From: Bugula neritina
Taxonomy: Eukaryota > Animalia > Bryozoa
Direction: 5' to 3'
Assembly (NCBI GenBank): GCA_964035545.1
Contig: OZ037768.1
Coordinates: forward strand, 7,410,741 to 7,474,740
Length of the DNA stretch: 64,000 nucleotides
Positions 1 through 64,000 of this stretch are shown one piece after another. The translations under genes were made by a program, and so were the position numbers. How positions within the stretch are numbered: position 1 is the stretch's first letter; each line of letters begins with the position of its first letter. The notes beneath the pieces are model-generated. The model saw nothing but the letters and a program-made list of their open reading frames with translations, was not told where the DNA came from and searched no databases.

Positions 1-3000
1 TTAAAGTCTGAAATTTTAAACATTTATATAACTGAACAATGGTTTTACATTATGTTATATTAAATATCCGGCTACTGTCATGGCTACAATTGATTTCTCG
101 TTTTTCATTCTTATATTGCACAAAGTTCTGGTTGCCGCAGAGGTTACTGTTATGGAAGATGTCATTTGAATCAATGACATCTGAGACAATGGGTTTAAAT
201 TAATTCATAAGTTTATTGGACAATAATTTGTGGTATTCATATGATCCATGTCGCCAAACCTTATTCCACGGGCCCATCACAAACAAGTACAACTGTTTTT
301 TGCTCTCTGCTAATATAATAATCATTTTTAAATTTACATAATGAATGATAATCAGCCACATGCTCTGTCCAAACCTACCCTCGTACTCAAACTGCACCCA
401 GAAGTAAACTGCTACACTGAAAATCTGTACAGTTTATTAATATATTGAATATTTTTGTGAGCTGGCATGAAAATATCTTAATTTCGAACCAACCTTTTAT
501 GACTGCTGATTTCTAAATGTTTGATTATCATTTAATCATGGATTTTCACACCCTTTATACTATTTTCATGCAATTTTAAAATGTAGAAGTATTTCCGATA
601 ATAAGTAAAGTGCAATTGGGATTTGTCAATATGACTTGCTATAAAATGGCTTTCCATGTATTCTCTTAGATTCCTACAAGCATACAGATTTTAAAGATAT
701 TCTGTCAGATCTATGTAATTACATTTTAAGGAAACCCGTTTTCTTTTTAAATACTGACTTTCTCATGAACATCATTAGGTCAACTTAAACTATATAAACC
801 ATAATAGCAACATGCCACTCAATTTTCAAGTGTTTCCGTTATCTACCTACTAAATTATTACACTTGTGTTATATCACTCTAACTTTAAATCATTATTAAG
901 CAATTTTGTTTTTATAACAATTATTTGGAGCATAATCTAATTACTTTAAAGAAAAAAATCCACCCAGAAATTAAACTTCTACTTCCAGCTTTCTTTGCTG
1001 CATAGTATGCTTTCGAGTGTAGTTTCTGGATTAATTAATGGAAATGTAAATATTTTAAGATCAAGGATAAATTAGAATAGGAAATTATGTTTTAACAACC
1101 ACTCCCATATTAGCCGCACCTAATTGTATGCAACCATGCAGCCAACCGTGTACAGCACAGTTGGTGGTTGTGGAGAAGGGAGTTGTCTTGCTCTACACTC
1201 TCTGAGCAGTTGAAACAGAGACTTTCTGTTGAATATTCTGTGCAAATTTTGCATTCAAATGTGAGTCATGAGAAACATGTGTACTATAAGTGGTCATATC
1301 ATTAGAGTATATAATATAAAAGTTTCCTGTCCTCTCTACTTCTCTCTGACCAATAATATATAGGAAATTTCCTTTATCTGCAGAAAAAGAAAATAAGCTA
1401 CAAGTTAATGTTTATGTAAAGTTTGAAAGAGTTATTGTTAGACTATTGTTTTTATTGATCATTAATTTTTTTTGCAGTTTTTATGTTTAATATACTGCTT
1501 ATACAATGTTGACTGTAATGTAAACAAACTCCAAATATTAGTAGCAGTGAAGTTAATAAAATATGGTTTGAATATAGGCATTCAGTTTGACCATTTGCTG
1601 GCAACATAATAAACCTTGTAGTAAATTAATATAAACACCATCCCTGGTATTGCTGTTTCTAAACTTGCGTAATCTTATTAATACCAGTTGAATAATAATG
1701 CAGAAAACAAAATTATGTCTTTTTTTCTAGAAAAATTGAGTCCTAATAACATTATAATTAGCTTAACGTAAAGTACCCTCTCCTCAGGTGACATGAAATT
1801 CAAGTTTAAGTTATAGTATTAAAATTTATATCATGTTATCATATGATAAGAAATGTCCTAAGTTAATTTATTTTATTTCATACTTTTTCAGAGAGTAATT
1901 ACTAATTATATCATATACAGAGTAACTTCCCTTTCAATATAGATTATTTTGTTGGAATATAGTATCAATAATTTTAATTTGTAAACATTTTTGGACTTGG
2001 TTTATGGTATTGAAAAGGCAAGCCTGGATACTTTCACTACTGTAGACTGGTTAGTGATTATGTAGAAAACGGGAATAAAATGTTATTTATTGTTTCATTA
2101 TTGATGGCAACAATTAAACTTAAACTCACCGATGTTTTTCATGCTTCAGCAATTTTCAATCAGTAGCTTCAAATAATGCCTTTTTAATGATTTAAAAGTA
2201 CGAGGATTCTTAATTACCTGTTTATGGTTATGACCAGACATTATGCAATGTGTAGTGTGTGGAAATTCGTTTAATTGTATTAGACTTGAGTTTTCTCCTG
2301 TGTCATTGTATATTTTTCTTGCTACGCTACCAGATATTTTATTACCCCCTAGTTGAAACATTTGCCAATGTGTTACTGTATAGCTAAATACTGTGATACT
2401 CCTGCAATGCTTGCTTCTAGTCCAGGAAAATGTCAATCAAGGAACTTATATAAATAAAATTTTATCATAAATCTCTCATCTCACATGAAAAAACACTTGG
2501 CTTATTGCAGCTTTACGACAGTGTATTGTTTTAAGCAGTTCCATAGAATTATTTAGTAAATTTTTATTTTAATCAATTATTTTTTACTAGTATATAATTT
2601 TAATGTATTTTGCTTTTAGTTCAGATGTTACATTATTATTCCTTCTTATAAATAGTTTTCTTGAAGCTTCTGTTTAGTATTGGTGTCAATCAAATTATGC
2701 ACTCTTGAAACTCATTCTTAGTTAGACTTAGAGTATTTTGACACAAGAAACCAAGACATATCTTGAGTTGGTTGGAATTTACCTTTGCCATCAATGTAAT
2801 AATAATGGGTGTAGTGCTTCATCGTCATACTGATCTAAATGCAAATCAAGGTGTAGTGGAAGGTTAAAGAGACCCACATAGCTCTTCTTTGAAGACTTCA
2901 TTACAATAAACTCATATACTGGCCTTGTCTGTGCTGTTTACATTGCACTATACTGTGTACGGTGTCTTGTTTCTTGTCAAATTTTTGTCTAAAATTTTAA

Positions 3001-3025
3001 AATACATATTTTGCATTCTCTGTAG

Positions 3026-3065
3026 ACGAGATGAGTTGGTGCACGGAGAACATTCCCAAGTCAGA
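3026..3065 (+). other. Candidate 40-nt upstream exon, possibly of the KLF gene
   Basis: Polypyrimidine acceptor ttttgcattctctgtag (AG 3024-3025) and consensus donor gtaagta (3066) around a more GC-rich 40-mer. One frame (RDELVHGEHSQVR) is open and ends in phase 0, compatible with the KLF acceptors at 10580 or 10913. Confidence 0.35.
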
Positions 3066-6000
3066 GTAAGTACAAAGCTTTCTTTTTATAAATGTTGTTA
3101 AATGATTCAAAAGATAAAGCTATAAATTATGATAATTTTACTAGAGAATGAGTTAACCTGATATTATCATGTTCACAAACAAAAGAATTACGTACTTGCA
3201 TGGCACGTGACAAAGCCAGGGTGATGTTTAAAGTAGTTAGGATATATTTTTAAAAATTATGCAATAATCTTATGTTTAAGTTGTCATTTCCTGGATATTC
3301 TGGGTTACTTATATTTTGTCACCAGTGGTAATTTCCTGCTGAAAAGTAATAGTAATGATCATTTTCAAGTCTATCTAATTAATGAGGGACATTCATTTAT
3401 TTTAATGGTTTAAAGTAAGTATTGTGTGTTGGGCCAATCCCCTCCCCCCCCCATCTATCCCTAGACATTTGGCAACATAGCATAGTAAGACAAGCTCATT
3501 TTTCTTTTTATGAATACAAGCAAATTTTTAATATTGTAAGTGAGATTTTTATGTGACATCTTAGACATTAAAGATTCAAATTTTTGTAAAATTAATCAAT
3601 GGGAAACATTTTACTTCCAAGCCTATGGTAACATTTTCTACTGTCTAAACTGGCATCATTCTAGAAAATAATGAGTTATAAGTAATTTAACCAATTTAAT
3701 CTAATAGCCACCAGCAAAGTTGAAGGAGTTGGGCTACGTTTTATTGGTCATGATCTTCCCAGACATTTTGGTGTTAACTTTAAACTCTAGTCACCAATTG
3801 AAATATTTAATTACTCAACAGTCAGTAATTATTGCAACCAATTAGTCCTCAGGGAACATGCTAATTTTTATTTGCTAATGACTAGCTCTAATCAGATTTG
3901 GAAGTTAATGTTTACCATAAGCAATTATGGATAAATTTAGTCGAAGCATTAAATATGTATGCTTTTGCAAATTAGCATTTCTGTAATTTTCTTAGCTGAA
4001 TCTTATTTAAACAACCAGCAAACAAAAAAATGCATTTTCAGCTAACTTCCAGGTTTAACTCTACTCCTCATTAGACCCTCCATTCTCTACAGCTCCTTAG
4101 CATCAATTTTAAATGTCCACCTATTGCTCCGCAGAAACTAATAAATATATTCCATCAAAATGCAATCCGTCACAACAACTGACAGCAGTTCTGTCACTTA
4201 ACTTCCCCACTCTTTATTCAATTATTCATTAACTGTATTTAATCATTGTTATTTAAATTTTTATTCATCACTGGCTGCTAATCCTAAAATGTCTTTGAAA
4301 CCAGAGTTGAGCAATTTACCATTTTTTGTTTCAGGTTTTCACAGTTTATTGGCAAAGCCAAGACTCTGCATGTCACATGACAAGTGGGTTTTAGGTGAGG
4401 TTCTGTGTACAGTCACTGCTTGTCATGTACTTTATGAATATTTACAAGTGTTGGCTGTCTGTTTTGTGATATATGAAAGCTCTCAGGGTAGCTATGTGTA
4501 TTATCCACTTGTACTTCACCATCATTAGTGTCTTTTTACAGTTATATACTCTTTTTACTGCTTTTGTGTTTGTAAGTATTATTTATATGTTGATACAACT
4601 TACGACCAAGATTGTGCTTTTTTATTATAAATTTAATGAATTTGCTTGGTCATGTTGAATTAGTTTTAAGAAGTTCTAAAAATGAAATTATTAGCAGATT
4701 CTTACTTTCACCTTTCTGAGAGAAAAAGCACTTTTCAATATGCGTTTTATAAATTATGTTTCCAAACTTGCTATTCCAGGGAGTTTGGGATGCTTCTCCA
4801 GTTCCATGGCATTATGTAAAATAGCTCAGCCTGTTGAATCACATTTAGGGGTGATGGTTCGGGTAGCTGTCTATTTTTAGATCAGTTTTATTTTAAACTA
4901 TTGTTTACCGAAATATCTATTTTTGGCTGTTCATCGGTGTGGAAACTAAAAGTTTAAATTTTGAAGGTGCTAGCCAAACTTGACTTGTAGCTTGGCAAAG
5001 TGAAAGTGTTACACCCTGTATTTGTGTATATATTTCAGTAGTGTTATGCAATTTCCATCCCTGCTAAGTATTCAGTTGTATTGTGTTACTTCCAGTGTAT
5101 TTTCTGTGAAAGTGTAGCTCTGATATATACATTAAATACAAGCTTTTAATAGTTCAAGTTCAATTAATAAGAGTTTTTTTAAATATTGTCTCTATTTACT
5201 GGTCATGATCTTCATAGTTTATAAACTATCCATTAACTAAGAACAACCTTGTAGTATTTCATAATCTAATATAGGTAGGATTTTTTTCATATTTTAGATT
5301 TTCAAGCTCTTCACAAATTACCATAACTGAAGGTCCAGCCAGCCTTTGCATAGCCACACTCAAAGACATAATTGATGAAATGTGTACTCAGCACTTTTTG
5401 GTTATAATTACAATGGAGACACTATGTGCATACAGCCGTAAAGTTGTTTCCATCAGTGCAATAGCTGTCAAACACTTCATAGTTATGCAAATATATTCTG
5501 TCATCATTGATGGAATTTATCAGTTGGTGTTAGATCAGTATCTGTTAATTTTTACAGTTAATAACTAATTTCTATTGACAGGTTTTGTCTTGTAGCAATC
5601 GTATTTCACCTTCAAGTTGTTTTCAAGTACTCAACCATTATTAGCTGTTGCAAATACTGCAGTTTAGTGTCATATTCCTAAATGTTTTTATATAAATTGT
5701 ATTTCATTTACTAGGCCTTCATATGGTAATTTGGATTTTTCTCCCTTCGTTGTTTTTTACAATGTGTAGGTCACACCCATGTTTTCTTCCGTACCATAGA
5801 ATAGTGTATAATCCAGCTATACCGTGTATTATATGATTATGCACAAATAGTAGTTGTAAATATTTTTTTAACGGTTTGCAATTCCTATGTTAATTGATCA
5901 TAAAAATATAGTCATAAAGCAAATTAAGCGTTCTACAATCATAACTTAACTCTATAATGTATATACAGCTATGTTTACCTTAGCCTCAGTATGTAGTTGT

Positions 6001-9000
6001 GATTTGTGGCTCGGGTGAGTCCTTTCCACTCACTTGGATTTCCCTTCAGAAGGTCTGTTATTGCAGTGGATAAGGATTTACATTACACCATTAGGTAATT
6101 TAGTGTAAGTTGTAGGCAGCTGCAGGTAAACATTTTTCTTCTCTGTTGAACATTAAGAATTTAATAAATCTCACAGTCTCCTTTAGAAGCATGAACTTTG
6201 AATAAACCTGCCAAAAAGTAACTAATAGTTCATTTTTCTGGTCTAGGTTATCAATTTTTTATAAATTCTTTAAATCTAATCTGATAAGCCATTAGCTGCT
6301 TTTATTAATGCCATTGTCAGTCATTGGTAGAATGACTTTTTCCTTTTAATTAAAGTTTTCATTAAGTTTTCTATTAATTGTTAAGTCACAACTTGCACTA
6401 ATTGCCATTTAATGGTATTATTATATCAATATATTCTGATTCATGATAAAAGATGTCTTAACGATATGCAATACTCACCCTAGACGAAATCCACAAAACC
6501 TTCATTTGCATACATGCATAAAATGATTACAAAAACTGATGAATATTTGAATAACAATAACTTAATAACAATTAAATGCATTTGCTAGATTGTGGCTTTC
6601 TAATTATAGTGACAAACATTTTTTTTGTAATTTTAACTATTAAATGTGTTGGCAAATTGATGGCTCCTCCCTAACTTAATAGCAATATATGCAAGAAACT
6701 GGTATAAGTCGCTACCACTTTGTATAAAATTATCAAATTAAAAATTTGTAATTACACTGATAATAATACAACAGAAAGCTAATATGTAGAACGATTTGGA
6801 ATGATCACTATATTATAGTGATCATATATATAGTATTGTATATATACTAAACTCCCATATAATCAAAAATAGTATCTTATGATACATAATAATAGTATAC
6901 ATCAATTTAAAATAGTAGCACACGTATGCATTAAGTGTAAACAGCCGGTCAATAAAAGCTTGCTTGTATTTAATTAGTTTTATTAATTCTGCAAATGCTT
7001 ATCGAAATAAATTGACTGCTTTCAATTGTGCCTTTGGGCCTTACTAAAACATTTCGCCTTGTATTCTTATTTTAAAAACGCATATCATTTTTTGTTGTAG
7101 AATGTAAAATAATATGCTTTCTAATACAATATATTTGTTTGTTCAGCAACAGACTTAAAGTAATTATTTTCAATAGATTACAATAATTTGTAAAAATAAA
7201 ATTAAACAAATCACTGCATCTCACCAATAACTGGAGACACTTGCAATGTACACTCTAACCATTATATTTTAAATCTTACAACATGTTTTATGCTTAGAAT
7301 GTATTACATTATTTATAATAGCTCACCTGTTCTAAGCTATCTTTTGGGTACCATGTTCTGTAAAAATAAACTATATTTGTATACACAGATTTCAACATTT
7401 CCCACTTTTGTTCAAATTAGGCAGTTCATTCCTTAATTAGTTGGTTTGTCTAATTCAAAGTTCACACTGTTGAATATTTCATCAGCTGTCATGCAATTAT
7501 ACTACATTAATATGTATAAAAACCCAGGGCCAATGTCCCTTGCCTAGTGAACAATGGCTATCAACGTTAGCTAAGAGTATTTTGCATATACCCTCCAGTT
7601 ATTATCTTTACGCCTATTATTATAAAATATGCCATGTATTGCTGCCAATTATGCTGACTCAAGTTTGTGAGCTCTCCCGCTTCTGAAATGCTTGAACAAT
7701 TATTCAATTTGCACTCAGCAAGTGAAATAAGTTGTGTTATTATTTAGCATCAACAATTATTAAAATAATGTATATGTCATCATCATTTATTAAAACTGAA
7801 TATAACTAGTGTATTTCTTTGTGTAATTTCTTTTTAAAGTGAAATTGTAATTCAAGCTTCAAAGTCATTTATTTTTTGCATTTAAACTATGCTGTCCGTC
7901 TAATTGAAAACCCATTTTTTAGTTTATTATATTCATTGCAAACCAATTGCAAAGCTACTTCATTGCACATTTATAACACATGAAAAATTACAACTGTACT
8001 GCCTTTTTCTATAGTCAATTATTATAGGTTCTACCCATTTTCAAAGTGAGCAAGTTGATTAAAAATCATTATGCATTAAATGGTACTGAAATAGCTGTAA
8101 ATGTATATATTTAAGTCAATTGAAAGTATATGCAGCTGCATAACATTATAGTTACTTCATGGGTACCACCCAAGGTACACACCCATGTATTTTACAGTTT
8201 CATCAAGTAGCTAGCCAGCTCCTTGCTGAGGCATGTTACCTGGTCAAATAGGTGTAGCATATAAATATATAAACAATAAATAAACAAAATTACCACAATG
8301 CTAGCATAGTCAAGTACAATCTTTAAAATATTAGATCAATTAGATGTGTTTACATTGCACATAAAAAGTTAACAAAGTGTAAATAGACATTCACTAACTT
8401 AGGTTTAAAGCTAACTGGAGTCAACGATGTTAACATAAAAACAGTTTTTCTCTCAGCTAGGGCATTTATGAATTATAGTACTAAATTCTTAACTTTTATT
8501 TTTATTAAAGCCTTATGACCGGCTCTGAGATAAAATGGTTGACAGAAGTTGTCTTCTTCCCACAATTAATATCTAATACTTATAGAGTGAACAGTGAACA
8601 CCCAACTACATTACCCTTGCAACAACCAGCAATGTCCGCACAGTATGAATGCTCATAAAGCGGTTTGACAAGGCCTTACAGACTTCTTTTATCTAGATAG
8701 CTTGTAGCTCTAGTAAGGAAATTCAAGACTAGAGATCTCAGTGAGTTTTGTCTGGAGGCAGAAGAAAGGATAGGTATTATTCTAGTGCCTGCGCTTAGTG
8801 TCATTGGCTTGTGTCATTCAAATCCTTTTAAGAGAAAAATATTCGATTTAATGAGAAGTGCTTTTCTTTTATTGTTCCATCAGTGTTCAGGCATATATCT
8901 AGTTATTAATGATATATTATAGCCAACAAACTATAATTTTTATATAAATATGAATTGAGAGCATCTAGTGCAGCTTGTCTTAAAACTTTTCGATTCTTTT

Positions 9001-10582
9001 TAGTTGCTTGTTATGATTGTTGACATAAAATTTAAAAAAAATGTAGATTTATAAATATACAGTGTTTAGTTATTGTATAGTAGTAGCATAATATATTTGA
9101 TATTTTATTTTACTGAGAGTATTGCTGATAGGTTATTCTTCAATTAATTCACACATTATGATTACAGTTTGTGGTTTTTAGCATTTGGGCTATCTTCTAT
9201 TTGAAATAAAATTACCAAAACTTTCTAAGTTACTAAAAGCAACTTAGAAAGCTTACAAAAACAACAATATTCAATTTTTTAATTACATTCTTGTGTCTTC
9301 TCCAGAAAGTAATGTAATGTAAAGGGTTTTATAGGAATCCCATTATGAATTAAATAGTTTGAGAGCACCAGTAATGCACTATATACAGCTACATTTATCA
9401 ACATGAAAATGTTTGGGTATCAAGAATAACTTCAATTGTATTTTTCTCTCTACTTCATATATCTATCACTTTTAAAATATCGCAATAAATAGTAACATCC
9501 TATCAAACATCTATTTTTATTTTATTTTATTTTCTATTTTGTTAAGATTATCATTGTTGTTGTTTAACTGCTATAAATCATAACATGCTGAGATAGAATC
9601 AGCAGTATATCATTGCAGTTGTATTCCACTTAGTCATTGTTTGTTCTTAAGTACACACTGATATATTGACTTAATCCGCACAGGAGATATCTAAAGGAAA
9701 CAGTCAATTGGATGAAGTAGAAGTACGTCATTCCCATCCGTTGTTTGTTTTGTCACTAAGATATCTTGAATAACAGCCTGTCATCATTATAAAGATTAGG
9801 CATTTAGTATTAAGCAGATATTTTTAGCGCACAGGTAGATTTTGTGATTTCAGAGCAGCAGCTGGGCATTCATTTTCTGGCCTTAGCAACTTCCTGATCA
9901 TTTGACCTATGAACTCTAAAGAAGATACACAGGTATTCCAGTAACCTCTCCCACACTATTAATAGTCTAATAATTGTTGATTAATAATCTGTTATTTGTT
10001 AGCCAAACTTTCAATTGAATCCAAGATAATTTTACCTCAAACATAGGCACTAGTTGCAAATTCACTCTGTAAAAGATTACTTTACTGTAAATTATTTGTT
10101 GAAGGTAAAAACAGCTCGCTGCTTAACAAGAATTAATGTTAAATAGATGCTGGTACTCTCAATTTAGTTTAAAAAACCTTTAGAGCATTGACACCAATAT
10201 TCTAAAGACAAGATTTTATTTTCAGCCTCTGATTATTATCTATTTATCATTGCATTTATTAGTCCCTCTGGTGGCATATTACAACTCTGGTGTTAAATCA
10301 ATAATTATTTATAAGGTTTTTATATTTAAAATGATGTGCTTACATTTCTACTGTAAGATAGCAAAGCATAATATTACTACTGGCACATTGTCTACCAGTC
10401 CACTAGGTCTTATAGTTTATATAGTAATCTATTTTTAGATGCTTCTCAGTGATTGGCTAGATTAGCCAATGACGTTAAGTTTAGTGAACTATTTGATCTT
10501 CAACATGGATGAACAAGAAGCAGACAGATGAATATATTCACAGAGTTTGACATTGCTGTGTTCAGTCTGCATGCTGTAGGCA

Positions 10583-11248
10583 ATGGATCTAGATTCAAAT
10601 TACTTCTCAAACACTGCACTCAACTTCGATTTTACAAGCACAAAGGTATGGCTCTGCTACAATAGTTTATTATTTTTAGACAATTACTTTCTTGCCATGT
10701 GCTACTGTCAATGTCAATGATAGGTCTTATGTATACCTTGCAGTGGTGTCAAGTTTGACATTTCATGTTTGAAACATTCAGTTTGAATTGTAGACATTAA
10801 AACTTACAGCTTAAAAGCTTACAAATTATCTGAATTGCTAGCTGCTGTCTGAGTTTCCAATGTCCAAGTGACATGTAAATGAGTAAGTATGAATTATGTC
10901 TTTTTACTACAGATTGACACACAACAGCAAGCACTGTCTACATCTGCTACCAAACCTGGTTCTGTAGACTCAAGTCCTGTTTGCCCAGATAAAGACGACT
11001 TGCGGACACAACTGTTGGAAATAGATATGGATTTTCTCACATCCATGTTTGGTGATGAAGTGCCAAACAACACAGGAAAGCTACTTCATGTCAAGTCTGA
11101 GCCTGTTAACTACGACAGCTACTGTAACTCCTCAGTCAGTGAGTTGCCCCCTGATATCGACGTGAAGCTTGAACATACTTTCCCAGATATTCCAAAATAT
11201 GCTCAAGACTGTCAGCTGCAACAGATCCAATTACAACATCACCATCAG

Positions 11249-11283
<35 letters not shown>

Positions 11284-12121
11284 GCAGCAAAAGACGCAGC
11301 AAGACAGTCGACATCATATAGCCCAACCACATTTAGTTCAGCATCAAAGTCAGCAAAGACATCAATTGCATCATCAGCAATCATCCCAGCAGCACCAAAG
11401 GTTCAGAATGAGACTTGATCTTCAGATGCAGATGCCAGTTTCACAGTCAGCTCACAGTACCGGACCACACACGGCTCCCGTCATGATGTCTAACAGTCAC
11501 AGTCCAACTAACAATGGATATCTGACGGCTTACAGCGCGACCTCTCACCAACGGCATCTTGCACAATACCAGCCGACAGTGCAGTCTCCATCTGATCTGT
11601 ATGAAATTCAGCAGCATCAACAACAAACCAACATCCCTCCACCTCCACCTCTACACCAGAATGTTCCATACCCACAATTTGTACAGCAACAAATGCAAGC
11701 TTACCACCAAAACCAGATGCAGCAGTATCACCAACAAGCCATTCCATCAGTTGGAATTGTTACTCCACCAAATTCACCTCCCTTTTACATGCATAGCGTG
11801 TCTGTAGATACAGCATTGCCAAGAAAGCGTGGTCGCCGAGCCTGGGCTCATAAGAAAGTTGTTGTTCACCCTTGTCCCCATAAAGGATGCGGCAAGCAGT
11901 ATAGTAAATCATCACATTTAAAGGCACATTTACGTACACACACTGGAGAAAAGCCGTACGTGTGCAGTCATCCTACATGTACATGGAGATTTGCTAGATC
12001 TGACGAACTTACTAGGCATTTCCGAAAGCATACTGGTGACAGGCCATTTAAATGCACTCTGTGTGAAAGGGCGTTTAGTCGAAGTGACCATTTGAGTTTG
12101 CACATGAAGCGACATAACTAA
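10583..12121 (+). CDS. KLF2/4: Kruppel-like factor, KLF1/2/4 subgroup; exons 10583-10645 and 10913-12121
   Basis: Three C-terminal C2H2 fingers ([47 protein letters not shown]) preceded by basic RKRGRRAW, similar to KLF2/4 KRGRRSW. A phase-0 GT-AG intron at 10646-10912 joins [21 protein letters not shown] to IDTQQ. The N-terminus may extend upstream via the acceptor at 10578-10579. Confidence 0.9.
11246..11290 (+). repeat. Coding CAG/CAA repeat (15 Gln) in KLF
   Basis: Mixed CAG/CAA codons translate as an uninterrupted Q15 within a Q/H-rich region. Confidence 0.95.
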
Positions 12122-13127
12122 ACAACATTATTTATTGTAGATTTAGAAATTTTTTACACAACTCTATTGAAACTTTTATATTGTTTTTAGTAAGCTGGAC
12201 TTACTGCACAAAAATTGGTTGTAAATAAGTGGTGCTTCACTTTTAATTTTTGTTTGTGGAAAAGTTATGGTTGTAAGAACTAGTAAAGGGGATCATAGCC
12301 TTGTGAAGGTCGTGACAGCCGGTCTGTCACCAAGTTATACACTTGATAATAGATAATTATTTTTCTACACTTATTATTGGTATTTTTTACGTAATCAATC
12401 AAATTTATACTGTAGACAATTTCATTGCACAGTGCTTGATTATAAATATAAACTGAACGTCTGAGCTAAAATGCATTTTAAAAATATATGTTCTGTTATT
12501 AATGGGCATTATGGCACATTACACAAGCCCATATTCCTAGGCATACAATATCTATCACATATTGTGCATGCATACACATGTATAAAGTGTAATGATGTCT
12601 TAGAACCAAATAGCATACACAAAAAGCTAGAACTTCAATCCTAAACCATATAACAAGTTTCAAATCATAAAATTAATGATAGAAGGCACCACTTGCACAT
12701 TTTATACTTAAGCTTTTACATAAGGAAAACAGTTGAATTCAAGTACAGCTACATACATAGAAATACACACTGAAGCATGTTGTCATAGCAAAATAACAAT
12801 AATTAATTAACATTTTGTCCACACAGATATGCTTTATGATACATCACACATACATTACTATCACACAATGAAAGAATTACTTGTCCTAGCTTCATACCAT
12901 CTATTAAACTAATTTGAATAATACGCCTATATAAAAGTTTTTTGTCATACTAATTGTATACTTAAGATATTTTCTTTGGTACACATGAGTAAAGATATGT
13001 GTATATAAAACAAGCAAACTGGAGAATGAAAAATATAATATGTAAATTATGCATATCTATACAATTATTTAGAAGTAATTTATTTTGCACTAATAAAGTT
13101 GCTTATAACTGCAATACATACATACAT

Positions 13128-13133
<6 letters not shown>

Positions 13134-13201
<68 letters not shown>
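13134..13201. repeat. (TA)n microsatellite
   Basis: Long perfect TA dinucleotide run seen directly. Confidence 0.95.
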
Positions 13202-13207
<6 letters not shown>

Positions 13208-13404
13208 ATAACGTGTCCTACAATCCAAATGCCTGCAGAAATTATTCTACTAAAGCTAGCAACTAAAATAAACAAGTAAAAAACACATAGCAAATTTTTA
13301 TGATGAAGCACGAGCCTTTACTTTGTTAGTTCAATTTATTCTTATTCTAGCTCAATCACAACAAATTTAAAACATATGCAACTTGACTGTTTTCATACCA
13401 ACTA

Positions 13405-13452
13405 GCAGTGGCTCAGTGGTTATAGCACTATTGTAAGTAGGCTCGAACCCTA
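13405..13452 (+). mobile_element. Degenerate tRNA-derived SINE head (Pol III A/B boxes)
   Basis: A-box-like TGGCTCAGTGG (13409-13419) and B-box-like GGCTCGAACCC (13440-13450); spacing is too short and there is no cloverleaf. Confidence 0.4.
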
Positions 13453-13726
13453 GATGGTATGAAAATAATACATTAATAATTGCGCACAAAAGTCAAGTTC
13501 CTAGCCTACTCCTATTATCAGGGTTTCTCGCAAGTCTTTTTTATTATATTATAGTTTGGTGGTGGACAACTCTGAAAAGAAACGTCACGATGGCAGGGCC
13601 ATGACCTAGTCTTAGGGTGTTAAACGTAATTTTACGTTTTCTAATAATTGTGGGTCCAAGTATTTATTTAAAGCTGATGAGGTAACCTTATTCAGAATTT
13701 AGTCTATATAATAACTTAGTTAAACG

Positions 13727-16700
13727 ATGGCTGCACATGGCTCAAATAAAAATGCTAACAAAATATCTGGAAAGAAGAAACCTAGGAGGCAGCCCAGTTT
13801 ACTTAGAAAGCCTGTGATAGAAGTAAGGGGTAAACTAGGAAAAGCACAAAAGTCAAAAAAGAAAAAGATCAAGAAAGTGGGAAGTTCAACGATAGACTTC
13901 TATGAAGCAAAAGTTGAAGGCACAAAACCGGTCAGGTAAGCCGTAACTCGTAAGACCAACTCCGAGAGTTAGAGCAATAGTGAGACTGTCACTTAGAGTC
14001 AGAGTGAATTTCAGATAGTTGTCTCGAGTTTGAATGGTTTTTAGGACATGCAATGCTAGAGTTTAAGTTCTTACAGTTACACTAAACTTACACTTACAGC
14101 CTGAGTCACTTTACCATGCTCATGCTGAGGGTATCACATTCAGTTTCACTGTAAGTGTATGGTTTACTTAGGTAACTCAAATTGAAACTGAACTCAACCT
14201 TTGATCAGCACTGTTTAGCTGTAACTTACAGCTACGCAGTCACTGCCAGTCAGTGTTAGTGTAAGTGTTAGTGTAAGTGTTAGAGTTTGATCACAATATG
14301 AATTAGAATATTGAATATGAATATCAATATGAATATATAATTATAGTTTTAAAAAGTTACTCTTAGTATAAGTATTAGATTCAGCATTACATTTACTGTA
14401 AGTATAAGTTTTGAGTACATAAGTATAGCTATAAGTATAACAGTATAAGATTAAGTGTTCTATTAGTATTACTATAGGCTAATAATAATCGTTGACATTT
14501 TTATTTACTATATTGCATTTACTGATTTAGTGATTTACACTGTACAGTATGAGTATTAGTATTTAGTAATCAATGGTTGTTATAATCCTAAGGCTAATGA
14601 AAGAGGCAATGGCTAATAGCTAATATTTAATTTTATGGTTGTTGTCAATGTTAAAAGTTCAAGTTCATAATAACTCATTCATTAACTTATTAACTCAAAG
14701 TCAGTCAATTAATGGGTACAGTAAGTCACTAAATGTTACGCTCAAAATCATATGTGTGTCATTTGCCAACTTTTCAGAGTTGTAAAATAATTGCCGGAAT
14801 TCGACCCAGACCTCCGGCTAGCAAGCAGGCCTGCTAACCAATTGCACCACAGGGGCCTCGGGATTTCCTAACAACACCATTTCATTTGATCGAGTTTATA
14901 TTTATAGAATAGGCCCACAAATCACACAACTATTTACTAAGATTTGCATACATGCTTGTTGAACACTGGCTTTATAAAAATTTTTATGAACCTGTTCTTC
15001 ATCTAAATATGCTGTATATAAATCAATATGCTATTTTATTGGCCGAATTCTTTCTAATAGTTGATATTTAATACTTGATAGGCCAGATTCCACCATTATT
15101 AATGCTGCTCCAAAAGATTTACAGCAAGAAATTCCAAAAAAACTGAGAGAATTGATGAAAAGTAGAGAGCAATTAGCTCTCGAATCACAACTGTCTAAGC
15201 GGAAGCGGCGGGCCATCAAAGTAGGTGTGTTGATCGAATCATTGTAAAATATACATGTCGTTGCTATAATTGTGAATTCTGTCTTTGTGCACCACAACGG
15301 ATGGGGTTTTCTAATCATGCTTCTTGGTCATTGTTTTTTAACATTTATATATGTAGGTATGTTTTGCTGAACTCAAGTAAAAACTAAATAAAAAAAATAA
15401 AAACTCATTTATTTTATTTATTCATGTTTATTAATCTTTAGTATGTTCTGAATATTTTGCAGAGAAGGAAAAGAAGAAAGAGGAGGCGGTTGATACTTGG
15501 TTCAAAAGACCAGTTAAGGCTGTTCCTAAGTTTGAGAAAAAGCATAATGAAAGTGACCGTGCTTTCTACGCTAGAGTTGAACGAGAGTCAAACGAGTTTA
15601 TGAAAATAGCCAAGTATGAAGACGAGAATGAATGTAAAGTGGTAACAAATGAAAAAGGAGAAATTCAAATTGAAAAGAGGATACGTAGAAAACAAATCAA
15701 AACCAAAGAGTGAGTGGAAGTAGTCAATAGATGGATGCATTACCTGCATGTTGTCAGATTTTGAAGCTTCTAATGATTATTTTATTTTTTTAAAAAGTAC
15801 CCGTTGTAATTAAAAAATAAACATTCGTAATTTATTTTGAAGGTTTCGTGAAAAAAAGAAATTGCAAAAACAATCTAAACTCAAGAAACATAAAGATTTC
15901 ACAGATTTACAAGGTATGTAGTGAAAGACTACACCGTAGCATAATTTTTTAATTTTCCCATATCTTTTGCAATATAAAATAAGTTATCAGAATAGTTGAT
16001 GATGTTCTGCAAATTTTTTAGACCACGTGGCGTTCAATGAAAGAACAGATAGGCCTCCAGAGGAGCTAGCTTTACCAAGAAAGGCTTCAGATAAAGAAAA
16101 AGTATGTTATCTCTCTAGTAATATTGAACAGTATAAGTCAGTTATTAGAGACAATATTGAGCTGCGTTTACTTGTAAAAAGGCCTGTTTAGCCAATTATC
16201 TATCACTAGACAAGCTATTGAGACTTCAGCAGTTTCTCTCCTTGTAGTACTTGTATGAGTCAAACTTGATCTGTGTTGAAGACAGAAAATAAAATATATA
16301 GCTTAAATTTACTATAAAATAATATCGTTGATGAGGGTTTATTTAAAATACTAGATCTTCAAAACATTAGCTGTGATCTCAAAATAGGCACAGTGTATTA
16401 AGGATTTTTGCTTTTTAAACTATCGTATTGGGTTAGATAAACGGAAGAATGTAATCTATTACTCTATTCACTCGTTTATAGAGTTGAAATTGTATGGTTC
16501 TTTCTAGCAGCTTTTTTGTGTACTTACTATAACTTAGACAAAGTTGAACACATGAGCTTTGAAATTGTCAATTTTTTAAACTATGATTGACCAATGTTTA
16601 GATAGGCTAAGATCTCTTCTTTGCAATGAAAGTTAGAAAGTACTTTTATACAAAGCCATGTACTTTATTGTTCACTGTTCTTTTAATTTTAAACTTTTAG

Positions 16701-16874
16701 TCTGCCAAGTTGAATTCCTTAAATTTGATGGGGTTGTTAAATAATCCTTCAAAAAAGAAAGTAACTCCATTGAAATCATGGGCATATAAAGAGAAAATAG
16801 ATGAGGAAAGACAAAGAGCCATAGACATGTACAGAAGAATTAAAGCTAAAAAGAGATCCGATCCACTAACTTGA
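13727..16874 (+). CDS. CCDC137: Coiled-coil domain-containing protein 137; exons 13727-13935, 15082-15224, 15463-15709, 15843-15913, 16022-16101, 16701-16874
   Basis: All introns are GT-AG and phase-consistent. The peptides QQEIPKKLRELMKSR, AVPKFEKKHNESDRAFYARV, DHVAFNERTDRPPE and EERQRAIDMYRRIK match recalled CCDC137 blocks (QEIPFRLREIMRSR, AVPKFKQRKGESD, DTVKFGEVVLQPPE, EERERAVQAYRALK). Confidence 0.85.
14793..14856 (-). mobile_element. tRNA-derived SINE head or tRNA pseudogene in CCDC137 intron 1
   Basis: Minus strand reads GCCCCTGTGGTGCAATTGGTTAGCAGGCCTGCTTGCTAGCCGGAGGTCTGGGTCGAATTCCGGC. It has an A box, a B box and an imperfect anticodon arm, but the 3' acceptor stem cannot pair. Confidence 0.6.
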
Positions 16875-17540
16875 CAACATTTTACTGACATGTAAATTCA
16901 TTACATTTAATTCAATGACCTTAGAATCTAATAATCAAATGTTTTTTATATCTTGTTTTTAAGTTTTATTAAAATATTTAATACAACTGGCTTGAAATTC
17001 CTTTATTGGTTAATTCAGTGTGTTTAGTTTATTGAACAGTTTTTTTTACAGAAGTAGGAAAATATTTACAGATGAATTATCAACATTTACTATACATGAA
17101 ATATTCAACTCTATAGTCTATTGTTGTATAAACAATAACTTTCCAGGAAATTGTAGAAGTACCTTCTTCAATTATGTGCAAAAACAAAAATGTTAGAGGC
17201 TTTGTGAAACATAAGGAAACTGTTTGCTGTTAATATGAAGTTCTTTAAGAATAATTTGAGCTTCAAATAATAATTAAAAACATGCTAGATTATAAATTTA
17301 TTTTGTTACTCATGATATAATTGATACAAGGCATCAAACTGTCAACAGGATTTTAATAACCTCACCTAATTTGAGTCATCATTTCAAATTGACAGTATTC
17401 ACGTGACATGAATTCTTGCACATTAACATCAAATATCCTACACAACCCAGTTGAAAACTTCCCACATATTTGAAATAAGTTGAAAATTGGTTTTCTGTGG
17501 GTGGTGTAGTGTATAAATTCCTCTTTCAGAATTTGGGGCG

Positions 17541-20500
17541 TTATTTAATGTCCATAAATGTTATATCGGTGTCCAACAAAATCTTCCCAGGTAATGGAGC
17601 AGGGGCTGGTGACAATATCATAAATCTCGATCTTTCCATATCAACTTCGGTTCTGTTGAACATGAGCACAAGTTGATATATTAAAAAATGGAAGTACTAG
17701 AATAATAATATAGAATAATATGTTAGCATAATATGCAGTAAAGTGTGGGTATACTATTTGTGCACAGAATAAAATATATTTTGTGATTATCTAATTGATA
17801 TTTTATGAATACTATAATAATAAACAAATGATGAAAAAATTTATCCCTATACAAATCCTACGATTAACAAGAGAAGATTTTGTCAATAAATATTTGAGCC
17901 AAGATTAAAATCAAAGTACTGAAAACATCAATGTGACAGTTTACAGAGAATGAGATTATCTGTCTTGAAACTAAATGCATTATTAAAGCTTTTCATCAGA
18001 TTACTAATCTACCAATAAATCACACTTCACCATTACCTAATACTAACATAATACGTAAAGCTCAAGATCTATGAACCAAGTAATTGATTCGGAGGCAGGA
18101 TCGCACCACCGCTACCATAAAACAATTGCTTGGCTCACTGATTTTAAGCTTTCACTCTTTCGAACTATGAAAAATAATTCAAGATGTTAATATCTAGTGC
18201 TCGTAGTGTTAGCAATCACAGCACGCAAGGAAATCACATGTTCATAGTATCAAAAGTAGGCGATCCATACTGTAACATGAGAAAATTACTAATTTCAAAT
18301 TCCTAAGTTATTCGACAGACATTACCAGCATATTATGCTTTGTTGGCACTTATCATTGTTTAATTTATGAAAAAATACTTTTACTGCACATGCACTTAGA
18401 ATTAGCATTGCCCTTGATTTGTCAGCAGTAGAAATGTGAGCTGTTTCACTATGTTGCATAACCATGATAAAAAGGTCATGGGGTTAGATTGTTGGAGGAG
18501 AAAGTTAGACAATGAATCAGTTCATCTCAATGCAGGGTGTTACCAACAATTAAGTAATGTAGTACTAAATAATGTAGTATCAGCTTTTACTTTAAATTAA
18601 CACAACAACTATGCTAAAACATTGCTTTTTTATTCTTTCTCAAGGAAAATTTCATACTTTAGAGAAAGGACACTAGAGTGTTGCAAAAATGTCATCAATT
18701 ACCAATTCTAATATATCATATACTTGATATATAAAGTCAGTTTGCTCAAGTAACAACAAAACTGTATGTTTTATTACTTACATGACTATAAACCCAGACA
18801 CAGGGCTGTAGACAGATTTCTCTGCACCCCCCTCACCAGCACACAAACTTAGCACGTGATACCTCAGAGCTTCACCTGTATTACCATATCACAATAAAGG
18901 TGAGTGACGCAACATTTATTCAACACAAATCATCACATAAAACTGCAAGACTGTAAGAATCTGAGCTAAAAAATACACAATTGAAATTACCATACTTGTG
19001 ATATGAGTGAGAAAACATCATCTGCTGGTATAATTAGTAACCCGAAAGAGCAGCTATAAAGGTAAACTCACTAATGTGATAGAAATTGCAATTTTCAACA
19101 TATAATTAATTAGTGTTGCAACCCTGTGAGAGAATACAAAAGATATATTCAATCATAAACACAGACATACTCAGTATGTATTCAATAACCTCAAATTTAC
19201 ATGAAAATGAAAAATTGAGTAAAACATCTGACAAGACTTCCAGTTTGCCAATAATCACAGGATACATTATGGTTCCCAGTGCCCATTATATGCTATTATT
19301 ATACACATTGATGTCTTATGCAATGAGTCAATGAGATAAAGTTGGTATACAAAGCATTACAGGTAGCAAGAAGTATTCCACAATTGTTCTATTTTACATA
19401 GAAAATTGACATTTCAATCACAGGCAAGGTCAGTGTAAACAGTTGTAAGTTTTATGAGCTATTCTTTACACACCAGTTTTTACAAATTGATAGAAAAATG
19501 AATATTACACACACATAGCAAAGGCTTGACGTATGCTGCAATACAGTGAAGTACAGTTAAGTCAATGATGCAACCAGTATTATAGAGACACACCCACAAA
19601 ATATTTTTTATGTGGATTTACATCTCTAAGCCTCTAATGATTTAATTAGTTATAATAACATGAGTTGCCAAAACACTCAACCCTGGGTACTGTGTTTTTT
19701 CCTGTCATCTAATTAGCAGGGACAGTAATATCAATAATATAACAGCAAATGTCCACATAATCATAATAATCTCGGTCAGCAATTATCCTAATATATAGAT
19801 TAGTCATTGAGCTAAAATTTAATCTCAATAATTTAAGTAGATTTACAGCTTTTATAGAAGCTTAACAGATAATCCAAACTAGATTCTGATAAGTCATCTA
19901 GAAAATCAAACCACTAAAGAGACGTACCATACTGTATATACAGTGTTAGAGATGTACCACACAGTATATACAGTGTTAGAGATGTACCATACAGTATATA
20001 CAGTGTTAGAGATGTACCATACTGTATATCCAGTGTTAGAGATGTACCACACAGTATATACAGTGTTAGAGACGTACCATACAGTATATACAGTGTTAGA
20101 GATGTACCATACAGTATATACAGTGTTACAGACGTACCATACAGTATATATAGTGTTAGAGACGTACCATACAGTATATACAGTATTAGGTGGAACTAAG
20201 ATAGCTTACTTGGCACCATTGGCATCAGCTTTGTCTCCCCCTGTTCCATCACCATGCCAAGAGGTAACAAGGAGGCTGGCAACTCAGGAGCTATAAAACA
20301 GTAGGAATCATTATACTCTAAGATATTATAGTTGGATTTACTATACTTTAATATATTACAGCTGAATATATTATAAATCACACCTTTTACATTTGGAAAT
20401 TGACATGTTTACAAGTGTATTCTAGCTATATTCTAAAATATATCTTTTATTTGGTACTTAAAGAAGCAAATGCCTCGTAACAAAAAACTCACACATTAAA

Positions 20501-23500
20501 AATGAGTTTCAAACATAAAACACTTGACGTTATAAATATATTAATTTGCAAAACACATTAGTTCATGTGACCTACATATTGTCTCACCAAATTACTCCAA
20601 AGTTGCAATAATAACTGAGGCCATAAACTCAACGATATATATACAAAACTTTCTAAGAGTTATCCTAACTTACAACAAAGTAAAGCAGAGAAGCAGATTT
20701 TAACTTTCCTCACCGCCAATTTTATATATGCTGACTTCTGAAAAGTTGACATAGAAACAGTGAGGAGACAATTCCTTATCAATGCCATAAAAGTAATTTC
20801 TAACCCTAGAATCTCTACTAGTCGCACGTGTTTGCCTAGTCCTGTTCACCACCTAATAACAAACCAATAAACTATCAAATACTTGATGGATTAAGATACA
20901 ATATATCAAGATTAAAGTGCAGCTACCCAAACAGAACTGTAGCTATCTAGGTGAGAAAGGTGATAATATCAAGATTAGATTAATTACAGATGTTGTCAGA
21001 ATGTTTGTCATGTTTCAACATACTGCAGAAAAAATACTAACACATGGCCTAGAAAAACTAATAAAAAATCTAGTATTAATTCAGAAAATTTTATTTGATT
21101 AAATTTGAAAGCAAAGTAGGAATCTGAAAAGCAGACAATGAAGCTAAAACTTACGCCTCCTGATTTTTGCAGCTGAATTATCTTCACAAAGTCTGGCATA
21201 TCTCGTCTAAGTTCAGTGTACAGTCTCTCCTGGTCTATCACAATGATGATGTTCACCTCAAATACACTCGCTATGTGTATTAAACTTTTGTATCCTGCAT
21301 CCTTTATCCAGCCACATGTGTTGATTATACACCCACTAACATTGGCTGCAAAGTATACACATTATACAAGCTCAATACATTTACTGTACAAGTTTGATAC
21401 ATTTTATGATAAGTAATCATCTATGAAATTTATCATGCAGCTACCAAATTATTTTTTTATGGTTCAGTATTGTAACCAGCTTTTATGAATATGAAAAATG
21501 TTGATTCAGGCATAATACATATTCTACCTAGTAGCTGTATTATATACAAATAGTAAAAAACATAACATTGTTGTTTCAAGCATAAATTTTTACATGTTTG
21601 TGAGATTTAGCTAAAATTTAACATTAATAAAATTTAAGTATTTCAGGCAGCCTTACCATTAGAATTATGAGAGCACCTGTCGTTGATAGTCTGTGAAAGA
21701 GAGCTAATAACCTTAGTGTAGAGTGACAAGTTGTCACCAGGTGCTTTATGTCCAAAATGATAGACCAACGGTATTGCTTGCGGGTAGCCAGTTTCTATAT
21801 CATGAGGCCTCTGAACAATGAGTGCCCCTAAGTTCAGACGATGATCAAACATGAATTGCAGCAACATGCCTTTGAAGCATAAACATCAAGCACAATTCTT
21901 CATAAGACTCTGAATTAATTTTTCAACCATAGATGGCATAAGCTATTTCATTACATATAAAATAGCAAAAATACTTTTTTAGACGAAACTGATACCGCCT
22001 TGTAAACAAGTTACTGGAAAGAAGCAATCACCCACAGTTTATGGAATAATATTTAAATGCTACTAGATTCTAGAAACTCACCCATGCTTCCAGGTATAGA
22101 GATTTCTCCTTGGCCCACGTCTAAATCTACAAATATTGGAATTCTTTCTAACCTGAAAGCATAGAATATTAAAGCTAAATTAAAAAAATTGATTTTTCAG
22201 GACTGAATATACCACAATTAAAATATAAAACTAATGTAGCATTGGAATTTATATATTAAAAAGCTAAATTAAAAACCAATTACAATGAACCATATATTCT
22301 TTTTCGATGCATTACCTTATAATTAATTGAACTCTATGTATAATACTTGAGATGCTATACCTTGCTGCATAGTTGACGAGAATGCGGGATAACGTACTTT
22401 TGCCGACATCTACAGGCCCGGCTATCATAACCCTTGGGCCTCTAATAGACTTCTCGGCAGCTTGATCTCTTAACTGCTCCAAGGCAGCGTGTACATTCAT
22501 GTAGGTGATCATCGGCGTTTGTTTGGCTATGTAGGATACCTCAATAGGTCCCACCAAGTGTAAGAGCAAAGTTAAGGAAAACAATCGTACAAAACAGTAT
22601 AAAAAAAACTTTAAAAATAAATTAGTTTCTTTCTGTCAGTTAACGAATTCCAATGGCAACGTAAACCATTCACGACAAGTTTTCTTTACAATGCTGAATA
22701 TTGGACAATCACAATGCACTGTCTTTATACACGCAAATATAAACATATCATTTGACTTATGATCATATAATGATGGTAAGCCGGTGAATGTAATAAGGAA
22801 ACATTTATAAATAAGCTGAAAAAAAGACAGTAGCAGTAATTTCAATCTTAGGAAGTTATTAATGAACATCATTAATATTTTCAACAGAAGACAACTTCTA
22901 CTATCAAGTAGTCAGTAGCTTCACCTGTAATTTATTTATTAGCATCAGCACAGTAGAATGTTAAAGGCTAGGGCTTAATTAGTCTGAGAACCCAAGTTGC
23001 GAGAGCTAGGCCTGATGCAATCTGCAGAAACTCTTGTTGGTAAAAATGCGACATAAACAACTATTGAGCTATTGAAGCAGTTTGACAATCTCATAATTTT
23101 CAGACTTTCATTTCACATTCCATGTTAGCAAAAGAGTTGTGGTTCCAAGCTGCTAAAATCTACACCTTAGAAATCTGGCCCAGAATTTAGATTTTAAATT
23201 TTATATAAGTAGTAGGTAACTATTAACGCATTCTATATTAATATGATTAATAATCATAGCATTAAATATCAACTATATTTTATAAGCGTACTGATTGAAA
23301 ATGACCATAATTCCCATTTTTGAACCAACCAATGAAGAATCTAATATAAAATAAAGATTACCCTATGAAAATACACGTCTGCAAAGGATATTTTTACAGT
23401 GCAAGTCTTGTAAGTAAAAACGGAACATGTAGCTGTTGCATGAAATGTGTAAACTCTATTATGAATCAGTTCTGTTCCAAAAATCTCTGCTTCTCCTGTT

Positions 23501-24024
23501 AACAGCTGAAACAGTAAAATGGCATAAAATAACCAAAGAAAATACAATTACTTCAGTTGGCAATGAATTACTAACATAGATTATAACTTACAGACAATGA
23601 GAGAGAGTAATTAATACAGAACATAACATGAATTTAATTTGTAAATATAAACACATGAATATTATTTTAAATTCTTGTATGCACACACATTACAAACAGC
23701 ACCTATTATTGATTGTAAACGAAAACCTACTACACCAGGTGGCACTAATTAAATTCTAACAAATGAAAAAAGAAGATCTGGTACAATACCTCAAGTGTTG
23801 CAGGGCCGGAGGATGCAACTTCAAATCTCAGTTCATTCAACTCTTCTAAATCATGCACGATTTCCTAAACAGCGCAAAAAATGTATGCAAATTGTTATAA
23901 AGTTTTGTCAGAAAAATAACCAAAGCTGAACTACATCTTTTCCTTTTGATGCACAATACTATTTGTAATCTAAATTAAATGTTAACGTTATATAATATTA
24001 CTTTACCTTGGTATTTGCTGCCAT
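17541..24024 (-). CDS. CLP1: Polyribonucleotide 5'-hydroxyl kinase Clp1; exons 24024-24007, 23864-23790, 23505-23392, 22557-22361, 22152-22082, 21827-21657, 21345-21155, 20852-20714, 20290-20210, 18875-18782, 17652-17541
   Basis: Contains [17 protein letters not shown]-loop [36 protein letters not shown] and C-terminal [10 protein letters not shown]...FMDIK*. All 11 exons join in frame. Confidence 0.93.
19921..20189. repeat. 30-bp minisatellite, 9 units (GATGTACCATACAGTATATACAGTGTTAGA), in a CLP1 intron
   Basis: Tandem units at exact 30-bp spacing from 19921 to 20161. Confidence 0.95.
22558..23391 (-). other. U12-type (minor spliceosome) AT-AC intron, CLP1 intron 3, 834 nt
   Basis: 5' end ATATCCTTT (from 23391), branch site TTTTCCTTAAC (22581-22571), terminal AC (22559-22558). 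Removal gives in-frame TCTVK|[16 protein letters not shown]. Confidence 0.92.
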
Positions 24025-24665
24025 GATTCCTAAATTAGTACAGTGTCTGGCCAACAATTAAACTCGTTACTCCTGTAAATGTGAACATAAGTATTAACAC
24101 AACCTAAAACACACAGGTTTCACTTAGATCTTGTATATACTATATTACAATGATCAATCATGTTTAATTTCATGTATTGCTGCATCTATATCAGCAGTAA
24201 ACTTTAACCTTTCTAATATGGTAAGCGGAATAAAAATAAGAAGTACATTTAGTATAAATATAAACCTTGTATAATAAATTAGAACACCCATCACAAAAAT
24301 ATGAATGTTGCGGCCAGATTTTAAACAGGAACTTTCTATGAAATTTTCAATTATATACTCAGAATTAGTAAGTACATTAATAAGAAGCAAATCAACGAGT
24401 CATCATAAAGGGAAAGGGAAAGGGAAGGGAAAGGCCCGTACAGGCATCAAACTAAAAATATTGGCTCTCAAAAGTTAATATCATAATAGTTGTAGTGTAT
24501 GAGTATTTATCAATGTTATTTGACAAAGGTAGACTAAAAGGCAAATGCTTTTAGCACATCGAAACCAATTGCAGTCAGGAATAAATACATTTTTATCAAT
24601 GATAAATATTTACAAATTTAAAAAACTATTATGATAATGGCATCTACAGCAACGACTGTTACTGT

Positions 24666-25872
24666 TCATCTCATCTCATCTCATCTAATTAATCTCACTC
24701 GGAGCGCTTTGGCTCCTTTATCGAGATGCAGTGGTGTATGAACAATTGTTTAGATTATCAGTAGTAAGGAAGAAAACTATTTTGTCTACGAGATAAGAAT
24801 ATAGTTAATTATGCTTCGATTCAAAGCTCAATAGCTAGCTACTGCCAGGAGAGAAAGAAAAAAAGAGAAAAAAAAAAAAAAAAAGTAAATAAATAAATAG
24901 ATATACACCGCACAGCTTCAGATGATATAAAGCAGAGTCGGTGTTAAGTGCTTATAATCAGTTAGGCAAAGCAGCTAGAATCATTAGAAAAGTTTATGTA
25001 TGCGATGTTTATATGAATGTTTGGCAGTTTTGGTATTGATATTGCCCTTAATAGCACCATGTCTGGTATTGTGAGACTCTGCAAAATGAAGGGAGAACCG
25101 GTCTTGGTCTATAGCGGCACTACCAGAAAGCATACGAAAGTACATTTTTTGGTCTGCATTGTCACGTCTTTGTGCAAGGCTATCCCAATTAGAATTTGTC
25201 ATGAGCTCAGTTATATGATTTCGTTTTCTCTTACAGAATGTCCACCTGAAGGCTTTTCTATTTATACCTTCTATGATGTTGATGTTTTTCAATTTAAATG
25301 GAGACCAGGTGTGGGTCGCAAATTCTAGTATAGGGCGACAGACTGTTTTATAAGCTATGGCTCTGGTTTTACTTTTAGCCTTTTTTAGACAGCGCATCAG
25401 CATGTGTAATAATTTATTAGCTTTTGAGCAAATGTTTATTATATGTTGATCGAATGACAGTTTATTATCAATCGTGACACCAAGGTATAATACTTTGTCA
25501 ACACATTGTAAGGGGTCATTATTCATGCTGTATTGAGACACTAGAGGATTTACAGTGGAGCGTTGAATTGTCATATGCTCACATTTATTTATATTGAACT
25601 TCATCTGAGAACTGTCTGCCCAAGTTATAAGATGGTCTAAGTCATTCTGAAATAAACTAGAATCAGCAGGTGTTGTGATTGGTTTGTACAACAAGGAATC
25701 ATCTGCATATAGTTTAAGCTTGCTGTTGGCTACCGCAGAGTGCATGTCATTTATGTACACATTAAATAACAATGGTCCTAATACACTGCCTTGGGGCACT
25801 CCTGAGGTCACATGTCTAGTGGCCGATTTGACGTTGTTGACACAGACTGAAAGAAGACGGTTCTGAATATTG
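24666..25872 (-). mobile_element. 5'-truncated non-LTR retrotransposon (CR1/L2-like) with partial RT ORF
   Basis: ORF 24984-25904 carries VTSGVPQGSVLGPLLF, LYADD and YLGV RT motifs but lacks the N-terminal RT and endonuclease. The 3' UTR ends in a (GATGA)4 tail at 24666-24685. Confidence 0.85.
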
Positions 25873-28800
25873 TTATGGTAAAACAAATGATGATAATATA
25901 ACAACTTTCATCGCAGTTATATTTACAATCCATATATTACAATTTTAGCTATAGTTTTATTGTTCGGATCAAACTTATTAAGCAGTATAATTTAATGATT
26001 CAATCCTTCAATGATTTAATTTTATGATTTAAATCAAAATTAGTGGTTATCAAAATGAGTATGTAAATAATAATATAAATATGAATATCAAATTAAAAAA
26101 ACTAAGACAATATTGATTTCGAAATCAACATAAATAACTACAACTATTACATACTATAACTTAAAGTTAAACTACAAGTATTAGTAAACGACTAAGTAGC
26201 AGTACAAGTACAACTACAAGTAATTATGTCTATAAGTAGAACCGAAAGTCAATATAAATATGAACACCACCATAACATTAACCCAATCAGTATCCATATG
26301 ACTATGAGTATAAGTATAAGCAAAACTGTAATTTTAAAAGAGGCCCGTACCGGTACTGCCCGTACACAGTCATGACTCACGAGTGACTACAGTTTACACA
26401 CTCACACTCAGTGCGAGTCTCACAAACTCAGAGCAGAAAATCTTTGAAAAATATCAATTATTTTTACTCGAGAACTGGCCTTTTCAACGTGATATGGCCG
26501 TAGACAATATGAAATATTAATAATAATAATACTTTATTAATACTAATAGTAATACTAATATTAATAGCCATAGTCATAGTCATAGTGAAATTGTACCAAA
26601 CTGAAACAAATTTACAATTTAAATTACATTTCAACTTTCAAGTATAAGTATCAGCATGAGTATGACTATGACTATGAGTATCAGTATGAGTATTACTATT
26701 TCTATTTGTAATATAATTATAAATAAAATTAAAAATAACTATAAGTAATTTACTAACTATGATAATGATAATAATAATAATAATGATAATGATTAAGTGA
26801 TAATGTACGAAATTCATATAATGATTTACTCATTTAACCAAAACTGCAAACAAATATTTGCAATCTTTAACTGTTCAAATATCTGCACGGGCATATAATA
26901 CTGAAAGTAGTAATAGAGGTAGACTCAGACTTATGCGTGGTAACTCATTAAAGTAAAAGTCATTATCATTAAATTTAATGATTATGATAACTCAATGTGA
27001 ACATGAATAATTTCATCTCTACAATTTAATACAGCTGTATTAAATTTCGACGCTATAATAAATTGGTGAACCGAAGATCCAGCAAGATATTTGGACAATT
27101 GAAAAACCTATAGCCCTATACATAATGTTACTCGCAAATGCTTATAATTGTTTTAGGAATTGGAGCTACAATTTTAATCTTAAATCGTATAAGCACAAAA
27201 TACATACTTGCAAAAAAAGTAAAACAAACAAAAAATTAAAATAAATAATTTTATAATATTTAATTTTTTAAACAAAAAAAAATTTTGAAATAGAAAAAAA
27301 AATTATTATTAGGAAGAAGTTATTTTAGAGCTTTTTTTCATTGCTAAGTAGGTCATGGCTGCCAAGCAAATTATATGCGTTTTTCTTCTTTGCCAAATTA
27401 TTTATGTAATTTCACAACAAATAGGAAGCGATGGTAGGTTTTATTTTATATTTTGATGAACCACTAACATAAAGTTGTTCAAGAAATCTTTAGTTGGATG
27501 AATGTAACAAATTTGTATCGCAGCAAGTGCAATCACAATGACAATGACTATACCAACACAGTCTGAGCCTTAGAGTTAGACTCAGATTGAGACTGAGTGA
27601 GTCACAGTGAGTGTGACACTGACAGTGTGAGACTGAGAGTGAGTGACTGAGAGTGAGTGACTGTAAGACTGAATGCGAGCTTCAGTTTCAGCATAGGTTG
27701 TCGTTGGTATTCCCTCGGCCTCTCACTCTCGAGTCTCGAGCTAAGTTTTAGTTCAATTTTCACTTCGATAATGAATATGATTATGATTATCAACGGATAA
27801 CTATAATACTAATACTAATAGTAATAGTTATACATATAGCAATATTAATAGTAATAGTGTCATAATTATCTAAGACTAATACTTACAATAATATATGGGT
27901 ATAGGTAACCGTAAGGCCAAATGCAGTGACAAGTACTAGTAGTGAAGTCGTTGAACTTGAAGTACTTACTCGAAGTCGGATAATAATGATTAAAAAAGTA
28001 CTTGCTCTGTGACTGTCTTCATCTTTAAATTTTCATTTTGCTTCTGCTTCAAATTGTATGAGTTGCGACTAGAAGTTGATTATCAGGCCAAAATGTTCAC
28101 ATGAGTTCCACAAAATGAGCTCGAGTAACTGCAAATTACGATAGCAAGGCGTTAACACACTCACAGAGACTTAGATTTCTCTTGCTGTTATAAAAAATAG
28201 AATTAGCATCAACCTTTGAGTTACTAGGCGGTCATTAGTCACACTCTATTTTTATAATGTCAGGTTTTTGTGTTGATTTTAAATGAATGTAGGCTTGTTT
28301 AATTTTAAATATATCAAGTTGATGAAGGTTATTTTATGTATTTGAAGTAGGGAAAATTGACATAGGAGCTCCAATATGTGAAGGTTATAAATCGCATAAT
28401 TTGTTTTAATAGATGCCATATTTAAGTGATGCAGTTGTTGGGATGCATTAGGCAACTAAGTCTGTTGTATAATTATTTTGAAAGTTTCTAGATTTTATTA
28501 ACATGCTTTAATAACACGCTATCAAAATAAATATAGGTACCCATTTTTAATTGGCTCTTAGTTTGATATCCAAATAGAAAATGAAAAACCTCGCTTCAAA
28601 TATTGATTTAATGTTGTTGAATAAATAGTAAATATTAAATAGATAGAATTTGTAAGCTAATAGGTATTTTAAAGGCAATGGTTGTTATAAGATTTAACAT
28701 GTTACACTTTTGATTTAATAAAAATGTAATAACAGTGTTGGCATTGATATTATTATAATACTAATATTAATAAAAGGCTAGCCTATATTAATACTATCTC

Positions 28801-29024
28801 TACTATGTCTGTTATTGTAAATGTAACTGATTCTCATAATTATGAATCAGTAATATTACGTTAATATTGGCTGGATGCAATTTTTATTTTCAATGAGAAT
28901 TTTTTTAAATTTGGTTCGTTGGTTTGGTTTTTAATATCTTGATTTTATGCGATTAGTTTATATTCAAACACTTGTGATACATTTCGCACAGATATGACAA
29001 AGTATTTGTGTTCATAAATTTCAG

Positions 29025-32000
29025 AACAGTGCGTTGAAAGTGAGGCTTTTGGCGTATCCAAGTTACCTGGTGCTAAAGGTTACCTCCCTGATGATCAAAT
29101 AACGGCTTCTAGCTCAACCAACAAGCGTGAAGGGTTCAAAGGGAGGCTTTTCCATGATAGTGGTATGATATTAGGATACCAATGCTCATTTCGATTTTTA
29201 TCATTATGCATTTATATTGTGCTTTATAGTTGCATTTTAGAATAAATATAATGAGTGTTGTTAATTCAAGCTAATTAATTTTGTGTATAAAGATAAGACA
29301 TGTTGTTGTAGTATGGCAGGCAGCATCTAACAATTATAATCAATACTTACAAGTGAATTTGGGACGCCGTCGTCTCATTACACGAGTCGCCACTCAGGGA
29401 TATCGCGGTAGTGGTCAGTATGTGATGGACTATCATATTAGTTACAGCAACGATGAGTCTACGTTCACACCAGTCGTTAATGAGCTCGGGGAGAGAAAAG
29501 TAAGTGCACTTATAACCTATTTTAATTATGCATATGATATATTGTCTAATTTTAATTATAATTAGGTGCAATTTGTGAAATTGAAATTAATTTTAAATGC
29601 ATAGTAGTTTCACTTTCCTATACAATTCAGTAAAAACGCAGCATACCTTCTTCTTTGCAGGAGTTCCCAGGGAATACTCATGATGATAAACCACAATTCA
29701 ACACGTTTGAATATCCAATTGTTGCACAATACGTTCGTTTTATTCCGCTGAGATGGACTATCAATATAGCAATGAGAGTGGAGCTTTATGGCTGTGACTA
29801 TGGTAGGTAATTCTTGTTCATAATATTACTTTTCGAGTATGTTTTGTAGTTGTATGATGATGTTGCTCTAAAGGCCTGTAACTTAAACAAACATTTCATA
29901 TTTTAGATGGAAAAGCCGCATACTTTGATGGGTTTTCAAGAATATCATTCAATGCCCACATTCCCAATACTCTATATACCACAACTGATGTGCTCAGATT
30001 CAGGATGAAGACAAATCAAGATGAAGGATTACTCTTCTATGCCAGTGGTAACCAGGGTGACTACATCTGCATTGAGCTCTACCAGGGACGACTCTATGCC
30101 GCCCTTAATCTTGGTATGTAAAGCTAGAGATGAACATTAGGTTAATACTTCATTATTCAATGTTGCTTTGTAAGCTTGAAAATTTGCCAGAAGTAAAGCC
30201 AAACTTCACTCAATCTAAATTTGAGTTTCGCAATGTTTTTTTTATAATTTGTAATCACTAATTGTTTTACGTTATGTATTGAATAACATTTATTTTCATA
30301 TTTCTTTGTGAAATGTAAATGTTGGAGTTGTTGTGCAGGTTCAATAGACGGGAGTGACTCGTCTGTCAGAGGGGTGGTCGGCAGTTTGTTGGACGACAAT
30401 CAGTGGCACGACGTTGAGTTCCTCAGGCAGGATAAGAATGTCACTGTCAGCGTAGACAGGGTTCCCATAAACATCACGGTGCACGGGGAATACTCTCGTC
30501 TAGATCTAGATAGATATGTAAGAATCTCTGCTAGATTTGCTGTTTTCTTTGGTGTTTCTGCCAGTGGGTTCATTTCCTATTTGTTTTAAAATTTGTTTTT
30601 TTTAGCTATATGTTGGAGGTGTGAATACATTTTATCAAAGTGGTATCACTGTTCGAAAGAATTTCATTGGATGTGTCGAGAATTTTATATGGAATGGGAT
30701 TCACATGACGAGAGACAAAGATCTGCCCAGGTTTTCAGTGGTTGGCCAGGTTGAGGACACTTGTAGGGTAGGTTTGCCATACTCCATTAGCTCATAAGCA
30801 TCTGCTTGTATCAACTTATTGTATCTAGAGAAATCGAATAATTTGAAATCTTAGCAACTGTTTCACCATTTTTTTGTTTTCATCATTTTACTGTGTTATA
30901 GTTTCTCTATAAGCTTTGTTAATTGTTATATTTATGTCCATGTATTGTTGTATTTATCTATATGTATTGTTATATTTATCTACTTGTGGATATGTATTGC
31001 AGACTGGATCATATGCAATGCCGTTGACTTTTCCCTCTACTTCCTCCTACATGACCATCAGTGATGCCAGCAGCATCAAAGACAACCTTCACATTAAGTT
31101 AGAGTTCCGTGCCTATGATAACGACAAGTTACTCGTGTCCACTAAGTTGACAGACTCAGGGTACTTCTACCTCCGTATCAGTCCGGACGGTTACATTGAG
31201 TTTGAGCTGAAGCCATCTACTAATAAGTACATTATAAAGGAGATAGCTAAAGGAGGTGAGCTGGAGAGTTGTGAAGCAATTTTTCATCCTGAATTTATAA
31301 TCGGCACAATTGCAAACATCACTTTTCAATTGGGTTACGAAAAAGCTTAATGCCTTGAGCGAAGTGATATTGCAGGGATGTTTTCACTATGTACGGCTGA
31401 TTTCTTAACCACTACATTTATACATAGCTGTCCTCAGGCCAGAGAATGTAAGTGCTAACTCTTCATTTTACTGAGCAACTATTCAAGAAATCAACTGTTG
31501 GATGTTTTGTAGACAAGGGTGACGGCTCCTATACAGACGGCTTGTGGCACCAGCTGGATTTTCACGCAACTGCTAACAAAATCACTCTGGTGATTGACGA
31601 CAAGACATTTATTACTTCTAGAATATTGACTTTCACTACATCCAGCAAGTTCTCTGTAGGAGGTCAGAACTCTTCATATCTTCAGTTTCTACAGTTAACA
31701 ATCTTTACATTTACTAGTATAGGAAATCAGCACATCATGTTTAGCTCAGTGTTATAGTCATACATTTTAGCTTCATGTATTGCTGTTGTTACAGTTAACA
31801 TTCTCTATTGAGCTAGATTGTGTTTTGTTACTGTTAGCTCATCTGTAAGATAGCATAATGGGAATAGTCTATGATGTGGTGTTCTGTGTACTTAGATATA
31901 CTATAATGTACTCTGATTTCAGTGAAGGTTGTATGATGGAGTATTTATTATGTGAATTACAGGAGGAGAAACTGATCAGTCGGGTTTTGTCGGATGCTTA

Positions 32001-35000
32001 AGGAATGTATTCATACAATTTGAAAGTTTGGAAGAAGGAGCGATAATGTGTAGCCGCGCGTCTTGCTATGGTGTGCTGGAAGATACGTGTCAAATGGAAG
32101 ACCGGTGTGTTTAGTGCTACCCCACCCCCCCCCCCCACCCATATATTAGTGCATTTTTCTAGTTCTTATTTGAATGATAAATAAATTCTGTATGCATTTA
32201 TGTATTTGTGCATTATGAGAGCATTGCAGTATTTGGCACTAGTACTTAATTTGAGTTTCATCATATAATATATATTCCGTGGTGTATCGTTGTAGATGCA
32301 GTCCAAACCCGTGTGAGCACAACACCCACTGTCAGCAGACATTCAGCACATTTACCTGTACGTGCGGCGACAGCGGATATGTCGGGGCTACTTGTCATCA
32401 ATGTATGTATTACGGATAGTTTTTATATAATACTTTGATGGTGGTTTAAACATTTTTGATATGACACCTTAATCTTTTATATTTCACTGTTTACTTGTGT
32501 TTTGTTATATGTTATGTACTTCACTTGCACTTTCTGCTAAGCATAGTATAGGCTAAGAGTTTGAAATGCATTGCTTCTTGAGATGAAACATTTTTCTCTG
32601 ATTTGTAGCTATGCACCCAAATTCCTGCTCCAGGGTATTTGAACTGGTAGAAGACTCTGGCATTATTGAAGAAACTATTGATATTGACGGTGCCGGTGCT
32701 TTGCAGCCTTTTCCTGTGAAATGTTTCAAAAATCGTAAGTTGATCAATGTACAATAAAATGACTGAATATAAAGAATTACTACCAGAATAGATTGCATTC
32801 AGAATTTCTGAGTATTTTTTGATGAAAATTGATTGATGGAATAAGGAGTTTAATTGTGAGAGTATTATATTATGCCGTCATTGCAGCTGACAATAACTTA
32901 GTAGAGACGTGGCTGTCTCACGATTTCACTCATGAGGTACTCGTCGATGGGTTTCAACCAGCTGGCTCCTACCACCAAATCATTACATATGATGCCAACC
33001 TCACTCAAATAGACCAGCTTGTACACAGAGCTGCCAAATGTAGACAGGAAATCAAGTATAGGTGCGAGAGCTCACGTCTGCTGGCCAGACCTGGTCGGAG
33101 TGGCAGTGGCAGCGGAGGTACTTCAAATGATGACGGCACTGGACAAGGTTAGAATCTACCATCCATTTATATGGCTTCAGTTTATTCTATAAGTGCTTGT
33201 TCATGGAAATAATATGCATTGACATTGTTAAAATTATGTATTTTATTGTCTAAAACTTTTTGTTACCATTAGTTATACTTAAAACAAAGCTATGCCTGCA
33301 AAGAATTTAGGCAAGTAAAATGTTTTATAAAATGAATCATTTACACCAGCATAAGACATACAATCTGCTCTGCTCACTGCTATTATGGAATCTAGTGTAC
33401 CGTGCAATTTTTACATCCTAGTAAATTGTGTTAATGAATCTAGTACTTTAGAAAAATGCTAAGTACCTGGAGTTTTCAAGATTCTTTTACTGAGGCTGTG
33501 ATTGTAGAACAAGATCAAGTTGTGCTAGCTTTTGGCTGGTGGGTCGGAAGAAATATCCAAAATAATTACTATTGGGGTGGCTCTGCCCCGGGTACCCACA
33601 AATGTGCCTGCGGACTTGAAGGTTCGTTGTTGTTTTTGTCATTTTTGTCATTTGCTTAGGAAGCTGCATGTGTCAAAATTATAGTGTCACATGATATTGA
33701 TAATCTAAGTGGTAGCCATGACCCACATTAAGTAGATTTTATTGCAGACCTTATTTCTGGTTTGGAAACAGTATGTATTTGAGAAACATGCATGTTTAAT
33801 ACATTCGGCTTGTGACCTTCAGGAAACTGCCAAGGTCAAGAACCAACTTGCAACTGCGACGCTGCCCTCCCTGAGCAAGGTATTAGCGATTCCGGTTTCC
33901 TAGAACACAAAAATCACCTGCCCGTTCTGGAGCTAAGATTTGGAGACACGGGAGCTTTGTTTGACTCAAGGAGAGGCTGGCATACTCTGGGAGAGTTAAT
34001 TTGTACCGGAGATAGTAAGTCTTCTGGTGTTTTTGTATTTATTATTTTTGTGGTTTTATTTTGGTCGCTGTAACTAGCCAGCCTGTGTCTATATTCCCAT
34101 TCTTTATCTTCAGGACTGTTTGATCAACCTGTTACATTCCGAAAAACAGACTCCATTGTGTTCTTCGATACTTTCTGGTCGCGGGAGTTATCCGACCTCA
34201 ACACTTGGGATATCAGTTTCAGATTCAAGACTACAGCGGAGAACGGAGTGATGGTCTATAGAACTGGTGATGTTGACTTTGTGGAGGTGAAGCTAGTCAG
34301 TAAGTAGCTGTATCCATGGCGATACATGCAGCATAGTTCATGTAAGCCAATCAGTAAACTAACTTTTACTTTATAAGGTTTTACAATATGCTATGGTTTT
34401 CATTGATAAAGTCATACATTTATTGGTAACACATGATTGCTATATAATCTCAAGTATTTACATGTCGATTATTATAGTAATAATTATGTCAAAACAATGG
34501 TTAAAAATATGTTGTCAATGTTTGTCTTGAACTTCTTATTTTTTGGGCTGATTAAAGTTATACATTACAATACTGTTGGAGGTTCTTTATTTATAATAGT
34601 GCTTTTCTTTCTATTTTCATTGTGAATAGTTTGTTCTGCTGTTACATAAATGGAGATATATGATATTCATTTGTTTTGCAGCTTCCACCTCCATGTCATT
34701 TCGGTTTAGTGCTGGTTACGGCGTGCAAGCAGTTACTGTGGAAACAGCATTCGAGCTTAATGATAATGACTGGCACAATGTGTATGCCGAGAGGAATAGG
34801 AAGGAGGCTCTGTTGCAAATTGACCAATTCTCACCCGTTAGTATTATACTAATTACAATATTTTACAGTTCACCTACACCATGATATATTGCATTGGAGT
34901 TATCTGTTCTTAACTGTTATGGACAAACTAGTAGTTATGGTGATTGTTAGGAGAAGCAGTTAGTTAAATAGTCTACAGGCCTATAGGCCTGGATATGTGT

Positions 35001-38000
35001 AGAGCCATACAGACTGTTTTGATTTCGTAAAATTTCACTCTAAACTAATCTTTTTCTAAATCAGAGAAAAACTGCTATCAGGGGTTTAGGATAAAATATT
35101 TGTGATATGTAGAATGATATAATAAGACCAAATTTAAGGAATATTTGCTTTCAGGCGTATAGTTGCAGTAAGTTGTTTCATTTGGAAAAAAAGCAAATTT
35201 TCTCAGACTTTTGGTCAATTACTTGTAATGGGCAGCTCAGTGTAGGAAGTAGGAAACATCTATGTATTTGCTTGAGTGAACACTGGAAGAGGTCATAATA
35301 CATCTATTTATAGATACATATTTCTTCATGTCTGCATTGCAGAGACATTTTGTTCACCATACTTAAAGTCTGGAAATGCAGTGTTTTGCTGCAGCTAAAG
35401 TAATATATTGTAATTAGAGGTGCGAAGGTTGTACCACTTTGTTAATGTTGGCAGGTTAGAGTTACACACCCTCTTGGTGTTGGTTACCTACCATTTAACT
35501 TCAATAAACCACTGATTGTTGGTGCAACTGCTGATTATAAAGATGGGTTTGTTGGCTGCATGAGCTCCTTACAGTACAACGGAGAAACTCTTGATCTCTA
35601 CGACAAAGTCGCCAATGACCCGAGGTTTTCGTATGGCATGTCCAAAGGTTTGTTTACTTCTATGCTTTTTTGGAGCATAGGCTATGTCTGAATAAGAAAA
35701 TGAATGTCATTTTTAATAGCCAAACATTCAATAATAGCTCAGATTCCTCAACACCTTTTCTGTGGCCATCAGGTGCCTAAATCTAACGGACAAGTTAGAA
35801 TTGTAAGGAAATTGTAGCAGAAAGTCATGAAACCAAACATGCTAGTTACATATGAAGTCTACATGTGATTAAAACTAGACTGTGATGAAATCAAGTACTT
35901 CTGTTTACTTTTTATTTATTGCCTAGGTTGTGTTGGCAAATGTGCAGTTAACCCCTGTTTGAATGGAGGGATATGCAAAGAGAAGTACAGCGAGTTCTTA
36001 TGTGACTGTTCATACACCCCCTTTAGAGGATTAATCTGCGGACGAGGTAAGCTATCTGCTCTATAAATGTCGATTTAAATTTTAATTACTGCTTTTTACA
36101 TTATTATATGCATTTTTGTTTATATGATTAATACTGCAGTGCTGCAAATTAAATCGCTATACATTCAATTTTTCACCTACTATACATGATGTATGCATCA
36201 CACTTTTTTTCAGAAAGCCTGCTTGACAAACTTTCTAATATTTGCTAACATTTTATAAAATATCCTTTGCTCGGTATGAACTGAATATAATATAAATAGA
36301 GTATGCTACTGCGACTTCGTCTCGACAGGTTTTTTATAGAGACTGCATTGCAAATCCCTCTACTCTATTAAGTTGCATGCTAACAACTCACACTATGAAA
36401 TTCAAAAATATTACATTCATTTAAATTTTAATCCAACACTGTTCTTGTACTAATAGTATTTATTGACTGATTTTAGAGGTCGGAACTTCTATTTATGACG
36501 GTCAAATGTTGATTTATGAACCCATTTCAACACTGAAAACTGTTAGTGAGAACATAACTATTGGATTCTTCACGAGGAAGAAGGGAGGAGTCATTCTTCA
36601 GCTGACCGATGCCTTATATGTAAGCTCAGTTGTAATATTACGTAGTCAGCGGGGTGTTGTATAAGCTGCTGACTACATAATAAGTGTACTGGCACAGGTA
36701 GTCCTCGCAAATGGCATGAAATGCTGTGCTCCTTTTGCGATTATAATAAAAGGCAACATTACATTCATTTTATTATAAATTTTGTTCAACTTTTTTGCTT
36801 TTTTAGAAAAGAAAAACTTGTCGTCAAAATTTTTATGTGTAATCTGTGCCTGTCAGTCTTTAAAATCAATTACGAAAGTTAACTTCTGTTAGAATCCCAA
36901 AGAGTACATGGTGGTCGAGCTGACCAGTGGCGGAGGTATTCGTGTCCACTTCAAGTTTGATAAAGAACGTCTGCAAATTAACACGAAGGTTGGTTTAGGT
37001 ATTGAATTCGCCAACGCCCAGCCCCATGTCGTCAACTTCCAGAGATTGAATGGCGGTAAAACCTTTCGACTGCAGGTGAGATTTTATGTTGTATTAATGA
37101 ATGTAGTTGTAAAGAAATGCAATTGCTAATTTTACGGCTTTCGATTCTTAAGGAGGGCAAGGCTACTAGAATAGTGCATTTTTTATCTGAAAAAAACCAA
37201 TGTTTGAGATTTGTGAGTAGATTAGGCAAAATACGCTCCAAAAACATGTTTACTACTTTTGTCATCCTATGTCAATGATTGGTGTGCATAGAAATTTGAT
37301 ATACAAATAGAAATTTGTTGGTACATAGGTTGATGACTACCCAGTACAAGATGAAAACTGGAAGGATTTCTTTCCAGATGGTTCTGATGTTTACCTAGAA
37401 AACATTAAATATATTCTACTTGGGAGAAATACATGTAAGTGTGGTATTCACAGCCTGTAGAATAGCAATGTGTTTGCATTACCGGTGGTTTTATTTATCT
37501 ATATGTTATACCAAGTAATCTTAGTTTGCACTTTAGTGAGATTGCAGCTCTCTTATTCTCCACTGTAATGCTTTTAACTAGTAACTACAAAATTTTGTTG
37601 ACAAATAGGTGCACACAATCAATTTCATTTCATTCAAAACACACGTTAAAGGAAATATAAATATTGGTCATGTTTATGCATTTTGTTTTACCTCCAGGTT
37701 AGCAAGCCCATTCGTTATACATGTATGTGCAGAGGTGTGCAAGTGGGTTGTGTGTGCATGTCAAGAAGGTGAACTTTTTGCAACTCTCAATCTTGCAATT
37801 TTTTGTTCAAGTGTTAGTTATAATCTTTAAAAATGACGCCAAAGGTTATATTAACATTTACTTTCATGATATGTGTATTGGATCATTGACATCAAAAAAG
37901 GTTCATATTTGTTTGTAATTTTAGCTGACGAAACATCGTTTGTCGGCTGCATATTTAGAGCGGAGTTTGACAACCATTGGCCGCTAAAGAGAATATTCCA

Positions 38001-39300
38001 AGAGCCAAGACCTAGCTTTGTTAATGTGACGCCAAATTTCGAGTCGGTGAGAGAAGAGAGATGTGGTTTTGAAGAAATACTTCCGGAGGCCGAGCCAGCA
38101 GAGATTAGGTAACATTGTCGTCTTTTTCTTGGAGCCAAATTAACAGTATCTTGAGTTTATCTACTCAGTGACATTGAATAAATTTCATAGATAGTCACGA
38201 TTTTATGTAATTGTAGACCAACGTATGAGCCACCAGTCAAGATATTTGATGACGATGTTGACCCAGCAACTACATCTCAGGGCATCAGTGCCGCTTATCT
38301 AGGAGGTGAGTGAAATTTGGCAGTGCACTAGATTGTTTGTCTAGTTTTAGCACCAAATAAATGCGTGCTATGTTACTGTTTTACAAGTTAATTTTCTGAC
38401 TGGTCAAACCAAGAAATATTTATGGGCAAATACTGACATTTAACTTTCAACCAAACCAGTAGTCACTCAAATATCAAAACGAACTGATTAAGTTAATAAC
38501 TAGAATCTTTTTTGAACGATCACAATTATTTTTTGTTTATGAAACAAGTATCTTTGAAATCACTGAGCGTTATCTATATCAAACAATAATCTTCTATAAA
38601 TAAGATGCCACCGATTGCTAGATACTGTAGTGTAGACTCCTGTCTAATTACTAATAGGTTAAATTTAGTCGATGACAAAAAGTCGGGCTAATTTTTATTT
38701 TGACACGGATCTTAAATAATAGGCAATCGTGTTGGTTTGACTGCGTAGTTTCAATGTTTACTCCATTTGACAAAAAAATCAGGTTTTTCAAATTTGATGA
38801 CTAAAACCCTTATGGATTTTATTTGTATTTTGATTAGGAAATTAATTTCAATTGGCTAAACCCAATAGAAGCAATTTTTTTTCTGGCAAATGGTTATGAC
38901 ATACAAAACAGTCAAATCCTTGAAGTCGTAGATATTGAAAAAGTTAGACTGGCAGCAATTGAAATGGCTGTTTAATGATTGCAAACTGAGCTGCTGCTGG
39001 GTTTGGCAAGATGAAAGTTTTATATTGTCGTTTTATTTTTACCTGAATAACCATTTGTTATCCTTTTCGGTTTTAGCGATCTTTGGAGCTGTTGGTATCA
39101 TATTAATATTGGTACTATCAGTAGTTATATACAAGTGCCGCCATGTTGGTGAATACCCGGATTCAGAGGAAGATGAACTGGAGATGTTAGATGCATCACC
39201 CGACGGCAAGCAAGAAGACTACGATGGTACCTATCATCCAAAAAGTATGAGAGAACGATATGAATCTAAATCACAGCCAAGTGACCAGGCATTTATATAA
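29025..39300 (+). CDS. CNTNAP: Neurexin IV / contactin-associated protein-like, ~24 exons; signal-peptide exon not securely located
   Basis: Domain order: F5/8 discoidin (YLQVNLG...[13 protein letters not shown]), LamG x2 ([15 protein letters not shown]), EGF (CSPNPC), fibrinogen-like ([22 protein letters not shown]), LamG, EGF, LamG, TM helix ([19 protein letters not shown]), RHVGEY 4.1-binding-like motif, PDZ-type end DQAFI*. Approximate exon starts: 29025, 29312, 29661, 29907, 30339, 30606, 31003, 31513, 31963, 32296, 32609, 32887, 33528, 33823, 34114, 34682, 35455, 35927, 36477, 36893, 37330, 37925, 38217, 39077. Confidence 0.9.
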
Positions 39301-39749
39301 TTTTTGTACGCGGACTATATATCTCTAGCTTTTTATTGCTTAATAAGTTGTCCATATTCACTGATATCTTGTGAATATGTTCGTAATGCATTCCGTGTCC
39401 ATGCAGCTTTTTAATCAGTCTTTATGTATTATAGTTTTTATACATTGTACATTCCAAATGTAACATTCCAAAATTACTGTGAAACATTTTTTTACAATTT
39501 TGCATTATATTCATTACAGTATTTATAAAAAAAAAATATATATATACACTAAAATTTCATATATTTTTTGCCAAAAATCAGTTGAGGCAAAAGTATGACA
39601 TCTAGTTCTAATTCTTCCATCATGTTTTTCCATTTGCTCATGAGTTTGTTATAATTATGTGGATTCAGGATTCTTGGAGCAAAAACTGGCTATAGCACCT
39701 AATATCTGCAATCAATAAAAACAACTTTGCATTACCAATCATTTCATAT

Positions 39750-39752
<3 letters not shown>

Positions 39753-39796
<44 letters not shown>
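39753..39796. repeat. (TA)n microsatellite
   Basis: Perfect TA run seen directly. Confidence 0.95.
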
Positions 39797-39800
<4 letters not shown>

Positions 39801-41839
39801 TAGTTTACGTAAACACTGATAGTTACACACACTAATATTATATATTAGCCAAATAATTTATAATCAAATGATATTAGTTTTATTCTGAATTGAATTTATG
39901 AAGTCTTACCTGTAGTAAATGCAGCAATATCTGTGTCAGCTGACCATTGTGTACAAAAATCTATTACTTTTTCTGCATTACTTGGTGTCCATGTTGCAAA
40001 CAGAAGTAGCCTGCTTTCAAAGTCTTCATTCATCAAATTATAAAGTGTTTCAGTCCAAAGAGCAATATCTGTCACTGAAGGTTGTGTCTCCGTACGCAAA
40101 CTCAGCTGTCTGATATCACTGTCACGATTGTTGTCTAGTTGAAACTGAACTTTCATAACTAGAGACTGAGATTGGTTCCGTAAAGCTTTCAAATTCTCTC
40201 TGAATAAAAATATAAATCTCCATATGTAAGTAGTGTTGAAACCAAGCTTACCATCTGCCACAATTCAATATTACTGAAATAGTTGAAACTATTTTCTCCT
40301 TTACCTCTTTATTTGTTACAAAAGTACATAGACTAGTAAATGGCATATAATTAAATTTTTCTTTCAAAGGTATGGAGCGCTACCATAATAGTTTAATTAT
40401 AAAATATATTGTATATTGCACAATAAACATGTTGCAATGTGTCAGATCATACAAAGAACTTATTTGTATGTATGTGAAGGTGGTTTAATAATTAAGCACT
40501 ACATTGATTTAAATACTACTAGACCTACATACATCTTGCTCTGTATATCTGTAGCTAGATTCATGATGTTTTCTTGGATGCAGCTGCTTAACTTTACAAC
40601 AACATCAGGATGTTTAACATGAATGACGTGTGAAGATGAAGACACAACCTCAACTGCTTGTAGTTGTTCGCCAAGATTGGTAACTTGAGCGATCAGATCG
40701 GCAGTGAATGTTAGAGCAGACAAATATTTGTCTGCAACTTTTAGCATTTGAGAAAATGTCAACTTAATTTCAGTGAAGTCTTTGCCATTATCTTGCAAAT
40801 GATTTGACATCCTCATACTAAACTCAATACCAAGTTCATATGGTGACTATTCACTTGTGGCCAGACCACTCAGGATTAGCGAATTGCTATTTGTATTAAC
40901 CTGCAAATAAGTTATCAACAAGGTTAGGTAAATTTACTAATTTCATAGTATAGATGCTGTTGTGTATTTAGTGAGTGGTAACAAAAAACATTGCATGAGC
41001 AAATTGTTAATCACTAAGGAAAAAATTATATGAATTTCAGACGACTGGAGCAAACAAATTTTACCATGTTGTTGCAATTGGGTAAATAGTGTATTTCTAT
41101 TGAAATGAGGAGTGTATTTTTGTCTGGGTATATTACAGTCCTAATCTCTGGCTCATCAATAACTAATACACCATTCCACATTTGAATTTAAAGCAAAGCT
41201 AATTTGTGTTCTCTGGATTTTACAGAACTACAGTAATAAAATAACACATTTTATTGATTAGGTGAAGGTGGTCACTTTAGTGCAAGATTGAATTATTTTG
41301 CACTACTTTTTGGCTACTGTGTTTATAAGTCTTGAGTGAAATACCTGCTTTTACACAGCATTTTCTCAGCATGCTTGTACTACACTATGATTAATCAAAA
41401 CAGTAATCATAGTTTTCATTATAATATCACTGTTAACTAATAAGGCTGTTAACAGTGATATTATAATAATAAAATGTAAATAATAATACTTTATTTAAAA
41501 TAGGCTAACTAAAACCATTAAGATTTGTCTAAGAGGGCCAATTACAAAATAAGGTCTACCTCATTACTTAATTAGACCTTTCTAAAACTGCACAGCACAA
41601 CTTGTATAAATCTTATGAGTAGGTATAAAAGGCTAGTCAAAGATGAAGCAACTGTAAGTTGCAGAGAATAAGAGTTTTAGTTTATTTCTAGTGAAGTATC
41701 TCGGAAAGAAGGAGTAAGCAACAGAAAATATAGCAACAAGATCTATGAAATACCAGTAGTTGCTATCAGTTTTACTAAGTTACCGGTAAGCTTTATAAAT
41801 TATATAAGTAGAGCCCAAAGACTAGTACTGTAGTGGTGG

Positions 41840-43030
41840 TGGTGGTGGTGGTAGTGGTAGTAGTAGTAGTAGTAATGGTAGTAGCAGTAGCAGCAGCAGT
41901 AGTAGTAAGCATTAGCAGTAGCAGCAGTAGTAATAGTAGCAGCAGCAGTAGTAGTAAGCATTAGCAGTAGCAGCAGTAGTAATAGTAGCAGTAGTAATAC
42001 TAATAGCAATGCATTTACTAAATTATTCCTTATTGGTATTACTATCATCATTAGCATTACAATTACTATATAATTTGGTTTTGCTATTAAATAATAAATA
42101 AAAATCAATTTTTGATTTTTAATATTTATATTGATAGTCATAGTGATAGTAATAGTTACGATGGTACTGATAGCGATCAAATTGAAAGTAAAATAAAAAT
42201 AAAAACGCGAAACACAAATTATCAAATAATAGTACAGGTACTAGTATTACTAGTACTACTTGTACTGTAGAAGTGATACTAATAGTAATAGTAATACTGA
42301 TAGTACTCTTAGTATTACTACTACCACTCCTACTACTACTACTACTGTACTAGTACTAGTAGTAGTAGTAGTACTAGTACTAGTAGTGTACTTAGAGTTA
42401 CTACTACGTCTACTGGTACTGGTGGTACTACTACTACTTGTATTTCAACTTGAGTTATAGTAAATGACAAAATTGCAAAAGCAAATATCAATGTCAATAT
42501 GATAATTCAATATGATCATAATATTATAATTAATGGTGAAACTGAATATCAAATTCAATATCAATATAGAGTAAGTGTAACTAATAATAGTAATACTATT
42601 ACTATTACTAATAGTAATACTAATAGTTATAGTATTACAGTAAATGTAATACTATTAGTATTACTATTAGTATTAGTAATACTCTCACTAATAGTACCAA
42701 CACTAATAGTAATAGTAATACTAATGTTTAATACAGTAATACTAATAGTATTACTAATACTAATAGTAATACTCAGTAATACTAATAGTAATAGTAATAC
42801 TTTAACTTATAGTTAATGTTATACGTAATCTTATAGTTATAATTCTAAAAAAAAATAATTTACATAGATTTTGAGATAATTTCATCAATGAATGCCCATC
42901 ATTCTGTGGTAATTCAGTTATTAATTAATCACTAATCAGTAAAACTAAATGTAATACATTTATACTAATAATTATAATAATACTAGCAGTAACTGTAACA
43001 TCAACGACAACAGTGTAATCAGTCAGTGTA
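41840..43030. repeat. Compound low-complexity tract (GTA/GCA/GTG/ACT/TAA triplets, AGTAAT hexamers)
   Basis: Interspersed imperfect triplet and hexamer runs; these explain the spurious ORFs at 41800-42816. Confidence 0.9.
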
Positions 43031-43719
43031 ATGGTAAAAGAAAACAAAAATTGGTAATGCGTGCAGAGAATCGTTCTATGAGCAGCTCCGAGTTGGGAGT
43101 GATCGACTGCAATAGCTTGATTTTAACGAGTTTAGTGTCGGGGTTGAAGTTGGAACAACTGACCTAAAAATAAATAATTCTAAACCATTGCACTCAAATA
43201 CCCCCAACTTGAAGCTGTCTATAAATGATTCTTATTTTCTAGCGGTCGGTGTGTTAAATGACCTTTAACCCTTTGATAGCAGTGGGCGATTTGGCCTTCT
43301 CCGCAGTCTGCTACTCCGAATTATTTTATAGACGTATACATTGAACTATAACTATAACTTATAGATTCAGTTCAGTGGACGTATATACATAAATTAGTAT
43401 CATGGCAGTTACGGTGTTTGGTCCATAGCAAGTGTATGCATTGATATAAAAGCTTGAAAATTACAAATATTTCACTTATAGCAAGAGCTAGATTAAAAAT
43501 AAAATTAGAGAGTCTATGAGGCAAATTAGAAAAATCTAAAGTGGGAACTACAGTTAATTTCTAAATTATGGTAACTTACTTTGACACAGAAATTTATCCT
43601 AGTGTGAGCTTTGATATTTTATGTGCTTCAAATAACTAGAAAAAACTCTTTGTTTGATTACCAATAAAGTCAGAGAATATAAAATTTAAGTTTTGGTTGT
43701 TGAAGCTGTGAAATATGTA

Positions 43720-45490
43720 CAGTGCTGTGAAAAAGTTTAAGGACGCCTCACTGTTTTCCATAATAGCAATGTTCCAAGCTAATTTTAAGACATAACAAAA
43801 GCATATCCATAGGCATGATGCCTATCAGAATGATCCTTAAGGTCTCCTTATTTCATTTATATAAATTATTAGTCTCTCTTTTCACTTCCTCCCAAAATTT
43901 GGGTGAAACAATGAGATCCTATGTATATATGGGAATTTTTCGATCTCTTCACAATTTGTGTGTACTGTAGGATATCAGAATATTTTACTTGAAACATAGA
44001 AAAATATTACATGTGAATTGTTATACACATTATAGCAGCATTGCAACACACAGTGCTTTAAATTTTAGTATTAATGTTTTGTTGGCCAGCCTTTATTCTC
44101 AATCACAAGTCGACAGTGAGGAGGCATCGACTCGTACAGCTTCTCCAACTCGTTTTCAGTCACCACATGATACCATGCATGAATTACAGGCTCTATGAGT
44201 GTCACCTTAGTTGTTGGTTTCTGTGAAGAGACTATTTTAGCCATTCTTGATCATGAATTTCTTATTGGGTTCAAGTCCCGGCTGTGTGCTGGCCAGTTAA
44301 GCGTTGAGACCCTCTGCTTTTTCATCCACTCTTCAACAGATTTTGCCCAATGGCATGGTGCATTGTCATCTTCAAATATGTTAATTTTATTTAAAAAAAA
44401 GTTTTTTGTGATTGGAAGAAGTTTAGCATTGAGATTCTCCATATATTTTTGAGCATTAACATCATTCCAGAGCAATTAATGAGACAACCTACACCTTTTG
44501 ATGTTATACAACCCCAGAACATAACACCGATAGGGTGCTTAATTGTTCGAAGAATACATTAGGGGTTATATTTCTCATACTGGTATCTTCTAACAAAACA
44601 GTTTCCAGCTTGATTGTTCACATTAATTGTAGATTCATCTAAAATAATCAGTTTTTTTCTAAGCACTCACTGTCTAACTACCATGCTCCTTGGCCCACCG
44701 TAGCCGGTTTTTTGCTACTTCTCGGTTAGTAGAGGCTTCCTTCTTGCTTTGCAGCCACGTAGACCATGGCTCAGCAATCTTCGCATTATCTGGGATGTCA
44801 AAGCTGCTGTTCCTGTTGATTCTGAGCATTCTTTGCCAACTCAGAACTTGTTTTATGACGATCCTTCTTGCTGATCATAATGAGAACCTTGTCATCTCTG
44901 GGTGTGCTTATTCTTGGTCGTCCACTTCCGGGTTGATCTGCTACACTGCCAGTCTCCATAAACTTCTTGATAATTTGATGTACAGTTGTCTTTGCTTTGC
45001 CAACCTTTTCAGATAATTTCCTAATTGCATAACCTTCGTTATGCAAGAAAATTATTACAAACCTTGCTTTTGAAGTAAGATTTACAGCTCTCATTTTGTC
45101 TATGCGCAGCACCTAAGTGGACACCATGTAAAAGCTTAAAACTGAATGACAGATTTTAAATTATGGAGAAAGTCATACTTTATGATATCATGATGCCATG
45201 CACATATAAAATTTCACTGTTTAGCCTTTTGTGGTTATCAGAAGCGATAAACTTTGGAAACATAAAAACACAGGAGTTGCGCTTTCCTAGCTGCTTGTGT
45301 AGTTAGCCCAAAAATGGGTAGAAAAAATTACAGCAGTAGAAATTTATGAAGTGGAAATTGTAGTGCACATTCTAAGGATCATTTTGATATATAGAACTTG
45401 CAGGAAAATACTAAGAACCTCTAAAAAATGCCTATTAAACAAGATACATAGAAATTTCTGCAAGCGTCCTTAAACTTTTTCACAGCACTG
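43720..45490 (-). mobile_element. Tc1/mariner DNA transposon, full length (1771 bp), degenerate transposase
   Basis: Perfect 27-bp TIRs CAGTGCTGTGAAAAAGTTTAAGGACGC (43720-43746, 45464-45490) flanked by TA. Broken minus-strand transposase with HTH (GSGRPR), DES, DDNAPCH and WPAHSRDLNPI motifs; frameshifts and stops present and the catalytic Glu is missing. Confidence 0.95.
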
Positions 45491-46946
45491 TACATGTGTA
45501 GCGTATTGAAAATTATGTTTCATATTTTTCAAACCACCTAATATTTGTTATAATGTAACATTAGTCCTAGCTAGTGAGCTAAATGATTTTACAATAACTT
45601 TTTATATGCAGGTGTAATTGTGCAATCTGTGAAACTTTAATCTTTTCAGCTGCATTACCTTTTTAAATATACATATTTCAACATTGCAATAAAATTATAG
45701 TCATGTTTACACTTAAGCATAAATTTTCTCTTTCTCTCTCCTTTTTTCTTCTACAGTATATATTCTTACTATTGTATAGTTAAGTAAAATAGGGTAAGTA
45801 TATAAGGTATATAAGGTATCCAGGGTATAGCATTTATAAAATGTCACATTTATAAATATATTTACTTATGAAGTATAGCCACCTGCTGGTTCATTAAATT
45901 CAATAGACAAAAGATTAATAAAGCAATAAGAATACAAAACAATAACATCCATGGCTGAGTTACCTAATTGAAAATGTCATATGTCACAGTTTAACTTTTC
46001 CCTTTCACTGAATATGAATAGTATTCAATTCAGCATGAGTGAAGCCCTTTCAGAAATGGTTTATGCCATAAATCATAGTATTATATAATACACAGTAATG
46101 GTATATACACTGCAAATAGTATAATGTTGACTATTATTCAATCAATTCCTCACAAACTTCATATACGCTCTCTTTAACAGTTTTAAGTGCAGTAACTAAG
46201 GTTTTGTGACTTATTTTTGCTGTTGCCATCTACATGCAATTGGCAGTAAAACATTCATTTTCTCATAAAGAAGGCAGGTAGGCACTTTGCATTTAGCCGC
46301 TATTAGAATATTTATTTCTTGTTAATGCCATTCCACTCTTTTAGCATATATAGTAGCTCCAAATATTCTAGTCTGTACTGTATTTTACTATATTATGAGC
46401 AAAATTGTATGAGCATAAACAAATTAAGTTTATCTGTTGTCTCATAGATTCTCTTCAAGTCATTTATTACATAAACTTATGTTGTAAAAGCTCCTTATTT
46501 ATAAGATTTTTGTGGGCTGTCATTATTTCATACATATAGGCTGATACTTTTTCATTCTGCCATTAGTTTAGCCTGTAATATGGTCAGTATTTGTAAAGGC
46601 TGTATTACATTACTGTCCCCATATGTATGTCCAGAAAGTTACCATAACTTAATTATTCAGAGAAACTTAACAATATACTTAGATATTATCTCCATGGCCC
46701 ATGCTCTGTATTATGCAATGGATCTTTCATTCAACATCATAGGATACCTTCAATCGAATAAAACCACAGACACAACCCTAGGTTAATGCCAGTTGGAACC
46801 AAAAATCCATCCTGTATAGATCCATTCGAGTCATGGGAACGTAATGGATATCTCTTGATCTACCTGTCATATATGCACTGTTATTGTTTAAGTTCACCAG
46901 TTAGCTGATTTTCCAGCTCGTGCAGTAGCAAGCAGCCCTGATTATC

Positions 46947-49900
46947 ATGTTAAAGTCTCACTTACCAACACAAAAAGAACTTCGAGATTTATACAAAGAA
47001 GTTGAAAGTTTGAGGAAAGACAAAAAACTCAAGGATGATACCATAAAATTCTTGCAAAAGGAAAAAGAAGCATTACGGCATGAGGTGAAATATTTCCATT
47101 ATCTCACTATGTTACTATATGCACAATGTAGTGTTTGTATAATCATAGCCAGCTGTAGGTTGCAATTGCAGTTTATAGTATACATATTTTAATATGAAAA
47201 ATCAGCTTGGGAGAGGAGAGTAAGCCTAGGGCCACACGGCGCGTATTTTCGCATGCGAAAATTGAAATCACAAGTAGCAAAGGTGTCCACTGTAGCGTTA
47301 GTGATGCGTGATAAATAAAGCTTTCATTTTTAAATCGCACTCGCTTTCAATAAAACGCAATTTACTGGAATGTAGCACTAAAATAAAGAAGTTGGGCTCG
47401 CTGAATAACTATCAGCCAATCAGGTGACGACGACAGAGACGATTCGCACTTGCATTGAGAATGCAGAGCGACAAGTGCGAAGGTTTTCTCAACGCGCCCA
47501 GTGGACACCTTTGCTACTTGTGATTTCAATTTTCGCATGCGAAAATACGCACAGTGTGGCCCTAGGCTAAGATTATGTAAGGATATCCTTGTAGCGTTGA
47601 TGCAGCTTTTATGTTGCAGCAATAAGTATATAGTGGGCTTTTGCTGCATTATAAAATAACTGGAGATGTATTTGTTTTAACCAACTTAGTGTTCAATGCA
47701 CCCGGAATAATATACACTACAATGTATGAGGACAATATCAATGTTAAAAAAGGCATAATTTAAGCTCCCTTAATGCATTGATGGAGTACTTCCTTTTCAA
47801 ACTTTTTTTGATAATGTACAAAATATTCAAAACTGAATAGACTTTGCAATATTTAAATTTTCTAAAGACATAAATATGTAATCGTAAAGTGAAACTATAG
47901 TTTCTACTATGTTAAACTCAAAAATGTTTAGTTGAATATCTTATAATATTTTATCCTCTTTCTTTTTTCTGGCAGCCGCAACCTTTCATTTTACTACTTA
48001 ATTATTATTGTCACCCACAAGTTGACCTAGGTACAATGCAGTGTCTTAAAAGTGCTGTTCTAAGTGTAGATAGTGAATAAACATTTCAAATAACTTGACT
48101 GGGTCTTTTATTACCTTGGTGTAATTTGATATTTTTATTATGCAACATATTAAACACAGTTATTAATGTTGACACTAATAACAAAAACTTTAGTTTGATA
48201 AATTTCAAAGTTGTTATTATAAACATGCTGCAAAACTTCAAAGAACTGATGATTATATTATATTAGCAACTTCTACACTATTCATTTAATTTAAATTATT
48301 GACATGATTTGTTTAGATCTCTCATTAACCAAATTTGTGATTTCTACTGGGGTAAATTTAGAAAGAAATTTAGAACTAGATAAATAAGAAAACACAACAT
48401 AAATCATAACATAAAATAACAATACATAACATACTTAATAAAATATATCAAAAATTTTATGGTGTGTCATATTGTTGCTTATATTTTAAGGATTGTTTAA
48501 TTTTAGCATAATTATTGAGCTCAATGGATGAGTTTTATCCCTAATGGCTTCTTGATTATAGTACTCCTCCCCAGTATTATAAAAGCGTATTTTGATTGTT
48601 GGAAGGTAGATTTTCTTTCTAAGATGTATTTGGTGCAGTAATTATCAGCAAAGATTTAGGGATTTTTACAAGCTTGTCTATATGTTCTCTGAGCAGGCTG
48701 AACCATGCTGGGCTGCATGCAATATCAATGGTAATAATGTAACAAACAAAATGTCAGCAACTAGACACTTCGCTTGCTTCATTCTCTTTGGCCTTTGCAT
48801 GCCGTAGATTTTAACACTTTTACTCATGGCAATATCTTTGGCATGTTCTGAAAATGCCAGCTTACTGTCTAAAATAAACCAAGGAGTTTAGTCCTGTCAC
48901 ATGATTGAATACTGTCTGCTATGAAGTAGTAGTTGTCATCAGACCTCATATAACCTTATCGGTCAGACGATCATCAATTTAATGTTGGTGTTTGCTGCAT
49001 GTTTTCATATTCATTCCACTTTATCGCGTGTAGTTGAGAAACATTATTAATGCATTGATTATTGTTAGTCACACGTCAAAACAGACACCAACATAATAAT
49101 TATATTACAATTTCTGTGAGATAAATATTGTGAATTACTTTACATTTTCAACTGTTCATCTGTAATATTGTTTTGTCTAATTATAGTTGAAGCACTACGA
49201 GCAATTGTGTGAAGGAGTTGTTACAGACATTACATCTCAAAGGGAGTTGGAGACTCAAAACAAACAGCTACAGGCAGATATTCTTCATTTAAAGGTAATA
49301 TTTGCAGCTATCCAACAACTTGATGCCCATAATATATAATATTTCTCTAGATTTTTAATGGCTAATAATGCTCTGCACATATTTATGATAACATTCTATT
49401 AAATATATTCTTTTGACAGCAGATAATTAGGGTGACATAGACATGTATATTATGTACTTCTGCATCTTGCTTCTTTAAATCTGAGTATCTGACCAATCAA
49501 CATTACTTATATATTTAGAAAAGAACACATTTAGGTAACTTGAAAATTATGTAAAAGTTAAAAGTGGACGTATAGTTACTACATAGCATATATTAAAATA
49601 GTATAGCATACTGAACAGCTAGCATGCACAGCATATTCTATGGGGTCTTTTGAACATGCCATTACCTGCTGGTTTGTATTATTTGTCCAGCTAGTGTTTG
49701 TTTTAGGATGTTATAAAGAGACAGAATACACTATTGCGAAACACTGGCTCTTCTGGGAATACGCTGCTAGACAGGCAGCTGGTTGCCAGACTATGTGGTA
49801 ATATCATGTCATCACTCAGAGCTCTCAATACCAGTATGAGGTTGGTGTACAGTCATCTCAGCTCTATAAGTTAAAGTCTTCTCTATCATAGCTCACTGCA

Positions 49901-52900
49901 TACCATTCTTAGAACTGAAATATGTAGATTATATACAGTCAGCTACTAAAATATTAGAAAATAAACAAACCAAAATTATTCTTCAATAATGTGCTTTGTA
50001 TTTTGATGATTTTTTGTTTTTGTTTGTTAATTTTAAATTACTTTTTTGCAGCTATACATAGTATTCACTATAACATAGCTGAAAGAATAAGTATTGCTCC
50101 CACAAAACTTCTATTATAAAACTATGTTGCTAAAACATAGTAGCCTACAAGTTTAAATATGAAAATTCAAAGCACAAGTACTCAAATATAATAATAGTTT
50201 GGCATGTCGCGGCATCACATACAATGCTATTGAAATAATTAAAAGGTATATTCATATTTATATTGTGTTTTACTGGTACAGTGCTCAAGTTTGTGAAGAA
50301 GTTGAACATCAAAGAGAAATATTCGAAAGATCCACCTCCAAGAAAATAGAGACAATGTGGCATTTTCTTGAAATCATCGACAGGGCTTTGATAGAATTGA
50401 AATCTGTTGATTCCAGGTATATACATTATATGGCATATTATTCCAGGTATATACATTATATGGCATATTATTCCAGGTATATACATTATATGGCACATTA
50501 TTCCAGGTATATACATTATATGGCATATTATTCCAGGTATATACATTATATGGCACATTATTCCAGGTATATACATTATATGGCATATTATTCCAGGTAT
50601 ATACATTATATGGCATATCATTCCAGGTATATATATTATATGGCACATTATTCCAGGTATATACATTATATGACACATTATTCCAGGTATATACATTATA
50701 TGGCATATTATTCCAGGTATATACATTATATGGCATATTATTCCAGGTATATATATTATATGGCACATTATTCCAGGTATATACATTATATGGCATATTA
50801 TTCCAGGTATATATATTATATGGCACATTATTCCAGGTATATACATTATATGGCACATTATTCCAGGTATATACATTATATGGCATATTATTCCAGGTAT
50901 ATACATTATATGGCATATCATCAGGTATATACATTATATGACACATTATCAGTAACAATAACAGCTGACATTTTCGTGGCAGATGCAAGTTTTCTTCTTT
51001 TTTTGAGCATTCACTTAAAAGAAAAGCAATAATGCAAAATAATGTAAATGAGCTAAAAATATTGAGTTATTTTGATTCTAGTTTTATACTTTTTTATAAG
51101 GTTTTTAAACTGTTAAATGAATATTAAGTAAATACCCAGTTCATATGGCAAGAGATTTTCGGTTGATGTTTGTGTGCTTATTACATGTTGACTAATAGAG
51201 TGCGGCGTAGAGTTGCCTGGATACTGGTAATGCTGTGCAGTTTTGTGAAGTCACCATTATAGCTAATGAGGATGAATGCTACACAAAGCACATTTAAAAC
51301 ACACTATATGATATATATTCAGAGCTGTGTAAATAATATAACTACTTAACCTAAGAACTAGACTTCTAATTATAAAACTTAATAAACAAAGGCTAATGAG
51401 ATATTAATAAAGGTATTTTTATGTGAATTTCAAATTATTAAACTTAATATGGTATTCACCATATTAATTTTTTAACAATTGCATATCTTATATGAGCTCT
51501 AAAGTACTAAAGAATTAGCAAGTAGAAAAAATTGAATTAACTTTCTTTGCATGCAGTTCGGCTTACTAATTTTTCTCAAATACCAACATATATATATATA
51601 ATATAACTTTCAGCCTATATTACATATATCTTTTAAGCCTGTGAACATGTTATTCAAGTATAACTTGAGACATATTATGCTTATAACAAAGAGCGAAGTG
51701 TCAGTAGACACCATGTCACACAAGTATAACTTAAAACATATTATGTGTTTTACAGAAGTCAAAACCTGCCTGACATTAGTCAACCAGTTCCTCCCCCAAA
51801 GTATGGTAAAAGTAGTGGTAGCTATGGCCAAGCGGCTGCAGAATCTAGCATTAGAGAACCCCAAACTAATCTTGCAAAGATGAACAGCTCCTCAATGGCA
51901 AATCTGTCATACTCAAATGAAACTCTGTTGATTGCGGGACATGCCAGAAGACGCCCTACCAACAATTCTAATAAACTTGGTAAACTTGGCAAACTGGAGA
52001 GAAGTAGAAGTGCACCATCATTGAATGGTGAGTAGATAAGATATGATGATTCTATAATGAATTATAAAATCCTTAATAGGTATTGATTTTGTTTGTCTTG
52101 CAAAGCTTTCACATTTTGAGACGGACACTCGCTGTTGTTGAGTGTTGAAATATAAATATGTATAAGATTTCATCTAGTAAAAATTGATCTATGTAATATT
52201 ATTTAAGCAAATTGATAAAACATAGCACACATATATATTCACGTGTATTTTAATTATGGAATGATATTGCTAATTAAGAATTTTCTCATAAGAATGTTAA
52301 TTATACATACAAATGCATATGGATGTGCAGGCACACATGCACTCGCTTGCGCGCGCGTGTATGCGCATGCATACGTGCATGAATGTGCGTGCATGTGTGT
52401 GTGTGCAAAACAAAATAGCTAAACTAATTGAAGTTACTCTGTTGTAGTAACTAGTGCTTTCATTATAAAAATCTGCAAACCTCATAAATTGCTATATTTG
52501 TTCAATTTGAGATGATATACTATCTCTTGCTAAGATAATAATAATTTCAGATATTCAGCTACACTGACTATTTTCTAGGTGTTGACAAAAGAAAGCATCT
52601 ACTTTCAACTCTTAAGTCAATGCCTACCACATCAACAGACATGGTTCAAACTACCATATTAACCATATAAATACCTAACTGCACATGTTCCCATTATAGA
52701 CGTGTATGCAGAAGTTATTTTTAACCTTGACTCTTACCCATTTACTACTAACATAATTAATATACTCTATGTTCCAATATAACAATAGCAACCTTATTAC
52801 TGAAATTATAAACTCCCGAGTGTCTAATATTTGTTGTAGGATTTGTTCCCCGCCCTCCTCCTACGGCACCGCCTTCACGTTCAAATGTTTACAGATCCTC

Positions 52901-52973
52901 AGAACGACCCTTAACAGCTACTGTAAACATGTTAGACACCCTCAAGGCGCATCCACCTGGGGTAGACTCCTAA
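46947..52973 (+). CDS. Uncharacterised coiled-coil protein (~300 aa); exons 46947-47084, 49187-49294, 49707-49840, 50282-50416, 51756-52027, then 52840-52973 (or 52579-52670)
   Basis: Exons join in frame through GT-AG introns of phases 0,0,2,2,1. Heptad-like N-terminal half (ELRDLYKEVESLRKDK...LETQNKQLQADILHLKDVIKRQ) and an S/P-rich tail. An in-frame TAG lies upstream of the ATG. Confidence 0.7.
47224..47567. mobile_element. PIF/Harbinger-like (Tourist-type) MITE, 344 bp
   Basis: 69-bp TIRs (47224-47292, 47499-47567) with 2 mismatches, flanked by a TAA duplication (47221-47223, 47568-47570); no coding capacity. Confidence 0.85.
50411..50949 (+). repeat. 30-bp minisatellite, 17 full units plus 1 shortened (TTCCAGGTATATACATTATATGGCAYATTA)
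   Basis: Units every 30 bp from 50411 to 50891; the unit at 50921 lacks 2 nt. The first unit overlaps the exon/intron junction at 50416/50417. Confidence 0.97.
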
Positions 52974-55900
52974 TGCCTTGTTATATTTAAATAAATGAAT
53001 GTTGTGATATTCCTGTTAACTTGCACTTAACAATTGCTTTCTAGCGTTCACATATCCTGCATTTGGACGCTAATCTCAGAAAATTTGGTGATTGTCTTCC
53101 CCTAGTTGTATTATGTTAATAAAGACTACCAGGAACAAACATAGCACTAAAACCAGATGAATTACATTATATTATACAAGCATTTATTTTTCTGAAATTT
53201 ATTAGATGCAATGGGCTCCATAACTAAATAAATTAGGGAATTATAATGAAAATGCTTACTATGTATGCATGTATGTATTAAGTATTTACAAAATATTCAA
53301 ATTACAGTTCTGATTAATGTGTGTTTTAGTCACAAATTACATTATTTATAAATTTAATAAAATGTATGTATGTTGCCTATAACAGTTTACTTAATTTGTT
53401 ATGTACATACTTTATACGCCACATCATTGTAGCCAAAATACTTTTGATTTGGAGTTGTGCTCTCTCTGCATCCAAAAAGCAGAATAGCTACTTGGCAAAA
53501 CTGAAGCAATTGAAATAGCATGCGTCATTTAAATGGGACAGTAGAAAAATAATTGAGAATAAAACAGGCATAAATATGATATGCGCAGAATGGATGCAGT
53601 GATTAATTCAATGTAACCTTGAAGAAAGATTGTACTCTATGAAAATGGATCTTGAAAAGCACTCTCATCTTTGTGACATTTGATATTACTGCTATAAAGA
53701 GTGATATCCTGATTGTATGAACCAATTAAGTAAAGGAAGAATTAATTTGGGTTAACAGAGTTTTCACCAGAAAATGTGTATCACCTATAATAATAGTCGA
53801 GAAAGATGCGTAAAAATAATACATTCAATATTAAATAAAGCAGGTTAGAAATTTTATTTTATATATGCAAGAAAAAACCAATCTTCAAGAGTATAGTCTG
53901 TACAATATATTTCATAAATGAATGTCGAGTGTCTTATGAAAAGACAGCACATAAGTGTCATCAATGTTAAATATAAATTTGGTGCTTTAAATACACTGAG
54001 CTTTAGATAGCCATAACTACACAATAAATAATAAAAGCAGCCATAAGTTTACAGAGCAAACAAATTATTTTTAAACATACAACTTGTAATTAATCCTTAA
54101 AAGGTCAACTATAGAGCAAGAAAATAACATTTTAATCTATCATATATATTTCGCTCTCATACAGTCCTACATTATGCTACAAATTGTTAAATACCCTATA
54201 TATTTACTGGAAATAGAACAAAACTAAGTTTGGAAACTACTGACAAATTGAAGAAAATAAACATATAAAAATAAAATAAACTAAAACTACATAGGCTGTG
54301 CACCCATGCGTGAGTTACCAAAGAGAGGATGAAACCGTTCAGTGATCAAGATCAGCCGTCCAAATGTGAGTCAGGGCCGCGATACCCCAGCGAGAAAAGC
54401 ACCCCAATATACAGACAGCACACAAACACCAGCCGTGTAGGATTTCCTGTGCAATGACTGATTCATAGTCAGTCACGAAGCTAAGCTACACTATATTACG
54501 GTGCCAAAGTGGTTTGTAAATGTTGATGGAATAGTCATGCTACATTCTTGTATATATAATATTTCTTGTGAATACCTACACACTTTGAATATAATAGTAT
54601 ACTAAAACTATGAAACTTCAATGATTTATATTTTGACTGACTTGTAAAATGATCATTTTTCAATCTCATTAAGAATTTGTAAATGACTAAATCTTACTTT
54701 ACTGATAATTGTTATGTAACTAATATAAAGTTGCAACCCTGAAAAATAATTTTGTCCGACTATTTAAGTTCTAGTCTCAAGTCATCATAGATACATAACT
54801 TGAGGGTTTCATAGGATTACAGGAAGAACTGTAACTAAACGAAGTCTATCGTAGGCTATTGGTCAAGGCCTACTTGAAGCTGTATTCATTGAAGTATAAC
54901 CTATAATTTTTAGTTCATTGGTTGTATCTACTAATGTACCTGGTCATAGTGAGTATGCTGGAAAAGCTATCTTTATCAGGGAACAATGGTCATTTCCTTA
55001 AAATATAAAAAAAGGCTATATGCTTGAATACTGAAAGTTGGTACTAAGCCATGTTTCCTTCCACTAAAGCACATGGTGCAGAAGCAACTGAACATTAGAC
55101 ACTTTGAATTTGGAACCAAAATAGGACTGGTTTTGGATACATTAGACTTGCTATATTACCACTTCACTAACATCTCCCCTGCATATATATTCTTAGTAAC
55201 TATGAATATGCTAGTGACCACTTTACTAACATCTCCCCTGCATTAGTCCTGAATTCTTTTTCCAGTTTTCTAGAAACAGGCTATTTTCACCTTGCATAAA
55301 ACAAAAGATGAAGTTTTTACAACAGCATAGGGTGCTGTGCATTCTCCTATTCAATCAATTGGAGTCGATTATTGGATTACAGTTTCATCAAGATACAGGA
55401 GTTTGATGTAGCTACTCTCTAAAGTCAAAACATTCATGCATGGTATGGTTATTCAGAAATTTCAAAAAGTAGTTTTAATTTGAATTGCATTTTATATTAG
55501 ATAAAATACAGTCATAAAAGTGTAAATATTTATATCATGCAATATAAATAAGAAATAATGTAAATTCCCTTATATGTAACATTGACATATAATTTAATAT
55601 TATATAAAAATAGAAACATATGAAAGATACAAAAAGCAGTTAGAGACAGAATTTGAAACAAATATATAACCATTTTATATACAGTAAAATATTGTAAAGA
55701 TCAGTGTGAGTTGATTGCAATATATACAGATATGTGCCATGCAGTTTTATATTCCATAGTTTTGTATTGAAAATTACGACATAGAGATATATATAGCATA
55801 GATAATGTATATAAGTATATATAGATTGCTATATATTATAAATTCCAAATAGATTGCTATAAAATGAGACATTCTGGAGTTTGTTTTACATCAACAAACA

Positions 55901-56451
55901 CTCGTGTAGCTCTGAGTGTTGAGCATTGTGCAATAACAATGACATTACTTGGCATTTGAGCTCAGGAATATGTAGAAGTTGTACTCCCTTGTCAGGGATG
56001 AACCTACACCAGTCAACTTCGTTCAACATAAAGGTATATATACACAAAAAACCATGACTGAATATCGTATATGTAGGTTGAAAAAAAACAGTAGTTTTTA
56101 GTAATATGTACTAGTAGTATAATTATGTACATGTCTTGCATATCATCTCAAGCTGTCTATAAGAAAGGTTGGCAGTAAATATACTGGATACAAAGAGTTG
56201 ATGTAGGACTGCATCTCCCTCACACTTTGTGAGCGTATTTTTAGGAATAAGAGAATATATACGACCCAACATGGCTGCTAGGAAATGTCTACAAAGTCCG
56301 GGGATGGGTCACAGCTACAAAGAGCTGAATATTAAGTATCTGTGTGCTTGTAGGGATTCTGTGTTGAAGTGGGGTCTTGAGAGTATATAGAGAGTATGAG
56401 TATTACACAGAGAAGTGTCTATTAAACATGGAGCAGGAGAGAAGAGGCTAT

Positions 56452-59400
56452 TTAATCTTTCCAGCTTACAGATCCACCCTTTAGTAGGTACTCTAGTGCC
56501 TTGCTATATTCACCCATCTTCTTATATATAAGGCCAATATTGTTATAACTATTAGCAATGTTTGTTTGTGTAGCCTCAGTGCCATAGACAGCAAGATACA
56601 TCTCTAGTGACTTTGTGTGGTACTCTAGTGCCTTGCTATATTCACCAAAGTTGTAATACACACTACCAATATTATTGTAACCTGTTGCAATGTCTGCATG
56701 TGTAGCCTCAGTGCCATACACAGCCAGATACATATCTAGTGACTTTGTGAGGTACTCTAGGGCCCTGCTATATTTACCCATATTGCAATATACAAGACCA
56801 ATGTTGTTATAACTAGTAGCAATGTCTGCATGTGTAGCCTCAGTGCCATACACAGCTAGCCTCATTTCTAGTGACTTTGTGTAGTACTCTAGTGCCTTGC
56901 TGTATTCACTCATTTTCTTATATAAAAGACCAATATTGTTATAACTAGTAGCAATATCTGCATGTGTAGCCTCAGTGCCATACACAGCTAGCCTCATTTC
57001 TAGTGACTTCATGTAGTTTTCTAGTGCCTTGCGATCTTCACCCATGTCGTAATACACAAGACCAATATTGTCATAACTATTAGCAATGTCTCCATGTGTA
57101 GCCTCAGTGCCATAGACAGCCAGATGCCTCTGTAGTGACTTTGTGTGGTACTCTAGTGCCTTGCTATATTTGCCCATTTTGTAATACACAAGACCAATGT
57201 TGTTATAACTATTAGCAATACTTGGATGTGTAGCCTCAGTGCCATACACAGCCAGACACATCTCTAGTGACTTAGTATAGCACTTTAGTGCTTTGCTATA
57301 CTCGCCTATGCTGTCATGCACACGGCCAATACCATTGTAACTAGTTGCAATGCCTCTATGTGTAGCCTCAGTACCATAAACAGCCAGCTTCATTTCTAGT
57401 GACTTTGTGTAATGCTCTAGTGCTTTGCTATATTCACCCATGTTGCAATACACAAGACCAATATCATTGTAACTAGTTGCAATGTCTGCATGTGTAGCCT
57501 CAGTGCCATAAACAGCAAGCTTCATTTCTAGTGACTTTGTGTAGTACTCTAGTGCTTTGCTATATTCACCCATGTTGCAATACACAAGACCAATATCATT
57601 GTAACTAGCAGCAATACTAGCATGTGTAGCCTCAGTGCCATACACAGCTAGATACATTTCTAGTGACTTTGTGTAGTACTCTAGTGCCTGGCTGTATTCA
57701 CACATGTTGTAATGGACAAGGCCAATACTGGTGTAACTAGCAGCAATGTCTGCATGTGTAGCCTCAGTGCCATACACAGCTAGATACATTTCTAGTGATT
57801 TTGTGTAGTACTCTAGAGCCTTGCTGTATTCACCCATGTTGTAATACACATTACCCAGCTCACAATAAGCACTAGCCAGGTCCACATGATTTGTCTCCCC
57901 GTGCACTGCTCGAAACATGTCGCACGACATATTTATATACAGCAGAGACTGATCATAAAGGCACATCTCCTGATATACTCTGCCAACTCGAAGATAACAC
58001 GAAGCTACATTGGTATGAACACCTTCAGTTTCTCTACAAGCTTTTTCTACATTTAAGAGCAAAGCTTGAACACCTAGTTTGATGGAAAATTCCCCCATTT
58101 CCCCATGAAACTGTTCAAGTATTGGGGTTTCCTTAATCTTTAGAAAGTTCTTTATAGTCTTTTCTAAAGATAGTGTGTGATGTTTCAGTGCATCTTTCTT
58201 TTTTCCCATTCTGCTGTAAACTTTACCGTAAGCAGTATGTACGGCTGCTATGTCTATGTGGGTGGTCTTTCCTGTCGACTCCAGCATACTGAGAGCTGAG
58301 CTGAGAATTGACAAGGCTGTGTCATGGTCTTCCATACAGCTATGAAGAAGTGCAAGTTCTACTAATAGACCAGCCTGTTCATGTTTACTAACATCTAATC
58401 TTTCGAATGCGTGTATCACAATCTGGTAATTGCTTAATGCTGCTTGATAATTGGATCTTTTAGTTTCCAGAGCACCAACATCTCTATAGCACTGAGCAAC
58501 AGTCACATGATCAGTTGTAGGGTGCAGGCTCTCTGCCATAGACAAAGCTCTGTTATAGCAGTGAATAGACATCTCATAGTCCCCATTTTTTTCATAAATG
58601 TGCCCCAACCCTCTCAGTAATAGTGCAATGTCTGGGTGATCAACACAGTCAGTATGCAACTTTACTAACTCATTCTGGTAGTGATTTAAATACTCAATCC
58701 CTCGCTCATGTTCCCCTTTCTCTGAATGTATTAAAGCCAATGATACTACCATCTCAACATAATGACTATCAAGTTTCATGTCGCCATGACATGCTTGTAG
58801 TCTGTCAAACAATAAGATTGCAGCGTTGGCTAATTCTTCAGCCTGTACATAGTGTTTTGTGTTTTGACAGGCTTGACTGAGAACTCGGAAAGCTTGTGCC
58901 ATGATTTCAAACCAACGCAGATTTTCATCTGCAATTGCAGAGCTGGCAGACATCTTTTTCACAAATCTGTACAAGGTTTGCCTTTTATTTATACTAAACT
59001 TTGCTTTTAGAGTAGAATAAACGTCACCTAGTAGAGAAAATGCATCAGAATCGCTATGAAGTTTGTTAGCACAATCTGTGGCTAAAATCTTCCACTTCAA
59101 CTCATCAATTGAGGTTTCTCTAGATTCTTTTGTAAGCCATATAAAATATTGTATGGAAAGTTCGAAACTATGTGCAGAGTATAACAGATAAGCTGCTAAT
59201 TCTACATAACGTTTGGATGATTCTAATTCTTGCAGTCTGTAACTCTCATTCAATGGCGTTTGTGTTGAGCCAGTTTTTAAGTCTTCCTTGACTGTTTTCT
59301 TTACAATTTCTAGAAACACATCTGGCTCTTTGGCAAATATCCCTTCTCCACAGTTAGTTCTAATAGTTTTTATTGCCTGCTCATAGCAACCACAAAAATA

Positions 59401-61559
59401 CTCTATTTCTGCTTTCAGCATAAAAGATGGCTGCTGCTCACCTACATCCTTCAATAAGTGTTTTATCACATCATATTTGTCGGTTGAGTTCAGGTTAGCG
59501 AGTAAATCCAGATTTTTTGCAATGCACAGCTTCACCGGAACAATTGTGAATGCCATTAGAGTAAAAATATGGTGTGGTAAACTGTACACTTTTCTGTTGG
59601 ACCCTGTTCCGGGATACAAGGAAAACTCATCCTGTTGAGATTGTAACTGCAAACAAGCTACTGTTCTCGTATATATAGCTAGGGCTGACACTAAATTTAG
59701 TCTAAAGCATTGGCTTTCATCTAATATCCTCAAACTTTTCAGCTTTTCAGTTACTCCCCATGGAGTTGTTTCGGGATATCCTAAAAGCAGTCGGAGGTGA
59801 TCAACTAAAAGCGTTGGATACCGAAAAAGTATAGACTTTACTTTTAGTTTTGTGTTGTCTGGTGAACCAAATGACTCAAATCTGGGTAAAAAGTTGTACA
59901 TCTTTGCATCATTTTCAAGTACTTGCAACCTTTTTTGTATTAATGTCGTGCTTGATGTTTCCTCTATTAAGATCTTATGAAAATGTTCTGTTAAGGTTTT
60001 GAACAGTGTGTCACCATCTTTGTACGCCGTGACGAGGATGCAAGAAGACAGGAGATCACCAATATCTGCCGTGTTCCCAGCAGGTGACAATAAACCTTTC
60101 CTATACACATCGGCGAACTGTTCTACAGTCAAAATCAACTTCTTTGCACCATCACCTCTCCCAGTTGGAATATTTCCAGCCTTTTCTGAAATTCCATCAA
60201 TGTGAAACCCAACTGCTGCGTCATCATTGTACGTTTTATCTATCTCGGCAATATCAAAACATTTCAATGGAGATTCCTTCAGATTTCCAATCCTAAAATA
60301 GCTATCAACTGCCAGCTTAGTGAAGTAGTCACTGTGACTATCAGACTCAACAACAAAGGCATACTCCAGATCTGAGTATGGGGTGGCTGTACCACGGGCA
60401 ACTGAACCCAGAGCAACCACAGCAAATGAACAAGGAACCTCAAGACCTGACTTACTCAGAATATCAACACTTGACTGTATAATAGATTTACAGAATAGAA
60501 TAAAGTTTTCACTACACCTCTGACTGAGATGGAATACAGAATCAGAAAACAAAGACAGTTGATCCTTAGATGGTTTATTGTCAAGTTTCAGATGCTCTGT
60601 CTCAATAGAGTCAAAGTCAGTTTTACTTTCATTTCTGTAGCTTGTAAGTAGTTGTAGATGATTATTTGTCAGTTGTTGGTGTTCTTCATAGGTGAGTGGA
60701 TGCCTACCTTTGTACCAGATTTTTTCTATCTCATAGACTCTTCTTTGTCTGGTCTCTGTGAACTCTCTAGCTAGACATCTGTTGGCTAACCCATGTGCCT
60801 AAACAATAATTTAATACAGTCATAAGATAATATACTGAAATGCATTGGGCTCATTTCATAGTGTGCTATCTTAGTATCCGACCAATTTAAACTCCTTGAA
60901 TTTTCTGTTATTTATACCGCACAAAAGTTTACCGAACAAAGTTTAACAGGACTGATAAAATGATAAAATGTGATAAAATGTACTATTGTCCCTTTGACAA
61001 TTTCTTGATATTATGAGCATGTTCATTAACACAAATTTATTTATGTCAAGACATATACATATACGCACACTCGGACACATATACCAACTAAAACTTGTCA
61101 AATAGAGCTATGACATAGATACTGAGAACACTCAAATACTACATACTTGTATTGGTTTACTGTTCATCACTTGCACCTTTTAGCCTCATAATCATTACTA
61201 CACATGTCTACTGACTTATGCTCACTGCTACAGTCTATAAACTACTATGCATAAAACCTCCAGTTGATACTTTTGGTACTGGTAATAATATAATTACTCA
61301 AGATCAATACTAACATCAGCGTTGGTGCTGCCAACATGCTTTGCTATTGAAGAAACCTTAAAGTCTCAAAACAACACAACTCTGGAGGATAGAAAACATT
61401 TCATTGATCCATTCAAGCTATTGAAAAGTCAATGCATTCTACTAAAAATATTATATCATTTACCTTAAGATGGGTCACCCAATCATCGCTAAAAACCGCT
61501 TCTTTCTGGTATTTCTCTGTCAACTCATCCAACTTTAGAATATTCTGATAACTAGCCAT
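56452..61559 (-). CDS. Nucleotidyltransferase (DUF294/GlnD-GlnE-like) domain + TPR repeat protein, ~1480 aa; exons 61559-61464 and 60798-56452
   Basis: The frame is open from the acceptor at 60800-60799 through the 1366-aa ORF, and a 32-codon phase-0 exon upstream supplies the ATG. Motif FAVVALGSVARGTATPYSDLEYAFV fits the Pol-beta NTase hG[S]x9-13Dh[D/E]h signature. The C-terminal half is TPRs. Confidence 0.85.
56480..57867 (-). repeat. Coding tandem array of 132-bp (44-aa) TPR units, ~10.5 copies
   Basis: Consensus YNxIGLVYxxMGEYSKALEYxTKSLEMxLAVYGTEATHADIAxS; gcctcagtgcc recurs at 132-bp spacing (56573, 56705, ...). Confidence 0.95.
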
Positions 61560-63419
61560 GTTTCAAACTTCTCACTGTCTAAAGTAAAGCTTGCAAGTAT
61601 ATAATACATTTCACAATGGTAAAAAATCAAATCTTTTAGCTTGTCTTGTAACAGTCATCTCTTGCTCTCAGACTAATAAGAATTTATTTAATCCTCCCCT
61701 AAACAAACTTGTTGTATATATTCTTTAGAGCTAAGTCTTGACATCAGATTACAATCTAAAAATTTAATGTTCGGTGACATTTGAAATGATGCAGCAGTGA
61801 AGAAATTGAGAAAATCCTGTGGTTTAGATTGAAAATGTAGCAAAACAAGTTATATTCTCGCAAGAATTTTAACTAAATTTATTAAAGCAAATTTAAGCTA
61901 CAAAAATTTTTCACTTGCTGCACTTAAAGGTTTTATATCAAGTGCTTTGTGAAAAGGACATTTTCATGATGCATTACAATCTACTATATAGTCAGTTAAA
62001 ACTTGAAATATTATGATATATTGCAAGTTAGCACTAACTACTAGTAAATTCAAGTATTATGATACATTGCAAGCTGGTCATCACTACATTCATATACTGA
62101 ATTTGAGGCTGGTAGACTAGAATAAATGAAATGATACTTTATATCAAGTCTCAGCTATCTAAACCTCCATAATCAACTAATTTAGGGCTGGTGTTGCACA
62201 TACTTACATATGTTATGGTTTCTTCTGTGCTGCCACATATGATGTCTCACTGTGAGATGATGTTGTAAAAGACTGCCTGACGATGCTGCTATAAAGGTAT
62301 TCAAGCAATATATTATAAGTGATATTTTGTATGCATATGCTACTATATGATATATCACATATATAGCATTCAACTTCTCTGCAACGTTAGTTAAAGCTCA
62401 ATATTGTCTTGTATTGAATGCTTGCATGTATTCTTATATCTATTTCATATTTATCTCTTTTTTCTTTCCATACATGATTTACAGTATATTTTAACAGTAG
62501 CTTTAAATAGACAGTTATGGAGGCTATATAATGTACAAGGTATAGGACATATACCTAGTTGCTAGAGAGGATATATAACATAGCCTGCATACTTTCACAT
62601 ATGTTGACATATAAACTTTTGTACCTAGAATTTTAGCCTAATGATTATAGCATTTCACTCTTTAGCTATTCGGTACTTATCATGTTCACTATTCATACCT
62701 TTATGTAGAGCATCGGAGCTCTAGAGCTATGATGAAGAGATTCTTATGAACTGATGTGACAGCTTTAGAACTAAATCTCCTTCCTCTTATGCACTGGAGT
62801 CCGCACTGGTCAGATGGGGCTGGAGAGAAGAAGCTTCCATAAACAACACTGCCAGTTAACACAATACCCACATAACAGTGTCCATACGTAGAATTGTATA
62901 TATATATATGTTATATCTATATTCTCATAATAATATGATTATGCATAGGTATCTAGAATATAACTCCATGCATACTTTGTGCTGTTTGTGTTTTATTAGA
63001 TACTTAGCATGCATATCTAAACCCCCCCCCTCCCCCCTCCCCTGCAGTGTATAATATAACAATGTCATGCTTACTGGAATCAATCAGGTAAAGAGGTAGA
63101 GACTGGTACCACTTTAAGTATTAACTCACACATGGCACCCATAGAAGGCATATAATAAACAGTAATCAGCAGTCATACGCGTATGTATAAGTGGTTTTCA
63201 TAAAAGTGACACATGAACTAGCAACAACAAACTTACCATATATGGATATGATGAAGGGGTGAGCTGTGTGAGTTAGCAGGGCTCCGTAATGGTTATACTC
63301 AACGCTGCCTCAATGCTCAAAACTTTACACTGTAGTGTTTGTGAAATGATATCAATTTTTGTTGTTACTTGATCTGCTCTGGTTGCTTTAGAAATAACAC
63401 AAAGGAACTTTATGCACTA

Positions 63420-63868
63420 AAGTTGCGTTTATACCTCTGCTGAAAAAAGTACCGAGTTTAAGTTAATAACGCTTTTCCGGGTACCCCTTTATAGTCAAAC
63501 TTAAACTCGTTGAAATCATATTGATGCGGTTGCTCACTTTCTGAAATTGAAATTTGACTCGCATAATAGCTATTTGATGCCCTTTGTAAACGTCGTGAAT
63601 TAGTGAAGCGGAAAGCATAAAAGCGATAATTGAGAAGGCGTAGGCTATATAATTATAATTGTATAAGTACGTTGTCTAATCGCCAAAGTAATAACTAAAT
63701 AACGATGTTTACAAGGAGTTATTACTCCTATTCTAAAATTGGCCGATTAAGTTATCACAGTACAAAAATTTCAACGGGTGGCTTTTACAATGCAATGCAA
63801 CTCGGAGAAATTTCAACCCGGCCAAATTTAAATTTTGACCGAAAATCGTGAAGGTATAAACGCAACTT
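63420..63868. mobile_element. Putative MITE (~450 bp), superfamily uncertain (Kolobok- or piggyBac-like flanks)
   Basis: Perfect 17-bp inverted repeat AAGTTGCGTTTATACCT (63420-63436, 63852-63868), TTAA-like flanks, CpG-richer interior with an internal aaatttcaac repeat. Confidence 0.6.
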
Positions 63869-64000
63869 AAGTTGTATGGCAATGGAATTAAAACTTGAAT
63901 CAGCATAATTGTAGTCATGAGCTAAATTATTTATTCTATGTATTATATGTTGAAGTAATTTTCTTTGTTATATTTCCAATAACTTTTGTGCAGCTCAGAA

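What the first reader, a model, noticed from the sequence alone, without database searches (positions are those of the whole stretch)
56452..61559. Animal nucleotidyltransferase-TPR protein: candidate sensor-coupled NTase (immune-receptor-like architecture)
Seen: a ~1480-aa protein with an N-terminal GS-x-DxE motif (LGSVARGTATPYSDLE, nt 60408-60364), a helical region (VKSILFRYPTLLVDHL), degenerate TPRs, then ~10 near-identical TPRs. Established: this signature defines Pol-beta-fold NTases; its GSxxR...SD form resembles bacterial GlnD/GlnE/DUF294 enzymes that nucleotidylate proteins, and the same fold underlies cGAS/OAS. Inference: an enzyme plus a variable repeat sensor parallels NLR/STAND logic, so ligand binding at the TPRs could switch on AMPylation/UMPylation or second-messenger synthesis. 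I recall similar architectures in some marine invertebrates and intracellular bacteria but have not verified this.
Basis: partly seen in the sequence, partly recalled or inferred. Interest (0 to 1): 0.82.

Follow-up and report, generated by a model that had tools for sequence, protein, structure and literature searches.

The report
Bryozoan DrrA/GlnE-like nucleotidyltransferase fused to TPRs
This is a real, spliced and probably transcribed animal gene that joins a bacterial-type protein-AMPylating enzyme domain (the class of Legionella DrrA and E. coli GlnE) to a fast-evolving TPR repeat array; at least 60 copies sit in this genome, and reviews of animal AMPylation do not list this enzyme class.

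Summary
A two-exon gene on the minus strand (61559-61464 and 60798-56452) encodes 1,480 aa. A contig from a run labelled RNA-Seq joins the two exons.

- **Enzyme domain.** Residues 20-440 of exon 2 model confidently (pLDDT 87). They match DrrA (Z 25.8) and both GlnE domains (Z about 20), far above every other solved chain (7.9 or less). Pfam DUF294 passes its cut-off. The G-x11-D-x-E motif and a third acidic residue (D201) are kept in all 60 genomic copies that cover them. The enzyme domain has dN/dS of about 0.15.
- **Repeats.** About six degenerate TPRs follow, then 10.3 units of 44 aa. Variation between units sits at the ligand-face positions 2, 5, 9, 12 and 13.
- **No STAND ATPase** is present, and there is no cGAS/OAS-like fold.
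- **Relatives.** There are large separate expansions in bryozoans and in amphioxus (some carry CARD), and the F-box-DUF294-TPR "NEX2" family in Neochlamydia.

Most likely it is a protein AMP/UMP-transferase aimed or gated by its TPRs. A conflict or immune role is inferred, not shown. The scan had already followed up a paralogue elsewhere in this genome (s1-451043), and my independent results agree.

The parts
61464..61559 (-). Exon 1: start codon plus 32 codons (phase 0)
   Evidence: Read from sequence and translation. A GT donor follows. An X2 contig joins it to exon 2. Homologous N-termini occur in Watersipora proteins.
60799..61463 (-). Intron, 665 nt, GT..AG
   Evidence: Read from sequence. 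X1 and X2 show no depth here although the flanking exons are covered, and the joint skips it.
56452..60798 (-). Exon 2: 1,448 codons plus stop, holding all recognised domains
   Evidence: Open frame. All close paralogues start this exon at the same AHGLANRC.. residues.
60451..60798 (-). N-terminal helical extension of the adenylyltransferase domain (exon-2 residues 1-116)
   Evidence: Model helices 15-28, 37-63 and 78-116. They fall inside the structural alignment to DrrA, model range 20-439.
59959..60441 (-). Pol-beta-type NTase core (exon-2 residues about 120-280)
   Evidence: Pfam DUF294 scores 25.7 bits against a cut-off of 21. SidM_N and NTP_transf_2 give weak hits. A profile of the family finds DrrA at E 4e-4. 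Strands are at 125-130, 146-150 and 253-259.
60364..60408 (-). Catalytic motif I: G131-S132-x10-D143-L-E145 (G-x11-D-x-E)
   Evidence: Invariant in 55 of 55 aligned relatives, in all 60 genomic copies that cover it and in 118 of 119 listed amphioxus proteins. It aligns to DrrA G98..D110-x-D112.
60160..60210 (-). Motif G197-F-H-I-D201-G..G-N-I-P211-T-G213: candidate third metal-binding carboxylate (D201)
   Evidence: D is kept in 53 of 55 relatives, and G197 and P211 in 55 of 55. D is kept in all 60 genomic copies that cover it. The second model gives pLDDT of about 66-68 and a beta-bridge at residue 200. Equivalence to DrrA D150 was not verified by superposition.
59479..59955 (-). Helical lobe of KNTase_C/DUF294_C/HEPN type (exon-2 residues 282-440), with near-invariant K321, R326 and R378
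   Evidence: It aligns to DrrA residues 209-391 (Z 10.2) and to HEPN / NTase substrate-binding domains (Z about 7.9). Conservation is shown. DUF294_C is detected by Pfam in the Neochlamydia relative, and precomputed Pfam lists it (PF10335) for some amphioxus relatives, but not here.
58633..59478 (-). Helical linker region with no Pfam family (exon-2 residues about 441-722)
   Evidence: Pfam finds nothing before residue 723 and no P-loop NTPase. The part that was modelled (441-499) is helical.
57851..58632 (-). Degenerate TPRs (exon-2 residues about 723-982)
   Evidence: TPR_12, TPR_1 and SNAP-like hits.
56488..57850 (-). Array of 10.3 recently amplified 44-aa (132-bp) TPR units
   Evidence: TRF gives a 132-bp period and 84% matches. 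The 10 units are listed. A gene-specific residue (TEATH here; SEATH, AEATH or SDAVH in paralogues) shows homogenisation within each gene. Variation within a gene concentrates at TPR positions 2, 5, 9, 12 and 13.
56452..56454 (-). Stop codon, lying inside a TPR unit
   Evidence: Several paralogues instead continue into a C-terminal cap of about 250 aa of degenerate TPRs.

Best explanation
The locus is an expressed gene of a cheilostome-type bryozoan. It encodes a cytosolic 1,480-aa protein with no signal peptide evident by eye.

Shown:
- The N-terminal ~440 residues form a complete adenylyltransferase module of the GlnE/DrrA/DUF294 class. It has an N-terminal helical extension, a Pol-beta NTase core with G-x11-D-x-E plus a third conserved Asp, and a KNTase_C/DUF294_C-like helical lobe with conserved Lys and Arg residues.
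- The rest is a TPR solenoid whose last ten 44-aa units were amplified and homogenised within the gene.
- The gene belongs to a family of at least 60 copies, mostly in tandem clusters.

Inferred mechanism:
- The enzyme transfers AMP (or UMP or another NMP) from an NTP to a hydroxyl side chain of a protein.
- The concave face of the TPR array, where the repeat-to-repeat variation sits, either selects the protein to be modified or binds a ligand that relieves autoinhibition.
- The family-level features point to a role in a biological conflict, that is innate immunity or allorecognition in a colonial animal, rather than housekeeping. These features are independent large expansions in bryozoans and amphioxus, tandem clusters, variable repeat number, CARD fusions in amphioxus, and F-box/OTU fusions in an intracellular bacterium.
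For: - Gene model and transcription.
- Family by sequence: Pfam DUF294 is above its cut-off.
- Fold: the two models have pLDDT 83 and 87, pTM 0.86 and 0.90. Foldseek gives DrrA E 3e-7 and GlnE E 2e-6 to 1e-5. VIA-align against 48,161 chains gives DrrA Z 25.8 (322 residues, rmsd 4.1), GlnE-N Z 20.3 and GlnE-C Z 19.4, and the next unrelated chain scores 7.9 or less. The ESM Atlas fold search gives TM 0.81 to a eukaryotic DUF294-TPR cluster and TM 0.57-0.59 to bacterial CBS/cNMP-DUF294-DUF294_C proteins.
- Conservation: motif I is kept in 55 of 55 relatives and D201 in 53 of 55. All 60 genomic copies that cover these sites keep them. dN/dS of the enzyme domain is 0.12-0.36.
- Copy number and clusters: 68 matches, mostly in tandem clusters on contigs C6, C5, C2, C7 and C1, with open frames of 861-2,267 aa among the full-length copies.
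- Repeats: units share a gene-specific residue, and variable positions are TPR 2, 5, 9, 12 and 13. These are the ligand-contacting concave-face positions (PMC1261162).
- Amphioxus: 803 related proteins, two verified as CARD + fn3 + DUF294 + TPR.
- Neochlamydia: F-box + DUF294 + DUF294_C + TPR, described as the NEX2 family (PMC4209131).
- Quick tree: separate bryozoan (SH-aLRT 100) and amphioxus (97) clades.
Against: - No enzymatic activity, substrate or ligand is known for any DUF294 protein or any member of this animal family.
- Equivalence of D201 to the third catalytic Asp of DrrA could not be verified in 3-D, because no coordinates were accessible, and that loop is modelled at only moderate confidence.
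- GlnE's N-terminal domain, which removes AMP, matches as well as the AMP-adding domain, so the direction of the reaction is open.
- There is no STAND ATPase, and no death-fold or TIR domain in the bryozoan proteins. The immune reading rests on family-level analogy and on fusions seen in other lineages.
- TPR positions 2, 5, 9, 12 and 13 are the most variable in TPRs generally, so this pattern shows a binding face, not positive selection.
- The expression evidence comes from contigs of a run whose RNA nature is inferred from its label and from the missing intron. These contigs are 95-99% identical to the window, not identical.
- The open frame stops inside a TPR unit and lacks the C-terminal cap that some paralogues have, so this particular copy may be truncated.
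Confidence: 0.55

Rival explanations
1. It is a regulatory or housekeeping protein AMPylase. The TPRs merely recruit a fixed endogenous substrate, as the TPRs of FICD do for BiP, and the protein has no role in immunity or allorecognition. The many copies would reflect subfunctionalisation.
For: It has the same enzyme class and the same TPR-plus-AMPylase logic as FICD (PMC12409994). The enzyme domain is under purifying selection. The bryozoan copies carry no immune-type domain.
Against: - There are at least 60 copies in tandem clusters with variable repeat number.
- Expansions in bryozoans and amphioxus are independent.
- Repeats are homogenised within each gene, with variation on the binding face.
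- CARD fusions occur in amphioxus.
- No one-to-one orthologue across phyla was seen.
Confidence: 0.22
2. The domain runs the reverse reaction. It removes nucleotidyl groups from proteins, a phosphorolytic de-AMPylase like the N-terminal domain of GlnE. For example, it could undo AMPylation imposed by bacterial effectors.
For: GlnE's N-terminal (deadenylylating) domain matches at Z 20.3. That is tied with the adenylylating C-terminal domain at Z 19.4. Both GlnE domains match this model about equally, and the reviews describe them as homologous (PMC12409994).
Against: The best match by a wide margin is DrrA, a forward AMPylase (Z 25.8). No feature was found that distinguishes the two directions.
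Confidence: 0.1
3. It is a sensor-coupled synthase of a nucleotide second messenger or oligonucleotide, in the manner of cGAS, OAS, CD-NTases or HalB, switched on by ligand binding at the TPRs.
For: It has a Pol-beta fold with an intact acidic triad candidate. HalB appears at Z 6.0.
Against: CD-NTase and OAS-type chains are not among the significant matches (CdnC: Foldseek E 0.63, probability 0.12; none in the VIA top 50). Both lobes follow the GlnE/DrrA arrangement over about 320 residues.
Confidence: 0.06
4. It is a pseudoenzyme: the NTase module is a catalytically dead scaffold or nucleotide-binding switch in a TPR adaptor protein.
For: No activity is known for the family. Sequence similarity to Pfam DUF294 covers only part of the profile (positions 41-91 of 138). 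An earlier unchecked note (s1-457745) calls another paralogue a pseudoenzyme.
Against: G131, S132, D143 and E145 are invariant and D201, K321, R326 and R378 nearly invariant from a chlamydial bacterium through amphioxus to bryozoans, and the acidic residues are kept in all 60 genomic copies that cover them. dN/dS is about 0.15.
Confidence: 0.07

Closest known systems
DrrA/SidM adenylyltransferase domain (Legionella pneumophila; PDB 6YX5, 3NKU)
   Same: It is the best structural match over the whole module (Z 25.8, 322 of 339 residues aligned). It shares the G-x11-D-x-[DE] motif, including the ..T.YSDL[DE] string, and has the same N-terminal helices and helical lobe.
   Different: Sequence identity is about 16%. 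DrrA is a secreted bacterial effector whose ATase is followed by GEF and PI4P-binding domains, not TPRs. The protein here is an endogenous animal protein in a multigene family. Its substrate is unknown.
GlnE (glutamine synthetase adenylyltransferase, both domains) and GlnD
   Same: Same fold (Z 19.4-20.3) and same motif. NCBIfam GlnD models give weak hits at the motif.
   Different: There is no PII/GS regulatory context, only a single NTase module, and a eukaryotic setting. All NCBIfam scores are far below their cut-offs, so it is not an orthologue.
Bacterial DUF294 / DUF294_C proteins (cNMP-binding + CBS + DUF294 + DUF294_C)
   Same: Pfam DUF294 scores above its cut-off. Predicted structures of these proteins align at TM 0.57-0.59 over residues 41-438. 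Both follow the logic of a sensor domain fused to an NTase.
   Different: In the bacterial proteins the sensor is N-terminal (cNMP and CBS domains). Here it is a C-terminal TPR array. Pfam does not detect DUF294_C in this protein. The bacterial proteins are themselves of unknown function.
Neochlamydia NEX2 family (F-box, with or without OTU, + DUF294 + TPR; Domman et al. 2014, PMC4209131)
   Same: Same DUF294-then-TPR order. Identity over the NTase is 22-24%, with the same ..TPYSDLE motif. It groups with the animal proteins, apart from other bacterial relatives, in the quick tree (97). It is also a large lineage-specific expansion (50 genes).
   Different: It has an N-terminal F-box (or OTU) that is absent here. 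It is bacterial and presumed to be an effector. The direction of any gene transfer is unresolved.
Amphioxus 'Protein-PII uridylyltransferase N-terminal domain-containing proteins' (automatic UniProt name)
   Same: Same NTase + TPR architecture and motif (118 of 119 listed). The expansion is very large (803 hits).
   Different: They form a separate clade at 17-24% identity to the window protein. They have long N-terminal extensions, and in some of them CARD + fn3. No publication on them was found in the library searched.
NLR/STAND receptors, and fungal NLRs with highly conserved internal TPR/ANK/WD repeats
   Same: Effector domain plus C-terminal repeat array, tandem clusters, lineage-specific expansion, and near-identical internal repeats with variation at binding positions. 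The comparison with fungal NLRs is from my own knowledge.
   Different: There is no NACHT/NB-ARC NTPase. It is therefore not a STAND protein.
FICD/HYPE (the animal Fic AMPylase)
   Same: TPR motifs are combined with a protein-AMPylating domain (PMC12409994).
   Different: The catalytic fold is unrelated (Fic). FICD is single-copy and conserved, ER-anchored, and has two TPRs rather than about 16.

Membership tests
Pol-beta superfamily NTase, GlnE/DrrA/DUF294 branch | Motif hG[GS]-x9-13-[DE]-h-[DE]-h (G-x11-D-x-D/E) | tested here: met
   G131-S132..D143-L-E145 at 60408-60364. It is invariant in 55 of 55 relatives and aligns to DrrA G98/D110/D112.
Pol-beta superfamily NTase, GlnE/DrrA/DUF294 branch | Third metal-binding carboxylate on a following strand | tested here: inconclusive
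   D201 is kept in 53 of 55 relatives and in all 60 genomic copies that cover it. There is a beta-bridge at residue 200, but pLDDT is only about 66-68. No 3-D superposition on DrrA D150 was possible.
Pol-beta superfamily NTase, GlnE/DrrA/DUF294 branch | Two-lobed fold: NTase core plus helical (KNTase_C/HEPN-like) lobe, as in GlnE and DrrA | tested here: met
   DrrA Z 25.8, GlnE Z 19.4-20.3, next chain 7.9 or less. Foldseek E 3e-7.
Pfam DUF294 (PF03445) | Score above the gathering cut-off (21 bits) | tested here: met
   25.7 bits for the open frame and 22.6 bits for the N-terminal 499 aa. Only profile positions 41-91 of 138 are matched.
Pfam DUF294_C (PF10335) | Sequence match to the substrate-binding domain | tested here: not met
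   No hit even at E 10. The domain is detected in the Neochlamydia relative and the lobe is structurally of this type.
GlnE/DrrA-type protein adenylyltransferase (enzyme activity) | NTP-dependent nucleotidylation of a protein Tyr, Ser or Thr | not testable with these tools
   This needs biochemistry.
NLR / STAND receptors | Central P-loop NTPase (NACHT or NB-ARC) | tested here: not met
   No such Pfam family is found over the 1,366-aa open frame or the linker region.
cGAS/OAS/CD-NTase (Mab21-like) signalling synthases | Fold similarity to the cGAS/OAS/CD-NTase catalytic domain | tested here: not met
   CdnC 6P80 gives Foldseek E 0.63 and probability 0.12. None is in the top 50 of 48,161 chains.
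Neochlamydia NEX2 family | N-terminal F-box (with or without OTU) before DUF294 and TPRs | tested here: not met
   There is no F-box or OTU here. F-box is present in P0022. The DUF294 + TPR part is shared.
Bryozoan NTase-TPR multigene family (this genome) | Short 5' exon, then a large exon starting AHGLAN.., then NTase, then TPRs, with paralogues in the same genome | tested here: met
   There are 68 matches. The nine paralogues fetched in full all have the same start of exon 2. The clade has SH-aLRT 100 in the quick tree.

The most novel reading that the evidence does not exclude
Bryozoans and amphioxus independently built large arsenals of STAND-less receptor-effectors. In these, a diversifying TPR solenoid recognises a non-self, pathogen or allogeneic ligand on its concave face and thereby releases a DrrA/GlnE-type AMPylase. 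The enzyme then modifies host or invader proteins. In the amphioxus versions it would also signal through CARD. This would make protein AMPylation by a third, so far unrecognised class of animal AMPylases an output of innate immunity or allorecognition.
Probability: 0.25. Interest if true: 0.88.

Novelty: new variant of a known kind. Interest (0 to 1): 0.68.

Why it matters
Reviews of protein AMPylation state that only two classes of animal AMPylases are known, Fic (FICD) and SelO. They treat the GlnE/DrrA adenylyltransferase class as bacterial (PMC8097203, PMC12409994).

This locus shows an intact, constrained and probably transcribed member of that class in an animal. It is part of a family of at least 60 copies here, and hundreds of related proteins exist in amphioxus. 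If the enzymes are active, they add a third class of metazoan AMPylases or NMPylases.

Their architecture has immune-like features: an expanded tandem family, self-homogenising repeats that vary on the binding face, and CARD fusions in amphioxus. This offers a concrete, testable link between nucleotidylation and invertebrate immunity or allorecognition. It also bears on gene exchange between animals and intracellular Chlamydiae, through the NEX2 family.

The domain combination is already present in sequence databases under automatic names, and DUF294-TPR proteins have been described in Neochlamydia. What is new is the recognition of the class and its setting, not the fold.

Tried and rejected
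- **Hidden STAND NTPase or other domain between the NTase and the TPRs.** Pfam on exon-2 residues 500-983 found only TPR-type families. An NLR membership is rejected.
- **cGAS/OAS-type reading.** Rejected on fold.
- **Bacterial contamination.** Rejected. The gene lies in an AT-rich window (about 29-40% GC) on contig C4 (24.8 Mb) of the assembly, has a spliceosomal intron confirmed by a spliced contig, and has at least 60 paralogues on the large contigs of the assembly.
- **Residue-level mapping of DrrA D150 and D249.** The profile search aligned only DrrA residues around 64-122 and 157-210. A search for SidM_N in the control genomes did not yield a Legionella sequence. This was left open.
- **Literature.** A search for 'DUF294' returned mostly DUF2946 papers. 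Huang et al. 2008 on amphioxus immunity is not held. Kaur et al. 2021 does not mention this family.
- **Origin of P0021.** Only a run accession was obtained.
- **Tree.** The careful search did not finish in 300 s, so only the quick tree is used, and the position of Neochlamydia is left open.
- **Exhaustive search.** The family scans and two word searches had already placed the protein.
- **Spliced model.** All searches and folds used exon 2 alone, exon 1 was only translated, and the joined 1,480-aa sequence was never built or searched.

Full report
**1. The observation**

The window is AT-rich, with 29-40% GC. The finding's coordinates bound a two-exon gene on the minus strand.
- Exon 1 (61559-61464) encodes 32 residues from an ATG and ends at a GT donor.
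- The intron is 61463-60799 and ends in AG.
- Exon 2 (60798-56452) is a single open frame of 1,448 codons plus stop, giving 1,480 aa in total.
- The motif GSVARGTATPYSDLE lies exactly at 60408-60364.

Every search and fold used exon 2 by reference, and exon 1 was only translated.

Three results support the splice.
- Contigs of two runs labelled RNA-Seq (X1 and X2, one sample) cover exon sequence at 95-99% identity but not the intron or the flanks.
- One X2 contig joins 60798 to 61465 with a single mismatched base.
- Annotated Watersipora proteins begin with a homologous peptide that runs straight into the ..AHG[IL]AN.. start of exon 2, and the nine paralogues fetched in full all start the large exon at the same residues.

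The RNA nature of X1 and X2 is inferred from the library label and the missing intron. It is evidence of transcription, probably from another population or a sibling species. Of 39 listed differences, 23 are non-synonymous.

**2. The enzyme module**

Sequence evidence:
- Pfam places the motif region in DUF294 (25.7 bits against a cut-off of 21). SidM_N and NTP_transf_2 give weaker hits.
- NCBIfam gives only sub-threshold GlnD, MntA and ANT hits at the motif.
- By sequence against the PDB, only DrrA/SidM appears. The single sequence gives E 0.2 and a profile of 29 relatives gives E 4e-4. The alignment places G131, D143 and E145 on DrrA G98, D110 and D112.

Structural evidence:
- Two AlphaFold models of exon-2 residues 1-499 were built from alignments of 29 and 55 relatives. 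They reached pLDDT 83.4 with pTM 0.86, and pLDDT 87.2 with pTM 0.90.
- Foldseek finds DrrA (E 3e-7) and both halves of GlnE (E 2e-6 to 1e-5), and nothing else below 0.09.
- VIA-align against 48,161 representative chains, independent of Foldseek, gives DrrA Z 25.8 (322 of 339 residues, rmsd 4.1), GlnE-N Z 20.3 and GlnE-C Z 19.4. It then drops to 7.9 or less for isolated HEPN/KNTase_C domains and aminoglycoside NTases.
- No cGAS, OAS or CD-NTase chain is among the meaningful matches.

The module is therefore a complete GlnE/DrrA-type adenylyltransferase. It comprises N-terminal helices (15-116), the NTase core (about 120-280) and a helical lobe (282-440).

**3. Catalytic residues and constraint**

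- In the 55-sequence alignment, G131, S132, T139, P140, S142, D143, E145, G197 and P211 are invariant.
- D201 is kept in 53 of 55, K321 in 53, R326 in 52 and R378 in 52.
- D201 sits in the conserved string G-[FY]-x-[FI]-D-G..[NK]-x-P-x-G and is the only conserved acidic residue after motif I. It is the candidate third carboxylate. In the better model it lies at a beta-bridge with pLDDT of about 66-68.
- I could not superpose coordinates, so its equivalence to DrrA D150 is inferred. The residue list for DrrA is from PMC8097203.
- Across the genome, all 60 copies that cover these sites keep G-S..D-x-E and the D of the second motif. One copy has a P-to-L change inside the motif.
- dN/dS of the enzyme domain is 0.12-0.20 against this gene's paralogues and 0.18-0.36 among recent duplicates.

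This argues against a dead enzyme.

**4. The repeats**

- After a helical linker with no Pfam family and about six degenerate TPRs comes an array with a 132-bp period, 10.3 copies and 84% nucleotide matches, at 56488-57850.
- The units are 44 aa long and about 76% identical to each other.
- Every unit of a given gene shares a gene-specific residue: TEATH in 9 of 10 units here, SEATH in all units of five paralogues, AEATH in another and SDAVH in another. Arrays are therefore amplified or homogenised within genes.
- Open frames of the full-length paralogues range from 861 to 2,267 aa.
- With the unit numbered on the TPR consensus (Y4, I7, G8, Y11, A20, Y24, S27, L32), within-gene variation peaks at positions 2, 5, 9, 12 and 13, plus 24, 31 and one linker position.
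- Positions 2, 5, 9, 12 and 13 line the concave, ligand-contacting face of TPR domains (PMC1261162).
- This identifies a binding face that differs from unit to unit. It does not by itself prove positive selection.
- This copy's frame stops inside a unit and lacks the roughly 250-aa cap seen in some paralogues.

**5. The family**

- In this 216-Mb genome the NTase domain has 68 matches. Most are intact and lie in tandem clusters: C6 0.39-1.0 Mb and 2.9-3.15 Mb, C5 6.35-6.43, 11.78-11.82 and 15.1-16.2 Mb, C2 32.47-32.55 Mb, C7 13.56-13.59 Mb and C1 28.58-28.60 Mb.
- This gene is a dispersed member whose nearest kin (71-72% identity) lie on C6, C2 and C8.
- Named relatives of the window protein are from the bryozoan Watersipora subatra (34-39%), Branchiostoma (27%) and Neochlamydia sp. 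S13 (24%).
- A search from the amphioxus protein found 803 proteins at E 1e-3 or better. All of the 120 listed are Branchiostoma, and many carry UniProt's automatic name 'Protein-PII uridylyltransferase N-terminal domain-containing protein'. Of the 119 newly fetched proteins, 118 keep the motif.
- Two were verified as CARD (E 4e-12) + fn3 + DUF294 + TPR.
- The Neochlamydia protein is F-box + DUF294 + DUF294_C + TPR. It belongs to the 50-member NEX2 family that Domman et al. described among expanded, eukaryote-like effector families (PMC4209131).
- ESM Atlas searches by features and by fold agree. They find eukaryotic DUF294-TPR clusters, a Chlamydiota cluster, and bacterial CBS/cNMP-DUF294-DUF294_C proteins.
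- A quick ML tree gives separate bryozoan (100) and amphioxus (97) clades. Neochlamydia is unresolved beside them, and other bacterial relatives lie outside. The expansions are therefore lineage-specific. The direction of any animal-chlamydial transfer is open.

**6. Mechanism**

Shown: the fold class, the conserved catalytic candidates, purifying selection, the expansion and the repeat dynamics.

Inferred:
- The enzyme nucleotidylates a protein hydroxyl, as all characterised members of this structural class do.
- The TPR face picks the target or binds an activating ligand.
- The family serves a conflict function. This last step rests on multi-copy tandem organisation, independent expansions, repeat turnover, CARD fusion in amphioxus and F-box/OTU fusion in an intracellular bacterium.

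Rivals are a non-immune substrate-adaptor role, the reverse (de-AMPylating) reaction, a messenger synthase, and a pseudoenzyme. They are weighed in their own section.

**7. Comparison and novelty**

It works like DrrA and GlnE and is a member of the DUF294 branch by Pfam and by fold. It is not a STAND/NLR protein, not a cGAS/OAS-type enzyme and not a NEX2 member, because it lacks an F-box.

Reviews list only Fic and SelO as animal AMPylases. I found no paper on animal DUF294-TPR proteins in the held library.

The scan had already noted paralogues on other pieces of this genome and followed one up with the same conclusion. I reached my reading before seeing that note. My additions are:
- the splice confirmation;
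- the Foldseek-independent fold search;
- the survey of catalytic residues across copies;
- dN/dS of the enzyme domain;
- the repeat homogenisation and binding-face analysis;
- the amphioxus CARD fusions;
- the NEX2 link;
- the tree.

**Verdict**

This is a new variant of a known kind, with interest 0.68.

Noticed in passing
window 10889-12121 (+): An ATG-initiated 410-aa open frame ends in C2H2 zinc fingers (zf-H2C2_2 E 1e-10). It sits in the most GC-rich 2 kb of the first half of the window.
   Followed up: partly
window 24984-25904 (-): A 306-aa open frame matches the C-terminal half of reverse transcriptase RVT_1 (E 4e-16). It is probably a retroelement fragment.
   Followed up: partly
window 50145-51032 (both strands): Three overlapping open frames of 204-277 aa lie on both strands over a repeat. 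An earlier first-reader note (s1-457852) describes a minisatellite here. I did not examine it.
   Followed up: no
L035, L038, L042, L043 (G000 C6 and C5 paralogues), C-terminal ~250 aa: Longer paralogues carry a conserved C-terminal cap of degenerate TPR-like helices, ending ..LYSTLTLYVDV. The window gene lacks it, and its frame stops inside a TPR unit.
   Followed up: partly
P0120 and P0024 (Branchiostoma): By precomputed Pfam, amphioxus relatives have other architectures. One has CUB, LDL-receptor class A and other extracellular-type domains together with DUF294. One of 1,560 aa has Polbeta, DUF294 and NTP_transf_2 hits but no TPR.
   Followed up: no
L031 and L032 (uncultured bacterium and Chlamydiae MAG contigs), open frames of about 730-750 aa: These bacterial relatives carry the same ..ATPYSDLE motif and a hydrophobic N-terminal segment, so they may be secreted. 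No TPR array was noted. L033 and L034 (a Pyrinomonadaceae MAG and an unnamed MAG) are stand-alone proteins of about 370-400 aa with N in place of D201 in the alignment.
   Followed up: partly
L081 = G000:C2:24501859-24505044: A divergent paralogue with a 463-aa open frame scores just above the Pfam SidM_N (DrrA N-terminal domain) cut-off: 27.5 bits against 27.
   Followed up: no
window 56452-60798, compared with runs X1 and X2: The contigs from the runs labelled RNA-Seq differ from the window by 1-5%. Of 39 listed differences, 23 are non-synonymous. They may come from another population, a sibling species or a very recent paralogue.
   Followed up: partly
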